The notes: a model not told the origin generated them from the letters alone. Positions 1 through 64,000 are shown, numbered from the stretch's first letter. The stretch is 64,000 nucleotides of DNA from Shewanella sp. (GCA_021462625.1 JAJNAU010000001.1:3499-67498); one strand, 5' to 3'. Translations and numbers: made by a program.

Positions 1-109
1 TCTTTGTTGCAAGGTATTTGCTTAGGCCCCTAGGCGGCACACCTTGCGTCGCGATTAAAGCGCGTCTAGAACGAGCAAAATTCAACCATGAAAGGTCAAC
101 AGACCCTAG
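1..109. mobile_element. Right end of a Shewanella-type MITE-like interspersed repeat (left part outside the window)
   Basis: Non-coding, and ends in AAAGGTCAACAGACCCTAG (91-109). I recognise this as the terminus of the CTAGGGTCTGTTGACCTTT...AAAGGTCAACAGACCCTAG repeats common in Shewanella. The partner end is not visible. Confidence 0.55.
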
Positions 110-149
110 AACCACGTGAAGTTTATACCATATATGGTATTAAACATTC

Positions 150-893
150 TCAGCGCAGCAGGTGCTCCAGTTGGCTGCGCACATTGGCCAGACCCGAATC
201 CGTATGGGGAATGGTCAGTGCCTTGTAGCCATCACCACGAAATGCCCTGTCCAGTTCAATCAGCACATGGGTCTGATGCGCTTCGGGAATAAATGACAGC
301 TCCACCTCTTTAACGCCAAACAAGCTGCGGTTGTTGGGTCTATATTCCATTTCCTGATAAATACCTGAGCGGGATCGGAATCCCGGAGCGGAAATAACCC
401 CTTTCTCTACATCGGCTTTCATCATCTGGTAACCGGCCCGCTCCATCACCTGCAGACAGGTTTTGACGGCCTCATTGGGATAGATGTAGAGATGGTCTTT
501 GTCGGCGGCATCCAGTGCCATGTCGATGCTGAGGCCTGTTGTCAGCCAGACCACAGACTGATTAACACGCACTGGCAGCTCAGTGACAGGGGTTTCTGGG
601 TGCAGCTGAGCACTGAAGGGGATACGAATTTCCTGCCCGGGTTGAATGGTGGTGTTGTCGGACAGGTGCCACTGCTGGATCACCTGATTGCGGAAATAAC
701 TGCCCTCGTCGGTTTCAACCTTGGCCTTGGTCATCAGTGCCAGCTCCAGACCAGATAATTCCTGAGCCACTTCACCGCCGGTAATCAGGATTTCTGCATG
801 AAATTCCTGGCCGGGCAGCAGATGTTCGGTTTGCAGTACTGTGTCGATTTTGGCGGCACCTATGCCGACTGAGGCCAGAATCTTTTTGAACAT
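150..893 (-). CDS. Spo0M-family (sporulation control M-like) protein
   Basis: Starts MFKKILASVGIGAAKIDT and contains GVKEVELSF and LIELDR, typical of Spo0M. Start moved to ATG 893, which has AGGAG upstream. Confidence 0.85.
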   Translation of the reverse strand: MFKKILASVGIGAAKIDTVLQTEHLLPGQEFHAEILITGGEVAQELSGLELALMTKAKVETDEGSYFRNQVIQQWHLSDNTTIQPGQEIRIPFSAQLHPETPVTELPVRVNQSVVWLTTGLSIDMALDAADKDHLYIYPNEAVKTCLQVMERAGYQMMKADVEKGVISAPGFRSRSGIYQEMEYRPNNRSLFGVKEVELSFIPEAHQTHVLIELDRAFRGDGYKALTIPHTDSGLANVRSQLEHLLR

Positions 894-1026
894 GACGCTT
901 TTACTCCTGGTAAACGACAACTCCCCAAAGAGCTGGGGAGAACCGGCAACACTTAACCACAAATTGCCGCGTTTGTCTGCTGATGGCGCGTGGGATTACG
1001 CCATCGAGGATGACTTGCCGGTAAAA

Positions 1027-1042
1027 CTTACAAAAATGTAAG
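1027..1042 (+). promoter_or_regulatory. Palindrome CTTACA-AAAA-TGTAAG, CopR/CusR (cop box)-like operator
   Basis: Perfect 6-4-6 inverted repeat about 40 bp upstream of a -10-like TACAGT (1075-1080), ahead of the PepSY/two-component genes. It resembles the Pseudomonas cop box CTTACA-N4-TGTAA. Confidence 0.5.
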
Positions 1043-1132
1043 CTCGGGGCAAACTTGCAGCAAGCTCTGGGGTATACAGTAGCGCCATCGACAAACATTG
1101 TCTGACTGAATCACAACCCAGAGGAAAACAAT

Positions 1133-1651
1133 ATGAAAACCATCAAGCACACCAAAATCGCTGTACTGGCTTGTTCATTGGGCGTGGCAAGTGTTGGCAG
1201 CGGCTTTGCTGCCGATGCGCCAAGCCATATGAATGCCGATGCCATTAGTTTTAAGCAGGCCATCGCCATTGCCAAACAGCAAACCGGCGGCCAGCCGATG
1301 GAAGCTGAGCGTGAAATGTCCAAGGGCAAGGCGGTATACGATATTGAGCTGGTGGCGACTCAGGGCAAAGAGAGCAAGGTGCGCATCGATGCCAATACCG
1401 GCAAAATCATCCGCATGCGTGAAACTATTGAGCATGACAGGGATGACATTCAGGAGCAGGTTGACTGGCTGGCCGGTATCGCTTCAGGTAAATATGTGAC
1501 ATTGGATGATGCACTGTCCCAGGCTCAGCGGATCCAAAAAGGACAGGTATATGAGATTGAGCTGGATGATGATTATGGCATGCACTACAAGGTTAAATTT
1601 ATCCTGGCTGATGGCAGTAAAGCCAAAGTGAAAATCTCGGCTGAAAACTAA
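1133..1651 (+). CDS. Secreted protein with two PepSY domains
   Basis: Signal peptide, then two repeats of the form ISFKQAIAIA...YDIEL and VTLDDALSQA...VYEIELDDD..HYKVK. RBS GAGGA. Confidence 0.8.
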   Translation: MKTIKHTKIAVLACSLGVASVGSGFAADAPSHMNADAISFKQAIAIAKQQTGGQPMEAEREMSKGKAVYDIELVATQGKESKVRIDANTGKIIRMRETIEHDRDDIQEQVDWLAGIASGKYVTLDDALSQAQRIQKGQVYEIELDDDYGMHYKVKFILADGSKAKVKISAEN

Positions 1652-1724
1652 ACCGAACAGGCAAGACACCAAATACATATGTGCCTTGCCCTGAGAGATG
1701 TGCGATTAAATCGGAGGTAAGCTT

Positions 1725-2018
1725 ATGGAACATACACTTTATGGCGGCCTGTGGACGAGATTGAAGTTACTACTGCTGAATGTTCGCCCAAAGGGGCTTA
1801 AGGGAGTGGCCGAACTCCTGGCGTTCAGCCTGTTTTTTATGTTGGGACTGGTGACTCTGGGAGCCAGTTTATTGGCGGGCGCGGCTCTGACTATTTTCAG
1901 CCAATGGCAGGCCCGCAAGGTGCAGGCATCTGCGACCAGCCCTCGGGCTGATAAGCCGGTTGCGGATGGCAATGATCAGGCACAAGCCAATCAGGCTGAA
2001 ACTGTTGTGATTACCTGA
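1725..2018 (+). CDS. Small membrane protein of unknown function
   Basis: GGAGG RBS, a long hydrophobic segment, and a position inside the operon. Confidence 0.6.
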   Translation: MEHTLYGGLWTRLKLLLLNVRPKGLKGVAELLAFSLFFMLGLVTLGASLLAGAALTIFSQWQARKVQASATSPRADKPVADGNDQAQANQAETVVIT

Positions 2019-2073
2019 GTTCGCCTGAACTGTGGTACTTACGTGACATACTGAAAAGTAAAAGAGAATCTGC

Positions 2074-2769
2074 ATGTTGATATTGTTGGTAGAAGATGAT
2101 GCTAGCCTGAGCCGCTTTATTGAAAAGGGGCTGCAGGAGGCGGGTCATCATGTAGAGATCACCGACAATGGCAAACACGCCCTGACCCTGTGCATGACAG
2201 AGCAATTCGATGTTGCCATTGTAGATCGCATGTTACCCGGACTGGATGGACTGTCACTGGTCAAAGCCATGCGCGTCGCCCAGATAGTGACCCCAGTGCT
2301 GTTCCTGACGGCACTGGGAGGGGTGGATGACAGAGTTGAAGGGCTGGAGGCCGGGGGAGATGATTACCTCACCAAGCCTTTTGCCTTTTCCGAGTTGCTC
2401 GCCCGGGTGATTGCATTGTCGCGGCGCTCATTGAATATCAGTGCCCAGGTCAATCCTGAGCTCAGTGTTGGCGATCTGGTGTTAAACCTGTTTGAGCATA
2501 CCGCCACCCGCCAAGGGCAGACGCTTGATCTGCAGCCCAAGGAGTTTCGAATTCTTGAGCTGTTTATGCGTCATCCCGGCCGGGTGATCACCCGCACCAT
2601 GTTGCTGGAACATGTGTGGGATATTCATTTCGACCCCCAGACCAGTGTGGTAGAGACCCATATTAGTCGGCTGCGTAATAAGCTGGAAAAGCCCTTTGGT
2701 GACAGCCTGATCCAGACAGTGCGCGGCGCAGGCTATAAGCTTGAATACAAAAAGGACCCGGCATTATGA
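2074..2769 (+). CDS. OmpR/CusR-family response regulator
   Basis: LLVEDD, DRMLPGLDG, DDYLTKPFAF and winged helix VVETHISRLRNKL...TVRGAGY. Confidence 0.95.
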   Translation: MLILLVEDDASLSRFIEKGLQEAGHHVEITDNGKHALTLCMTEQFDVAIVDRMLPGLDGLSLVKAMRVAQIVTPVLFLTALGGVDDRVEGLEAGGDDYLTKPFAFSELLARVIALSRRSLNISAQVNPELSVGDLVLNLFEHTATRQGQTLDLQPKEFRILELFMRHPGRVITRTMLLEHVWDIHFDPQTSVVETHISRLRNKLEKPFGDSLIQTVRGAGYKLEYKKDPAL

Positions 2770-3920
2770 GAGCTGGATTATCTTTGCCCGGATGGTTACA
2801 GCGCAGCGCCACCCAACAGGGGCTGGTGTTTATTCTGGTATCCCTGCTCAGTTTGGTGCTGATGGCCAGTATCAGTCTGGCCTATGTGGACTATGAGCTG
2901 GGCAAACAAAACCGGAAAATTGTGGACGAGACCCGTGAACTGGTGGGACAGGCCAAGCCGGATATCGACGATGACCCCATAGATGACGATGATATCTTGG
3001 AGATTATGGCTACGGGTTTTGTACTGTCCGGGGTCCTGGTATCCATGCTGACCATTGCCATAGTGGTGGCCATGAGCCGCGCCAGTGGTCGGCGGATCCA
3101 TCGTATCGAGCAGGTACTGACTGAGGTGGCCGAAGGCAATCTGGCCGCCCGAACCGGTGAAAAATACAAACTGAACGATCTGGCCCGAATCGCGGTGGCC
3201 GTGGATGAAATGTTGTCCCGTTTACAGGGAGCCGTGGCCGCCATGAGTGATATTTCCGCCAATATTGCCCATGAACTCAAGACGCCCATTACCCGGCTGC
3301 AGCATAACCTGCTCCATCTGCAGGACGAGGCCGGGCGTTTAGGTGAACAGCGCGAGGGGTTTGACCAGGAGCTGGAGCAGGCACTGAGCGACTCAGATCG
3401 GCTGGCTTCCATTTTCGATGCATTGCTGCGAATTTCCCAGATCGAATCCGGTGCCCGTCGCAGCCGCTTTACTCAAACTGATATCGCTGCCGTGATGGCT
3501 ACAGTGGCCGATATTTATACGGATGTGGCCGACGATGCGGGTATGCAGTTGAGTGTCAGCTTGCCGCAATCGCCTCTGATCCTGCAGGGGGACAGGGAGC
3601 TGCTGGTTCAGCTGTTGGCGAATCTGGTGGAAAACGCCCTGAGATATTGCCCGGGGGGCAGCAAGATTGAGTTGAGTTGCGAAGCTCTGGGGGAGGAGAT
3701 ATGCCTGAGTGTCGCTGACAATGGCCCCGGAATTGCCGATGCGGAAAAAGAACGGGTGTTTGAACGTCTCTACCGGGTTGACAAAAGCAGGGCTGATGGC
3801 GGTTTGGGTGTTGGATTGGCACTGGTAAAGGCGATAGTTGGCCTGCACCACGGGCATATCAGCCTAGGTGACAATCACCCCGGGCTAGCGGTGCAAATCC
3901 AGCTGCCCCGCAAATATTAA
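2766..3920 (+). CDS. Sensor histidine kinase (2 TM, HAMP, HisKA, HATPase)
   Basis: H-box IAHELKTP, N-box NLVENALRY, G-boxes DNGPGI and GLGVGLALV. ATGA overlap with the regulator. Confidence 0.93.
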   Translation: MRAGLSLPGWLQRSATQQGLVFILVSLLSLVLMASISLAYVDYELGKQNRKIVDETRELVGQAKPDIDDDPIDDDDILEIMATGFVLSGVLVSMLTIAIVVAMSRASGRRIHRIEQVLTEVAEGNLAARTGEKYKLNDLARIAVAVDEMLSRLQGAVAAMSDISANIAHELKTPITRLQHNLLHLQDEAGRLGEQREGFDQELEQALSDSDRLASIFDALLRISQIESGARRSRFTQTDIAAVMATVADIYTDVADDAGMQLSVSLPQSPLILQGDRELLVQLLANLVENALRYCPGGSKIELSCEALGEEICLSVADNGPGIADAEKERVFERLYRVDKSRADGGLGVGLALVKAIVGLHHGHISLGDNHPGLAVQIQLPRKY

Positions 3921-3990
3921 TCCGCATCCGTGCTAACGCTCAAATCCTGATAATCGGCATCCTGATTGCCCGCATCGTTCAAGCCAAACT

Positions 3991-4015
3991 CCGGGGGAGC
4001 ATTGAACTCCCCCGG
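3991..4015. terminator. GC-rich hairpin between convergent genes
   Basis: CCGGGGGAG-7nt-CTCCCCCGG. No U-tract. Confidence 0.4.
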
Positions 4016-4024
4016 TAGGGTACC

Positions 4025-4543
4025 TTAGTTGACAGTAGCACGCGCATTGAGTGACACCCTGTGGTTAACATTCAGACCATCCAACGCATCGACAATATCA
4101 CCGTCCGCCAGTTCCTGTGGCACTTCCAGCTGCAACTTTGCCCGATACACGGTTTCGTTTGCGCCCATGACAGGGATCCTGTGATTTTCCTGGTGGCTGA
4201 TGACTACCCCCAGTCCATCGAACAGGGTATTGATGTCACGGGTTAATCCTGGCCTGTCGGCGCAGTCCAGCGTAACGTCCAGAGTCCTATGGTGCATGGG
4301 GGCATCACTACTTTCCACAAAGGTGAATACCAGCTGCGGGAAGGTGGTTTCCAGTTGCTCCTGTAGGGTTTCCGGTTCATCTGAGTTGATGGCCAGTTTC
4401 ATCATGGCGCTGAATTGATCTTCGAGACGAATGACTTTGCTGCTCAGCCAGTGTCCACCAGCCTGCCGCGTGACTTTGGCGATATCAGCGATCAGATGAG
4501 GTGAAAATGTGCCGCTGATACTGCAGATAAAACAGGTTTGCAT
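4025..4543 (-). CDS. GcvR-like double ACT domain protein
   Basis: WLSSKVIRLEDQFSAMMK and DCADRPGLTRDI ACT motifs. GGAGG RBS before ATG 4543. Confidence 0.8.
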   Translation of the reverse strand: MQTCFICSISGTFSPHLIADIAKVTRQAGGHWLSSKVIRLEDQFSAMMKLAINSDEPETLQEQLETTFPQLVFTFVESSDAPMHHRTLDVTLDCADRPGLTRDINTLFDGLGVVISHQENHRIPVMGANETVYRAKLQLEVPQELADGDIVDALDGLNVNHRVSLNARATVN

Positions 4544-4894
4544 AAGCCCTCCATTGATCTGCACACAGGCTCGATAACCGGGGTGGTTGAGCGTCTTATC
4601 CTGTGGCTTTGTAACACAATATCAGGCTTGAGCTCTGCGGGGAATAGCGGCAATGGCGGCATCTGTTGTAGCAGCTTGGCCTGAGTTGTTACACATTTCC
4701 CAAGGAAGCTGCAAACAAGTCCCTGCACCGCTCTGGCTTGGGTTGCGGTAGGCGTTCTGGGGAGTTAACTGCAGGCATGCAGGGGCCTGCTGTCGAAAGA
4801 CAAGGCTGAACAACAGGCCGAGCATTCAATAACATCGGCATGACCATGACATTGCCAGCTGAGATAAGCTCAATGTTAATTTTTAAACTGCCTG

Positions 4895-6385
4895 TTACAG
4901 CTGGCTTTCCACCACTTTGTAGCGCCAGAGTCTGGCAGTCTCCTCAAGCAGTTTAAGGTTTACCCCGGCCACATTGCGATTCTCCGGTTTTGCCAGTGGT
5001 GTGTCTGCAACCCAGGCATTGAATGCCCCCAGAGCCGGGCCTGCCCAAATTTGATAATCCATTTCCCGGCCCGGCTCACCGATATTGGACCAGCGACTGG
5101 ATAGCCCCAGATACCAGCGGAAAATCAATGCCATTTTGCGTTTGGGGTTATCCAGTGCCCGCTGGATTTGCTGGGGATCCCTGACATTAAAGTGAGCCTG
5201 GGTCAAAGCCCAGATCTCTTCCAGTGAACATCTGAATATCTGGCATTCCAGTTTTTCCCGTTCATCGGCGGGGATCGCCTCTATGCTGTCGTACTGGCGG
5301 TACAGCTCCCACAGTTTGTTGGCGCGCATGGGAAACAGGGTGCCGCGTTTGACCACCTGCAGCTTGACGCCCATTTCAAACATGTCGGCGGCCGGGGCCA
5401 TGGTCACATCGGCCATCTGGGTGGTGGCCAGCAGCCTGCGGGTATGCTCACTGGCACCGGCTTCGATGCAGCTCTGGTTGATGGAGCCGGTAACCACATA
5501 GGCGGCACCCATGGTGAAGGCCGCCAGCATGGCTTCAGGTGTACCTATACCGCCTCCGGCACCGACCCGCAGCGGTTGTGGATATTGATATTTGGCCTGC
5601 AGTTGATTTTTCAGGGCAATCAGAGTGGGCAGCAGAGTGACCAGTGAGCGGTTATCTGTGTGGCCGCCGGAATCGGCTTCGGCTGTGATGTCATCCGCCA
5701 TGGGTACCTGTTGTGCCAGTTCAAATTGCTCGGCGCTAATAAACCCGGCCTCCAGCAAAGGCGTCAGTAGTTTTACCGGCGCTGGAGACATAAAGTGGGT
5801 GGCCACTTCGGTACGGCTAACTTTGGCAATCACCTTGTTGGCAATATGGATACTGCCATCCTGATTGCGGCTCAGACCAGCAGCCCGAAATCGTACGATA
5901 TGCGGCGTGAGTGCCAGAAAGGCGGAGGCTTCCACAGTGCGCACCTGGTGCTTCAGGTACATCTCCACTGCGCCCTGTTCAAGCGCGCTCTCGCTGGGGC
6001 TATGAATCAGGTTAAAGCAGTAAGGGCCGTTTGGCAGTTCGGCCTGAATGCGTTGTATGGCCTGTTCCACCCGGGCAGGCACTAGGCCGGCGGCGCCGAA
6101 TGACCCCAGCATGCCAGCTTTACCCATGGCAATCACCATGGCTTCAGAGGCAATACCATTGGCCATGGCGCCGGCATACAGCGGGTACCTGAGACCATGG
6201 GCAACTCCAAAGGCACTGTCACCCAATCTGCGGGCATCCAGTGGCGGGACTATGGCTTTGGTATTTTCATCCGGCAAAGCCTGATGGATGGGCGCTTGCC
6301 CATCCAGCGCCAGAGCGAATGGTTCTGGGTCAGCGTTCAGCAGTTGCCTCAGGGCTTGGGTATCGCAGCGGGTTTGTTGATTCAT
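4895..6385 (-). CDS. pfaD: PUFA synthase enoyl reductase PfaD
   Basis: YAGAMANGIAS, EADSGGHTDNR, MAPAADMFEMGVKLQV and YQIWAGPALGAFN. Confidence 0.95.
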   Translation of the reverse strand: MNQQTRCDTQALRQLLNADPEPFALALDGQAPIHQALPDENTKAIVPPLDARRLGDSAFGVAHGLRYPLYAGAMANGIASEAMVIAMGKAGMLGSFGAAGLVPARVEQAIQRIQAELPNGPYCFNLIHSPSESALEQGAVEMYLKHQVRTVEASAFLALTPHIVRFRAAGLSRNQDGSIHIANKVIAKVSRTEVATHFMSPAPVKLLTPLLEAGFISAEQFELAQQVPMADDITAEADSGGHTDNRSLVTLLPTLIALKNQLQAKYQYPQPLRVGAGGGIGTPEAMLAAFTMGAAYVVTGSINQSCIEAGASEHTRRLLATTQMADVTMAPAADMFEMGVKLQVVKRGTLFPMRANKLWELYRQYDSIEAIPADEREKLECQIFRCSLEEIWALTQAHFNVRDPQQIQRALDNPKRKMALIFRWYLGLSSRWSNIGEPGREMDYQIWAGPALGAFNAWVADTPLAKPENRNVAGVNLKLLEETARLWRYKVVESQL

Positions 6386-9300
6386 GCTCTGGCTCCGGTA
6401 TCGCTGGACTCAACAATCATGATGGCCAGATCGCTTATCTCGTAAATTCTCAATTGGTCTTTGGACAGGCAGGCATCGGCCTGCAACATCAAACCTTGCT
6501 CTGTGCGATCTATTGCTGTGATGTGCAGCTCCAGCGACATCTGCTTGTTGTGTGGGGTTATCTGTCCCCGGTATTTCCACTTCACCTGAGACAGCGGCCA
6601 GCAGAATCTGGGGCTGATAAACTTATCCCCAAGACCGGTTTCAATAGCAAAAGCCTGCAGCAATTCCAACATGGCTTCAACCCCCAGCGAGCCGGGCATT
6701 ACCGGGTCCTGATGGAAGTGGCAGGGGAAGAACCAGTCGCTGGCATTGATAGTGCGCTCGCCGTACACATAACCCAGGTTGTGGGTACCGCCAGACCCTG
6801 AGATGGCGACGGTATCCACAAAGTTCAGCTGTCCGCCGGGCAGGTGCCAGTGCGGCTTGCCGGGCGCGGTGGGAAAGGCATTGGAGACCGCAAAATCCAG
6901 TTCAATATCGGGCTCTTGCCCTTGACTGATATGCCAGGGCTGACGAGTCTGACCTCTGTCCAGCCCTGCCTGATGGGTCAGGGCATGATCGTTGAAATAG
7001 CCAAATACCGCCTCACCTTCGTAGAAAGGTTGGGCCTGCTGTTTTTCATCACTGCAGGTTTGGGTGCTCAGGGTAAAGCTGAAGGTTTGAATAATATTGG
7101 CCCCGGCGAACACTGTGCTGAGCAGTTTGGTGTCGTTGATGATGGTCTGGCCGCGCAAATCCACAGCTCGTAACAACCTGCCGCGACCATCCAGATTGCG
7201 GAAGAACAGTGGCTCATCCCGATAGTTGAGCGTGGTGCCCAGATACCCTGACAGGAACCCATTGGGCTGCAGCGCAATTTCCATTAGCACTGAGTAGGGC
7301 ATGTGGGCATGGTGGCTGTTGGCTCGGAAGTACCAGGCATCCTGCGGCACTTCATACTCGGCGCGACAACAGGAAGGAGATTTGAAATCCCCGCGGGTGC
7401 CCTGGATATGAGTCACGCTGGTGATCAGCTGCAGATCGCCACAGGGCGTGCGTGGCGGCACCATTCCCCGGTACACGGCAAACTCAGGTCCAAAGCAGTT
7501 TTCGATATTGCCGGTGGCAAACTCAAACAGGTGCCAAGGGGTAAACGGCAGGGTATCGGGCTGACGGTTGGCAAAGCGCGCCTGCATGGGGGCCTCGACA
7601 TGTTTAAAGGGGGTGACCCCTTTGTTGGCAGGTGCCTGCAGATCCGGCAGTTTTTGCATCAAAGGTGCGATTTGCTGCTCCGGGGGGAAGGGTAACTCAG
7701 GCGTGAGCTGTAATTCAGAGGCGCGCTGTGCCTCTAGCTTTGAATACAAGATGCAGTCGTCTTCTTCTTTGAGCATGACGCCCAGATTCTGGAAATCCAC
7801 CACCACTTTGCCATTGAGCAAAATGTCGATATTGGCTCTGGCTCTGGGCGTCGGATGCATGCTCAGCTCAGTCACTTCCATGCGGTAGGTGAGGGTACCG
7901 GACTGAGGCACTACCTGGCCACGGCAGCGCACTTTCTGCGGGGCATCCAGCAAAGGCTGAAAGCGGCCATGACGCATGTTTTTATGCATGCCCAGCCACA
8001 ACATGTAGAACTGCAGCAGCTGACCACAGCCCTCGGCCATCAGGGAGCCTGCCATCACTTCATCGTCCTTGAAATGACAGGGGAAATACCAGTGATCCGG
8101 CTGGAGGCATTTATGGCCTGTGACGGCGCCCAATCCCCAGGGGCCACCTTGGGCATTGAGGGCACTGATCTGCTCGAACATCATAAATTTGTGGGAAGCA
8201 AAGCGCAGTGACCGGGGGGTATTGCCCGGCAATGGCCTATGGCCTGGACCAAAACAGCCGACCAGATCTGCCTGCAGCAATGGCTCGAGCTCATCGCGGC
8301 TGAACTGGGTCTTGCTGCACACAAGCAAAGGCGTGAACTGGTTTTTCTGGGCATTGTGCCGGGCCGTTTCCTCGGCCTGAGTACGAATAACCCCTTTGCC
8401 ATCCTCCAGCTCTTTGTCGGTGAAAAAGCCGGCGCAGCCATTGTCCATTTTAAGGATAAGGGAATCCCCCACATAGCAGCGATAGGAGAAGAAAAACAGC
8501 AGGGTATCGCCGTTGCGGGCAAAGTGGTTGATGGAGATATCGTATCTTAAGGTATCGCCGCCCCGGGGCAGGTCGCCCAAAAAGGTCAGAGTGCAGTCCA
8601 GCAGGCGGTATACCCGCTCCCCCCGGTTTTCAAAGTCTATGCCCAGATAGCTTATCAGCATCAAATCACACTGACCTGACTCGACCGCCACTGCCCAGGG
8701 GATCTGCCCGTCTACCAGATAGGGGGCATCGCACGGGATATCATATTCAGTGGTCATGCTGCAGGGTTTAAATTCTCCGCGTTTGGCATTGAGTTTGGTT
8801 ACCCGGGAAACCAGCAGATAGTCCCTGGAGGGTAAGCGTACCCGACGGCGGAAGCTGTCAATAACGGCATACTCAGGTCCGAATACCCCGGCGATATCGC
8901 CTTCGGCATATTGCAGCAGAGCCTCATAATCCCAGATGCAGTCTTTGACTTTGGGGGCTGCATCGGGCGATGGTGCTGGCTCCTGCACTGGTGCTTGCCT
9001 GTGTAATGGAACCTGCACTTGTCTGGATGAAGGCTCGGGTTCAGACAATGATGCAGGCTTCAGTTCAGAGGCTTGCCCTTGAGCATCACAGAGGCTGGCA
9101 AGCTGTTGCCTGAGCAGGGTATTCGCCTGCTTAAGTCCAGCCTGTCTGGCGTTAAGGAACGCAATATGCGCATCGGCCAGTTGACGCTGATTGGCTGCCA
9201 ACGTCTGGCGTGTTTCCAGGCCGGTGTCATTGATGGCTGGGTGCGTTTGTGTTACTTGCTGAACCTCTGCTTGATTAACAACTTGTTCCTGTGCATCTGT

Positions 9301-12078
9301 GCAAGCTTTGTGAGACAGTCCCGCTTCAGTGACGGCACTGCGAACGCTGGCGGCAATATCATCGCCGCCCAGAGTGATGATTTTGGGCAGTGAAGGGCCT
9401 TGGGTGGCAGGCACCGGCTGTTGCAGCCTCTCCTTAAGCGCCTGTCGCTGGGAGGGAGCTTGCTCCAGCAGCAGTGCACTTTGAATATCTCCCTGGAGCG
9501 CTGTGATAAGGGCTGATCCAGTGTCATTCAGCATGGCCGTGAGGGTAGCAAATAAGCCTGAAGCTGCGCCCGGATAGCCGATTAATTGGGCTGGATGGTG
9601 AGAGGCTAAGGAAGGTAGCGCCTCGCCCTGGCCGCTTATCACCTGTAATTGTGGCAATGCGCCACAGGCAGACAGCAGCTTATCGACGATTTCAGCCAGC
9701 GCCCGAGTCTGCTCCTGCTCTTGTGTTGGCGTTTGTCTGTTTGCAGATGCCTGACGGCCAAAGACGGGCATGTGCAGTGTGCCGTAGCCGGTTTGGGCTC
9801 GAGACTCAGCTAAAGGCTCGGATGCCAGTGTCAGTACCATGGCTGCCGCACCATCGGCCAGCGGCAGTTCTGTGGGGCTTAACAGAGCGTGCTCGGCGCT
9901 GCCGGCAAGATCCACAGCGCACAACACCACGGCATCGGCATCTTTGGCGTTGAGCAACTGCCCGGCGATTTCGATGCCCCGGGCGAACCCCTGCTCACCG
10001 GCGGACACAGTAAAGGCGGGGCCGGAAAAGTCCCACAGCGCGGCGACCCGGGAGGCCATAATATTGCCAATAAAACTGGTGTACTGGTTAAGCTGCGCCT
10101 TGCCCAGTACCGCATCCATAACCAATGGCTCAAGGGTGGCATATTCATCGGCCGTCAGAGTGATGCCAAGCGTGCTGAGGTATTGAGGCAGCAAGGTATG
10201 CAGCTCCACCCGGCCACGGAATTGGTGCAGCTCGGGCTCGGTTTCCATGGCTACCACTACTGCAGTCTTGCTACCGGCTGTGAGTCCAGCATCCCGTATG
10301 GCTTCATCGGCCTGTTTGAGCAGCAGCAATTGCTGGGGGATAAGCCTGTCCTGCTCGGTGGCGGGTAGTTTGAATTTCATCAAATCCAGCTCGAATTGCT
10401 CGATATAGCCGCCAAGGGGTGCCTGCCCGTGGGGAAGCAGTGCCTGCAGCCCTTTCCAGCGTTTAGGAGGAAAGGGTTGCAGGGCAGGTTGTTGCCTGCT
10501 CAGGGTGCCGGCCAGGGCGCTCAGACTGTCCAGCTTACCTATATGCGCCGCCAGCCCGGTGATCAGTAATCTGGCTTCGGTGAATGGTGGTCGCGCTGAA
10601 CTATTGCTAATCGACTCATCCAGTTTAAGGGAGCCAGATCCAGCAGGGTTAGGTTCAACGGGATGTTGACTGAGCACCAGGTGGGCGTTACAACCACCGA
10701 AGCCAAAGGCGGATACCGCCGCCACCTTATTGTTGTCGACAATAGTGTTCTGCGTACCACTGCGGTTGTGCTTTGTGCCATCGGCTGATGTTGCCGGCCA
10801 GGGTTGTGGTTGAGTGACAATCTTCCTGGCAAACGCTGTGTTATGAGGGAGTGCGGCCTGCTCAAGGCCCGGGCTGGCCGGCACAATGCCATGAGCCATG
10901 GCTTGCAGGGTTTTTACCATGCCGACCATACCAGCGGCTGTCAGTAGGTGACCGACATTGCCTTTGGCTGAGCCTATGAGTGGCAGTTCACCGGATCTCA
11001 GTTCACTGAAAAAGTGCTCCATAGAGGCCAGTTCCACCTTGTCGCCCAGGGGAGTACCCGTGGCATGGCATTCGATCACCTGAAGCTGTCCGGGCGTGAG
11101 CCCTTTCCCACTTGCTGTTTGCCAGGCTCGCTCGAAGGCGGCCTGCTGGCCTTTGGGGTTGGGGCTTAATACAAACTGGCCCCGACCATCGTTGGACAGG
11201 CCCACACCCTGAATCACCCCGAGTATCCTGTCACCATGAGCCTGGGCGTCTGCCAGACGTTTGATGACCAGCACCGCCGCGCCTTCACCGGCAAACAGTC
11301 CTTGGGAACCCGGCGAGAAGGGGGCGGAAAGACCATTTTGTGGATAGGCCTGGAAAATAGAAAAGCCCATATGTACAAACAGGGGATCGGCGCCACTGAC
11401 CGCGGCGGCCAGCATGACATCAGACCTGTGACTGGCAAGGTAATCACAGGCCAGGCGGATGGCATACAGGGAACTGGCGCAGGCGGCATCGAGGCTGAGA
11501 CTACAGGGGCCAAGTCCCAGCGCCCGGGTGACATGGGCGGCGGTATCTGAGGCATTGGTGAGGCTTACTGTGGGTCTCGATGGCAGTTTAGGTGCCGGCG
11601 AGCCAGTGGCCTCATGCAGCGCCAACTTCACCAAATCGTGGTACAGGGGCAGGCTGGCGGCATTGGTCTGTTTGTCCGGGAAGGAGAGCGCGCCGACAAT
11701 AACGCCGGTGCGCAAACGCTGATCCTTATCGACTGACGCTAGATCAAGCGCTTCCCGGGCGCAGCTCAGCAACCACTGATGGCTGACATCCAGGGCGGCG
11801 ACCTCTTCCTTCGGCAGATCAAAGCCGTCTGCATCGAACTCAAAGTCCTGAATAAATCCGCCCTTGGTGCAGTAAAACCGATCGCTTTGGCCTTTGGCTC
11901 CCACATAGGCCTCGACATTGGCGCCCAGCTTTGCGTCGGTCAGCTCGGTGCGACAATCTGTACCTGCCAGCAGTTGTTGCCACAGTGCCTCGGGGCTGTC
12001 GGCGCCGGGAAAGCGGCAGGCCTGGGCGACGATGGCAAATTGCTGGGCGGCCCAAGAAGGGTTAGCGGCTGATGACAT
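6382..12078 (-). CDS. pfaC: PUFA synthase PfaC (KS, CLF-like, two FabA-type DH pairs)
   Basis: KS triad DAACASS/ECHATGT/VGHLLTAAG; DH motifs CHFKDDEVMAGSL and CHFHQDPVMPGSL. Start set at ATG 12078, overlapping the end of pfaB. Confidence 0.95.
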   Translation of the reverse strand: MSSAANPSWAAQQFAIVAQACRFPGADSPEALWQQLLAGTDCRTELTDAKLGANVEAYVGAKGQSDRFYCTKGGFIQDFEFDADGFDLPKEEVAALDVSHQWLLSCAREALDLASVDKDQRLRTGVIVGALSFPDKQTNAASLPLYHDLVKLALHEATGSPAPKLPSRPTVSLTNASDTAAHVTRALGLGPCSLSLDAACASSLYAIRLACDYLASHRSDVMLAAAVSGADPLFVHMGFSIFQAYPQNGLSAPFSPGSQGLFAGEGAAVLVIKRLADAQAHGDRILGVIQGVGLSNDGRGQFVLSPNPKGQQAAFERAWQTASGKGLTPGQLQVIECHATGTPLGDKVELASMEHFFSELRSGELPLIGSAKGNVGHLLTAAGMVGMVKTLQAMAHGIVPASPGLEQAALPHNTAFARKIVTQPQPWPATSADGTKHNRSGTQNTIVDNNKVAAVSAFGFGGCNAHLVLSQHPVEPNPAGSGSLKLDESISNSSARPPFTEARLLITGLAAHIGKLDSLSALAGTLSRQQPALQPFPPKRWKGLQALLPHGQAPLGGYIEQFELDLMKFKLPATEQDRLIPQQLLLLKQADEAIRDAGLTAGSKTAVVVAMETEPELHQFRGRVELHTLLPQYLSTLGITLTADEYATLEPLVMDAVLGKAQLNQYTSFIGNIMASRVAALWDFSGPAFTVSAGEQGFARGIEIAGQLLNAKDADAVVLCAVDLAGSAEHALLSPTELPLADGAAAMVLTLASEPLAESRAQTGYGTLHMPVFGRQASANRQTPTQEQEQTRALAEIVDKLLSACGALPQLQVISGQGEALPSLASHHPAQLIGYPGAASGLFATLTAMLNDTGSALITALQGDIQSALLLEQAPSQRQALKERLQQPVPATQGPSLPKIITLGGDDIAASVRSAVTEAGLSHKACTDAQEQVVNQAEVQQVTQTHPAINDTGLETRQTLAANQRQLADAHIAFLNARQAGLKQANTLLRQQLASLCDAQGQASELKPASLSEPEPSSRQVQVPLHRQAPVQEPAPSPDAAPKVKDCIWDYEALLQYAEGDIAGVFGPEYAVIDSFRRRVRLPSRDYLLVSRVTKLNAKRGEFKPCSMTTEYDIPCDAPYLVDGQIPWAVAVESGQCDLMLISYLGIDFENRGERVYRLLDCTLTFLGDLPRGGDTLRYDISINHFARNGDTLLFFFSYRCYVGDSLILKMDNGCAGFFTDKELEDGKGVIRTQAEETARHNAQKNQFTPLLVCSKTQFSRDELEPLLQADLVGCFGPGHRPLPGNTPRSLRFASHKFMMFEQISALNAQGGPWGLGAVTGHKCLQPDHWYFPCHFKDDEVMAGSLMAEGCGQLLQFYMLWLGMHKNMRHGRFQPLLDAPQKVRCRGQVVPQSGTLTYRMEVTELSMHPTPRARANIDILLNGKVVVDFQNLGVMLKEEDDCILYSKLEAQRASELQLTPELPFPPEQQIAPLMQKLPDLQAPANKGVTPFKHVEAPMQARFANRQPDTLPFTPWHLFEFATGNIENCFGPEFAVYRGMVPPRTPCGDLQLITSVTHIQGTRGDFKSPSCCRAEYEVPQDAWYFRANSHHAHMPYSVLMEIALQPNGFLSGYLGTTLNYRDEPLFFRNLDGRGRLLRAVDLRGQTIINDTKLLSTVFAGANIIQTFSFTLSTQTCSDEKQQAQPFYEGEAVFGYFNDHALTHQAGLDRGQTRQPWHISQGQEPDIELDFAVSNAFPTAPGKPHWHLPGGQLNFVDTVAISGSGGTHNLGYVYGERTINASDWFFPCHFHQDPVMPGSLGVEAMLELLQAFAIETGLGDKFISPRFCWPLSQVKWKYRGQITPHNKQMSLELHITAIDRTEQGLMLQADACLSKDQLRIYEISDLAIMIVESSDTGARA

Positions 12079-14101
12079 ACTGGGTTTCCTGTGGCGCTTC
12101 GCCTGTGGTTGAAATCCGGGAGTGAGAAGATACGCTAGAATCTGACCTGTATGAGGGGAGGCATTTGCCATGGGCGGCCAGCGGCGGATCTACCCTGACA
12201 CCCAGTGCCCGCAGTGCGGCGATACATTTAAGCAGGCTGCGCGCAGGCGGAGCGCCCTTGCTGTTACAGGCGAGGGGTTTAAGAGGCTGCCAGCTCAGTT
12301 GTTGATTGCTGAGCAAACTGGTGAGCTGACGGTCGGCGCCGACTTCGATAAACAGTCGTGCTCCCTGGCAGATAGCCCGGGTGATTAGCATTGGGAAATT
12401 CAGGGGCTGGCACAGGGTATCGGCAATGCTGTCAGCTATGGTCTGACTCCAGTCCTGACGGCTCAGTTCTTGCCTTAAAGGCTGTGGCTGAGAGGCACTG
12501 AAAAACAGACAATCGCTGCTGAGTGGCTGGTTGCGACTCTTGAGACGATAGAAGGTCCGCATCGCCGGGTGCAGATGCCAGGCTGCCGGTGTGTGCATGG
12601 CGGTCACCAGGGGGGAGGGCAGTGCTGTGCAGCCAAGCTTATCAATAACAGCCTGAGCCTGAACATTGTCACCGGCCAGAATGCAGGAATCGAAGTGATA
12701 CACGGGAACGTACACCCGCCTGGTCTTGCCAAACAGGGTATCGATTTGCTGTTGCACCTCTTCGCACTGTGCTCTGAGCAGATAACAGCCCCAATCCGGC
12801 GTGCGGGTGTCATCATTTGGCTCTGGGCTGGTCTTGGCGTTGATATCTTGTTTTTGCCACAGATCGCGCACCGCAAGCAGCGACCCTGATAACTCCTGAC
12901 TGAACAGGGATGACTCGAGGGTTGGCTGGATAAGAGACTGGGGCTCCTCCCAGACACCCAGAGAGGCCCACATGCTTATCTCCCCCATGGAGTAACCGAG
13001 CGCAATATCCGGATAAAGGCCAAATTCACCGGTGAGAATTTGGCTCAGCAGCCAGGACTGGCCAGCACCGGCTACGGCCTGCTGTGCCAGGGATAAAGGT
13101 ACAGTTGACGGGTTTTGTTCACTGCCAGACTGCAAGGTATCAGATTGCAGCATCTCTGCCAGGGGCAGCTGTTGATGAGCCTCAAACAAGTCAGGGAAAT
13201 GCAGGTGCAAATTCTGATACATCCCGGCCCAGACAGTGCCGACTCCGGGATAGATAAAGGCGACCTCTCCCGGTTTTGCGCCCTGATTTGCCGGGCAGTA
13301 ACAGCTGCCGGCAGGTGTTTGCAGCCAGATGCTTGGTCTGGATTCAATGTGGTGGATAAGGGCATTGAGTTCAGACTCCAGTGTCTGCACATTATCTGCC
13401 ACCACTACGGCGCGGCAGTCTATACCCTGCGGTGGCAACGTGTTGTGGGCATGCCCATCGTTGACTGCTTTGCGCGCTCCTGTGTCCCGGCGTAACTGGG
13501 TGGCCAGCAGGGCAGCGCTGGCAGCACTGTACTCCAGCCAATAATGTGTGATGGGGCGGGGCGGCAGCAGGGCGCTGCCCTGAGCCAGTGTCAGGCATTG
13601 TCTGGCATTGGGGGCGGCTTTGGCGTCCTGCTCCTCCAGATACAGCTGAACTTCCCGTCGGTCGCCAGGCCCGCAGAACCAGTAATTCCCCGAAAAGCTT
13701 GCAGTGCCGTCTATTGGCAGCGGTGTCGGCGGTAAGTCTCTGGCTGCCAGCGAGTGGCACAGTTGCCACAGGGCGGCAAAGCCATGGTTTGGCGATACTC
13801 GATATTCCCGCGCGACCTCTATATTATCGACCGTCTGATACAGGCGTGCGTGGGGATGCAGTCGAACTTTCAGCGCCTCCCGACTGTCCATCAGCCAGAG
13901 ACTTTGGGTGTGATTGCCAGTGTTGGCGCTGGAGATCAGACAGATAATGCCGGCCGGTGTCTCATTGAGCACTTTTCTGGCCTGTTGCAGCGCTGGCAGC
14001 AGGTCATGGGCGGCCAGACTGACGGTCTCAGCCGGCTCACTGTGATCTCCTGCAGGCATACTGAGAAACAGCGCCAACGGCGCCTGAGGGTATTGTGTCA
14101 T
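12062..14101 (-). CDS. pfaB: PUFA synthase acyltransferase PfaB
   Basis: AFIYPGVGT, GYSMGE, AMHTP and FIEVGADRQ AT motifs; lies between pfaA and pfaC. Confidence 0.9.
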   Translation of the reverse strand: MTQYPQAPLALFLSMPAGDHSEPAETVSLAAHDLLPALQQARKVLNETPAGIICLISSANTGNHTQSLWLMDSREALKVRLHPHARLYQTVDNIEVAREYRVSPNHGFAALWQLCHSLAARDLPPTPLPIDGTASFSGNYWFCGPGDRREVQLYLEEQDAKAAPNARQCLTLAQGSALLPPRPITHYWLEYSAASAALLATQLRRDTGARKAVNDGHAHNTLPPQGIDCRAVVVADNVQTLESELNALIHHIESRPSIWLQTPAGSCYCPANQGAKPGEVAFIYPGVGTVWAGMYQNLHLHFPDLFEAHQQLPLAEMLQSDTLQSGSEQNPSTVPLSLAQQAVAGAGQSWLLSQILTGEFGLYPDIALGYSMGEISMWASLGVWEEPQSLIQPTLESSLFSQELSGSLLAVRDLWQKQDINAKTSPEPNDDTRTPDWGCYLLRAQCEEVQQQIDTLFGKTRRVYVPVYHFDSCILAGDNVQAQAVIDKLGCTALPSPLVTAMHTPAAWHLHPAMRTFYRLKSRNQPLSSDCLFFSASQPQPLRQELSRQDWSQTIADSIADTLCQPLNFPMLITRAICQGARLFIEVGADRQLTSLLSNQQLSWQPLKPLACNSKGAPPARSLLKCIAALRALGVRVDPPLAAHGKCLPSYRSDSSVSSHSRISTTGEAPQETQYVISR

Positions 14102-17100
14102 TGCTGCTCCAATGTGGCTGTCGTCTTGACATGGGAAGCGGCACGACTGTTAAGCCGGGTGTGACTCAGGGTCAGTTTTATGCTCTTGAGCAGCACAAGG
14201 GTTCTGCCCTGTTCACTCAACAGCGCGGCATCACACTGGAAGGTATGGCTCATCAGGGTGGCATTGTGAACCCACAGTTGGACAGTGCCCAGTTCATCCA
14301 TGTTGCCATCAAATTCTTTGTGCAGGCTCAGTTTGCCAAAGGCCACCGGCAGGCTGTCCTGCTCACTGAGCTCATGGGCCAGCACCAGTGCGCCCTGCAA
14401 CATGGCATCCAGCGCGCAGACCCGTCGCCAGGTATTTTGAAACAGGCCTGCTCCACTGCCGGTATCGGGTAGATGCACTTGCGCCAGTAACTGGGACTCA
14501 CGGATGGCAAACTGACGAATTAGCTGCAGTCCTTCGCCATGGAACAGCGGACCGCTTTGATAACACAGGCGTCCATCCAGAGGATGTTGTGCCAGCGCCT
14601 GAAGGATCCGTTTAGGGACTCCCTTGGTGACAGGGGCGACCTTATCCCCCAGTCGTGCCCGGTAACCTGGCCTTCCATTTGTGCTCAGCAGTAATTGTCC
14701 ATCCTGCACGGTCAGTGCCAGACTGGCTTTATCCACCTCATCAAACACCAGCCCTTTGAGCAGCTGATAGTCAGTCAGGGTATGCCATTGGACTTCAGGA
14801 TCCGGCTCAAAGGCATCCAGCATCAGACTCAGGGCGCAGGCGGTGGGCAGCACGGGATTACCGAGCACAGCGTGGTCCTGCAAAAAGCCATGGTCATCCA
14901 GTGTCAGCAGCCAGTCATGTTGCGTCGAAGGCTTTTTTGCGCCAGTCTGTTCCTTCCGGGCTTCGCAGGCCGGATCCGCCTGTTCAATGGACTCCGCGGC
15001 GCGGCTGTCGATATCCGGGATCTTTGATTCAGCGGCTGGGGTTTGCGAGCCCTGCATATCTGAGCCCACCAGACATTGCACCACCCCCACATGCAGTACT
15101 TGCGAGGCGAACAGTTCAGCCCCGGCCGCTCTTGGGATCACATACACTCCCCGACTTTCAAACATGGCCTTCAGGGTCGAATTCACCATGCCCCCATCCC
15201 AGGGACCCCAGTTGAAGCTGGTGACTTTCAGCGCTGGGTATTGGGTTTTGAGTTCAATGGCTTTTTTGTTCAGCACCTCATTGGCCATGGCGTAATCGCT
15301 TTGGCCGGCGTTGCCATAGAAGCCTGCCGCTGAGGAGAACAGACTGATAAATTTAAGCGAGTCCATATCCAGTACGGCAAGCAGGTTATTCAGCCCCTCC
15401 ACCTTGGTATCGAACACCTGGCAGAATTGGCTGAGCGTCTTCTGTTCGATGCGCTTGTCCGCCAGCACACCGGCGCCGTGGATAAGTCCGCTGAATGGCC
15501 GCAGCGATACCAGTGGCATCAGCTTTTGGGCGACATCATCGGCGTTGGTGATATCCAACGCCAGATACTCGGCGCTGGCGCCCAGTGCGCCGAAACGCGC
15601 CAATGCCTCTCGAATAGCCAGTGTGTTTTGCACCGGCATCAGCATGGCATCCAGCGCTTTTGGGGTGAGCTTCTCATCGGCTTGCTGCAGATGGGCAAGC
15701 AGCGCGGGTTTAAGTTCAGTCCCAGTTTGACCCAGCGCCCAGTTTGGCAGTGTTTCGATTAGTGGACTGCGACCCAGCAGCACGAAATGACTGCCGGTGT
15801 GGGCCGCCAGTGCCAACGCGCAATCTAGGGTGACACCTTTGGCACCGCCACTCACCAGAATGGTATCGTTGCCACTAAGCTGTAAGCTTGGCTGGCATTT
15901 GCAGCTCTGCAGCGGAGCGGGCATCAAGGTGGTGCGGATGAGATTATCCCGGGTTCCAGCCAGGCAGGTTTCCACCTGCCCGGCAGTATGCAGCAGTTCA
16001 TCCAGTACCAGAGTGGCAAAGAACTGAGGCTCAATGTCAGGGCTGATATCCAGCGCGCGGCAGTGCACCTGTGGCCACTCATGGCTTAGAGTCTTGGTCA
16101 GTCCGTGCAGCGCTGCGGCAAGGGGGGTGACGTCACCGGTGAGATAGCCCATGCCACCATCCTGACGGGTCACAGTGGCAAACAGCGCCGTTGGGGCACT
16201 GTGCAGTGCGGCCGAGTTGTGGGCAGCCAGCAGCAGGGCGGTTTGCAGTGTGCGTTTCTGTTCGGTGTTCGACTGCAGTGGGCAACTCAGCACCAGTATG
16301 CCGCTGAGTGGTGAGATCAGCTTGGCGGTCAGGGTTTCTAGGGCGGCATTCAGCTGAATTTGCGCGCTGTCATGGTCACCAGAGAAGAGATCGGCAGGCA
16401 GAGTGATTTGCGGTATGTTTGCCGCCAGTGTTGAAGGTGTATCCCATGACAGCACCACAGGCTCAAGCCCTCGGGCCTGGCATTGTCTGGCAAGCTCACC
16501 GGCTTGATGACCGTCATCGACAATCAGCAGGCTGCCCGGTGGTTTAAGAGGTGCTCCCAAAGGTGCTGCGCCCACCAGTTCAACGCCTGAATAGGGTGGC
16601 AGCTTGGTTTGAGACACTGAGTCTGGATCCTGCAATCTGGCCGCCGCCAATACTGACGTGGCAGGAGCTGTATGCAAGTCATGACCTTCCGATAAGCGCG
16701 ATGCTTCTGTATTGGCCGAGGCCAATATCACAGTAATTTCACCCAGGGTGCGACACTCGGTCATGGCATCTGGACTCAGGGCTGGCAGCAGCGGCAAGGC
16801 TTCCTGCACGGCGCCGAGAATTTCCACCCGCTTGATGGAGTCGATGCCCAGATCCGCTTCCATATCCATGGACAATTCCAGCATCTGGGCAGGATAGCCG
16901 GTTTTATCGGCGACCACGCCAATCAGCACAGCAATGATATCCGGCGCGCCGGTGTCGTCGGCAGTCAGAGTTTGAGTCTGAGCCTGAACTTGATTCTCAG
17001 CCTGAGCCTGAGTCGATGTTTGGGACTGAGCCAGCAGATCACTGATTTGCTCCAGAGTATGGCATTCAGCCAGCACTTCAGGGCTCAGGGTAGGCAATTG

Positions 17101-20100
17101 TGGCAAAGCGTCCTGTACGGTGCCGAGAATTTCCACCCGCTTAATGGAGTCGATGCCCAGATCCGCCTCCATTTCCATGGACAGCTCCAGCATCTCAGCC
17201 GGGTAGCCAGTTTTATCGGCCACTACGTCAAGCAGCACAGCCTGAGCTGAGGGAACTGAGTGAGCTTCGGCCAGACTCTGAGCAACCTCTGTCGGAGGAT
17301 TGGTTGTCCGAGGACGGATTTTTTCCGGCAGGGCGGTGTGGATCTCATCCTGTATCTGGGCCAGAGTGCGGCACTCGGCCAGCACTTCAGGGCTCAGGGT
17401 AGGCAATTGTGGCAAGGCGTCTTGCACGGCGCCGAGGATCTCCACCCGCTTGATGGAGTCGATGCCCAGATCCGCTTCCATATCCATGGACAGTTCCAGC
17501 ATCTCGGCGGGATAGCCCGTCTTGTCGGCGACAACGGCCAGCAGAGTTGCTGTGATGTCCTGTGTATTGGCGCTCTGTTTTCCTCCGCTGGCTGTAACGT
17601 CCGTGGTGGACTGTGGCTGTTGGCTTAATCGCGTTTGAACGGGTACAGCAGCTGGAGTCCGCACAGCCCCCTGAGTTGACACAGTCCCCTGAATTGACAT
17701 GGCACTCTGATTCTGCATTGCAGCTTGACTCGAGGTCGTTGCAGGCTGGGCAATGGTGCCCGATGAGCCTTGACTGTTTTGTCCGGCACTGAGTTGCGTC
17801 AGCCAGGCCTGATGGATTTTCAGAGTTTCTGACTGATGCTGGTGGAAGAGTTCCATGGCGCGCACTAGGCTGTCTGGTACCGGCAGGCCCTCCCTTGCCA
17901 GTTGCAACTGAGCCTGCATCAGCTCATTAAAGGTGTCATTGTACTGCTGAGGGATGGCCAGAAACGCCTGGTGAACCCGGGCGGCTTCAGACTGGGCAGA
18001 AAAGAGCGCATCCAGCGAGTTGGTGACAGCGCAAGGCGATCTCTCGGGAGCTGATTGCGTACTGATTTGGGTGTGGGGTTTATGCACGATTTTCTCGACC
18101 ACCTTTTCACTGAGTTGGGTTTGTACCAGTGGGGTTATTCTCCCCTGTTCCAGCGATGCCTGCGCCTTTTTCAGCGTCGCCGGACTGACATAATGGGCAC
18201 CGTTTAGCCGGATGTTCATGGGCGAGGGCGAGACCTGATGGCGAGTGTGTTTCACAGCCCAGGTATCCGGATTGGTTATCGCTTGACCCGCCACAGCCAG
18301 CACCACCGCAGCCTGTTTTAACTGCCAGTCACAGCCTCTTCCTTTGCCCGAATCTGCGGGATTGGGGCTCTGAGGAGGTGAGGGATTGACGCTGACGATT
18401 AACAGCTCGTCTTCGGTCTGTGGAGGGAACTTAGCGAAGTATTCATCGGCGATGGACCGCACCAGTTTGCTTTGGGTATTTTGGGGGCCAAATTCCACGA
18501 ACAGGCGGCAGCCTGCTGCCAGCATTCCGCGGATTTGGCTGACATAGTCCACCTGGCTGAGCATGTGGGACGACAGCTGCCGGGCAACATCCCCTTCATA
18601 GGGCAGACCGGTTTGGTTGCTCCACACTTCAGTGGCTGGTTGCGAGAAACGGGTTGCCTCAATAATCTCACCAAATTGGGCCGCTGCCTGGGTCATCATA
18701 GGGGTGTGGAAGGCGCCGGCCACCTTGAGGACAATGGCCTGAATGCCATGTTGCCTGAGGCTGTCTGTGAGTGAGTTCAGGGCGCTGACTTCACCGGCCA
18801 GCACGAGTTGGGTCGGGGAGTTGATATTGGCAATGCTCACCCCGGGGGCGGCCTGAAGCAGTATCTCCAACTGGCGCTTTTGCTCATCGTCTTTGATCCC
18901 AACGGCCGCCATACCGCCCCTGGGCTCCTGCTGCGCCGCCTGCGCCATGGCCTCGCCCCGGGCAAGGGAGAGGGTGCACAGAGCGTCATTATCCACAGCG
19001 CCCGCTGCCCACAGAGCGGTGAGTTCACCATAGCTGTGTCCAGCTGTCATGTCGATATTGAGGCCAGCTTGTTTAAGCAGGGTGAATTGAGCGGCGCTCA
19101 GGGCACCGATGCCGCTCTGAGCATAGCGGGTGTCGGTCAACTGTGCCTGCTGACGGGCGCGGCCTGGCTCATCGAAGGCCTCAAAGGGATACATGATGCG
19201 GGATAAGGGCGTCAGTCCGGCGTCGCTGAAAGCATTGTCATATCGCTGCAGCCAACTGCGCACCTGCGGATAGAGGCAGGCCAGTTCGCGGCCCATGTGC
19301 AGGTACTGATTACCCTGACCGCTGAACAGGGCCGCCAGTTTGCCGCTCAAGGCTCGGGGGCGGAAACTCACGCCACTGGGCAGTTGCCAGGCATGGTCAC
19401 TTTGCTGCCCAAGTTGTTCCCGCGCCTGGGTGAGTGCATCCTTAAGCTCGCCCCCACGGTTTACTGTCAGGCCAATTCTGGGGTGCTCAGGGGGGCAGGG
19501 GGCCAATGCATATTGCTGGCACAAAGCATCAAAGCCCCCGGTATCCTGCGCCAGAGTGTCTATCGCTTCCGTCAGAATTTGATGCAGCGCGGTAGTCGAG
19601 GCGGCGCTGAACAATAATGGCCTGGCACTGCGGCGCAGCCGATAGGGGCTGTCATGTTCGGCCTGATACTCTTCCAGCACAATATGAAAATTGGTACCGC
19701 CAAAACCAAAAGAGGAAATTCCGGCGCGTCTTGGGGTGTGGCCATTTCTCAGCCAGGGCGAGGTCTGGGTGGAAAGGAAAAAGGGCGAGTCTTCCAGTGC
19801 CATTTTGGGATTGGGACGGCGTACGTTAATGGTGGGCGGCAGCACTTTATGGTGCAGCGCCAGTGCCGCCTTGATCACCCCAGCAGTGCCGGCAGTGGAT
19901 TTGGTATGGCCTATCTGGGATTTGACTGAGCCCAGCGCGATATGTTGTTTGCATGGACTGATATCGCCGGACTCATCATGGCTGAACATACTGCTCAGCC
20001 CCTGAAATTCCGCCATATCACCGGCGGCGGTGCCTGTGCCGTGAGCTTCTATCAGACCGACGCTGCAGGGGGCGAAGCCTGCGTCATCATAGGCACGGCT

Positions 20101-21123
20101 CAACGCCTGGGCCTGGCCTTCAGAGCGCGGCGCGTAAATACTCTTGGAGCGGCCATCGGAGGAGGCGCCTATGCCCTTGATGACGGCATAGATGCGGTCA
20201 CCGTCGCGCTCGGCATCCTCCAGCCGTTTCAGCGCCAGCATACCTATGCCTTCACCTATCATCATGCCCTTGGAGTCGGCATCAAAGGGCTTGATGTGGT
20301 CATCGTCGGTAAAGGCGGGTGTTTTGGAGAAACTCATATACATGTAAGGCGAGTTGTCGGTACACACCCCGCCTGTGATCATCATGTCGCTGCGTCCTTC
20401 CACCAGTTCGCTCAGGGCCATACGCATGGCGGCCAGTGATCCGGCGCAGGCGGCATCCACCACACAGTTCATCCCCCCCAGATTAAAGCGGTTGGCGATG
20501 CGACCGGCTATCACATTCCCCAGTGAACCGGGGAACGCATTCTCCTGCCAGGGAATGTATTGATCCTGAAATTTGCGGATCAGCATCTGGCAGTCATCAT
20601 CGCTGATGCCGCTGCTTTTAAAAATTTTTTTCAGCACCGGGTATTGCAGGCGGGCATTCATGGACTGGCTGATCTTCTGCCCACCACCTATGCCCAAGGT
20701 GATGCCGATAGAGCTTCTGTCAAAGCTCCCTTCATCCTCGATACCTGCGTCAATCAGCAAGTCTCTGGCGACCAGCAACGCCAGCAACTGTGCCGTGTCA
20801 GTTTGTTCCAGAATATTGGGAGGTAGCCCGAAGTCCAGCGGATTGAATTCCATCTCAGGCAAGAATCCCCCCCGTTGACAGTAAACCTTGTCCGGGGTAT
20901 TGGGATCGGCATCGAAGTAGTCCCGCGGATCCCAGTGGCTGTCGGGGACCTGGGTAATGGCATCAATTTTATCGACAATCAGATCCCAGAACTCATCCAG
21001 ATACTTAGCTTGGGCGAACAGGCTGGCCATGCCAACAATTGCGATAGGCGTATCTTTCAGTCTTCGTCCGAGACGGACGTCCTGCTCGGTACTGGATGGG
21101 GTGTGGTTATCGGGATGGCTCAT
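14098..21123 (-). CDS. pfaA: PUFA synthase PfaA (KS-MAT-ACPx3-KR-DH)
   Basis: KS DAACAGS/EAHGTGT/IGHTKS; MAT GHSYGE; three LGIDSIKRVEILG ACPs; KR GGAKGVT/YAMANE; C-terminal DH HAVLGNPVLP. Start ATG 21123 with GGAGA RBS. Confidence 0.96.
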   Translation of the reverse strand: MSHPDNHTPSSTEQDVRLGRRLKDTPIAIVGMASLFAQAKYLDEFWDLIVDKIDAITQVPDSHWDPRDYFDADPNTPDKVYCQRGGFLPEMEFNPLDFGLPPNILEQTDTAQLLALLVARDLLIDAGIEDEGSFDRSSIGITLGIGGGQKISQSMNARLQYPVLKKIFKSSGISDDDCQMLIRKFQDQYIPWQENAFPGSLGNVIAGRIANRFNLGGMNCVVDAACAGSLAAMRMALSELVEGRSDMMITGGVCTDNSPYMYMSFSKTPAFTDDDHIKPFDADSKGMMIGEGIGMLALKRLEDAERDGDRIYAVIKGIGASSDGRSKSIYAPRSEGQAQALSRAYDDAGFAPCSVGLIEAHGTGTAAGDMAEFQGLSSMFSHDESGDISPCKQHIALGSVKSQIGHTKSTAGTAGVIKAALALHHKVLPPTINVRRPNPKMALEDSPFFLSTQTSPWLRNGHTPRRAGISSFGFGGTNFHIVLEEYQAEHDSPYRLRRSARPLLFSAASTTALHQILTEAIDTLAQDTGGFDALCQQYALAPCPPEHPRIGLTVNRGGELKDALTQAREQLGQQSDHAWQLPSGVSFRPRALSGKLAALFSGQGNQYLHMGRELACLYPQVRSWLQRYDNAFSDAGLTPLSRIMYPFEAFDEPGRARQQAQLTDTRYAQSGIGALSAAQFTLLKQAGLNIDMTAGHSYGELTALWAAGAVDNDALCTLSLARGEAMAQAAQQEPRGGMAAVGIKDDEQKRQLEILLQAAPGVSIANINSPTQLVLAGEVSALNSLTDSLRQHGIQAIVLKVAGAFHTPMMTQAAAQFGEIIEATRFSQPATEVWSNQTGLPYEGDVARQLSSHMLSQVDYVSQIRGMLAAGCRLFVEFGPQNTQSKLVRSIADEYFAKFPPQTEDELLIVSVNPSPPQSPNPADSGKGRGCDWQLKQAAVVLAVAGQAITNPDTWAVKHTRHQVSPSPMNIRLNGAHYVSPATLKKAQASLEQGRITPLVQTQLSEKVVEKIVHKPHTQISTQSAPERSPCAVTNSLDALFSAQSEAARVHQAFLAIPQQYNDTFNELMQAQLQLAREGLPVPDSLVRAMELFHQHQSETLKIHQAWLTQLSAGQNSQGSSGTIAQPATTSSQAAMQNQSAMSIQGTVSTQGAVRTPAAVPVQTRLSQQPQSTTDVTASGGKQSANTQDITATLLAVVADKTGYPAEMLELSMDMEADLGIDSIKRVEILGAVQDALPQLPTLSPEVLAECRTLAQIQDEIHTALPEKIRPRTTNPPTEVAQSLAEAHSVPSAQAVLLDVVADKTGYPAEMLELSMEMEADLGIDSIKRVEILGTVQDALPQLPTLSPEVLAECHTLEQISDLLAQSQTSTQAQAENQVQAQTQTLTADDTGAPDIIAVLIGVVADKTGYPAQMLELSMDMEADLGIDSIKRVEILGAVQEALPLLPALSPDAMTECRTLGEITVILASANTEASRLSEGHDLHTAPATSVLAAARLQDPDSVSQTKLPPYSGVELVGAAPLGAPLKPPGSLLIVDDGHQAGELARQCQARGLEPVVLSWDTPSTLAANIPQITLPADLFSGDHDSAQIQLNAALETLTAKLISPLSGILVLSCPLQSNTEQKRTLQTALLLAAHNSAALHSAPTALFATVTRQDGGMGYLTGDVTPLAAALHGLTKTLSHEWPQVHCRALDISPDIEPQFFATLVLDELLHTAGQVETCLAGTRDNLIRTTLMPAPLQSCKCQPSLQLSGNDTILVSGGAKGVTLDCALALAAHTGSHFVLLGRSPLIETLPNWALGQTGTELKPALLAHLQQADEKLTPKALDAMLMPVQNTLAIREALARFGALGASAEYLALDITNADDVAQKLMPLVSLRPFSGLIHGAGVLADKRIEQKTLSQFCQVFDTKVEGLNNLLAVLDMDSLKFISLFSSAAGFYGNAGQSDYAMANEVLNKKAIELKTQYPALKVTSFNWGPWDGGMVNSTLKAMFESRGVYVIPRAAGAELFASQVLHVGVVQCLVGSDMQGSQTPAAESKIPDIDSRAAESIEQADPACEARKEQTGAKKPSTQHDWLLTLDDHGFLQDHAVLGNPVLPTACALSLMLDAFEPDPEVQWHTLTDYQLLKGLVFDEVDKASLALTVQDGQLLLSTNGRPGYRARLGDKVAPVTKGVPKRILQALAQHPLDGRLCYQSGPLFHGEGLQLIRQFAIRESQLLAQVHLPDTGSGAGLFQNTWRRVCALDAMLQGALVLAHELSEQDSLPVAFGKLSLHKEFDGNMDELGTVQLWVHNATLMSHTFQCDAALLSEQGRTLVLLKSIKLTLSHTRLNSRAASHVKTTATLEQQ
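16723..17556 (-). repeat. Three tandem ACP-coding repeats inside pfaA
   Basis: The conserved GCCGAG..ATTTCCACCCGC (EILG) block recurs at 16813, 17122 and 17431, an exact 309-bp period. Confidence 0.92.
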
Positions 21124-21928
21124 TTTGAGTCTCCGTGTGGTGGTCGCCATCGGCGCAAAGGGTGTCGGGTGTCGCCTTCATGGCTTTGTTGATGTCGGCA
21201 TCCGGGAAGCGGATAAGAAACTTGCGGTAATTGCGGACCAGCAGACGCCTGAGTTGGTAAGGGCCGTGGGCCAGCACATAAGCGATATAACGGTCAGCTG
21301 CTTGCGCGTCTGAGTCTGAATAAATGTCTACATAAACCCAGTCGAGTTGTGGCTCAAGGCCTATCATGACTGAGCAGGCTGGCCCTTGCTGCACAGGAAT
21401 GTGTATGGCTTCTACCTGCACCACCTGAGACTCCCCCAAGGTGCGAGCCAAGGTGCTGGCATTGAGGGGGTAGCGCTCAGTGCTGTGGCTGCGATAGACA
21501 GGCAGCTGGGCAAAATGCTTTTGCGGTAGAGCGTCACTGGGCTCAATCTCGCCGATACGGGAAACACCGTGGCGTTTGAGGCAACGGGCAAGACCTGAAC
21601 GCGACACCGCCGGGTTGATAAAGGTTCGGGTGACCTCAAGCAGTTTATCCAGTGTCAACTTAAGCTGATATCTCAAACCCACCACCACATACTCCTGGGC
21701 CGGTGTCAGGGTGGTATTGAGATGATGTGGGGTATGAGCCCTGTCCTCAATGTCGCTGCGCCTGCGCCATTTGCGCACCGTGGCTTCACTGATATTGAGG
21801 ATCTGCGATAATTCACGCACGCTCAGAGGTGAGTCCTGAATAAAGCGACGCATCTGAGGCGTAGTGTGACGGGCGCTGTTTTTCCCCTTAACTGGCGTTG
21901 TTTTTGCGAGCTCCGGTGGCAATGCCAT
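21107..21928 (-). CDS. pfaR: PfaR-type regulator of the pfa operon; IS481-transposase-like HTH and degenerate core
   Basis: First gene of the pfa operon, overlapping the pfaA start. HTH LSVRELSQILNISEATVRKWRRR. Start is ATG 21928 (the ORF is open to GTG 22000). Confidence 0.82.
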   Translation of the reverse strand: MALPPELAKTTPVKGKNSARHTTPQMRRFIQDSPLSVRELSQILNISEATVRKWRRRSDIEDRAHTPHHLNTTLTPAQEYVVVGLRYQLKLTLDKLLEVTRTFINPAVSRSGLARCLKRHGVSRIGEIEPSDALPQKHFAQLPVYRSHSTERYPLNASTLARTLGESQVVQVEAIHIPVQQGPACSVMIGLEPQLDWVYVDIYSDSDAQAADRYIAYVLAHGPYQLRRLLVRNYRKFLIRFPDADINKAMKATPDTLCADGDHHTETQNEPSR

Positions 21929-22200
21929 TGCGCTTCCCTGTGGTTGCAGTATCAGGTGGGACTGATGAGCCGGGCACTCTCCTAAGTGCCCGTCTACCAC
22001 TTGATACTCAAGCTATTCCTATTTTGATTGTGCCAAGGTTAGCGAACATATGGCAATGAAACAATCAGTTGGGACTTAAAATTAATAAGATTGTTACATG
22101 TTGGCAGCAAAGGCGTTTTGGGGCGGCATGTGTGGCTGACATCGCGCCTGCTTTCGGTATGTGCGACAATTATTCTGTATTTCAGGTAATTAATTTTTAT

Positions 22201-22995
22201 ATGACGCTTCCTTCTCTGCACCTTTGGCTGATCCCGCTCAATCCACTGATTGCCTGTGTCCGGCCTTTACCCGGGGACAATGAACTGGCGGATTGTCTGA
22301 GTGATGTTGAACGCGTGAGGCTGGCGGGTTTTACCCATGCTGCAGCCAAACGAACGAATCTGTTGTCCCGCGGTATGCTGCGCCATGTGCTCAGTCGTCA
22401 TGGCACGCTTTCACCAGCCGATTGGAAGTTTGTGGCCGGGGAGCAGGGAAAACCGGCGCTTTGTGAATCCCAGCGTCAGGCCCACAGGCTTGCATTTAAT
22501 ATCAGTCACAGTGGCGATTGGCTGGGTATCGGCGTGCTGAGAGGGGCGCAGACCGGGCAGGAGCTGGGAATCGATATTGAGCGCTTTCGCACCGGTGTAT
22601 CCAGCGACAGCGTAATGAACCGCTTTTTCGCCCCCGAAGAAGTGGAGCAACTTAGACAGCTTGATGAGAGTAAAAGGCGTGAAGGTTTTTTTGACCTCTG
22701 GGCACTCAAGGAGTCTTTTATCAAGATGACCGGTCAGGGGCTGGCCCGTCCGCTGGGTAGTTTTGCGTTTGACATCTGCAGGCTGAGCTGTGAGTCAGGA
22801 TATCTGCCGCTGACGTCTGTCAATCATGGCTTGCAAGCTGATGAGCATAGAGTAGCATGGAACTTTGTTACCCTGTCCGGCCCTCAAACCTCGGGTTTTG
22901 GCAGTCGGTTTGCCCGCCTGACAGGTGTATATCGGGTCGCTCTGACCACCTGTGCCTCGCTGAATGCCGTCCCCATTCAAAGTCATTTTTGGTAA
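22201..22995 (+). CDS. pfaE: Sfp-type 4'-phosphopantetheinyl transferase PfaE
   Basis: GEQGKP, FNISHS, GIDIE and WALKESFIK; divergent from pfaR. Confidence 0.9.
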   Translation: MTLPSLHLWLIPLNPLIACVRPLPGDNELADCLSDVERVRLAGFTHAAAKRTNLLSRGMLRHVLSRHGTLSPADWKFVAGEQGKPALCESQRQAHRLAFNISHSGDWLGIGVLRGAQTGQELGIDIERFRTGVSSDSVMNRFFAPEEVEQLRQLDESKRREGFFDLWALKESFIKMTGQGLARPLGSFAFDICRLSCESGYLPLTSVNHGLQADEHRVAWNFVTLSGPQTSGFGSRFARLTGVYRVALTTCASLNAVPIQSHFW

Positions 22996-23254
22996 CACGG
23001 TTTTTTCATCGATAACAACCGGTTCAAATTATGCGCTCGGTCAATTTTTAAACGTCATGCAGTCCGTATACTCAAATCAGGACTGCAGAGGAAGATTCAC
23101 TCGAGTCGCTGCACCTCATGTTATTCAGCTTTCTGATGGAAGCCTTGTCGGGAGCTCAAGTGACTTGTCTCTGCTGGAATTGCCTGCTGCAAAGGCTGCA
23201 CGGGCCAACGGGTACTTTTCCGAATAGAATATAGAATATAAAGGAGGCCAAATT

Positions 23255-25288
23255 ATGGCTGAGTATCGAACCGGACAGATCCGCAATTTTGCCGTGTTGG
23301 GACACACGGGGGCGGGTAAGTCCAGCTTACTGGAGGCGCTGCTTTATGGCGCCAGGACGATTGCCCAAAAGGGCAGGGTCGATAAAGGCACTAACCATGC
23401 CGACTTCACACCTCAGGAAAAAGCACACCAACACTCTCTCGAACCCTCCTTCCTCAATATCGATCTTAACGGTCACCACATTAACCTGATAGATACACCT
23501 GGATTACCTGACTTTTTCGGCAGGGCACTGCAACCATTGCCTGCGGTGGAGTCCGTGCTGTTGGTGATCAATGCCGCCAATGGTATTGAGAGTGTTACTG
23601 CCAGAGCTTTCAGTGCTGCCCGCGCTCAGGGCAAAGTGGTCATGCTGGTGATTAACCATATCGATGGTAACGAAACCGGGCTGGAAGAATTACTCGATGA
23701 TATCCAGCGGCAATTTGGTCCCCGTTGTTTGCCGGTGAATTTGCCTGGCCTTGATGGCGATGTGGTGGATTGTTATCTGCATTCGGATTTTCATGCCAGC
23801 ACCCTGTTTTCCGATGTTTTCTCCGCTCAGGAGCGTCTGGTGGAAACTGTGCTTGAGGAAGATGATCAGCTGATGGAGCTGTATCTGGAGCAGGGGGAAT
23901 GTCTCACGAGTGAGCAGCTGCATGAACCGCTGGAATCGGCTCTACGCATGGGACATCTGGTGCCTGTGTGTTTTACCAGCGCCGAAACTGATACCGGCAT
24001 CGCTGAGCTGCTTGAGCTACTGATCCAACTCATGCCTAACCCAACAGAAGGCAATCCACCGCAGTTCGTTAACGGATTTGGTGAAAAGGCCCGGCCGGTG
24101 GCGGTCAGTGCCAAATCTACTGATCATGTGCTGGCCCATGTATTTCGGGTCAATATTGACCCCTATTTTGGTCGGATGGCCATTATGCGGGTGTATCAGG
24201 GACTGCTCACCAATGGTATGAAGCTGTTTGCCGGCGTTGACAGAAAACCTTTTAAGGTGATGCACTTGCTGTCGCTGCAGGGTGATAAGCAGGTGGAGAT
24301 GGGGCAGGCGGTTCCCGGTGATATCTGTGCCATTGTCAAAATCGATGAGCTGGAAGTCGGTTCGGTGCTGCACGACTGCCATGATGAAGATGAATACCAT
24401 TTGCCAGCGCTGGCATTACCACAACCGATATTTGGGTTGGCAGTGTCCTCTAAACGTCGAGGTGATGAACAAAAAATTGCCGAAGTATTGGGTAAACTGA
24501 TGGCTGAAGATCCCAGCCTGAGTATCGCCCGCAATGAAGCCGAAGGGCAGACTGTGTTGCAGGGGCTTGGCGATATGCATCTGCAGATTGCGCTGGAAAA
24601 AGCCCTGCAAGTATTCAAAGTGGATATGGACACCCAGAAACCGGCGGTAGCCTATCGGGAAACCATCCTCGAGCAGGCCACGTCCAGATACAGACACAAG
24701 AAGCAATCCGGTGGCGCCGGTCAGTTCGCTGAGGTGGAACTGAGAGTCGAGCCATTGTCTCGGGGTGAAGGCTTTAAGTTTAAATCCAAAGTCGTGGGCG
24801 GAGCTATTCCCGGACAGTACATTCCTGCGGTGGAAAAAGGGGTGCGCGAAGCTATGCGGGCCGGAGAGCTGGCCGGATTTCCGGTGGAAGACATTAAAGT
24901 GACCGTGCTGGATGGTAAACATCACAGTGTGGACTCCAAGGAGATCGCCTTTGTGATGGCGGGCAAAAAGGCCTTTATGGACGCGGTAGAGCAGGCCAAT
25001 CCCGTGATCCTTGAGCCCATAGTGCAGATGCAAATCAAGGTAGACTCGGCGCAGGTGGGCGATATTACCGGTGATATCAGCAGCCGCCGTGGTATGGTAT
25101 GCGGCACCGAATCGGAGAATGATGGCAGCGTGGTGGTGAGTGTGGAAGCGCCTTTGGCAACTGTGGATGATTTTGCCACCCGGCTTAAGTCCATAACCGG
25201 TGGTGAAGGGGAGTACACCATGGTGTTTGCCCGTTATGAACCTGTGCCGGATCATATTCAACAACAGATAGTTGTGACTAAGGTATAA
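23255..25288 (+). CDS. Elongation factor G paralog (EF-G II / FusA-like)
   Basis: GHTGAGKS, DTPG and HKKQSGGAGQF, with five-domain EF-G length. Non-canonical switch I and G4 (NHID). RBS AAGGAGG. Confidence 0.92.
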   Translation: MAEYRTGQIRNFAVLGHTGAGKSSLLEALLYGARTIAQKGRVDKGTNHADFTPQEKAHQHSLEPSFLNIDLNGHHINLIDTPGLPDFFGRALQPLPAVESVLLVINAANGIESVTARAFSAARAQGKVVMLVINHIDGNETGLEELLDDIQRQFGPRCLPVNLPGLDGDVVDCYLHSDFHASTLFSDVFSAQERLVETVLEEDDQLMELYLEQGECLTSEQLHEPLESALRMGHLVPVCFTSAETDTGIAELLELLIQLMPNPTEGNPPQFVNGFGEKARPVAVSAKSTDHVLAHVFRVNIDPYFGRMAIMRVYQGLLTNGMKLFAGVDRKPFKVMHLLSLQGDKQVEMGQAVPGDICAIVKIDELEVGSVLHDCHDEDEYHLPALALPQPIFGLAVSSKRRGDEQKIAEVLGKLMAEDPSLSIARNEAEGQTVLQGLGDMHLQIALEKALQVFKVDMDTQKPAVAYRETILEQATSRYRHKKQSGGAGQFAEVELRVEPLSRGEGFKFKSKVVGGAIPGQYIPAVEKGVREAMRAGELAGFPVEDIKVTVLDGKHHSVDSKEIAFVMAGKKAFMDAVEQANPVILEPIVQMQIKVDSAQVGDITGDISSRRGMVCGTESENDGSVVVSVEAPLATVDDFATRLKSITGGEGEYTMVFARYEPVPDHIQQQIVVTKV

Positions 25289-25350
25289 CGGTTTTTGACT
25301 TTCCCTGTGTTATTCAGTTAAACAGGAGGTGAAAAAACCAGAAAATTATG

Positions 25351-25769
25351 TCAGGTTGGCAAGAAATAAGCTTGCATTGACTTTATGGGATACCGGGACC
25401 GATACTCGAAAGGCAGCAAGATTTTAGTGGCAAACAGCGTACTGTTTTGATCTATGAGTATCGTCTCGGGTAGTGCCGGATGTTCCGGCCAGTCACAGTG
25501 GGGGGAAATCAGACGTTGTAGATTGGGTTTGTACCTGATGCAGCACCAGAGCTCACAGGCCAGGTCATTGAACTTGAGCACCGCCAGTGGCATTTCAGCT
25601 TTGTTGTTGCCTGGGTGATCAGTTAGACAGATTGGCCATTGATATGCCGATAGATAGCCCGGCGTTGATGTGCCGATAGATAGCCCGGAATGAACCGGTT
25701 GTACGACCTGTCGCCCTGAGGTATGGGATGTTCACTTTTGACAAAGGAGGCGAACTGAGTTTGATTCAT
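25351..25769 (-). pseudogene. Possible ~130-aa hypothetical gene split by a 26-bp duplication
   Basis: Removing one copy of the 26-bp tandem repeat joins ORF 25623-25769 in frame with ORF 25351-25593. No family recognised and the RBS is weak. Confidence 0.4.
25639..25688. repeat. Tandem direct repeat, 24 nt x2, period 26
   Basis: TTGATATGCCGATAGATAGCCCGG and TTGATGTGCCGATAGATAGCCCGG, one mismatch. Confidence 0.9.
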
Positions 25770-25784
25770 ATCAGCGTAACAACA

Positions 25785-25810
25785 GAAACAGCGCCGCAAG
25801 GCGCTGTTTC
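25785..25810. terminator. Intrinsic terminator-like hairpin
   Basis: GAAACAGCGCC-GCAA-GGCGCTGTTTC: 11-bp stem with a GNRA loop and T-rich tails on both strands. Confidence 0.65.
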
Positions 25811-25835
25811 CTTTTGTGGTTTTCATCGACTGCAA

Positions 25836-25935
25836 CGCATTAATATCTGGGCCTTTAGCACCAGCAAAGGCTTGTCTGTGTGGCGCTGAAGGCGTAACCG
25901 GCATCGGTACCACTGAAGGCGGAATACTTAATGCG
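25836..25935. ncRNA. Candidate structured RNA element downstream of queF
   Basis: Closing stem CGCATTAA/TTAATGCG encloses the hairpins GCCTTT..AAAGGC, CGC-TGAAG-GCG and ACCG-GCAT-CGGT. Folded by eye only. Confidence 0.3.
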
Positions 25936-25961
25936 GGCTTCTTTTTATATGCCGGTTGGTA

Positions 25962-26819
25962 TTATTGCCGGGCGAGACGCAGGTTTTCCGGCGGGTGTTC
26001 GAAGTCACTGCGTAACGGATTGATATCCAGACCACCGCGGCGGGTATATCTGGCGTAAACAGTGAGCTTGCTGCAGTGACAAAAACGCTTCAGATCCATG
26101 AATATGCGTTCAACACACTGTTCGTGAAACTCATTGTGCTGACGGAATGAAATCAAATAGCGCAGCAATTTCTCCCGGTCGATTTTTGGACCCTGATAGC
26201 GGATCATCACACTGCCCCAGTCGGGCTGGGAGGTGATAAGGCAGTTGGACTTGAGCAGATTTGAGTTCAGGGTTTCAGCGACAATTTGTTTGTCATCAGT
26301 GCTGCTTCGCAGGTGCTCAGGCCGGAATACAAAGTCATTGACCTCAATGTCCAAATCATCGATGCAGTGGCCAGGCAACTCAACAATTCGCTGGTGACCA
26401 AACAGTTTTGGCTCAATCACTGCGACTTTGACGTCGCCTTCGGCGCAGCGGGAGAGGTCATCAGTCAGTATCTGCCTGAGCTTATCTACAGACTCAACCC
26501 GGGTCTGGTTGAAACTGTTCAGGTACAGTTTTAATGACTTGGACTCCACCAGATTCTTGCTGTCGTGACTTAAGAAAAACTCCGCAATGGCTACCATGGG
26601 TTTGCCCTTGGCATTCAGCCAGGACAGCTCATAGCCGGTCCAGATATCGACCCCATGGAAAGGCAGTGGTTCAGTAAGATTGATGGCATCGCGGTTAAGC
26701 GCTCTGGGAACCCCCTGCAGCAATGAGGGATCATAGTCAGACTTGTAATCAGTGGCTTTACCCAGAGTCAGCCCGCTGAGTTCATCGGCATGCCGGTAAG
26801 GGTCGTGATGCTGTGTCAT
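25962..26819 (-). CDS. queF: NADPH-dependent 7-cyano-7-deazaguanine reductase
   Basis: [39 protein letters not shown] and [11 protein letters not shown]. Confidence 0.97.
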
Positions 26820-26879
26820 CTAAAATCATTCCATGTCAAAATTAAGACTGAATTATACCTCAAATTGGGATCTGCTTAA

Positions 26880-27527
26880 GTGTCTTGTTTGTCAGCGCTG
26901 CAAAGCTTTTTGAATCTGTATGTGAATGCTTATCGCTCGAAACTGGATGAGTATCCACGCTATTATCCTCAGGGTGAGTCTTCAGCCTGTGTAGTCAGCG
27001 GCGATGTACAGTCGGACGAGGCGGTGCAGTGGCAACCCGCCCGGCGGTACAGCCCCGGTAATTTCAGTAATGTGGAGCAGGCGCTGGAGTTAACCCTTCA
27101 CCCTGATATCAATGGGTTTTATGGACATTTCTGGAGTGCGCCCGCTTTATTTTCCTGCGAGCAGGGAGAGGGGGAGCTCACAGGCGTTTGGAATCAGCAG
27201 GATTTTGAATATCTGCAGCAAAACATCATTGGTCATCTAATGATGAAACGTAACTTAAAGCAGCCACTGACCTGGTTTATCGGTCTGCTGGATGAAGGCG
27301 AAAAGATGCTCACTATCAACAACGAGGATGGCAGCGTCTGGACAGAAGTTCCCGGTGAACTGCAGGGGGAGAAGCTGGCTGACAGTCTGGCGGAGTTTAT
27401 TGCGGGCTTAAGCCCCAGAGTTGCGGTACCGTTCCGGCATGAACACTTGCCTATGCCGCAACTGGACCACCCTGGTTTGCTGGCCAGATTAAAAATTATG
27501 TGGCAAAACCTGACCGACAAGGGCTGA
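26880..27527 (+). CDS. syd: SecY-interacting protein Syd
   Basis: LLQVWN-like region, [22 protein letters not shown] and NEDGSVWTE; divergent from queF; GTG start. Confidence 0.9.
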
Positions 27528-27673
27528 GATAGCCACTTTGGGCGGATGAGGATATCGGAAATTTTCCATGGCAGCCCGATCTGCTTCTCATTAGGCTTAA
27601 GTGCTGCTGTTTGAAGGCGTTGCTGTGAAAATCCTTCAAATAGCAGCATTGGTTAATCCTGTAAGCGCAGATG

Positions 27674-28072
27674 TCAGCCTGACATACCGCGCAGCACCAT
27701 CTTGTTATAGCTGACCATGCCAATCACCTGCCTGTTTTCCACCACTGGCGCGCGACTGATCCCGAAGCGTTCAAATAGTCTGGCGCAGTATTTTATTTGC
27801 ATGTCCGGCTCCACGCTCAGCGCGGGTTTGGTCATGATTTCATAGACATTGATCCGGTCGGGAGCGCGATCAGCTGATAATACCTTGCGGGCGATATCAC
27901 CCAGCATAACAATGCCGAACTCATCGTCATCGTGGCGTTTTTTGACAATCAGGGTCTTCACCTTTTGCTCCCGGGCAATGGCAATGGCTTCTGCAACCGT
28001 GATCAACCCATCGACCATGGCATAGCTGCTTTGCATAACGTCCCTGACCAGTATTTTGGCGTTTGTATTCAT
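27674..28072 (-). CDS. Stand-alone CBS-pair protein
   Basis: VRDVM, FGIV and VYEIMTKP...RAPVV CBS motifs. Confidence 0.9.
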   Translation of the reverse strand: MNTNAKILVRDVMQSSYAMVDGLITVAEAIAIAREQKVKTLIVKKRHDDDEFGIVMLGDIARKVLSADRAPDRINVYEIMTKPALSVEPDMQIKYCARLFERFGISRAPVVENRQVIGMVSYNKMVLRGMSG

Positions 28073-28419
28073 ATTTCATCCTCAACGACTTTGGTCAATT
28101 CCTTGATCTGATGAGCGACTCCAACGGCATCTTCAATGTCCAGTTGCACGGCTATGCCACGTCCTGATGCCTGATCAAATTGTCCCACTCTGCAGATGGT
28201 TTCCAGTACTTTGCGGGCCAGATGTTCTTCAACCATAAACAGCATGACATCCCGCTGTACATCCAGCGTCAGGCCGAAAAAGGTTCGATGTTTGGTCAGG
28301 CCTTCTCCCCGGGCATTGTTGATAACTGTTGCGCCAGTCGCACCAGCATCGCGGGCAGCATCCAGCACAGCTTCTGTGTGGGTATCTTCAATAAAGGCCA
28401 CAATCAGTTTGAATCTCAT
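28069..28419 (-). CDS. P-II-like signal transduction protein
   Basis: FKLIVAFIED, ARDAGATGATV..ARGEG and GIAVQLDIEDAVG; 116 aa. Confidence 0.88.
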   Translation of the reverse strand: MRFKLIVAFIEDTHTEAVLDAARDAGATGATVINNARGEGLTKHRTFFGLTLDVQRDVMLFMVEEHLARKVLETICRVGQFDQASGRGIAVQLDIEDAVGVAHQIKELTKVVEDEI

Positions 28420-29210
28420 GGCTTCTCCTCAGGTTCCTGATGATGGTTCAGGAATTGGGTCAACTGGGCATAGCCCATTACGGTAATCATAGGAAACAGA
28501 CTGGCAAAAGCGATAAGGCCAAAGCCATCCATTAACGGGTTGCGTCCGGGGACAGTTGCGGCCAGTCCCAACCCCAGTGCTGTCACTAAGGGCACAGTGA
28601 CGGTTGAGGTTGTGACACCGCCGGAATCATAGGCTAAAGGTACAATGAATCTGGGGGCAAACTGGGTTTGGATGACCACCACTATATAGCCGCTGATAAT
28701 GTAGTAGTGGAGGGGATCTCCCACCACAATCCGATAACTGCCAAGGGCAATTCCCAGGGCAACACCGGTAGCGACAGCAAAACGCAATCCGTTTACTGAA
28801 ATCGCACCGCCAGATACCTGACAGGCTTTGATTGCCACGGCAATCAGTGAGGGCTCTGCCACAGTGGTGCTGAAGCCGATAGCTGCGGCAAATAGATACA
28901 CCCAGTAATAGTGGCTCCAGTCAACCTGCATAAGCAGTGCAGCCTCCTCGCCAAACAAAAAGGCTGGGTCTGTCAGTTGCTTGGCCATTGACTCCCCCAG
29001 TGGGAATAGCGCCAACTCCAGCCCCATTAAAAATAGAGAAAGTCCCAGTGTCACGTACAACATCCCGACAATGACCCTGGGCAAATTGGGCATGGACTGG
29101 CGTAATACTACCAGTTGAAAGCTGAAAATGAGGACCACTATTGGCAGGATATCCATCAAGGTACCTTGTAACGTGGCCAGGAAGCTGTGGAGCAGGTCGG
29201 ATGGGGTCAT
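28416..29210 (-). CDS. DUF1538 family membrane protein
   Basis: [18 protein letters not shown] and [15 protein letters not shown]; multiple TM segments. Confidence 0.88.
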
Positions 29211-29941
29211 GTCATTATCATCCCATACAGCATGACGAAAATCATCGGAGTCAGTGATGCAAAGGCGATAAGGCCAAAACCATCTACCATGGGATTACGG
29301 CCCTTAATCACAGTTGCCAGACCAACGCCCAGGGCGGTGACTAATGGTACGGTAATGGTTGAGGTGGTGACGCCTCCCGAGTCGTAGGCGATACCGATAA
29401 TGCTGCGTGGTGCAAAGGCCGTAATTATCACCACCAGTATGTAGCCGCCGATAATTAATCTGTGAATGGGCCAGCCTTTTAAAATCCTCAGAACCCCAAT
29501 CACAATCGCTAGCCCCACCGACAGTGCGACTGTTATCCTTAATCCATTGCCATAGTTGTTCATGGCGGTTTCGTCATTGGCGATAAGCCCGCCGTTGGCC
29601 GCCACTTCAGCGGCTTCAGCAGCAACTGCCGTGAGAGCTGGTTCGGCGATGGTGGTACCAAATCCCAGGCAAAAGGAAAACAGCATTAGCCAGAATACGC
29701 TGCCTTTACGGGCCAGCGCGTGGGCCATGGATTCGCCAATGGGAAACAGCCCCATTTGCAGACCAAAAATGAAGAACGTCAGTCCTGCCACGACCAACAG
29801 CAGACCAATCAGAATAGAGGCCAGTTCTGGAAGGGGTTGCTGCAGAACGGCTAACTGGAAGAAGGTAATTACTGCTATGATGGGCAGTAAATCTCTCAGA
29901 CTACCCAGCAGGGCGCTGAGTAGCGCTTTCAATCCTTGCAC
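29207..29941 (-). CDS. DUF1538 family membrane protein (paralog)
   Basis: GLFPIGE, TIAEPAL and [15 protein letters not shown]; GTG start with AAGGAG. Confidence 0.88.
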
Positions 29942-29997
29942 GGCGACTCCTTATCCTGTTGAAAGACATCCTGTTTCTGTCTTTCAGGCTAGGAGCC

Positions 29998-30450
29998 TTA
30001 CACGCCAATGTAAATCAGACAATAGGATAAAGTTGTCAAACAGCAGATATAATGCCGCATGCGGTTTGGTATAATTCCAACCGATACAGCATTTGAGCCT
30101 GGGCACTGTCGTTCACCTTCAGCTATCACAGCGAACGCCATATCACTGACAATACCCCGACAGGACTGGATAAGCGCCGCTTTACTCTCGGGGGTGCCCA
30201 AGCGTCTGATAAAGCCGCGATCGATTTTCAGATAGTCAAATTCCAACTGCTGAAGATACAGGCTGTCACCATAGACAGTGCCGGCATCATCCAATTTGAA
30301 TTTTCGCCCATATTGCGACAGCTGCGAGTTAATCATCAGTTGGCATTGGGCAAGAACCGTTGATGATCTTGCCCTGGTTTTACCTGTGTTAACCGACAGT
30401 TAACAGGTGAGCCTGAGTAACTGTTCGACAAGTCATACTCGTTGGCTTTG
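29998..30450 (-). pseudogene. EAL (c-di-GMP phosphodiesterase) remnant
   Basis: FKLDDAGT, YLQQLEFDYLKIDRGFI and IAEG. A frameshift near 30115 restores VNDSAQAQML. A second shift is likely near 30338, and the 5' part is missing. Confidence 0.8.
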
Positions 30451-30486
30451 CTGCTTAACAGATAAGAGCTGGAAAAATAAGGTAGT

Positions 30487-31260
30487 CTACTGGTGATCCC
30501 AAGACAGGTTAGAAACAATCCTGCAGGGCTCACAGCGGAAATGGAACATCTCCAGCAGCGGTTTCTGTAGTTTCCAGTCATGGCTTCCACAGCGGGGACA
30601 GGGACGATTTTGCTCTGCCTGTTTATCCTCGCCACCAACCCGATACAGGTAGTAGTAAGTGGGAGTTTGGGTCAGAAATTCAATACGGCCACGTAAGTCC
30701 CAACCCCGGCGGAACAGATCACTGCCCGCAGAGCTGATTTCTTCCAATGCGGCAAATTCTGCCTGGGTTGCTGCCGCCATTTGCAGCTCATCACAGGCTT
30801 GCCATTCTGATTGCCAGCGAATAACCCGTTTGTGGTCACCGTTGAAGGTGGCGGGGATCCTGTACAGAGGAATGGGCAGCAGGTTGTCCCCGCTGCGCAG
30901 GGGCGAACACATATGGACATAGCTGGTATACAGAATTTGCCAGTCGGCAAATTCGGTGGCGCTCGCTTCTGAATTGATGTCCTGGCCGACAAGTTTCTCT
31001 CTGGGGGCCAGAATTTTTGCCTCTGTCAGTTCTTGCAGTGCCGCCTTAACCCAGGGGCTGTTAAAGCTGTAGTGCAGGCTCTCTTTTTCAGGTGTCAGCA
31101 ACCGAACACGAAATTCACCATCATTAAAGGCGACGGCAAACTCCCTTCCCAACACCTGTCCGTTGGCGCGATAGGCCTCCAGTAAATTGTTGATGGTTTT
31201 TTCAGCTGCTGTGATTGTGGTATCGGCAAAACACTCAAAGCGTAATTCTGTAACGAACAT
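30487..31260 (-). CDS. Zn-ribbon-containing protein (DUF2310-like)
   Basis: YRANGQVLGRE and WQACDELQM, with C-terminal CPRC...CEPC. Confidence 0.85.
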   Translation of the reverse strand: MFVTELRFECFADTTITAAEKTINNLLEAYRANGQVLGREFAVAFNDGEFRVRLLTPEKESLHYSFNSPWVKAALQELTEAKILAPREKLVGQDINSEASATEFADWQILYTSYVHMCSPLRSGDNLLPIPLYRIPATFNGDHKRVIRWQSEWQACDELQMAAATQAEFAALEEISSAGSDLFRRGWDLRGRIEFLTQTPTYYYLYRVGGEDKQAEQNRPCPRCGSHDWKLQKPLLEMFHFRCEPCRIVSNLSWDHQ

Positions 31261-31577
31261 CAGTCTTGTCGCTCCAGTTTGGTGACTCTAAGCGCCAACT
31301 CGTTATAGGCGAGCTGCAGTGCTTTAAGTTGCTGACGCATTACCCTCAGCTCATCGGAATCAACTTGTGGTGTATTTTCAGTGGCTTGATTTGGTGAAAA
31401 TGTGGCTTCGATGGCGTCGAGTTCATTCACTGACAGAGCTTTAAATCTCTGGAGCCCCAGTACCAGAACAGGCATGGGAATGGATTTGAGTTTAGCTTTG
31501 AGCAAAGCCAGGCTTGGGGTTTTGCCTGCTAATTGTAAACTGCGGGCTGTGGCCAGTACTTGGTCGATTTGACTCAT
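31260..31577 (-). CDS. Conserved hypothetical protein (KfrA-N-like helix plus coiled coil)
   Basis: LAGKTPSLALLKAKL..PMPVL N-terminus and heptad C-terminus; coupled to the downstream gene. Confidence 0.65.
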   Translation of the reverse strand: MSQIDQVLATARSLQLAGKTPSLALLKAKLKSIPMPVLVLGLQRFKALSVNELDAIEATFSPNQATENTPQVDSDELRVMRQQLKALQLAYNELALRVTKLERQD

Positions 31578-31704
31578 AAGTGATGATATATCCCAATAGC
31601 GGCATAATGCCGTCATTAAAATTGATTTAAAACATAATGTTAAGTAATGTCCCGCTTTGTGCTTAGCCAGTCAGCATCAAATAACAGCACAAGAGGACGT
31701 TTTG

Positions 31705-31938
31705 ATGAAAACCAAGTTTATTCCATTGTTGCTTGCCGGGGTAGTGACTGGCGACCTGAGTAGTCCGGGGGCTTGTTTGCACCTTTCTTCGTCGCGAGGA
31801 CGGTTTGGTGGAAGTGCTGTTTTATCGTCCCTAAAGTGTCGATAGTGATGGATGCACCAGCAAAGTTGAATGCACTGCGCAGGTCTTCAACAGGACGCTC
31901 TGACTGGTTGGGGAGAGCGGGCATACACCACCATATAG
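31705..31938 (+). pseudogene. DUF3192 family lipoprotein, decayed
   Basis: RBS AGAGG and signal-like MKTKFIPLLLAGVV. A later frame reads VEVLFYRP*SVDSDGCTSKVECT (TAA at 31832), and two single-base losses restore QDALTGWGERAY. Confidence 0.7.
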
Positions 31939-32022
31939 TAATGAGTTCAGCTCGCCGTTTGCTTTGATAATGGCAAGTTTTCAAAGATACAGGATGTGGT
32001 TAAAGACAGGTCGCATTAACGA

Positions 32023-32274
32023 CTAAGCAGAAGAGTCAGTGCAGGATTGGTGCACTCCGGCATCCAAGTGAACCAGTCATTCGCTCCAGTTACTGTCCTG
32101 TATCATAGCCTCTTTGATAAATGCACCTTGTGCCTTATTCCAGAATGGGGCGACACTCATGCAGTCATCCCCTGGCAAAGTGATACCTGCAATAAATGTC
32201 TCGAGACTTTGCTCATCGGCAGCAAGTCCGAGTTGGGCGAACAAATGGCTTAAATTTTTGGGCGTTGTATCCAT
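32023..32274 (-). pseudogene. DUF2789 family protein with premature stop
   Basis: MDTTPKNLSHLFAQLGL...APFWNKAQ..FIKEA..DSNWSE, then TGA at 32079-32077, then in-frame LVHLDA matching the family tail. Confidence 0.7.
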
Positions 32275-32404
32275 CGTATTTCCGACTTTCAACGTTAACG
32301 AATTCTCCAAGCATCCTCCAATAACAAAAAAAGCAATCACACTTAACAGCCAGCAGAATCCTTGTTAGGTTGATTTTGTGTGATCTTGAACAAGGAGAAC
32401 ATGA

Positions 32405-33046
32405 ATGCAAACGCCAGCTTTTGAAAATTATCGGACCGTCTATTTGACTGCGGAAGATTTACGTATTGCCGCATCAATTATCTATAACGCCTATCATGAT
32501 GATCCTTTCTTTCAAGATGTACTTTATTGTGGCGATTTACACCAGTACGAGCAGAAACTCCGAGCGGCGATTCGTGAGGAGCTCAATGAACTGTGGCAAC
32601 AGGAACAAACCCTGGTTGGTTTGTTTGAGGAGGACAGATTGGTCGGCGTGGTGTGTGTCTTTTCCCAACAGGCAGGTATGGGGGAAGGCCGATTTTGGCA
32701 TTGGCGCCTGAAAATGGTGCTGAATACCGGTTGGAAATCAACTCAGGCGTTGATGAGTAAAGAATCCAGCATCCTGGAATACCTGCCGGGGAAAAACTGC
32801 GCCGTGATCCAGTTTGTCAGTGTTGCTCCCCTTGAGCAGGGTCAAGGACTCGGGGCAAGACTTTTACGTGCGGTCACCAGTTGGTGTGATGAGCAGTCTG
32901 ATTTGGATGGCGTAGGGGTATTTGTATCTCAGCAGTCTCATGCTCGTTTATTTAACCGCCATCGATTTTTACCCTTGACTCACCTGACTATCGGTAATGT
33001 TGAAGGCGACCTGATGTTCTACAAAAGGTTAACGGATGAGCTGTAG
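32405..33046 (+). CDS. GNAT family N-acetyltransferase
   Basis: Motif A FVSVAPLEQGQGLGARLL; AAGGAG RBS. Confidence 0.85.
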   Translation: MQTPAFENYRTVYLTAEDLRIAASIIYNAYHDDPFFQDVLYCGDLHQYEQKLRAAIREELNELWQQEQTLVGLFEEDRLVGVVCVFSQQAGMGEGRFWHWRLKMVLNTGWKSTQALMSKESSILEYLPGKNCAVIQFVSVAPLEQGQGLGARLLRAVTSWCDEQSDLDGVGVFVSQQSHARLFNRHRFLPLTHLTIGNVEGDLMFYKRLTDEL

Positions 33047-33330
33047 AAAATTTCCCCATTCCCGAGACTTTTATCCTTTTTATCTGGAACAGCACCGTCA
33101 TCCTATCTGTCGGGCACTTCACTTTATCAGGAGTTTGTTTGTGATCATCTTGCTGGTTTGGTTAATTCTTTCAGTGAGTTGGATATGGCTGTGGACTGTT
33201 CCTGTAATTGGCTACGGATTTGCCTGGTTTGGTCACTTTTTTGAAAAAACAGGCCCGCAACATTTCAGTACCCTTGGTATTCTGTGATGGGTGACTGGGT
33301 AGTGTTTTGGTAAACGTTGACGGGGTGCAG
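33036..33330 (+). pseudogene. DUF962 (Mpo1-like) membrane protein, frameshifted
   Basis: FYPFYLEQH...CRALHF...GYGFAWFGHFF. An A6 run at 33244-33249 shifts the frame; the restored frame reads NRPATFQYPWYSVMGDWVVFW, then TAA at 33311. Confidence 0.8.
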
Positions 33331-33372
33331 AAAAAAAGCTTCGTGGCGTTCGTGGTAAAACACCGTGAGGTG

Positions 33373-33412
33373 TGTAAGACATATCTCACAAAGATGTAGG
33401 ATAACGTCTACT
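33373..33412 (+). promoter_or_regulatory. UvrY/GacA box plus degenerate second site, csrB copy 1
   Basis: TGTAAG-ACATAT-CTCACA (33373-33390) matches TGTAAG-N6-CTTACA; TGTAGGA follows at 33395. Confidence 0.75.
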
Positions 33413-33455
33413 TCGCGCTTGGCAAAACACTCTGATTAATATTTTTATCCTTATT

Positions 33456-33468
33456 TATCAACTGGTTG
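33456..33468 (+). promoter_or_regulatory. IHF site
   Basis: TATCAACTGGTTG fits WATCAANNNNTTR, has an AT-rich 5' flank, and lies between the UvrY box and the promoter. Confidence 0.55.
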
Positions 33469-33548
33469 CGTTTAGTTTGTTTAAACTCTACAGATAGTTG
33501 ATGAATTTATGTTCATCTGTTTTTCAGCTTCCGATATACACTTAAGTG

Positions 33549-33958
33549 GTAGCCAAGAGACAGGGTGTCGCGGTTACGCACTGACAGGAAGTTGGGCGCA
33601 GTTCACAAGGCGGTATGCGCAAACCCAAATCAGCAATAACACGGCTCAATTCATGGATGGTATCGAGCGGCACAGGATAGTGCAATCACCGTGGATGAGG
33701 GGAAAAGGATTAAAGGATAACGAGTTTGCAGGGATTGTGACTCGGATAGGCAGGATGCTGAATCGCTACAGGACGAAGCGATATTACCGGGATGGGTAAA
33801 AGCACGGATGCGGTACGTAAGTACATGGATTTCATGGATGCAGGGATGTTAGCGAAGGAAGCACTGCGGACGCATGGATGGTGCAGGGAGCATGAGAAAT
33901 AGCAGGATGGCTTACGAGAAGATGAGGGGGCGCGTTGAATAACGCGCCCCCTTCTTGT
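33549..33958 (+). ncRNA. csrB: CsrB/RsmZ-family CsrA-sequestering sRNA, copy 1 (ends approximate)
   Basis: About 21 GGA motifs (CAGGAT/CGGAT/TGGAT) in ~380 nt, -10 TACACT at 33537, an upstream UvrY box and a terminator. It lies in the syd/yqcC-truC neighbourhood. Confidence 0.85.
33926..33958 (+). terminator. Rho-independent terminator of csrB copy 1
   Basis: GGGGGCGCGTT-GAAT-AACGCGCCCCC followed by TTCTTGTT. Confidence 0.85.
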
Positions 33959-34117
33959 TATATATTACCCGAGAGCCCTGAGTTATAGAGGCTCGGTAGG
34001 GCAAGCTTAAATTCATTTTTGCCGCTGGCGCTTGGATTTCGGTATTACCGAATGCGCCACTATCTGAATAGCTGCACCTATGCAGCTGTGCCAATTTCAA
34101 CCTTCTCCCTTTGAAGT

Positions 34118-34146
34118 CGTAAGAAATATCTTACATCCATGTAGGA
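34118..34146 (+). promoter_or_regulatory. UvrY/GacA box plus second half-site, csrB copy 2
   Basis: CGTAAG-AAATAT-CTTACA (34118-34135); TGTAGGA at 34140. Confidence 0.75.
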
Positions 34147-34304
34147 CAAGGGGTGGGCTATCTGTCAGTGGCTCACTGTGAGGAAATCTATACTATTGAT
34201 ATATATGGGATTAATTTTGATTAATTCGGGCTTGGTAGAGTGACTTCTGCGCTGCCTTGGTAGGGCATGAGGAAAAAATATTTCCAGTTAAGTAAACTTA
34301 AGCC

Positions 34305-34690
34305 ATCACAGAATGTGAGAGGCAATGGAATGGGATGATGCCGATCAGGATACCACTGTCTTACGGAATGAGATTGAGCAGGAAGCTCGTATCATGCCAA
34401 ACGGCAAGGCGAATCCTGGGCCCGGATGGCGGTTAGGGACTGTGTGGGGAGATTTCCTTCAGGATGAAGGTAGTCTGGCAGGGATGACATGGACACGCTC
34501 AGGGATGCAGCATGCCTGGAATAGGGACGACCAGGTCGCAGGACGGTACGTAAGTACAGGGACAATCAAGGAACGACAGGGACGAAGCAAGGAGCATTTC
34601 AGTCGCAAGGATGGAGCAGGGAGCATAAATCTCAGCGGGAAGGCTGGCAAAAAAAGATATAGGGCGTAACCTCAGGTTGCGCCCTTTTCT
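34305..34690 (+). ncRNA. csrB: CsrB/RsmZ-family sRNA, copy 2 (ends approximate)
   Basis: About 23 GGA motifs, -10 TAAACT at 34293, its own UvrY box and a terminator. Confidence 0.85.
34661..34690 (+). terminator. Terminator of csrB copy 2, probably bidirectional
   Basis: AGGGCGTAACC-TCA-GGTTGCGCCCT then TTTCT; A-tract upstream; convergent gene nearby. Confidence 0.8.
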
Positions 34691-34730
34691 TCGTGGCAGG
34701 ATTTTGCTTGGGGAAGGTGCGAATAAGTCC

Positions 34731-35120
34731 CTAGCGACAACGTCCGGAGTTACAACCGCCGCGACTGCCACACCCGCCTCCAATACTGCCGCTGGCCAGA
34801 GGAGCTTGATGCCATTCAGGCTCCGGGAAAATGGGCCATTCAATTTGGGTAACCCGGTTTCCCAGCATACTGATATGAGCACGGAACTGATTCATACCAT
34901 CTGTACTGAATTCAAATTGAAATCTGGCTTTCCAACCAATCCCTGTATGTCCACCGAAACAGGGGCGGGCAGACACCATGGCAACTGATAACAGTTGTAC
35001 TTTTTGTTTGCTGCACTCAGTTTCCACAAATCGTCGGCTTTGCTCAGCCATTTGGCGCAATTGCCAGAAAAATGCGGCAACGACCAGCAGGCCAAGGATT
35101 ATCAATAGATCTGTCATCAT
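34731..35120 (-). CDS. DUF3301 family membrane protein
   Basis: N-terminal TM, FWQLRQMAE, QLLSVA and FEFSTDG. Confidence 0.8.
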   Translation of the reverse strand: MMTDLLIILGLLVVAAFFWQLRQMAEQSRRFVETECSKQKVQLLSVAMVSARPCFGGHTGIGWKARFQFEFSTDGMNQFRAHISMLGNRVTQIEWPIFPEPEWHQAPLASGSIGGGCGSRGGCNSGRCR

Positions 35121-36124
35121 GCTCTGGTTGCTCTGACCAAACCGCCAATGGCGGCAGATAATTGTACACTGCGCTCAGGGCTACGAATAGCCGTTAATAG
35201 TTCGTTACGCAGTGCAGGAATGGAGACGATATCAGCAAATATCTGATTGAAAAAGTGCTGTTCCTGAAATGCCAAGGCTTCGAGATAAATAGTGCGAGCT
35301 TGCTCCAGTTTCAATACTGTCCAGTTACGTGCCGCGATGGTCAACAGTGCATCGGGAGCCAGTTGCTTCCCTGCCAGCCATTGCAGGGCTTGCATGCCTG
35401 TGTTGGGGCAAGAGGCCAAAGCCCGCAGGTAAAATAACCGCAGATTATCGGCGGATTTCATCTTTGCCAGAAGTTTGTCGGCAAGTTCAGCAGGAATGCT
35501 GACGTGTTCCAGGCATTGGCACAATGCGGCAACCGCTTGTGCGGCGGCGTTGTCCAACGCGTGACTGACAGCTTGCAGATGGTCCAGATCATTAAGCCGG
35601 ACACAAATGTCAGCCAGTCCCTGAAAGCCAAGCTGCTGCCATTGTTCACCGGGAAGTTGTCCACTCAAGTATTGCATGGCGAATTCATACTGACTGGAGG
35701 CTTGCTGTCCCAACTGTTTTCGTACCAGTGCATTAAATAAGGCCCGTTTTTCCTGAGTGGGACGGAAAGCAAAAGGATGATTATCCAACTGCTGTTGTTG
35801 TTCATCAGACAATGTCTGGTTCAGATCTTTCCCCAGTGCTTCTAATACCATTTTGATGAATTGGCTTCGGGCTGCCGGGTTGAGTAACCCCTGCTCATCC
35901 AAAGGCAGTTTGAGAAACCAGACAAACTCCTGCCCATGCTGATTCCAGAATACCAAAGCAAACTGGGCATGCCCCTGGATGGGGAACGGATAAGGGGAGT
36001 TGAGTGCTTCAATCTGATGAAATTCCATCATATCGATATGTTGTACACGTCGACCCAGATCATAAACCTGATATTGACTGCTGGCGGCGCCCAGTAACTG
36101 GCTTAGAGTAGTGAGTTCTACCAT
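35117..36124 (-). CDS. DUF3549 family protein
   Basis: YQVYDLGRRVQHI, PYPFPIQGHAQFA and WFLKLPLDEQGLL. Start set at ATG 36124. Confidence 0.8.
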   Translation of the reverse strand: MVELTTLSQLLGAASSQYQVYDLGRRVQHIDMMEFHQIEALNSPYPFPIQGHAQFALVFWNQHGQEFVWFLKLPLDEQGLLNPAARSQFIKMVLEALGKDLNQTLSDEQQQQLDNHPFAFRPTQEKRALFNALVRKQLGQQASSQYEFAMQYLSGQLPGEQWQQLGFQGLADICVRLNDLDHLQAVSHALDNAAAQAVAALCQCLEHVSIPAELADKLLAKMKSADNLRLFYLRALASCPNTGMQALQWLAGKQLAPDALLTIAARNWTVLKLEQARTIYLEALAFQEQHFFNQIFADIVSIPALRNELLTAIRSPERSVQLSAAIGGLVRATRA

Positions 36125-36293
36125 TGGTGGATATTGTTCTCGTTTGATGTTCAACGGAGCCGGATTATAAACACTTCAACGCATTGATGCAGCGACAGAT
36201 TTGTGGATTTGGTCACCGGAACCGGCGAATTGGCCGGATTTAATCTCATCAGTGGTATGATAGCGGTTCAATTGATCCAACTTTGAGGAAGCT

Positions 36294-36614
36294 ATGCTTT
36301 CGCTTCGTACCCGTGAGCATTTGCAGCAACTGGAAGGCTTACTCAGGGAACAGGAATTGTGGGCCGATACCCCTCCCGATGCAGCGGCTTTGGCCAGCAG
36401 GACTCCTTTTGCCTGTGACACTCTGGCATTTGAACAATGGCTGCAGTTTATTTTCCTGCCAAGAATGAATGCCTTGCTGGACGGCGGCCATGCTCTGCCA
36501 ACCAATATTGCCATTACGCCTATGGCTTTTCATGTTTGGCAAAATCAACCTGAGCGTGCGGCGCTTATTCACCTTTTAAACGATTTGGACACCCTGCTGA
36601 ATGAACCCGGATGA
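36294..36614 (+). CDS. yqcC: YqcC family protein (DUF446)
   Basis: ALASRTPFACDTLAFEQWLQFIFLPRM; upstream of truC. Confidence 0.9.
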   Translation: MLSLRTREHLQQLEGLLREQELWADTPPDAAALASRTPFACDTLAFEQWLQFIFLPRMNALLDGGHALPTNIAITPMAFHVWQNQPERAALIHLLNDLDTLLNEPG

Positions 36615-37395
36615 ACCGCTGAATCAAGCATTGCTCGTGCCTTCCATTGAGTTGTTGTATGAGGATGACTATCTGGTTGCCGTTCACAAACCGGCGGGTT
36701 TGCTTGTGCACCGAACCTATCTGGCCCGTAAAGAAAAGTACTTTGCCATGCAGATGACCCGGGACCTTGTTGGGTGCCATGTGTTTCCTGTGCACCGTCT
36801 TGATCGGCCAACTTCAGGGGTGTTGTTGCTGGCAAAAAGCAGTGAAATGGCCAATGAATTGTGCCAGCAATTTGCCGGGCATCAGGTACGCAAACGCTAT
36901 CAGGCCCTGGTGCGGGGTAACATGCATGAGTCGGGGGAGTTGGATTATCCACTCAAAGAAGAGCTGGATAAGATTGCCGATAAGTTTGCATTGCAGGACA
37001 AAGATGCTCAGTCAGCAGTAACCCGGTATCAGCCTCTGCTTAACTCGGAGATCCCTTTTAGTTCGGGACGTTACCCAAGCAGCCGTTTTGCACTGATGGC
37101 ACTGGAACCCCTTACCGGCAGAAAACATCAGTTGCGGCGTCATATGGCGCATCTGCGACACCCGATCATCGGTGATACGACTCATGGTGATGGCAAACAG
37201 AATCGATTTTTTCGTGAGCATTTCGGTCATAACCGGTTGTGGCTTATTGCCAAACAGTTGAGCTTTAATCACCCAGTGACCGGCAAGGCTATGCAGATTG
37301 AAACCGAGCTGGAGGCCGAGTGGCTGGATGTATTTCAAGGTCTGGGGTGGAACGAAGAAGCCCTCGCGCGGGATACTTCAATCCTGCTTGCCTGA
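36601..37395 (+). CDS. truC: tRNA pseudouridine(65) synthase TruC
   Basis: HKPAGLLVH, VHRLDRPTSG, TGRKHQLRRHM and HPIIGDTTHGDG. Confidence 0.95.
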   Translation: MNPDEPLNQALLVPSIELLYEDDYLVAVHKPAGLLVHRTYLARKEKYFAMQMTRDLVGCHVFPVHRLDRPTSGVLLLAKSSEMANELCQQFAGHQVRKRYQALVRGNMHESGELDYPLKEELDKIADKFALQDKDAQSAVTRYQPLLNSEIPFSSGRYPSSRFALMALEPLTGRKHQLRRHMAHLRHPIIGDTTHGDGKQNRFFREHFGHNRLWLIAKQLSFNHPVTGKAMQIETELEAEWLDVFQGLGWNEEALARDTSILLA

Positions 37396-37545
37396 GCCAG
37401 GCTGATTGCTTAGCAGAACGCACGGGAGCCGGGCCTGCGCCGTCACGTACTCCCGGTAGCGGAAATAACAGCCGCGTCTGTTGTGAGCCACCCGATGCAT
37501 CTGTTTAAAGTGACGCATACGGCCAAGACGTTGGGTATGTCGCAT
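37378..37545 (-). CDS. Possible small basic protein (55 aa)
   Basis: GAGG RBS before the ATG; MRHTQRLGRMRHFKQMHRVAHNRRG. Overlaps the truC 3' end convergently. Confidence 0.3.
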   Translation of the reverse strand: MRHTQRLGRMRHFKQMHRVAHNRRGCYFRYREYVTAQARLPCVLLSNQPGSGKQD

Positions 37546-37668
37546 GGCAGGCCTCTGATTCAATTGCGGCTTGCATGAGGCAAGCTATTGACCTAACTGA
37601 CAAAGGTTTACTACCCTGAGGTGAAAATTATGCAGCAGGTCAGGAAAATTGACGGGGAGGATTATATC

Positions 37669-38127
37669 ATGACGCGTACCAATTTGCTCTATGGGACGGT
37701 ATACGGCAGCGCGCAATCAGTGGCCGAAAACCTGGCCGATGAACTGAAAAACCGGAACGTCGCTGTTCACCTATGGCAACCTGATGAATTAGAGGGATTT
37801 GTACCTCCTGTTGATGAGTGGTTGCTGATAGTGACTTCCACCACAGGACAAGGCGATCTGCCCGATGACATCGCTCCCTGGTTTTGTGCTTTGAAAAACA
37901 AAGCGCCTTACCTGGCCGGACTGCGTTATGCCGTGGTCGGACTCGGTGACTCCAGCTATGACACTTTCTGTGGTGGAGGGTATCAGGTGGACGAACTATT
38001 GCGGGAGTTGGGTGGCGACTCGCTGGCGCCTATGCTGACAATTGATGCCATGGAAACCATGGAGCCGGAAACTGCTGCCCTGGATTGGCTAGCCGGTTGG
38101 CTTAATACCAACCCGCACAGGAGTTAA
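37669..38127 (+). CDS. Flavodoxin (YqcA/MioC-like)
   Basis: YGTVYGSA, TSTTGQGDLP and GLGDSSYDTFCGGG; GGAGG RBS. Confidence 0.92.
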   Translation: MTRTNLLYGTVYGSAQSVAENLADELKNRNVAVHLWQPDELEGFVPPVDEWLLIVTSTTGQGDLPDDIAPWFCALKNKAPYLAGLRYAVVGLGDSSYDTFCGGGYQVDELLRELGGDSLAPMLTIDAMETMEPETAALDWLAGWLNTNPHRS

Positions 38128-38361
38128 CTTACTTAGCGAGAAAGAAAAGGCTTCAAGGCAATCAGAACCATTGAAGGCCTATCGGGCGGGATAAATCAAC
38201 ATTGTGATGGGCAGCATTGGCGCCTTTTATACTCGCCCTGTGGAGATCAATGGTCTATGCGGATTGATATAAGACTGTGGCCGGGCAATTGTTCCCAATA
38301 GGCGGGCTCGCCAGTGTTGTGAGCATGAAAGCAGCTCGTTTGTTGGCTTGAGAAAGATGCT

Positions 38362-38390
38362 GAAAAAACGAAGGACCCAGACGAGCCCTT
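38362..38390 (-). terminator. Terminator after dapD
   Basis: Minus strand AAGGGCTC-GTCT-GGGTCCTT followed by CGTTTTTT. Confidence 0.6.
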
Positions 38391-38410
38391 TATGGTGTGA
38401 GATGGTCGAG

Positions 38411-39235
38411 TTATTCAGCCATGCGCAGCAGTTCGTTAATACCCACTTTGCTGCGGGTCTTCTCGTCTACTTTCTTCACAATGATGGCCGCGTACAGATT
38501 GTATTTGCCACATTTGGAAGGCAGAGTACCGGAGACCACAACAGAACCGGCAGGTACACGACCATAGTGGATTTCACCGGTTTCACGGTCGTAAATGCGA
38601 GTGCTCTGGCCGATATAAACGCCCATGGAGATCACTGAGCCTTCTTCAACCACAATGCCTTCCACCACTTCAGAGCGAGCACCGATAAAGCAGTTGTCTT
38701 CAATGATGGTTGGGCCGGCCTGCAGAGGTTCCAGCACTCCGCCGATGCCTACTCCGCCGGACAGGTGCACATTCTTTCCGATTTGAGCACATGAGCCCAC
38801 AGTGGCCCAGGTATCCACCATAGTACCTTCACCAACATAAGCGCCCAGGTTAACGTAAGAGGGCATCAGTACCGTGTTTTTGGCAATAAAGGAGCCTTTA
38901 CGAACGGCAGCAGGAGGCACTACCCGGATCTGTTCGTCTATGAAACGTTGCTCATCGTAGTCAGCAAACTTCATCGGTACCTTGTCGAAGTATTTGGTCT
39001 CGCTGCCTTCAACCACCTGATTGTCAAAAATACGAAAAGAAAGTAATACGGCCTTCTTCAGCCATTGATTGACATGCCATTGACCATCAATTTTCTCAGC
39101 GACACGCACTTCGCCTCTGTCCAGCATGTTAATCACGGTTTCCACGTCGGCGCGGATGCTGGGTTCTACAGTAGATGGGGTAATAGATTGACGAGCTTCA
39201 AAAGCAGCCTCGATACGTTGGCGTAAAGCCTCCAT
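38411..39235 (-). CDS. dapD: Tetrahydrodipicolinate N-succinyltransferase
   Basis: [13 protein letters not shown] and YFDKVP, with hexapeptide repeats; 274 aa. Confidence 0.97.
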
Positions 39236-39264
39236 TGACATCTCCCGATTGGTGTCTGATTAAC

Positions 39265-41832
39265 TTAATTTGGGTGTGACAGCGCTTCTACCAGCGCCTC
39301 ACTCAGTTGTTGTTGCTGTGCTTCATCAAGCGCCTGACCTTCCCGGGTTTGCAGTATAAAAAAGTCTTCTGCCCGTTCACCTATGGTGGTGATCTTGGCG
39401 GCGACCAATACCACGCCACAGCGATAAAAAATATCACCGACTTTGGCCAGCAGTCCGGGGCAATCCAAAGCGATCAGCTCCATCTTACTTGTATCATGCC
39501 GGGAGCCCAGCAGGAAACTGACCTGCGTGGCAACTTTAAAGGGTTTCATTTTTCGCGGTAGCTTGCGGAACTTGGGTAAATTAACCACATCCGCCCCCAG
39601 CGCCTTGACCAGTGCCTTGCGAATACTCTGGATACGTGACAGTTGCGATACCGCCTCTCCGTTTTGCTCCAGAATGATGAAGCTGTCAAGTGCATAGTTG
39701 TCTCTGGAGCTCATCACCATGGCATCATGCACATCGATATTTTTATTGTCCAGCACTGCCATCACTGTGGCGAACAGTTTGGGTTTATCCGGGCAGTAGA
39801 TGAACAGTTCCGTGCCACCGCGGGAAGTTTGCTTGGATAACAGCACCAGCGCCTCTTCGGCACGATGCTTGAGAATAGCTTCACTGTGCCACGCTATTTG
39901 GTTAGGCATATGGCGCAGAAAATAGTTGGCCTTGAATCTGGCCCAAAGCGCATCTATATTTTTTTCGGTAATGCCACGTCGCAGCAGTTCTTTTCTGGCT
40001 TTGGCCTGGTGTTCGCGCACCCGGGCCCGAATGTCGACCGGCTTTTCCTTGCCCCGGGCCAGCACTCTTTGAGTCGTGAAATACAGTTCCCGCAGTAATG
40101 TACCTTTCCAGCTGTTCCACAGCTGGTCATTGGTGGCACAGATATCGGCTACAGTCAGGCAATACAGATAGCTTAAATGCACGGCGTCGCGCACCACATC
40201 AGCGAACTTAGCCACCACCTCAGGATCGGAAATGTCCCGCCGTTGGGCAGTGACTGACATCAGCAGATGATGTCGTACCAACCAGGCAACCAGGCGACAG
40301 TCGTGAACGCTCATGCCGTGCTGCTTACAAAAGTCCTGCGCGTCTTGAGCGCCCAGCGTGGAGTGATCGCCGCCCCGGCCTTTAGCTATGTCATGGAAGA
40401 TGGCGGCCAGTAGCAACAGCTCTTTTTTGGGAAGCTGATTAATAAGCACTGAGCCTAAAGGGAATTCTTCTTTTTGTTTCGGCTGGGCAAAACGCTCAAT
40501 ATTCAAAAGTAGCCTGTGGGTATGCTCATCCACAGTATAGGCGTGAAACAGGTCAAACTGCATCTGCCCTTCGATGGCGCGCCAGGCCGGCAGATAGGCA
40601 GATAAGACGCCATGCTTGTGCATCAGTGACAGGGCCGGAATACCTCTGGGGTGATGCAGGATCTCCATAAAGATCTCACGGCAGGCATCATGACTGCATA
40701 AAGGCTGCATCTGGGCACGACGGGCCCGCCTTAGGCTGCGCAGCGTGGGCGCAAAGATCCCCTGAATGTTGGAGTTACGGGCAACCAGTAAAAACAGACG
40801 AATAATCTGCTCTGGTTGGTCGAACAACTGTTCATCCAGAGCTTCGATAAAGCGGCCGCGGCGCTGAAAGTCTTGATCTATTGGGCTGATGGTCAACACT
40901 TTTTCGCCTGTGAGGGTGGCGCGCTTAAAGAGTTGCAGCAGCATCTCATTAAGCTCCATCACCCGTCTGACGGTACGATAGTAGCGCTTCATCATCTCTT
41001 CTACTGCCAGCACAGTACCATCCTGGTAACCCATCAATTCTGCTACCTGAGGCTGCAGCTCAAACAATAAGCGGTTTTCATCACGGTCGGCGATGATGTG
41101 CAGGGCAAATCTTAGTTCCCACAAAAAATGCTGACACTCGAGTAACTCATCCAGCTCGTATTGATCCAAAAAACCATGGTCTAACAGCTCAGTGAGATTG
41201 GCGGCATTGAAATGACGCATGGCCACCCAGGCGATGGTCTGAATATCCCTCAGCCCTCCCGGGCAGGATTTGAGGTTGGGCTCAAGATCAAAGGCGCTGG
41301 CTTTGGCGTGACGGGTATTCTGCTCTTCGCGTTTGGCCAGAAAGAAGGCATTTGAGGGCCAGAAGTCACCTTCACGAATCGCATCGGAAAGGGCATCAAA
41401 CAGGGTTGGACTGCCTGCCAGCAGCCGGGCTTCGAGCAGGTTGGTGGCAATGGTGATATCCCCGCGCCCCTGCTCGAGGGTTTGTGATAGGGTACGAACA
41501 CTATGGCCGATTTCCAGCCCGGCATCCCATAAATAGGCGATAAAGGTACTGAGAGCCTGCTCTCCCCGGGCATTTAATTCCTCACCAAGGAGAAACAGAA
41601 TATCCACATCTGAATGGGGATGCAGTTCGCCGCGGCCATATCCACCCACGGCGATGAGGGCTATGGGAAGGGCGCCAAGCCCCAGATCCCGCCAGGCGCA
41701 TTGCAACAATTCATCGACGAATCGACAGCGCTGGACAACCAGCTGTGCAATGGGGGTATGTGATCTGAACTGACTGAGCAGAGCCTGATTTTGATCCATC
41801 AATGCGCACTTGGCGGCCTGGGCTGTGTCCAT
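39265..41832 (-). CDS. glnD: PII uridylyltransferase / uridylyl-removing enzyme
   Basis: [19 protein letters not shown] domain [21 protein letters not shown], and two ACT domains. Confidence 0.97.
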
Positions 41833-41864
41833 ATAGTCCCCTGAAAAACCGGTTTTTAATTGAG

Positions 41865-42662
41865 TTAGTGATTGATGAAACGAGGGAGATCTTCTTCCTC
41901 ACGCAGCGTCAGTACTTCCACACCGGTTTCGGTCACCAGCAAAGTGTGTTCCCACTGTGCGGAGTTTTTGCCGTCGGCTGTGGTCACAGTCCAGCCGTCA
42001 TGCTTGTCCAGTTTGGCTTTGAAGTTACCTGCGTTGATCATCGGCTCGATGGTAAAACACATACCCGGGCGCAACACAGTGTTATCGTTGTTTTTGTAGT
42101 GCACTACCTGTGGATCTTCGTGGAAAGTCGCCCCGATGCCATGACCGCAGTAATCCTTAACGATGCTGTATTTGTTCAGGCCGCTTTTGCTGTTCTTGAT
42201 GAATTTCTCAATGCTGGTACCGATTTCACCCAGTTTGAGACCCGGGCGAACTTTACGGATGGCGGTATACAGGCTTTCCTGAGCGATACGGCACAGGCGG
42301 CGATCTTTTGGCGAAACGTCACCAATTAGAAACATTTTTGAGGTATCACCATGGTAGCCATCTTTGATGACAGTGATATCGATATTCAGAATGTCGCCGT
42401 CTTTGAGCACGTAATCACCGGGAATACCGTGGCAAATGACTTCATTGACGGATGTGCAGATAGATTTCGGAAATCCGTGGTAGTTCAGCGGTGCGGAAAT
42501 GGCACCCTGTTGCTCAGTATATTTGGCGCAGATGGCGTCCAGTTCGTTGGTGGTGACACCGGCCTTCACATGGGGGGCGATCATTTCCAGTACTTCGGCG
42601 GCTAGCTTACCTGCAGCGCGCATTTTCTCTATTTCTTCTGCGGTCTTGATGACTATACTCAT
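41865..42662 (-). CDS. map: Methionine aminopeptidase type I
   Basis: [27 protein letters not shown] and AQWEHT. Confidence 0.97.
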
Positions 42663-42739
42663 TGGGTTTTCTCTAAGGATTGGCGGAACAATTTGACACA
42701 CTGCCAGCCGGTAAAAAAATTGTGCTTACAGCCGGTTTA

Positions 42740-42756
42740 TGGTATAAAGCGCGCCG
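42740..42756 (+). promoter_or_regulatory. rpsB extended -10 promoter with GC-rich discriminator
   Basis: TGGTATAAAGCGCGCC, as in the conserved gammaproteobacterial rpsB promoter. Confidence 0.75.
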
Positions 42757-42877
42757 TCATGTTTGACTCTGAAACTCCGGTTATGCGGGACAGATAGGTG
42801 AAAACCGATTGGCCTAACCGGTCAGGTCACGTAAAATGTGGCCGCCATTATACATGGCAATTAACGTAAATACTAAA

Positions 42878-42960
42878 TCACACACGTATCGGCACATACT
42901 TCGGGGTGCCTGGGTAATCGGGTCGAAGGCATGGGGTGCGTGGAGGTTTAACCCCACTTT
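42878..42960 (+). ncRNA. rpsB leader (t44 / S2 autoregulatory RNA)
   Basis: CACACGTATCGGCACATAC..GGGGTGCC...GTGGAGG.TTAACCCC conserved blocks. Confidence 0.8.
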
Positions 42961-42980
42961 AATCTTAAGGTAGATTTAAA

Positions 42981-43709
42981 ATGACTACAGTTTCTATGCG
43001 CGACATGCTGCAGGCCGGTGTACACTTCGGTCACCAAACCCGTTACTGGAACCCAAAGATGAAGCCATTCATCTTCGGTGCCCGCAACGGTGTACACATC
43101 ATCAACCTGGAGCACACTGTACCAATGTTCAACGATGCGCTGGCGTTCCTCAGCAACGTCGCTTCGAAGAAAGGTAAAATCCTGTTCGTTGGTACCAAGC
43201 GTGCAGCAAGCGAAGCTATCAAAGAATCCGCTGCTTCTTGTGACCAGTATTATGTAGATCACCGCTGGTTGGGCGGTATGCTGACTAACTGGAAAACCGT
43301 TCGTCAGTCAATCAAACGTCTGAAAGAGCTGGAAACTCAGTCTGTTGACGGTACTTTCGACAAGCTGACCAAGAAAGAAGCCCTGATGCGTTCCCGCGAG
43401 CTGGAAAAGCTGGAAAAGTCTCTGGGCGGTATCAAGAACATGGGCGGTCTGCCTGACGTTCTGTTCGTCGTCGGTGCTGATCATGAACACATCGCTATCA
43501 AAGAAGCCAACAACCTGGGTATCCCGGTTGTTGCAGTAGTAGATACCAACTCTGCTCCAGACGGTGTTAACTATATCGTTCCTGGTAATGATGACGCAAT
43601 GCGCGCTATCAGACTGTACACCTCTTCTGCTGCTGCCGCTGCTAACACTGGCCGTGGCCAGGATCTGGCTGTTCAAGCTGAACAAGACGGTTTCGTAGAG
43701 GCCGAATAA
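42981..43709 (+). CDS. rpsB: 30S ribosomal protein S2
   Basis: [22 protein letters not shown]. Confidence 0.99.
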
Positions 43710-43761
43710 TAAGGTGTGATGCATCGCATCTCCCTTATTAACCAAATAGTTTTGATTGGTT

Positions 43762-43787
43762 AACAGGGGCCTTATGGCCCCTGTTTT
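43762..43787 (+). terminator. Terminator/attenuator between rpsB and tsf
   Basis: AACAGGGGCC-TTAT-GGCCCCTGTT followed by TT. Confidence 0.75.
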
Positions 43788-43842
43788 ACATCTATACAGA
43801 TCATCGAATTTATTTCGACCCTAATTTATAGAGGACTTAACA

Positions 43843-44709
43843 ATGGCAATTACTGCTGCCCTGGTTAAAGAACTGCGCGATCGTACTGGCGCTGGCATGA
43901 TGGATTGTAAAAAAGCGCTGACCGAAACCAACGGTGACATCGAGCTGGCAATCGAAAACATGCGTAAGAGCGGTGCTGCAAAGGCTGCGAAGAAAGCGGG
44001 TAACATCGCTGCTGAAGGTACCATCCTGATCAAGCAGGGCGAAGGTTTCGCGGCGCTGATCGAAGTTAACTGTCAGACTGACTTCGTTGCCAAGGACTCC
44101 AACTTCCTGGCTTTCGCCAACGGAGTTCTGGACGCTGCCGCTGCTGGTAAAGTGGCTATCGACGACCTGAAAGCTCAGTTCGAAGAAGCTCGCGTCGCAC
44201 TGGTTGCCAAGATCGGTGAAAACATCAATGTACGTCGCGTTGAGTACATCGACGGTTCCAACCTGGCCACTTACCGCCACGGCGATCGCATCGGTGTAGT
44301 TGTAACCGGTGACGCTGATGAAGAAACTCTCAAGCACATCGCGATGCACGTAGCTGCCTCTAAGCCTGAGTATGTCACTCCTGAAGATGTACCAGCTGAA
44401 GTGGTTGCCAAAGAGCGTGAAGTTCAGGTTGAAATCGCCATGAACGAAGGCAAGCCAAAAGAAATCGCCGAGAAGATGGTTGAAGGCCGCATGAAGAAGT
44501 TCACCGGTGAAGTATCGCTGACCGGTCAGCCATTCATCATGGAGCCTAAGAAAACTGTTGGTGAAATCCTGAAAGAAAAAGGCGCCACTGTTACTAACTT
44601 CATCCGCCTGGAAGTGGGTGAAGGCATCGAGAAGAAAGTTGAGAACTTCGCTGATGAAGTGAAGGCTCAGCAAGAAGCCGCTGCCGCCGCTGCTGGCAAA
44701 GGCGAGTAA
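43843..44709 (+). CDS. tsf: Elongation factor Ts
   Basis: [20 protein letters not shown] and [11 protein letters not shown]. Confidence 0.99.
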
Positions 44710-44728
44710 TCGCTAGGCTGTAAGCATT

Positions 44729-44760
44729 CAAGACCGCAGCCTGTGCTGCGGTCTTGTTAT
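44729..44760 (+). terminator. Terminator after tsf
   Basis: 12-bp stem CAAGACCGCAGC-CTGT-GCTGCGGTCTTG followed by TTAT. Confidence 0.7.
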
Positions 44761-44849
44761 ACCCGAGGCTAAAAATGTCTGCCGGGTCCGCCGACGAGCG
44801 GTAAACCAGAATAGTAAACAGAGTTGGTTTAATACCAGGACTAGAAAAT

Positions 44850-45578
44850 ATGAGCACCAATCCTAAACCTGCATTTCGACGCATTCTTCTGAAATTAAGT
44901 GGTGAAGCCCTGATGGGCGAGGAAGGCTTCGGTATTGACCCGAAAGTTCTCGACCGTATGGCTCAGGAAATTAAAGAGCTGGTAGAGCTGGGCATCCAGG
45001 TCGGCGTAGTGATAGGTGGTGGCAACCTTTTCCGTGGTGAAGGTTTGGCCAAAGCTGGTATGAATCGCGTAGTGGGTGACCACATGGGTATGTTGGCTAC
45101 CGTGATGAATGGTCTGGCCATGCGCGACGCGCTGCACCGTGCTTATGTGAATGCCCGTCTGATGTCTGCTATTCCACTGAACGGTGTGTGTGACCGTTAC
45201 AACTGGGCTGAAGCCATCAGCCTGCTGAAATCCGGCCGCGTAGTGATTTTCTCTGCCGGTACCGGTAATCCATTTTTCACAACTGACTCTGCGGCCTGTT
45301 TGCGGGGTATCGAAATTGAGTCAGAAGTAGTGCTGAAAGGCACCAAGGTTGACGGTGTATACTCCGCCGATCCGATGAAAGACCCGGATGCAGTTAAGTA
45401 TGATACGCTGGGTTACAACGAGGTGCTGGAAAAAGAATTGAAAGTCATGGACCTTGCTGCGTTTACTCTGGCACGGGACCATGATATGCCTATCCTGGTT
45501 TTCAATATGAACAAGCCAGGAGCGCTGCGTCGCGTCATTATGGGCGAGCAGGAAGGCACCCTGATTAAAGCCATCTAA
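44850..45578 (+). CDS. pyrH: UMP kinase
   Basis: [13 protein letters not shown] and [10 protein letters not shown]. Confidence 0.98.
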
Positions 45579-45591
45579 AAGGACATTTATC

Positions 45592-46149
45592 GTGATTGAA
45601 GATATCCACAAAGACGCCAAAGAGCGCATGGGCAAATGTGTTGAGGCCATGAAAGGCCAGATGAGTAAAGTGCGCACAGGTCGTGCTCACCCAAGCCTGC
45701 TCAACTCTATTCAGGTTTCTTACTACGGCAGTATGACTCCCCTGAATCAGGTGGGTAACGTGGTTGTTGAAGACTCCCGCACTTTGGCGGTGAACGTATT
45801 CGACCGTTCCATGATCCAGGCTGTTGAAAAGGCTATTATGAGCTCAGATCTGGGTTTAAACCCAATGTCAGCCGGTGCCACTATCCGTATTCCGCTGCCG
45901 CCACTGACTGAAGAGCGTCGTCGTGATCTGGTTAAAGTGGTTCGCGCTGAAGCTGAAAATGGCCGTATCGCGGTACGTAACGTACGTCGTGATGCCAATT
46001 CAGACGTGAAAGCGCTGGAAAAGACCAAAGAGTGTACCGAGGATGATGTTCGTCGCAGTGAAGATGAGGTGCAGAAGCTGACCGACGTACACATCAAACA
46101 AATCGATGAAATTCTGGCCGCAAAAGAAGCTGAGTTGATGGAAGTGTGA
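45592..46149 (+). CDS. frr: Ribosome recycling factor
   Basis: [24 protein letters not shown] and VRNVRRDAN. Confidence 0.98.
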
Positions 46150-46174
46150 TTCCACCACGCAAGTAACTAGAGTT

Positions 46175-46218
46175 AAAGCGCCGTGTAGCGGTATACTATG
46201 CGGCGTTTGTTTATTTTT
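46175..46218 (+). terminator. Terminator-like hairpin after frr
   Basis: GCGCCGTGTAG/CTATGCGGCGT stem then TTGTTTATTTTT; also contains a TATACT -10-like hexamer. Confidence 0.55.
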
Positions 46219-46232
46219 AAGGGTTGTTGCGC

Positions 46233-47060
46233 ATGTCATCCAAGTTGGAAGCTGATTCCGGCCAGGTCTCTGTCCACGAGTCCGGCGCTTCTCAGTGTGA
46301 ATTACCGACTGAGTTGCCGGAAATACTGCAGCAGTCTGTCCCCAATCATGTCGCAATTATTATGGATGGCAATGGCCGTTGGGCGCAGGCCAAAGGCAGA
46401 CCGCGGGTATTTGGTCATCGTGCCGGTGTGAAGGCGGTGCGCCGAGCGGTTACTACCGCCCGCAGCCTCGGGGTAAAGTCCCTGACTCTGTTTGCCTTTT
46501 CCTCTGAAAATTGGCGTCGTCCTGACACCGAAGTCACCCTCTTGATGCAACTCTTTTTCACTGTACTGCAGCGGGAAATTAAGTTGCTGGATAAAAATGG
46601 TGTACGCCTGAATATCATCGGTGACACCAGCCGCTTCTCCGAGCATTTGCAGAAGCAGATCCGCTTCGCCGAAGAAAAAACGGCAGACAATACCAATCTT
46701 ATTCTGAATGTTGCGGCCAATTATGGTGGTCGTTGGGACATTATGCAGGCTGCCCGTACCTTGGCGACCAAAGTGGAAGCCGGTGAGCTGGGTGCCAATG
46801 CCTTGACCGAAGAAGCCTTGTCTGAGCACCTGTGCATGCAGGAGCAGGGTGAGGTGGATCTGATGATCCGCACCGGTGGGGATTATCGCATCAGTAATTT
46901 TGTTCTCTGGCAAGCCGCCTACGCAGAGTTGGTGTTTACTGATATTCTCTGGCCTGATTTTGATGAGCAGGTGTTCCACCAGGCTGTTGCTGTGTTTGCC
47001 AGTCGTCAGCGCCGTTTTGGTCTGACAGGCGCACAGATAGACGCGCTGCGTACTTCTTAA
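46233..47060 (+). CDS. uppS: Undecaprenyl diphosphate synthase
   Basis: [22 protein letters not shown] and [12 protein letters not shown]. Confidence 0.97.
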
Positions 47061-47085
47061 CATCCATCCGAGAGGACGAAGCCTT

Positions 47086-47943
47086 TTGCTAAAACAACGA
47101 ATAATAACAGCAATTTTATTGATCCCTTTTGTGCTGGGTGGGGTGTTTTATTTGCCTGCCAGCTATTTTGCCTGGGCACTGGTGCCGGTGTTTTTGATTG
47201 CGGCAAAAGAGTGGGGCAAGTTTATTGAGCCTGAGTGCATTATCACTCAGTGGAGCTTTACCTTCACCATGGGTATTTTACTGATAGCCCTGAATATCTT
47301 GGTGCCAGCCTCTGCAGTTTGGGGGTCCACGGGGCTTAACCCCATATATCAGGGGGTGATGGGACTTGGCGCCATCTGGTGGCTCACCTCTGCGCTGTTG
47401 GTCATGGGATATCCAAAAACCAGTAAAAGCTGGGCAACCAGCCCGATGCTCAAATCCATGTTTGGTCAGTTGACCCTGGCTCCCTGTTTTGCCGCACTTG
47501 TTGCGCTTAAGAGTCTCAGTACTCCATCCAATCCTTATTATGGCGGCTCTCTGGTGCTGTTGGTGTTTCTGGTGGTGTGGGCAGCGGATACAGGCGCTTA
47601 CTTCTTTGGCCGCAGTCTGGGAAAGCATAAGCTGATGCCCAGCGTCAGCCCGGCCAAAACCCTCGAAGGGTTGCTAGGTGGCCTGCTGACGACTATGGTG
47701 GTGGTGGCACTGGTGATGTACTTGTCGCCGGAGCAGGAACTGCCACTGGTCATTGTTGTGACCCTGATAACCGCAGTGGCTTCGGCGCTGGGCGATTTAT
47801 CAGAAAGCATGTTCAAGCGCAGTGCTAATGTGAAAGATTCCGGCAATATTCTTCCTGGCCATGGTGGCGTGCTCGATCGCATCGATAGCCTGACTGCGGC
47901 CCTGCCGGTATTTACCCTGTTTTATATTGCATTCTGGATGTAG
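47086..47943 (+). CDS. cdsA: Phosphatidate cytidylyltransferase
   Basis: [18 protein letters not shown] and [14 protein letters not shown]. Confidence 0.97.
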
Positions 47944-47948
47944 TTAAT

Positions 47949-49142
47949 ATGCAAAATATGGTGATTTTGGGTGCGACTGGCTCTATCGGTGCCAGCACGC
48001 TCGGTGTGATTTCCCAAAACCCTGAGGCATACCGGGCCTATGCTCTGGTTGCTTACTCCAATGTCGATAATATGTTGCCTCTGTGCCACGAGCACAAACC
48101 TGCCATTGTACACATGGTCGATGAGGTTGCTGCTCAGGCACTGAAAGCAGCGTTGAGCCCCACATTGGGGATTAAGGTCACCAGTGGAGAGCAGGCGCTG
48201 ATAGAACTGGTGACGTCCGATGAGGTGGATACCGTGATGGCCGCAATCGTCGGGGCGGCGGGTTTGGTTCCTACGCTGGCTGCCGTTAAGGCGGGTAAGC
48301 GTATTTTGCTGGCCAACAAGGAATCTTTGGTGATGTCCGGTCAGCTGTTTATGGATGCTGCCAAAGTCTCCGGCGCGCAAATCCTGCCGGTGGACAGTGA
48401 ACACAATGCCATCTTCCAGTGCCTGCCTGACTCTATACAACAGAACTTGGGTTACTGCGATCTGCGCGCCGAAGGGATTTCCTATATATTGCTTACCGGC
48501 TCAGGTGGCCCGTTTCTGACTGCGCCGCTTGAGCAGCTCAAGCTGATGACCCCGGCGCAGGCCTGCAAGCACCCCAACTGGTCCATGGGCCCCAAGATAT
48601 CGGTGGATTCTGCGTCCATGATGAATAAGGGGCTGGAGTTCATTGAGGCGCGCTGGCTGTTCAATACCCGTTCGGATCAACTCAAAGTGGTGATCCATCC
48701 GCAAAGCGTGATCCACTCTATGGTGCAGTACCTTGATGGCAGTGTGCTGGCGCAGTTGGGGAACCCGGATATGCGTACGCCGATTGCTCATTGCATATCT
48801 TATCCCGAGAGAATTCCGTCAGGTGTGGAACCTTTGGATTTTTTCAAAGTCGGACAATTAAGTTTTTGTGAGCCGGATTACCAACGCTATCCCTGTCTTG
48901 AGCTGGCGATTGAAGCCTGTCATCAGGGGCAGGAAGCCAGCACGGTACTCAATGCGGCCAACGAAGTGGCTGTTTCGGCGTTTCTTGCTGGTGGCATCGG
49001 CTTTACCGATATCGCCCGGGTAAATACCCACAGTTTGCAAGCAGTCGAGTTCAAGCAGCTTTGCTGCATAGAAGATATTCTGGCTCTGGATGCCGAGGTG
49101 CGCGCCAAGGCGAGGGAGTTCATTCGTCAATTGATCAATTGA
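47949..49142 (+). CDS. dxr: 1-deoxy-D-xylulose 5-phosphate reductoisomerase
   Basis: GATGSIG, LANKES, PVDSEH and HPNWSMG. Confidence 0.98.
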
Positions 49143-49161
49143 GTTGATAAACAGGATTTTA

Positions 49162-50532
49162 ATGTTCGATTTTTTGTGGAATCTGGGCTCATTTATCGTT
49201 GCCCTGGGGATTTTGATTACCGCCCATGAGTTTGGTCACTTCTGGGTGGCCAGACGTTGTGGCGTGAAAGTTGAGCGTTTTTCTATCGGCTTTGGCAAGG
49301 CGATTTGGCGTAAAGTCGGCCAAGACGGCACCGAATATGTGGTGGCGCTTATTCCCCTTGGCGGCTATGTCAAAATGCTGGATGAGCGGGTCGAAGATGT
49401 CCCCGAACACCTCAAACATCAGGCGTTCAACCGCAAATCAGTTTGGCAGCGCATCGCCATTGTCACTGCAGGCCCGATCGCCAACTTTATTTTCGCCATC
49501 TTTGTTCTGTACATCATGTACCTGATTGGCGTCCCCTCTATTAAGCCTGTCGTGGACAGTGTCAAAGCCGGCACTCCTGCTGCTGTAGTGCAACTTAACA
49601 ATAAGCCGGAAGAAATACTGGCTGTTGGTGGCCAAAAAGTCCGTAATTGGGAAGAGGTTAATCTGGCGTTGATGGCCCAGATAGGTTACCCATCAATTGA
49701 GCTGACATTGGCACCGCTGGACAGATTGCAGGATGCCAGTAACAGCCGCACCTTTACCCTGGACACCCGCAACTGGAACTTTGACCCGGATAAGCAACTG
49801 CCTTCAACCAGTCTGGGGCTTAATGCTTATCGTCCGGCCATTACTCCGGTCATTGCCGTGGTCAGTGATGGCAGTGCAGCGGCCAAAGCCGGTATGAAAA
49901 AAGGCGATGTGATAGTGGCGGTGGATGGCAAGCCATATCCAGGCTGGGATGCGCTTGCTGAAGCGATTCGTGGCAGTGCCAACAACGCCATGAATATCAC
50001 AGTGCGTCGTGATGTTCAGCAGCTGCCGCTAACGGTGACACCGGAAGCAGTTGAGGGCGCTGATGGCAAGACTATCGGCGTCATGGGGATAGCTCCAACT
50101 GCGGAAAATTGGCCGGAAAACATGCGCCTGCAGATGCAGTATGGCATAGTGGATGCCTTTGGTGCGGCACTGGACAAAACCTGGAAGCTGATGGATGTCA
50201 GCGTTCGCATGTTTGGTAAGCTCCTGACTGGCGATGTGTCGGTGAAAAACCTAAGCGGCCCTATCTCCATTGCGCAGGGGGCCGGAAACAGTGCAGAATT
50301 CGGTCTGGTTTATTTTCTGGGCTTTTTGGCGCTGATCAGTGTCAATCTGGGCATAGTGAACCTACTGCCTTTGCCGATATTGGATGGTGGCCATTTGATG
50401 TATTACCTGGTTGAAGTGGTAACAGGTAAACCCGTACCTGAAAGAATTCAGGAAATTGGATTCAGACTTGGGGCAGCATTGCTGCTGATGTTGATGAGCG
50501 TTGCGCTGTTCAACGACTTTGCCCGACTCTGA
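49162..50532 (+). CDS. rseP: RIP metalloprotease RseP
   Basis: HEFGH, two PDZ domains and NLLPLPILDGGH. Confidence 0.97.
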   Translation: MFDFLWNLGSFIVALGILITAHEFGHFWVARRCGVKVERFSIGFGKAIWRKVGQDGTEYVVALIPLGGYVKMLDERVEDVPEHLKHQAFNRKSVWQRIAIVTAGPIANFIFAIFVLYIMYLIGVPSIKPVVDSVKAGTPAAVVQLNNKPEEILAVGGQKVRNWEEVNLALMAQIGYPSIELTLAPLDRLQDASNSRTFTLDTRNWNFDPDKQLPSTSLGLNAYRPAITPVIAVVSDGSAAAKAGMKKGDVIVAVDGKPYPGWDALAEAIRGSANNAMNITVRRDVQQLPLTVTPEAVEGADGKTIGVMGIAPTAENWPENMRLQMQYGIVDAFGAALDKTWKLMDVSVRMFGKLLTGDVSVKNLSGPISIAQGAGNSAEFGLVYFLGFLALISVNLGIVNLLPLPILDGGHLMYYLVEVVTGKPVPERIQEIGFRLGAALLLMLMSVALFNDFARL

Positions 50533-50563
50533 GCAAGGACAGACAAATAATTAGAAGTGCTCT

Positions 50564-53041
50564 ATGAGATTGAATAAACTTTTTGCCTCGATGTTATTGG
50601 TCGGTGCGACAGTATCAGGGAATGCCCACGCTGGATTTGAACCATTTACTGTCACCGATATTCAGGTAGACGGACTTCAGCGGGTAGCTCTGGGTGCTGC
50701 ACTGCTCAGTTTACCTATTAAGGTCGGCGACACTGTTAATCAAACCAAACTGCAGCAGGCCATCAAGAGCCTATATGCCTCGACTAACTTTGAGGATGTC
50801 AAAGTGTCCCGGGATGGCGGCGTGTTGATCGTTGAGGTGAAAGAGCGCCCGACCATCAGTGCCATCACTTTTGAAGGCAACAAGGACATCAAAGACGAGC
50901 AACTGCAGGAAAGTTTGGACGGCAGTGGTGTAACAGTCGGCGAAGCGCTCGACCGCACCATGATCTCCGGCATCGAAAAGGGCCTGCAGGACTTCTACTA
51001 TGGTGTGGGTAAATATGGTGCCAAGGTGGAAGCTCAGGTCATCAATTTACCCCGTAACCGGGTTGAGCTGAAGTTCAAGTTTACTGAAGGTCTGGCGGCA
51101 GAAATCAAGCAAATCAACTTTGTTGGCAACACCGTATTCAGCGATGCCCAATTGCGCGGCATGATTGAACTGAAAGACTATGTGGCCTGGTGGGATCTGT
51201 TCGGCGAGCGTCGTTATCAGAAACAAAAGTTGCAGGCGGACTTGGAAACCATCAAGAACGCCTATCAGAACGATGGCTATATTCGCTTTAATGTGACCTC
51301 CACTCAGGTGGCCATGACGCCGGACCGCAAGGGACTGTACATCACCATCAACGTGGATGAAGGCGAACAGTACAAGGTCAAGGAAGTTAACCTGACCGGT
51401 GATTTGATGGGACGTGAAGAGCTGATGAAGGCGATTTTGCCTATCAAAGCTGGCACCACCTACGACGGTGGCGATGTGACCTTTACCGAAGAGATGTACT
51501 CCAAGTATCTTGGCCGCTTCGGTTATGCCTACCCCGAAGTGAAGACTTACCCTGAAATTGATGATGCCACCAAGGAAGTCACCCTTAACATCAACATCAA
51601 ACCGGGCAAGCGGGTTTATGTGCGCAACATTAACGTGACAGGTAACGATATCACCAAGGATGAAGTGCTTCGCCGCGAGATGCGACAGATGGAAGGCTCC
51701 TGGCTGAACTCGGCTTTGGTGGAAACCTCCAAGGCCCGCTTGAACCGTTTGGGCTTCTTCGAGTCCGTGGATACCGAAACCGTGCAGGTGCCCGGCAGCG
51801 ACGATCTGGTGGACGTGAACTTTGCCGTGAAAGAGCAGCCATCCGGCTCCTTTAACGCCGGTGTGGGTTATGGTACCGAATCCGGTTTGAGCCTGCAGTT
51901 TGGTGTGCAGCAGAGTAACTTCCTGGGTACGGGTAATCAGGCGGGTATCAACCTGTCGACCAACAAGTACTCCAAGAATATCAACCTGTCCTATACAGAC
52001 CCATACTTCACCAAAGATGGCGTGAGTCTGGGGGGCAGTATCTACTGGAATGAGTTCGACGCCAACGAGGCTAACCTTGAGCGTTACAAGAATAAATCCT
52101 ACGGCGTGGCATTGAACACCGGTTTCCCGATCAACGAATACAACCGGATTAATGCGGGTGTAGGTTATCGCCACAACACTATTTCGGAAATCTCAGCCTA
52201 CCAGCAGGCACTGCGCTTCTACGATATTTACCGCGAGAATGATGATCCCAACAGTGAACTGAGCTTTGACAATTTTGAGCTGAGCCTGGGCTGGTATCGC
52301 TCGACCCTGAACCGCGGGACCTTCCCTACCGATGGGTCTTCCCAGCGCCTGTCAGGTAAGATGACAGTGCCAGGTTCCGATCTGCAGTACTTCAAGACTG
52401 AATTTGATACCAGCTTCTACTTCCCGCTGACCCGCAGTCACAACTTTGTGCTGCTGACCCGCGCCAAGGCCGGTTACGGCAACGGTTATGGCAAGTTCAA
52501 TGACAATGATCAGATCCTGCCATTCTGGGAAAACTACTACCTGGGCGGTACCTCGCTGCGAGGCTTTAAGTCCAACACTGTCGGTCCCCGTTCTTTCTAC
52601 GTGATGCGCGATAACGAACCCTGTCCGCCGGACCCAAGTGGCAAGGGCTGTTCGCTGCCTGGCGATCCTAACCGGATTGAGGTCAGTCAGGGGCGCAGTA
52701 TCGGTGGTAACGCCATGGCGGTGGCCAGTATGGAGTTGATTGTACCGACCCCATTTTTGGATGAAGCCTACACCAACTCGGTGCGTACCAGCTTCTTCAT
52801 GGATGCCGGTAACGTCTGGGATACTGAGTTTGACTATAATTTTTACCGCTATTTGCCCGCAGATCAGTTTGATAAGCTGCAGGATTTCAGCGACCCTTCA
52901 CGCATTCGAGCCTCCTGGGGAATGAGCGTGCAATGGTTGTCGCCTATGGGGCCTATGGTATTCAGTCTGGCCTGGCCAATTAAAGAGTACGAAGATGACG
53001 ATACTGAGATCTTCTCCTTCAATATTGGCAAAACATTCTAA
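50564..53041 (+). CDS. bamA: Outer membrane protein assembly factor BamA
   Basis: POTRA domains, LRGF motif and C-terminal FSFNIGKTF. Confidence 0.98.
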   Translation: MRLNKLFASMLLVGATVSGNAHAGFEPFTVTDIQVDGLQRVALGAALLSLPIKVGDTVNQTKLQQAIKSLYASTNFEDVKVSRDGGVLIVEVKERPTISAITFEGNKDIKDEQLQESLDGSGVTVGEALDRTMISGIEKGLQDFYYGVGKYGAKVEAQVINLPRNRVELKFKFTEGLAAEIKQINFVGNTVFSDAQLRGMIELKDYVAWWDLFGERRYQKQKLQADLETIKNAYQNDGYIRFNVTSTQVAMTPDRKGLYITINVDEGEQYKVKEVNLTGDLMGREELMKAILPIKAGTTYDGGDVTFTEEMYSKYLGRFGYAYPEVKTYPEIDDATKEVTLNINIKPGKRVYVRNINVTGNDITKDEVLRREMRQMEGSWLNSALVETSKARLNRLGFFESVDTETVQVPGSDDLVDVNFAVKEQPSGSFNAGVGYGTESGLSLQFGVQQSNFLGTGNQAGINLSTNKYSKNINLSYTDPYFTKDGVSLGGSIYWNEFDANEANLERYKNKSYGVALNTGFPINEYNRINAGVGYRHNTISEISAYQQALRFYDIYRENDDPNSELSFDNFELSLGWYRSTLNRGTFPTDGSSQRLSGKMTVPGSDLQYFKTEFDTSFYFPLTRSHNFVLLTRAKAGYGNGYGKFNDNDQILPFWENYYLGGTSLRGFKSNTVGPRSFYVMRDNEPCPPDPSGKGCSLPGDPNRIEVSQGRSIGGNAMAVASMELIVPTPFLDEAYTNSVRTSFFMDAGNVWDTEFDYNFYRYLPADQFDKLQDFSDPSRIRASWGMSVQWLSPMGPMVFSLAWPIKEYEDDDTEIFSFNIGKTF

Positions 53042-53096
53042 AACACATACACTCGGCACGTTTCTAATGCCAAAAGCAAGGATAAAGGAGCTTATT

Positions 53097-53603
53097 TTGA
53101 ACAAGATGGTAAACCGCGCACTGATGACTCTGATAATGCTGGGAGCACCACTGATGGCCCATGCAGAGAAGATTGCGGTAGTAGATATGGCGGCAGTGTT
53201 TGAGCAACTGCCTCAGCGTGAACAGATAAGCAAGCAGCTGGAAAGCGAGTTTGGTGATCGCATGGCGTCAGTAAAGAAGCTGCAGGAAGAGCTGCGCACT
53301 ATGGCTGAGAAAAACCAGCGTGATGCTGCGCTGATGAGCGAAGCCCAGAAGATTGAACTCCAGCGCAATATGGCATCCAAGAAGTCTGAGCTGCAGCTGA
53401 AAGGTAAGGCGCTGGATGAAGATCTACGTCGCCGTCAGGGTGAAGAGCAGAACAAACTGCTGGCTCAAGTCCAGAAGGTGATCTCCTCTGTGGCCAAGAA
53501 AGGTAAATATGAGATTGTGCTACAGCGCGGTGCGACTATGTACGTCAAACCAGATGCCGACATCAGCAAGCAGGTAGTTGAGGCCTTGAGCAAAGGCAAC
53601 TAA
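53097..53603 (+). CDS. skp: Periplasmic chaperone Skp/OmpH
   Basis: Signal peptide, KIAVVDM and coiled coils; TTG start after AAGGAG. Confidence 0.92.
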   Translation: MNKMVNRALMTLIMLGAPLMAHAEKIAVVDMAAVFEQLPQREQISKQLESEFGDRMASVKKLQEELRTMAEKNQRDAALMSEAQKIELQRNMASKKSELQLKGKALDEDLRRRQGEEQNKLLAQVQKVISSVAKKGKYEIVLQRGATMYVKPDADISKQVVEALSKGN

Positions 53604-53607
53604 TTGA

Positions 53608-54633
53608 ATGAAAAGTGTGACCTTGAAACAACTGGGCGAGCTGTTGAACGCCCAGGTGAAGGGTGATCAACACATTGAGATTTTCGGTGTTTCCACCCTG
53701 GAGCTGGCCCAAAGTGGCCAGCTGACTTTTTTAGCCAACAGCAAATACCGCAACCAGCTTGAGCAAACTCAGGCTAGTGCGGTGTTATTGTCTGAAAAGG
53801 ATGCTGAATCTTATGAAGGCAATGCCCTGGTGCTGAAAGACCCTTATGTGGGCTTTGCCAGGGTAGCACAATTGCTGGATACCACCCCACGTACGGCCGA
53901 CGGCATTCACCCCTCTGCGCAAATAGACCCATCCGCCCAACTGGGTGAAGGCGTTGCCATTGGGGCCAATGCGGTTATCGGTGCCAATGTGATTCTGGGT
54001 GAAAACGTGCAGATTGGTGCAGGTACAGTCATCGGTCAGGACACTATTATCGGCAGCGGCACCCGTTTGTGGGCCAATGTTACTGTCTACCATGACGTGC
54101 ATCTGGGGCAGGAGTGTATTGTTCACTCCTGCGCTGTGATTGGCTCTGACGGTTTTGGTTATGCCAATGAGCGCGGTCAGTGGGTCAAGATCCCGCAGAC
54201 CGGTGGTGTTCGCATTGGCGACAAGGTTGAGATTGGCGCAGGTGCCACTATCGACCGGGGCGCGCTGGCCAATACAGAAATTCACGATGGCGTGATTCTG
54301 GACAATCAGGTGCAGATCGCCCACAACGATATTATCGGTGCCCATACAGCCATTGCCGGTTGTACTGTGGTTGCCGGCAGTGTGACCATAGGGAAGCACT
54401 GTATTATCGGTGGTAACTGTGCCATCTCCGGCCACTTAAGCATTTGTGATGGGGCCCACATCAGTGGCAGTACCAACATCACCAATAATGTGAAAGGGCC
54501 GGGTCTGCTGTCTTCTGCGACTGTTGCCATGGACAACCGTACCTGGCGTAAGAATACAGTCCGCTTCCGCCAACTGGATGAGTTGTTCCAGCGGGTGAGG
54601 AAGATTGAAAAAACAATCAAAACTGAAGATTGA
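53608..54633 (+). CDS. lpxD: UDP-3-O-acylglucosamine N-acyltransferase
   Basis: TFLAN, DGFGY, TIDRG and DNQVQIAHN. Confidence 0.97.
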
Positions 54634-54662
54634 CAGTCCTGCACTGTAGAGGAAACGAGCTC

Positions 54663-55124
54663 GTGTCTAATGAAATGAACACTATGGATATCAAGGAAAT
54701 ACTTGAGTATTTGCCACACAGATATCCATTCCTGTTGATCGATCGCGTACTGGATTTCACCCCGGGTGAAACCCTTCACGCCATTAAGAACGTTACCATC
54801 AATGAACCTTTCTTCCAGGGGCACTTTCCGGTGCAGCCTGTGATGCCGGGTGTATTGATCCTGGAAGCCATGGCACAGGCTACCGGCTTGCTGGCGTTCA
54901 AAACCATGAGCAACAAACCGTCTCCTGATGTGCTGTACTATTTTGCCGGTATCGATAACGCCCGCTTTAAGCGTGTGGTTGAGCCAGGCGATCAGCTGCA
55001 CTTTAACGTGAAAATGATCAAGGAGCGCCGCGGGATAGGCGTATTCCAGGGTGAAGCCAGAGTTGATGGCGAGCTGGTTTGCTCGGCTGAAATCATGTGT
55101 GCTCGCAGAGAGATTGGCAAGTGA
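54663..55124 (+). CDS. fabZ: 3-hydroxyacyl-ACP dehydratase
   Basis: [13 protein letters not shown] and [18 protein letters not shown]; GTG start. Confidence 0.97.
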
Positions 55125-55891
55125 TTGATAAATTAGCGTTTGTACATCCCGATGCCAAGGTTGGCAACAATGTTACCATTGGCCCATGGAGCTATATTGG
55201 CGAAGGTGTCGAGATTGGGGATGATTGCTGGATAAGCTCTCACGTCGTGATCAAAGGTCCAACCCTGATTGGCAAAAGCAACCGGATTTTCCAGTTTGCC
55301 TCTGTGGGTGAGGACTGTCAGGACAAAAAGTACGCCGGTGAGCCTACCCGTCTGATTATCGGTGACAACAACATCATTCGTGAGTCTGTCACGATTCACC
55401 GCGGCACCATTCAGGACAACAGCGAAACCCGTATCGGTTCCAACAACCTGTTTATGGCTTATGTGCATATCGCCCATGACTGCGTGGTGGGTAACAATGT
55501 GATTATGGCCAATAATGCCTCTATCGCCGGTCACTGCCATGTGGGTGATTTCGCGATTCTGGGCGGTATGACAGGGGTGCATCAGTTTGTGCGCATTGGT
55601 GCTCACGCCTTTACTGCCGGTTGCTCTCTGGTACTGCAGGATGTGCCTCCCTTTGTAATGGCCTCCGGTCAGGCGGCTACGCCACGTGGTTTGAATTTCG
55701 AAGGTATGAAGCGCCGCGGTTTCTCCAGGGAAACTCAGCAGGCGATGCGCCGCGCCTACAAGACCATGTACCGCTCAAGCCTGACAGTGGCCGAAGCGGC
55801 TGAAGCCTTGGTGGAAGATGCTCAGCAATTCCCCGAAGTGGCGAACTTTGTTGAATTTTGCACCAGTTCCAACCGGGGTATTATTCGCTGA
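55121..55891 (+). CDS. lpxA: UDP-N-acetylglucosamine O-acyltransferase
   Basis: [21 protein letters not shown] and VHQF. Confidence 0.97.
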
Positions 55892-55893
55892 TT

Positions 55894-57042
55894 ATGACAA
55901 GCCAAACCAAACCGCTTGTTTTTGCTATGGTCGCCGGAGAAGTCTCCGGCGATATTTTAGGTGCTGGATTAATCAAGGCCCTCAAGCAAAGACATCCAGA
56001 TGCCAGATTCGTGGGCATAGGTGGCCCACGAATGAACGCGCTGGGATTTGAATCTCTGTATTTCATGGAAGAGCTTGCCGTGATGGGCATAGTTGAAGTG
56101 CTCTCCCGTCTGCCGCATTTGCTCAGTATCAGAAACGGCCTGGTTAAGCAGATCCTTGAAATCAAGCCTGACTGCTTTATCGGTATCGATGCGCCGGATT
56201 TTAACCTGGGCGTTGAGCTGAAACTCAAACAGGCAGGCATCAAGACAGTGCATTACGTCAGTCCCTCGGTGTGGGCCTGGCGTCCTAAGCGCATTTTCAA
56301 AATCGAGAAGGCCACCAACATGGTGCTGGCGCTGCTGCCTTTTGAAAAAGCCTTCTACGACAAGTATCAGGTACCTTGTACCTTTGTGGGTCATACCCTG
56401 GCGGATGATATCCCCATGGAAAGCGACAAGGTTGCAGCCCGTGAGCAACTTGGGTTAGATCCTGAGGGCGAATATCTGGCCATTCTGCCGGGCTCCCGTG
56501 GCGGTGAGCTGAAAATGCTGGCCGAACCTTTTGTGAAGGCGGCGAGCCTGATCAAGCAGGAGTACCCGGACGTTCGCTTTATCACCCCTTTGGTGAATGA
56601 AACCCGCAGACAGCAGTTTGTGGAGGCGCTCGAGGCACATGCGCCGGGTCTGCAGATCCAATTGGTTGAAGGTCACTCCCGTGAAGTAATGACAGCCTGT
56701 GATGCCATTTTGCTGGCATCGGGTACCGCGACCCTGGAAGCCATGCTGGTGAAGCGTCCTATGGTGGTGGCTTATCGGGTTGCGCCCATGACTTACCGCA
56801 TTGCCAAGCGCCTGATGCAGATTGACAGATTCTCTTTGCCTAACCTGTTGGCTGGCGGTGATCTTGTACCAGAGCTTATCCAGGCCGATTGTACGCCGGA
56901 GAAGATTGCCAAGGCAGTTGGCAATATGCTGAACCGTGATAACAGGGCGTTGATCGATACCTTTACCCAACTTCATCAGCAGATCCGTCGTAATGCCAGT
57001 GAGCGTGCGGCTGATGCTGTGATGGCCTTGATAGGGGCCTAA
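55894..57042 (+). CDS. lpxB: Lipid-A-disaccharide synthase
   Basis: [24 protein letters not shown] and LPGSR. Confidence 0.97.
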
Positions 57043-57056
57043 TCAGGTTAATTAGT

Positions 57057-57677
57057 ATGGCAGTATTAAAAAATCTGACGCCAGAGCAGGCAGCAGCACT
57101 CTGTGTAGGTTTGGTGGCCGGTGTCGATGAGGTGGGCCGGGGTCCGCTGATTGGCGATGTGGTGACCGCCGCCGTGATTCTGAATCCAGACAAACCCATC
57201 GCCGGGCTCAATGATTCCAAAAAGCTCAGCGAGAAAAAGCGTGACGCGCTTTATTCAGAGATTATGGAGAAGGCGCTGGCCGTCAGCGTCGGGCGTTGCA
57301 GCCCTGCCGAAATCGATGAGCTGAATATTCTGCATGCTACCATGAAGGCCATGCAGCGTGCCGTTGCCGGGCTGAGCATAAGGCCTGAAAAAGTGCTGGT
57401 AGACGGTAACCGCACACCGGACTTTGGTATTGTGGCTGATGCCGTGGTGAAAGGCGATGGTCTGATTGACGCTATCAGTGCTGCATCCATTATTGCCAAG
57501 GTGGTTCGCGATAAAGAGATGCAAGCCCTGGATGCCAAATATCCCCAGTATGGTCTGGCCAAGCACAAGGGCTACCCGACCAAGGCGCATTTCGAGGCGC
57601 TGGAGCAATACGGTGTACTGCCCGAGCATAGACGCAGCTTCCGTCCGGTACGAGAATGGCTGGAGCAGCACGGCTGA
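57057..57677 (+). CDS. rnhB: Ribonuclease HII
   Basis: [18 protein letters not shown] and AASIIAKV. Confidence 0.97.
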
Positions 57678-57832
57678 AGCAGGTTGACCTCTGGGGCACC
57701 TTTTTACATCCAGGTTAGGGGCTGGCCGCCGGTATGAACCTCTGGCTCCAAGAATCGGTTTTGTGCTTTGGCGACCTGCCGGTTCATGTTATCTTTCGTT
57801 TTTGAAATTCATAGAATCAAGTCGTTTTTGCC

Positions 57833-60800
57833 ATGTCCCAGCCCCGCTTTGTTCACCTGCGTTGTCACTCAGACTTTTCCATGGTCGATGGACTTACCAA
57901 GATCAAGCCTATTCTTGGCAAGATTGAAGAGTTGGGCATGCCTGCTTTTGCCCTGACAGATCAGAACAACCTCTGTGGTCTGGTGAAGTTTTACAGTGGC
58001 TGCCACGACAAAGGCATCAAGCCCATTATCGGCGCCGACTTTAACATGATGGTACCCGGGTTTGAAAAGGACTTTTGCAGCCTGACAGTGCTGGCCATGA
58101 ATAATCCCGGTTATCAGAATCTGACCGACCTAATCAGCCGCGCCTATCTTCGTGGTCACGTGGATGACACTGTAGTGATCGATCAGGAGTGGCTTATCGA
58201 ATACGGCGAGGGGATTTTGTTGCTGGGCGGCGGCAAGGATGGCGACATAGGAAAGGCGCTGCTCAAGGGCAATATGGCGCAGGCAAACAGTTTGGCGGAA
58301 TTTTACCGTAGCCATTTTGACGGCAGATATTACCTGGAGTTGCTGCGCACCGGGCGGCCTGACGAGGAACGTTACCTGCATGCCGCCGTAGCCTTTGCTC
58401 AAGAGCAGGAACTGCCCGTGGTGGCCACCAATCAGGTGGTGTTCCTGACACCCAGGGAGTTTGAGGCCCACGAAATCCGGGTGGCTATTCATGACGGCTA
58501 TACCCTGGCCGATCCCCGCCGTCCCAAGCAGTACAGTGATCAGCAGTATCTGAAATCAGAGCAGGAAATGTGTGACCTGTTTGCTGACATCCCCGAGGCG
58601 CTGGAAAACACAGTCGAAATCGCCAAGCGCTGTAATGTGACTGTACGTTTGGGGGAATACTTCCTGCCCAACTTCCCCACCGGCGATATGTCTATTGAAG
58701 ACTATCTGGTTCACGTGTCTAAAACCGGGCTTGAAGAGCGTCTGGAGTTCCTGTTCCCTGATCCCAAAGAGCGGGCTGAAAAGCGCGGCGAGTATGACGA
58801 GCGTCTGGATGTAGAGCTGAAAGTCATCAACCAGATGGGATTTCCCGGCTACTTCCTTATCGTGATGGAGTTTATCCAGTGGGCTAAGGATAATGGCATT
58901 CCTGTGGGGCCGGGCCGGGGTTCGGGTGCGGGCTCTTTGGTGGCCTATGCCCTGAAAATTACCGATTTGGACCCACTGGAATTCGATTTGCTGTTTGAGC
59001 GATTTCTGAACCCTGAGCGGGTATCCATGCCCGACTTCGACGTAGACTTCTGTATGGATCGCCGCGACGAGGTGATTGACCACGTGGCCGAATTGTACGG
59101 TCGTGGGGCGGTGTCCCAGATTATTACCTTCGGTACCATGGCGGCCAAGGCGGTAATCCGCGATGTGGGCCGGGTGCTGGGCCACCCTTACGGGTTTGTG
59201 GACCGAATCTCCAAGATGGTGCCGGCCGAGCCGGGAATGACCCTGGCTAAAGCATTTGAGGTTGAGCCCGGCTTGCCTGAGGCCTATGAAGCCGATGAGG
59301 AAGTGCGCGATCTTATCGATATGTGCCGCAAGCTCGAAGGGGTGACCCGTAACGCCGGTAAACACGCCGGGGGCGTGGTGATTGCGCCAACTAAGATCAC
59401 CGACTTTGCGCCGCTTTACTGCGACAGCGAAGGTAAGTTTCCGGTAACCCAGTTCGACAAGAACGACGTGGAATATGCCGGGCTGGTGAAGTTCGACTTT
59501 TTGGGTTTGAGAACCCTGACCATTATCGACTGGGCGCTGGGGATGATTAACCCGCGATTGGCCAAAGCCGGTAAGGAGCCGGTGGATATCGCCGCGATCC
59601 CGTTAGATGACAAAGCCTCTTTCAAGATGTTGCAGCGTTACGAAACCACGGCGGTATTCCAGCTTGAATCCCGTGGGATGAAAGACCTGATTAAGCGTCT
59701 GCAGCCTGATTGTTTCGAAGATATGATCGCTCTGGTGGCACTGTTCCGCCCAGGTCCCCTGCAGTCAGGCATGGTGGATAACTTCATCGAGCGTAAGCAC
59801 GGCCGGGAAGAGATTTCTTATCCGGATTCCACCTGGCAGCATGAGAGTCTCAAGCCGATTCTGGAGCCCACCTACGGCATTATCCTGTATCAGGAACAGG
59901 TAATGCAGATTGCCCAGACACTGGCAGACTACACCCTGGGCGGTGCAGATATGCTGCGCCGGGCCATGGGTAAGAAAAAGCCGGAGGAGATGGCCAAGCA
60001 ACGCGGTACTTTCCAGGCCGGGGCCGAGCAGAGCGGCGTCGATGGCGAGTTGGCGATGAAGATCTTTGACCTAGTGGAGAAGTTCGCCGGTTACGGCTTC
60101 AACAAGTCGCACTCGGCTGCCTATGCATTGGTGTCCTACCAAACCCTGTGGCTCAAGGCGCACTTCCCGGCAGAGTTTATGGCGGCGGTAATGTCCGCCG
60201 ATATGGACAATACCGACAAGATTGTGACCCTGGTGGATGAATGTGAGCGCATGGGGCTGCCGATTATTCCGCCGGATGTGAACAAGGGCCTGTTTAAATT
60301 CACTGTGGATGATGAGCAGAACATCGTCTATGGCGTTGGCGCGATTAAAGGGGTGGGTGAAGGCCCGGTCGAGTCCATTCTTAAAGCCCGTGAGGATGGA
60401 CTGTTCAAGGACCTGTTTGATTTCTGTGCCCGGGTGGACTTGAAAAAACTTAATCGCCGGGTGATTGAGCGGCTTATCCGCGCCGGCGCCCTGGATTCGC
60501 TGGGGCCACACCGCGCTTCCATGATGGAAACTCTGCCTGAGGCCATGCGTGCCGCCGAGCAGCACGCCAAGGCCAGCGCCATAGGCCAGTGTGACATGTT
60601 CGGCCTGCTTAACAGTGAGCCGGAAGACACCAAGCAGCAGTTTGTGAATTGTGTGCCCTGGCCGGATAAAGTCTGGCTCGAGGGTGAGCGTGAGACACTG
60701 GGTCTGTACCTGACAGGGCACCCTATCAATCAGTATCTGAAGGAGCTCAGACAATATACCTCTGGTCGGCTTAAGGATATTCATCCTACCGAGCGGGGCA

Positions 60801-61306
60801 AGACAGTCAAAGCTGCCGGGCTGGTGATCGGCTCGCGGGTGATGCTGACCAAACGGGGATCCAAAATGGGACTGGTGACATTGGATGATAAAAGTGGTCG
60901 TCTGGAGTGCATGCTGTTTACCGAAGCCTTTGAGAAGTTCAGTCATCTGATCGAAAAAGACCGCATCCTCATCTGTGAAGGCGAAGTGTCTTATGATGAT
61001 TACTCTGGCGGTAATCGTATGACGATCCGCAATATGATTGATATCAGTGAGGCTCGCAGTCATTTTGCTCAGGCACTGGAAATTGATCTCGACAGTCAGC
61101 TGATTTCCCCTGACTGGCTGGAGCGTTTCGGTGAGGTGCTTCAGCCCTGGCGTAATGGCGCCGTACCTGTGGTGGTGAACTATGCCCAGGTACAGGCCAG
61201 AGGCCAGTTCCGCCTTGGTGATGAGTGGCGGGTGAATCCCACCGATGATCTGGTGCTTAATCTGCAACAGCTCATTGGTCCGGATAAAGTCAGGATCCTG
61301 TTTTGA
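57833..61306 (+). CDS. dnaE: DNA polymerase III alpha subunit
   Basis: [22 protein letters not shown] and SMPDFDVDF. Confidence 0.99.
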
Positions 61307-62655
61307 TGCAAGAGGTGATAGCAAGTGCGCTGCGGGGCCTGACGTTAACTCCCGGCAGGGGGATATGGCTGGGTTACAGCGGCGGGGTCGATTCCGAAGT
61401 GCTGGCCAGCCTGCTTGCCGGTTATGCGAAATTGCATTCAGAGCTTAAAGTGACTCTGGTTCATATACATCATGGTTTGAGTGCCAATGCCGATATCTGG
61501 GCACAGCACTGTGCCGATCGCGCGGCTTGTTATGGTCTGGCTTTCAGGCTGTGTCGTGTGACAGTGCCTTGTGGTTCGCGCACCAGTCTGGAGGCGGAAG
61601 CTCGCAAGGTTCGGTATCAGGCCATCCGGGAGCTGATGGCACCGGGCGATATTCTGCTGACCGGCCATCACCAAGACGACCAAATGGAAACTCTGCTGTT
61701 GGCGCTTAAGCGTGGGCAGGGGCCCAGAGGGCTGGCTGCCATGGGCATGCAGCAGGTGTTTGCTGATGATTGCTGGTTGGTAAGACCGCTTTTGAATATC
61801 AGTCGGCGTGAAATTGAAAATTATGCAACGTCTCAGGACCTGGTGAATATAGTGGATGAGAGCAACTTTGACACCCAATATGACCGTAATTTTCTGCGCC
61901 AGGAGATTATTCCTGCACTGAAATCCCGCTGGCCCCATATCGCCCAGACCGCTGGTCGCAGCGCCGCCCTGTGTGCCGAGCAGCAACTGGCACTGGATGA
62001 GGTGGTGAGCGATCGTCTGACTCCGTTATTGCATCAATCGCCCTGGGGCTGCAACCTGGATTTGCAGGGACTGGCTGAATATGCGCCTCATTGGCAGCGA
62101 TTGCTGCTGCGTGCTTTTATCGAAAATCAGCGGGGTGAAATGCCCAGTCAGGTGCAGCTTGAGCAGGCGCTGGAACAATTGCTGCTGGCTCGTGATGATG
62201 CTTCCGTCGCCCTGAGATTCGGTCAGATGCTGCTGCAACGGTATGCCGGTCAGTTGTTTATTTCCCGCCCTCAGGATGATGATGCTGTGGCAACTGTGAC
62301 GCTCCCGTCAGACTGGCTCTCTGTCGCGCTGAGCGGGTATTTGGTTGAGGCTCAGAAGGTGCTGCAGGGTGCCAGAATACACCTGCCCCGTTCGGGGGAA
62401 GTCTGGCAACTTGGGACTGTAGTCAGTATTGGGCTTTCGGGAAGTTACAGGTGTCACCCGCACTTTAGGGACAAGGGTCGGGAGCTAAAAAAATGCTGGC
62501 AGGAGGCCGGGGTACCTCCCTGGTTGAGACAACGCCTGCCCGTGCTGGTCATTGACGGTTGCCTGGCTGCAGTGCCGGGTGTTTGGCTCGAGCGCAGGTT
62601 CCTTAAGCAGGATGCGGAGCCCGGACTGTCATTCAGTTTGTCAGGTCCTCTTTAA
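61303..62655 (+). CDS. tilS: tRNA(Ile)-lysidine synthetase
   Basis: [29 protein letters not shown] and RPLL. Confidence 0.95.
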
Positions 62656-63536
62656 CCTGCCAGCCGATAGTTGTTGCGACCGGCCTTTTTCCCCTGATAG
62701 AGGGCTTTGTCGGCTCTGCGATACAGGCTGCCCATATCGTCCCCCTGACGGTACTGGGTTCCTCCCAAAGTAACCTTGACAGCATATCTGGCCAGCGGCG
62801 GATGATTGGCAAGACCGGCCAGAATTCGCTGACACAGTCGGGCACATCCCTGTTTATCCCCTTCCACCAGGATCACAAATTCATCTCCGCCCAGGCGAAA
62901 TGCCTGATCACTGGCGCGAATGGTATTTTGCAGCAGCATGCCGAACTCAGTGAGTACCCGATCGCCCACTTCATGTCCCAGGGTGTCGTTCAGTTGTTTG
63001 AAGTTATCCAGATCCAGGATCAGCAGTGATAAAGGTGCGGCTGAGCGCTGACTGCGGCAGATGCTCTGATTGATATTGCGCTCAAAGAGCCGTCGGTTGC
63101 CAAGCCCGGTGAGTGTGTCAATCAACGCCTGGCGACGGATATCTGCATGTTGTAGCGCATTGTGCATGGGTTGCTGCAGCAAAGACTCCAGTAGTGCCAT
63201 TACCTTGGTGCCGTTAATCGGTTGAAGCAGATAATACTTGAGAGTCCCGGTTTTCCCACGCAAGACAAAGGGTCTTGATAATCCCTGCGCATTGCATTCC
63301 CCCCATTGCAGTTGCTGACAGTCGAAGCTGAGCTGAACACCGGCCAGCGGCAAATATTTGCCGGCCAGGGTGGCAAAGGCTTCGAAGACCTCCTGGGGGT
63401 CGAGGCTGGCATGCAGATACTGCAGCAAGTTGAACAGCTCTGCCTGCCCCGGAAGCCCTGGCTTAAATAGCTGGAGCAGGTTGCCTTTTTGAGTTGGATT
63501 ATCGGAACAAACTGTTGCTTCATTGCAATAAGTCAT
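62652..63536 (-). CDS. Diguanylate cyclase (GGDEF) with intact I-site
   Basis: DTLTGLGNRR, DLDNFKQLND, and RASD five residues before GGDEF. Confidence 0.92.
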   Translation of the reverse strand: MTYCNEATVCSDNPTQKGNLLQLFKPGLPGQAELFNLLQYLHASLDPQEVFEAFATLAGKYLPLAGVQLSFDCQQLQWGECNAQGLSRPFVLRGKTGTLKYYLLQPINGTKVMALLESLLQQPMHNALQHADIRRQALIDTLTGLGNRRLFERNINQSICRSQRSAAPLSLLILDLDNFKQLNDTLGHEVGDRVLTEFGMLLQNTIRASDQAFRLGGDEFVILVEGDKQGCARLCQRILAGLANHPPLARYAVKVTLGGTQYRQGDDMGSLYRRADKALYQGKKAGRNNYRLAG

Positions 63537-63725
63537 GACTAAGTCCTTGGGTTTCCCCATTTTTACTGAGAATCTACAGGAGCCTTTAGCAAAGTTTGTG
63601 CCGTAACCTTTGTTAAATAAATTTGTCTTTATTAGTCATTAGGTTAACCTGAAATGGCTGGGCTCAAAAAATGTGCCACAGCCGGAGTGTCATTTTTTTG
63701 ACTTTTGACCGGAGCAGAGTACCTG

Positions 63726-64000
63726 ATGGAGCACCAATTTCTAATTCCCCTGATGTTGCTGATCGCTATTACTTCGATCGCGCTGCTGAGGCGATTGGGT
63801 TTACCGGCGATTCTGGCCTATTTACTCACCGGGGTCGTCAGTGGACCCAGTGGCCTGAATTGGTTCTCACAGGCGCAGATGCATTCGGTCGCCGAACTTG
63901 GGGTGGTACTGCTGATGTTCAGCCTCGGGCTGGAGTTCTCTGTGCCGCGTTTATGGGCGATGCGTCGTACTGTGTTTGGGCTGGGTAGTGCGCAGCTGCT
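63726..64000 (+). CDS. CPA2 family monovalent cation:proton antiporter (partial, runs off the window)
   Basis: Own translation: MEHQFL...LGLPAILAYLLTGVVSGP...AELGVVLLMFSLGLEFS. Confidence 0.88.
   Translation, partial: MEHQFLIPLMLLIAITSIALLRRLGLPAILAYLLTGVVSGPSGLNWFSQAQMHSVAELGVVLLMFSLGLEFSVPRLWAMRRTVFGLGSAQL

What the first reader, a model, noticed from the sequence alone, without database searches (positions are those of the whole stretch)
21107..21928. PfaR appears to be a domesticated, catalytically dead IS481-family transposase serving as the PUFA-operon regulator
Seen (numbering on the 297-aa ORF): residues 46-146 read TTPQMRRFIQ...SEATVRKWRRR...DRAHTPHHLNTTLTPAQEYVVVGLR...LDKLL...FINPAVSRSGLARCLKRHGV. 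From memory this tracks the N-terminus of IS481-family transposases almost motif for motif (TTPK.R..IQ, TV.KWR.R, DRSHTPHRLQTTLTPAQE, NP.VSRSGLDRCLRRHGV). The C-terminal part follows the RNase H core in register: VQVEAIHIP vs LHIDVKYLP, and LEPQLDWVYVDIY...AADRY...LRRLLVRNY vs IDRATRWVFI.I....A.RF...IRTILTDNG. The first catalytic Asp is Glu197, the second is Arg256, and the protein ends before the third acidic residue. No IS ends are evident, and the stop overlaps the pfaA start by 17 nt. Inference: a transposase kept its DNA-binding module and was co-opted as a lipid-biosynthesis transcription factor. Its operator might then be a relic transposon end. I do not know of this origin having been described.
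Basis: partly seen in the sequence, partly recalled or inferred. Interest (0 to 1): 0.85.

Follow-up and report, generated by a model that had tools for sequence, protein, structure and literature searches.

The report
PfaR: tamed IS481 transposase with relic end
The regulator gene in front of the omega-3 fatty-acid (pfa) operon descends from an IS481-type jumping-gene enzyme that lost its cutting residues, and a remnant of that element's left end, the sequence such enzymes bind, is still conserved at the gene's promoter, giving a testable candidate operator.

Summary
PfaR (window 21107-21928, minus strand, 273 aa from the ATG) aligns colinearly with IS481-family transposases of the ISKpn27-like subgroup. 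The match covers the N-terminal double helix-turn-helix module (hhalign E 5.6e-50). It also holds for the C-terminal part tested alone (probability 96%, E 4.7e-9). The two catalytic Asp positions are Glu173 and Arg232 here. They are never Asp in 115 family members, and the protein ends before the catalytic Glu.

The family forms one clade among IS481 transposases. It is single-copy, sits directly upstream of pfaA in 79 of 80 Shewanella/Parashewanella loci and in three distant lineages, and is under strong purifying selection (dN/dS 0.04-0.08).

New here: a conserved motif upstream of pfaR, (T)TTTAAGTCCCAGGTGATTGTAT, matches the terminal inverted repeat of these elements (TGTCAAGTCCCGTGTGATTATAT). 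It has the left end's orientation and roughly its distance from the gene, it lacks the terminal TG, and it overlaps a conserved -35 box. It is probably the PfaR operator, but binding is inferred, not shown.

The "dead transposase" idea was already raised in 2016 from a MuA-based model. The IS481 assignment and the relic end were not found in the searchable literature.

The parts
21107..21928 (-). pfaR coding sequence (273 aa from the ATG at 21928; stop TAA at 21107-21109). The 297-aa GTG ORF reaching 22000 is probably not the real start.
21554..21865 (-). N-terminal DNA-binding module (residues 22-125), made of two three-helix helix-turn-helix units. Homologous to the N-terminus of IS481-family transposases.
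   Evidence: NCBIfam NF033577 E 4.5e-19. hhalign E 5.6e-50, 46% identity. AF2 helices 24-56 and 76-119, pLDDT 80-92. dN/dS 0.04.
21203..21433 (-). Relic of the RNase H-like (DDE) catalytic core (residues 166-242). It corresponds to strands 1-3, helix 1 and the strand-4 region of the transposase core.
   Evidence: hhalign with the C-terminal part alone: probability 96%, E 4.7e-9. AF2 gives three strands followed by two helices. dN/dS 0.08.
21410..21412 (-). Codon of Glu173 (Glu197 in 297-aa numbering), the position of the first catalytic Asp. Across the family it is V, A, E, M, S, L or Y, never D.
21233..21235 (-). Codon of Arg232 (Arg256 in 297-aa numbering), the position of the second catalytic Asp. 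Across the family it is R, K, S, N or H, never D.
21110..21202 (-). Poorly conserved C-terminal tail (residues 243-273). It replaces the rest of the core, including the catalytic Glu, and overlaps the start of pfaA.
   Evidence: dN/dS 0.43
22058..22081 (-). Relic of the IS481-type left terminal inverted repeat, TTTTAAGTCCCAACTGATTGTTTC. Proposed PfaR operator, copy 1.
   Evidence: Conserved in all 81 loci scanned and scores 14.7 bits in the window with a matrix built from transposon ends only. Top hit in 76 of 81 loci against a permuted-matrix mean of 1.6. Also present in three distant pfaR loci.
21944..21967 (-). Second, weaker direct copy of the motif (CATCAGTCCCACCTGATACTGCAA), ending 16 nt upstream of the ATG. 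A comparable second copy about 110-140 nt downstream of copy 1 occurs in roughly half of the Shewanella loci.
   Evidence: (repeat D6)
22036..22064 (-). Predicted sigma-70 promoter: -35 TTGTTT (22064..22059, inside the relic), 17-nt spacer, -10 TAACCT (22041..22036). The genus consensus is TTGTAT, 17 nt, TAATCT.
   Evidence: Motif-anchored alignment of 81 loci. A consensus scan also proposes TTGCCA/CACAAT at 22056..22027. No transcription start site data.
14098..21123 (-). pfaA (KS-AT-ACP... PUFA synthase subunit). Its start overlaps the pfaR stop by 17 nt.
22201..22995 (+). pfaE (phosphopantetheinyl transferase), transcribed divergently from pfaR.

Best explanation
PfaR is the product of a single, old domestication of an IS481-family insertion sequence of the ISKpn27-like subgroup, which landed in front of the PUFA synthase gene pfaA.

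Shown here:
- The gene keeps the transposase's N-terminal double helix-turn-helix DNA-binding module.
- It keeps the first two thirds of the RNase H-like core, but every catalytic DDE residue is replaced or deleted.
- The 3' third of the element, including the right end, is gone.
- The gene is single-copy, fixed upstream of pfaA and under strong purifying selection.
- About 130-150 nt upstream lies a conserved copy of the element's left inverted repeat. It has the original orientation and roughly the original distance to the gene. It lacks the terminal TG needed for cleavage but keeps the internal GTCCC-N3-TGATTG positions.

Inferred:
- PfaR binds this relic with its two helix-turn-helix units, one per half-site, as its transposase ancestors bind their ends.
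- The relic overlaps the -35 box of the conserved promoter, with its centre near -40. A protein bound there would control transcription of pfaR-pfaABCD.
- The title of Wei et al. 2023 calls PfaR a positive regulator, which fits an activator bound over the -35 region of a weak promoter.
- The dead core probably serves dimerisation, or bridging to the second copy of the motif next to the start codon.
For: Homology:
- NF033577 E 4.5e-19.
- A profile of 26 PfaR sequences retrieves bona fide IS481 transposases (245-247 bits on NF033577, with rve and rve_3 domains) at E 1e-45 to 1e-39.
- hhalign over the full length: probability 100%, E 7.8e-55.
- hhalign with the C-terminal part alone: probability 96%, E 4.7e-9, colinear.
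- BLASTP against the ISKpn27 transposase: 33% identity over 249 columns, E 1e-33.

Dead active site: 0 of 115 family members have Asp at either Asp position, and the Glu region is absent.

Domestication criteria:
- One copy in its own genome.
- pfaA directly downstream in 79 of 80 loci; the exception is a 1.5-kb contig that ends there.
- The same arrangement for the distant members P0122, P0123 and P0125.
- One clade, SH-aLRT 97.
- dN/dS 0.04 in the N-terminal module and 0.08 in the relic core.

Relic end:
- 130 terminal repeats from 75 IS481 elements give the consensus TGTCAAGTCCCGTGTGATTATATA.
- The left end lies mostly 91-137 nt before the ORF, up to about 200 nt in some elements.
- The pfaR-upstream consensus TtTTaAGTCCCAGGTGATTGTATC agrees at 18 of 24 positions.
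- It includes ten of the eleven most informative internal positions of the repeat (7-11, 15-19); the exception is position 12, G to A.
- The matrix built from transposon ends puts its top hit there, on the pfaR strand, in 76 of 81 loci. Column-permuted matrices average 1.6 loci with a maximum of 13 over 200 permutations.
- The motif is also present upstream of the three deepest-branching pfaR genes.

Promoter: a -35 (TTGTAT), 17-nt spacer and -10 (TAATCT) are conserved immediately at and after the relic.

Literature: pfaRABCD is treated as one operon (PMC5343134), and PfaR is called a positive transcription regulator in the title of Wei et al. 2023 (seen in a reference list).
Against: - No binding, footprint or transcription start site data were available here. 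The 2023 paper could not be read.
- A preprint reports no change in EPA content in a pfaR deletion of S. piezotolerans WP3, as data not shown.
- Structural comparison is not significant. For the full-length model the best Foldseek E is 7e-3, with low TM-scores, although the top hits are DDE transposases and integrases. The domain-only model has pLDDT 58 and finds nothing.
- AF2 predicts a helix where the transposase has strand 4.
- In the window itself the relic is more diverged (14.7 bits). On its own it would not stand out in a scan of the whole genome. Its significance rests on conservation, position and orientation across loci, which are phylogenetically related and therefore not independent.
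- The relic's conservation could reflect promoter function alone.
Confidence: 0.8

Rival explanations
1. The transposase origin is real, but the conserved upstream motif is kept only as a promoter element or as the site of another factor such as FabR. PfaR would then bind elsewhere or not at all, and the resemblance to the transposon end would have no present function.
For: The relic contains the -35 box of the conserved promoter. Leyn et al. predict FabR control of pfaRABCD in six Shewanella species. A pfaR deletion in strain WP3 showed no EPA phenotype, as data not shown.
Against: GTCCC lies upstream of the -35 box, where sigma-70 makes no contact, yet it is as conserved as the TGATTG part. 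The cognate DNA-binding domain is encoded next to the site and is under dN/dS 0.04. A second motif copy lies outside any promoter position. The motif persists in the deepest PfaR branches although the flanking DNA is not alignable.
Confidence: 0.13
2. Only the N-terminal helix-turn-helix module is shared with IS481 transposases. The C-terminal part would be an unrelated domain whose similarity to the RNase H core is chance.
For: Pfam finds no rve domain. The NCBIfam alignment of the window protein stops at profile position 123. Neither Foldseek search was significant.
Against: The C-terminal part alone gives hhalign probability 96%, E 4.7e-9, in the register expected from the N-terminal alignment. 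For the family members P0122 and P0125, NF033577 aligns through profile positions 217 and 203. BLASTP against ISKpn27 runs colinearly through both parts.
Confidence: 0.04
3. pfaR is a decaying insertion-sequence remnant with no function of its own, carried along next to pfaA.
For: It is truncated and lacks catalytic residues. No EPA phenotype was seen in one deletion mutant.
Against: The ORF is intact in 80 species and in distant lineages. dN/dS is 0.04-0.08. About 60 residues are invariant. Synteny is fixed. A 2023 paper title reports positive regulation.
Confidence: 0.02
4. PfaR still takes part in DNA mobility, for example by recruiting another nuclease to move the pfa island.
For: It keeps an end-binding module and one end-like site. 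Its own genome carries multicopy elements with similar ends.
Against: There is no right-end relic and no second copy of pfaR. Chromosomal synteny is stable. The terminal TG of the relic is lost.
Confidence: 0.01

Closest known systems
IS481-family transposases of the ISKpn27-like subgroup (NCBIfam NF033577; ISKpn27 transposase WP_013213985.1)
   Same: Colinear sequence homology: 33% identity over 249 columns to the ISKpn27 transposase and 46% in the N-terminal module. The same double helix-turn-helix module and the same strand 1-3, helix 1 and strand-4 region of the core. The upstream relic matches their terminal repeat consensus, with the left end's orientation and roughly its spacing.
   Different: No DDE residues. 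Truncated before the catalytic Glu. Scores 69 bits against a cut-off of 224. No right end and no terminal TG. Single-copy, fixed upstream of pfaA and under purifying selection as a host gene.
PfaR as described by Wan et al. 2016 (Colwellia psychrerythraea 34H; PMC4744452)
   Same: The same gene family and the same general conclusion: a transposase-like fold with catalytic residues not conserved, hence a regulator rather than a transposase.
   Different: That statement rests on an unpublished Phyre model built on phage Mu transposase (4FCY, 14% identity). It names neither the IS481 family nor any DNA site. Here the source family and subgroup are identified by sequence statistics, the domestication is shown to be single, and a relic end is found.
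Eukaryotic transposase-derived DNA-binding proteins that still recognise relic transposon ends (for example SETMAR and Hsmar1 ends; FHY3/FAR1 from Mutator-like elements). From general knowledge.
   Same: A transposase DNA-binding domain is reused by the host. In the SETMAR case the cognate inverted repeats serve as genomic binding sites.
   Different: Those are eukaryotic, usually fused to other domains and act at many dispersed sites. PfaR is bacterial and stands alone. Apart from multicopy IS481-like ends, a transposon-end matrix scan singled out no other site in its genome. No scan with the pfaR motif itself was run.
TldR (TnpB-like nuclease-dead repressors) of bacteria. From general knowledge.
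   Same: A bacterial protein encoded by a mobile element that lost catalysis and became a transcription regulator of a neighbouring host gene.
   Different: TldR is RNA-guided and derives from IS200/IS605-type TnpB. PfaR derives from a DDE transposase and would recognise DNA directly through helix-turn-helix units.

Membership tests
IS481 family transposase (NCBIfam NF033577, equivalog) | Whole-protein score at or above the curated cut-off of 224 bits | tested here: not met
   69 bits, E 4.5e-19, covering profile positions 9-123 only. True members score 245-247 bits.
IS481 family transposase (NCBIfam NF033577, equivalog) | Catalytic DDE triad in an RNase H-like core | tested here: not met
   The first Asp is Glu173 and the second is Arg232. 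The region holding the Glu is absent. None of 115 family members has Asp at either position.
IS481 family transposase (NCBIfam NF033577, equivalog) | N-terminal helix-turn-helix DNA-binding module homologous to the family's | tested here: met
   hhalign E 5.6e-50, 46% identity over 118 columns.
IS481 family insertion sequence (the element) | Two terminal inverted repeats starting with TGT that flank the gene, and multiple copies per genome | tested here: not met
   Only a left-end relic without the TG is present. There is no right end and only one copy. Real elements show both ends.
Pfam rve (PF00665) integrase core | Match at Pfam's gathering threshold | tested here: not met
   No rve hit even at E 10. 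Homology to the first two thirds of the core is detectable only by profile-profile comparison.
Pfam rve (PF00665) integrase core | RNase H-like three-dimensional fold | tested here: inconclusive
   The full-length AF2 model shows strand-strand-strand-helix-helix. The top Foldseek hits are DDE enzymes but none is significant. The domain-only model has pLDDT 58 and finds nothing.
PfaR family (regulator gene of the pfa cluster) | Orthology to named PfaR proteins and a position directly upstream of pfaA | tested here: met
   50-91% identity to proteins named PfaR or transcriptional regulator in Shewanella. pfaA lies downstream in 79 of 80 loci and in the window.
PfaR family (regulator gene of the pfa cluster) | Regulates pfa transcription by binding DNA | not testable with these tools
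   Only the title of Wei et al. 2023 ('positive transcription regulator PfaR') was seen. The paper is not held.
Domesticated transposase (general criteria) | Transposase homology, loss of mobility, syntenic orthologues across species, and purifying selection | tested here: met
   homology; immobile, single copy; synteny; one clade; dN/dS 0.04-0.08.

The most novel reading that the evidence does not exclude
A bacterial transcription factor and its operator were domesticated together from one insertion sequence. The IS481 transposase's end-binding module became PfaR. The element's own left inverted repeat, which already carried the -35 box of the transposase promoter, became the PfaR-controlled promoter of the PUFA synthase operon. 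The old transposase autoregulatory loop would thus have been rewired into control of lipid biosynthesis. The dead RNase H core would be retained for pairing the two repeat copies.
Probability: 0.55. Interest if true: 0.75.

Novelty: new variant of a known kind. Interest (0 to 1): 0.62.

Why it matters
PfaR has been described as matching no class of bacterial regulators (bioRxiv 10.1101/2020.01.28.924217). Control of bacterial omega-3 fatty-acid synthesis in Shewanella and Colwellia remains poorly understood, and it also matters for EPA production strains.

Placing PfaR in a defined transposase subgroup gives a concrete, testable model. It names a 20-nt candidate operator with two half-sites, predicts its position relative to the promoter, and predicts which protein module reads it.

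More generally, this would be a clear bacterial case in which a DDE transposase and its cognate transposon end were co-opted together as a regulator-operator pair. That pattern is well known in eukaryotes but, to my knowledge, rarely documented in bacteria.

It also suggests possible cross-talk between PfaR and active IS481-type elements with similar ends in the same genomes.

Tried and rejected
- Pfam and PDB sequence searches with the single protein or the family profile found only generic helix-turn-helix hits, or nothing.
- Foldseek with the full-length AF2 model (pLDDT 69) returned Mos1, IstA and retroviral integrases at the top. Their E-values were 7e-3 or worse and TM-scores below 0.2, so this does not count as support.
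- A domain-only model of residues 150-250 was poor (pLDDT 58), and its Foldseek hits were noise.
- The first attempt to define IS481 ends on a single metagenomic element (L096) found no convincing terminal repeats. A two-copy element (L097/L099) and then 75 metagenomic elements solved this.
- RNA-seq for a transcription start site was uninformative. Runs for the window's organism are metatranscriptomes. For a close relative of S. putrefaciens only assembled contigs of 9-11 kb were available, and they span pfaE to pfaA without ends.
- A search for a right-end relic downstream of pfaR found only weak scattered hits.
- The scan of the whole own genome with the transposon-end matrix showed that the window's own relic (about 14 bits) is not exceptional by score alone. 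The argument therefore rests on cross-species conservation and position.
- The idea that the 297-aa GTG start is real was set aside. The extension is not seen in the aligned homologues, and it contains the second motif copy.
Full report
**What is there.** On the minus strand, an ORF runs from a GTG at 22000 to the stop at 21107-21109 (297 aa).
- The likely start is the ATG at 21928, giving 273 aa.
- The closest orthologue (P0001, Shewanella sp. GXUN23E, 91% identity) has 272 aa and starts at the same MALPPE.
- The gene is followed by pfaA, which has KS, AT and further domains. If pfaA starts at the ATG at 21123, which has GGAG 8 nt upstream, the overlap with pfaR is 17 nt.
- pfaB, pfaC and pfaD follow.
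- pfaE, a phosphopantetheinyl transferase, is transcribed divergently from 22201.

**Homology to IS481 transposases.** Pfam sees only weak generic helix-turn-helix matches and no rve domain. NCBIfam's IS481 model matches residues 54-169 (297-aa numbering) at E 4.5e-19, far below the family cut-off (69 against 224 bits).

I then searched a profile of 26 Shewanella PfaR proteins (A1) against 1.8 billion representative proteins.
- It first recovers a few PfaR-like representatives.
- Next come proteins of 300-445 aa at E 1e-45 to 1e-39, many matched in two stretches.
- The ones I tested are bona fide IS481 transposases: 245-247 bits on NF033577, with rve and rve_3 domains.

Profile-profile comparison of A1 with 22 of these transposases (A2) gives probability 100%, E 7.8e-55, over 210 colinear columns. 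It covers PfaR residues 15-242 (273-aa numbering) against transposase residues 4-218.

That score could come from the N-terminus alone, so I repeated the comparison with the two halves separately.
- The N-terminal part gives E 5.6e-50 at 46% identity.
- Residues 160-273 alone give probability 96%, E 4.7e-9 over 78 columns.
- The C-terminal alignment falls exactly where colinearity predicts: VVQVEAIHIP on FVHVDIKYLP, MIGLEPQLDWVYVDIYSD on FVAIDRATRWVYLEIRKD, and LRRLLVRNYRKFLIRF on IQKILTDNDKAFTDRF.

Two further results agree. For more distant family members, the NCBIfam alignment itself runs on to profile positions 203-217. A plain BLASTP of the window protein against the ISKpn27 transposase gives 33% identity over 249 columns, E 1e-33, through both parts. 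ISKpn27 is the closest named element found, via a tblastn search of plasmid records.

**Dead active site.**
- Across 115 family representatives, the first position is V, A, E, M, S, L or Y and the second is R, K, S, N or H. Neither is ever Asp.
- In the transposases the catalytic Glu lies 48-49 residues after the second Asp.
- PfaR has 26-55 residues there (41 in the window), which are poorly conserved and not homologous.

**Is it domesticated?**
- Copy number: the window's genome has one copy. Its other IS481-like matches are unrelated or broken transposase genes.
- Synteny: in 80 loci from one genome per species (Shewanella, Parashewanella, one record labelled Vibrio and one Pseudomonadales MAG), pfaA starts directly after the gene in 79. 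The exception is a 1.5-kb contig that ends there.
- Distant members: P0122, P0123 and P0125 also lie directly upstream of a PfaA-type synthase.
- Phylogeny: in a maximum-likelihood tree with 55 full-length transposases, the 16 PfaR rows form one branch (SH-aLRT 97) among the IS481 transposases. The rooting is weak, and one row (Tnp_L097) was a wrongly extracted ORF and should be ignored.
- Selection: pairwise dN/dS is 0.04 for the N-terminal module, 0.07 for the linker, 0.08 for the relic core and 0.43 for the tail.

So the protein is a host gene under selection, and its dead core still matters.

**The relic transposon end.** I first counted 10-mers upstream of pfaR in the 81 loci. This revealed a strongly conserved motif, AGTCCCAGGTGATTGTAT(C/T)G, always on the pfaR strand. 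In about half of the loci there is a weaker second direct copy 110-140 nt downstream.

Independently, I defined the ends of real elements.
- A two-copy IS481 element in another genome ends in TGGGTCCCTGATGATTGG... and TGTCAGGTCCCGGACGATTG....
- 130 arms from 75 metagenomic elements give the consensus TGTCAAGTCCCGTGTGATTATATA.
- The left end lies mostly 91-137 nt before the ORF (up to about 200 nt in some elements), the right end overlaps the ORF end, and there is no internal copy.
- ISKpn27 fits this pattern: left end TGTCTGGACTCGTGGGATCATGTA, 1080 bp in total.

The pfaR-upstream consensus TtTTaAGTCCCAGGTGATTGTATC agrees with the majority consensus at 18 of 24 positions. It includes ten of the eleven most informative internal positions, 7-11 and 15-19. 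The exception is position 12 (G to A). The main difference is at position 2, where the G of the terminal TG is lost.

I then scanned both strands of each 8.8-kb locus with a weight matrix made only from the transposon arms.
- Its best hit fell within 400 nt upstream of pfaR, on the pfaR strand, in 76 of 81 loci.
- Two hundred column-permuted matrices averaged 1.6 loci, with a maximum of 13. The reversed matrix gave 1.
- The loci are related by descent, so this shows one conserved ancestral site resembling the end, not 76 independent events.
- At about 20 bits for the consensus, and with correct strand and distance, chance is unlikely.

The three deepest PfaR lineages carry the motif too: GTCCCATGTGATTGT 106 nt before the ATG in L091, ATCCCGGTTGATTGT in L093 and GTATCGGGTGATTGT in L089.

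In the window the relic is TTTTAAGTCCCAACTGATTGTTTC at 22081..22058 and scores 14.7 bits. By score alone this is unremarkable genome-wide. The second copy, CAGTCCCACCTGAT, lies at 21964..21951. No right-end relic was found.

**Promoter context.** When the 81 loci are aligned on the motif, conservation continues as TTGTAT, 17 nt, then TAATCT. This is a plausible sigma-70 promoter whose -35 box is the last part of the relic.
- In the window the equivalents are TTGTTT (22064..22059) and TAACCT (22041..22036).
- A generic scan proposes a neighbouring alternative.
- With this promoter, the GTCCC-N3-TGATTG core is centred near -40.
- No transcription start site data could be obtained.

**Mechanism, with shown and inferred steps separated.**

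Shown:
- The origin from an ISKpn27-like IS481 element.
- Loss of catalysis and truncation.
- A single domestication, with fixation and purifying selection.
- A conserved left-end relic at the promoter.

Inferred:
- PfaR binds the relic, and perhaps the second copy, through its two helix-turn-helix units, as the ancestral transposase bound its ends.
- It thereby controls the pfaR-pfaABCD transcript.
- The literature treats pfaRABCD as an operon, and a 2023 paper title calls PfaR a positive regulator. This fits an activator overlapping a weak -35 box.
- The conserved dead core may mediate dimerisation or bridging of the two sites.

Against a strong role, one preprint mentions no EPA change in a deletion mutant of another species.

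**Structure.** AF2 with the family alignment gives two confident three-helix units (residues 24-56 and 76-119), then three strands and two helices (residues 172-240), with mean pLDDT 69. Foldseek against the PDB puts Mos1, IstA and retroviral integrases on top, but none is significant. A domain-only model was too poor to use. The structural test is therefore inconclusive.

**Comparison with what is known.** PfaR is not an IS481 transposase by any defining functional criterion: score cut-off, DDE triad, two ends or mobility. It is derived from one.

The general idea is not new. Wan et al. [quoted passage not shown] Some JGI records name orthologues 'transposase-like protein'. A 2020 preprint nevertheless states that PfaR matches no class of regulators.

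No paper held in the library combines PfaR with IS481. I found no mention of a relic end. I could not read the 2023 paper, which may contain a mapped binding site.

**Verdict.** The new contributions are the assignment to the ISKpn27-like IS481 subgroup, the evidence for a single domestication under selection, and the conserved left-end relic overlapping the promoter as a candidate operator.

Noticed in passing
own genome, contigs C33 (~168-209), C138 (~45-86), C151 (~50-91), C154 (6433-6518), C71 (8880 downwards): A multicopy element end, TGTCAGGTCCCCGGTGATTGATAGGCTTCACGCGAA..., with an IS481-type terminal repeat sits at or near contig ends. This is typical of a collapsed repeat. The genome therefore carries mobile elements whose ends resemble the proposed PfaR operator, which leaves cross-binding possible.
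   Followed up: partly
own genome, C158:6092-6115 (minus strand): TGTTGGGTCCCTGATGATTGGTTA is identical over these 24 nt to the left end of the two-copy IS481 element found in another genome (L097). Contig C85 holds a broken ISKpn27-like transposase gene with stop codons.
   Followed up: no
window 21948-22008: An inverted repeat, AGTATCAGGTGG / CCACTTGATACT (12 nt, 37 nt apart), encloses a shorter hairpin, AGCCGGGCACT / AGTGCCCGTCT (21968-21995). Both lie in the presumed 5' leader of pfaR, and the left arm overlaps the second motif copy.
   Followed up: no
loci L013-L047 and others, about 10-25 nt upstream of the relic motif: Many Shewanella loci share a further conserved block, (A/T)CTGGTC-N5-8-AG, just upstream of the relic. 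It may be the site of another factor. FabR control of pfaRABCD was predicted by Leyn et al. 2016.
   Followed up: no
L094 (metagenome contig, protein P0129, 252 aa): A short IS481-like protein that does not branch with the PfaR clade has lost the first Asp (HVN) but keeps an NDG at the second Asp position. The contig is too short to show its neighbours. It may be an independent decay or domestication.
   Followed up: partly
L070 (record labelled Vibrio sp. Of7-15) and L044 (Pseudomonadales MAG): Shewanella-type pfaR genes (52% and 57% identity to the window protein) turn up in records with non-Shewanella labels; L070 also has pfaA directly downstream, while the 1.5-kb L044 contig ends before it. 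This points to either horizontal transfer of the cluster or mislabelled or contaminated assemblies.
   Followed up: no
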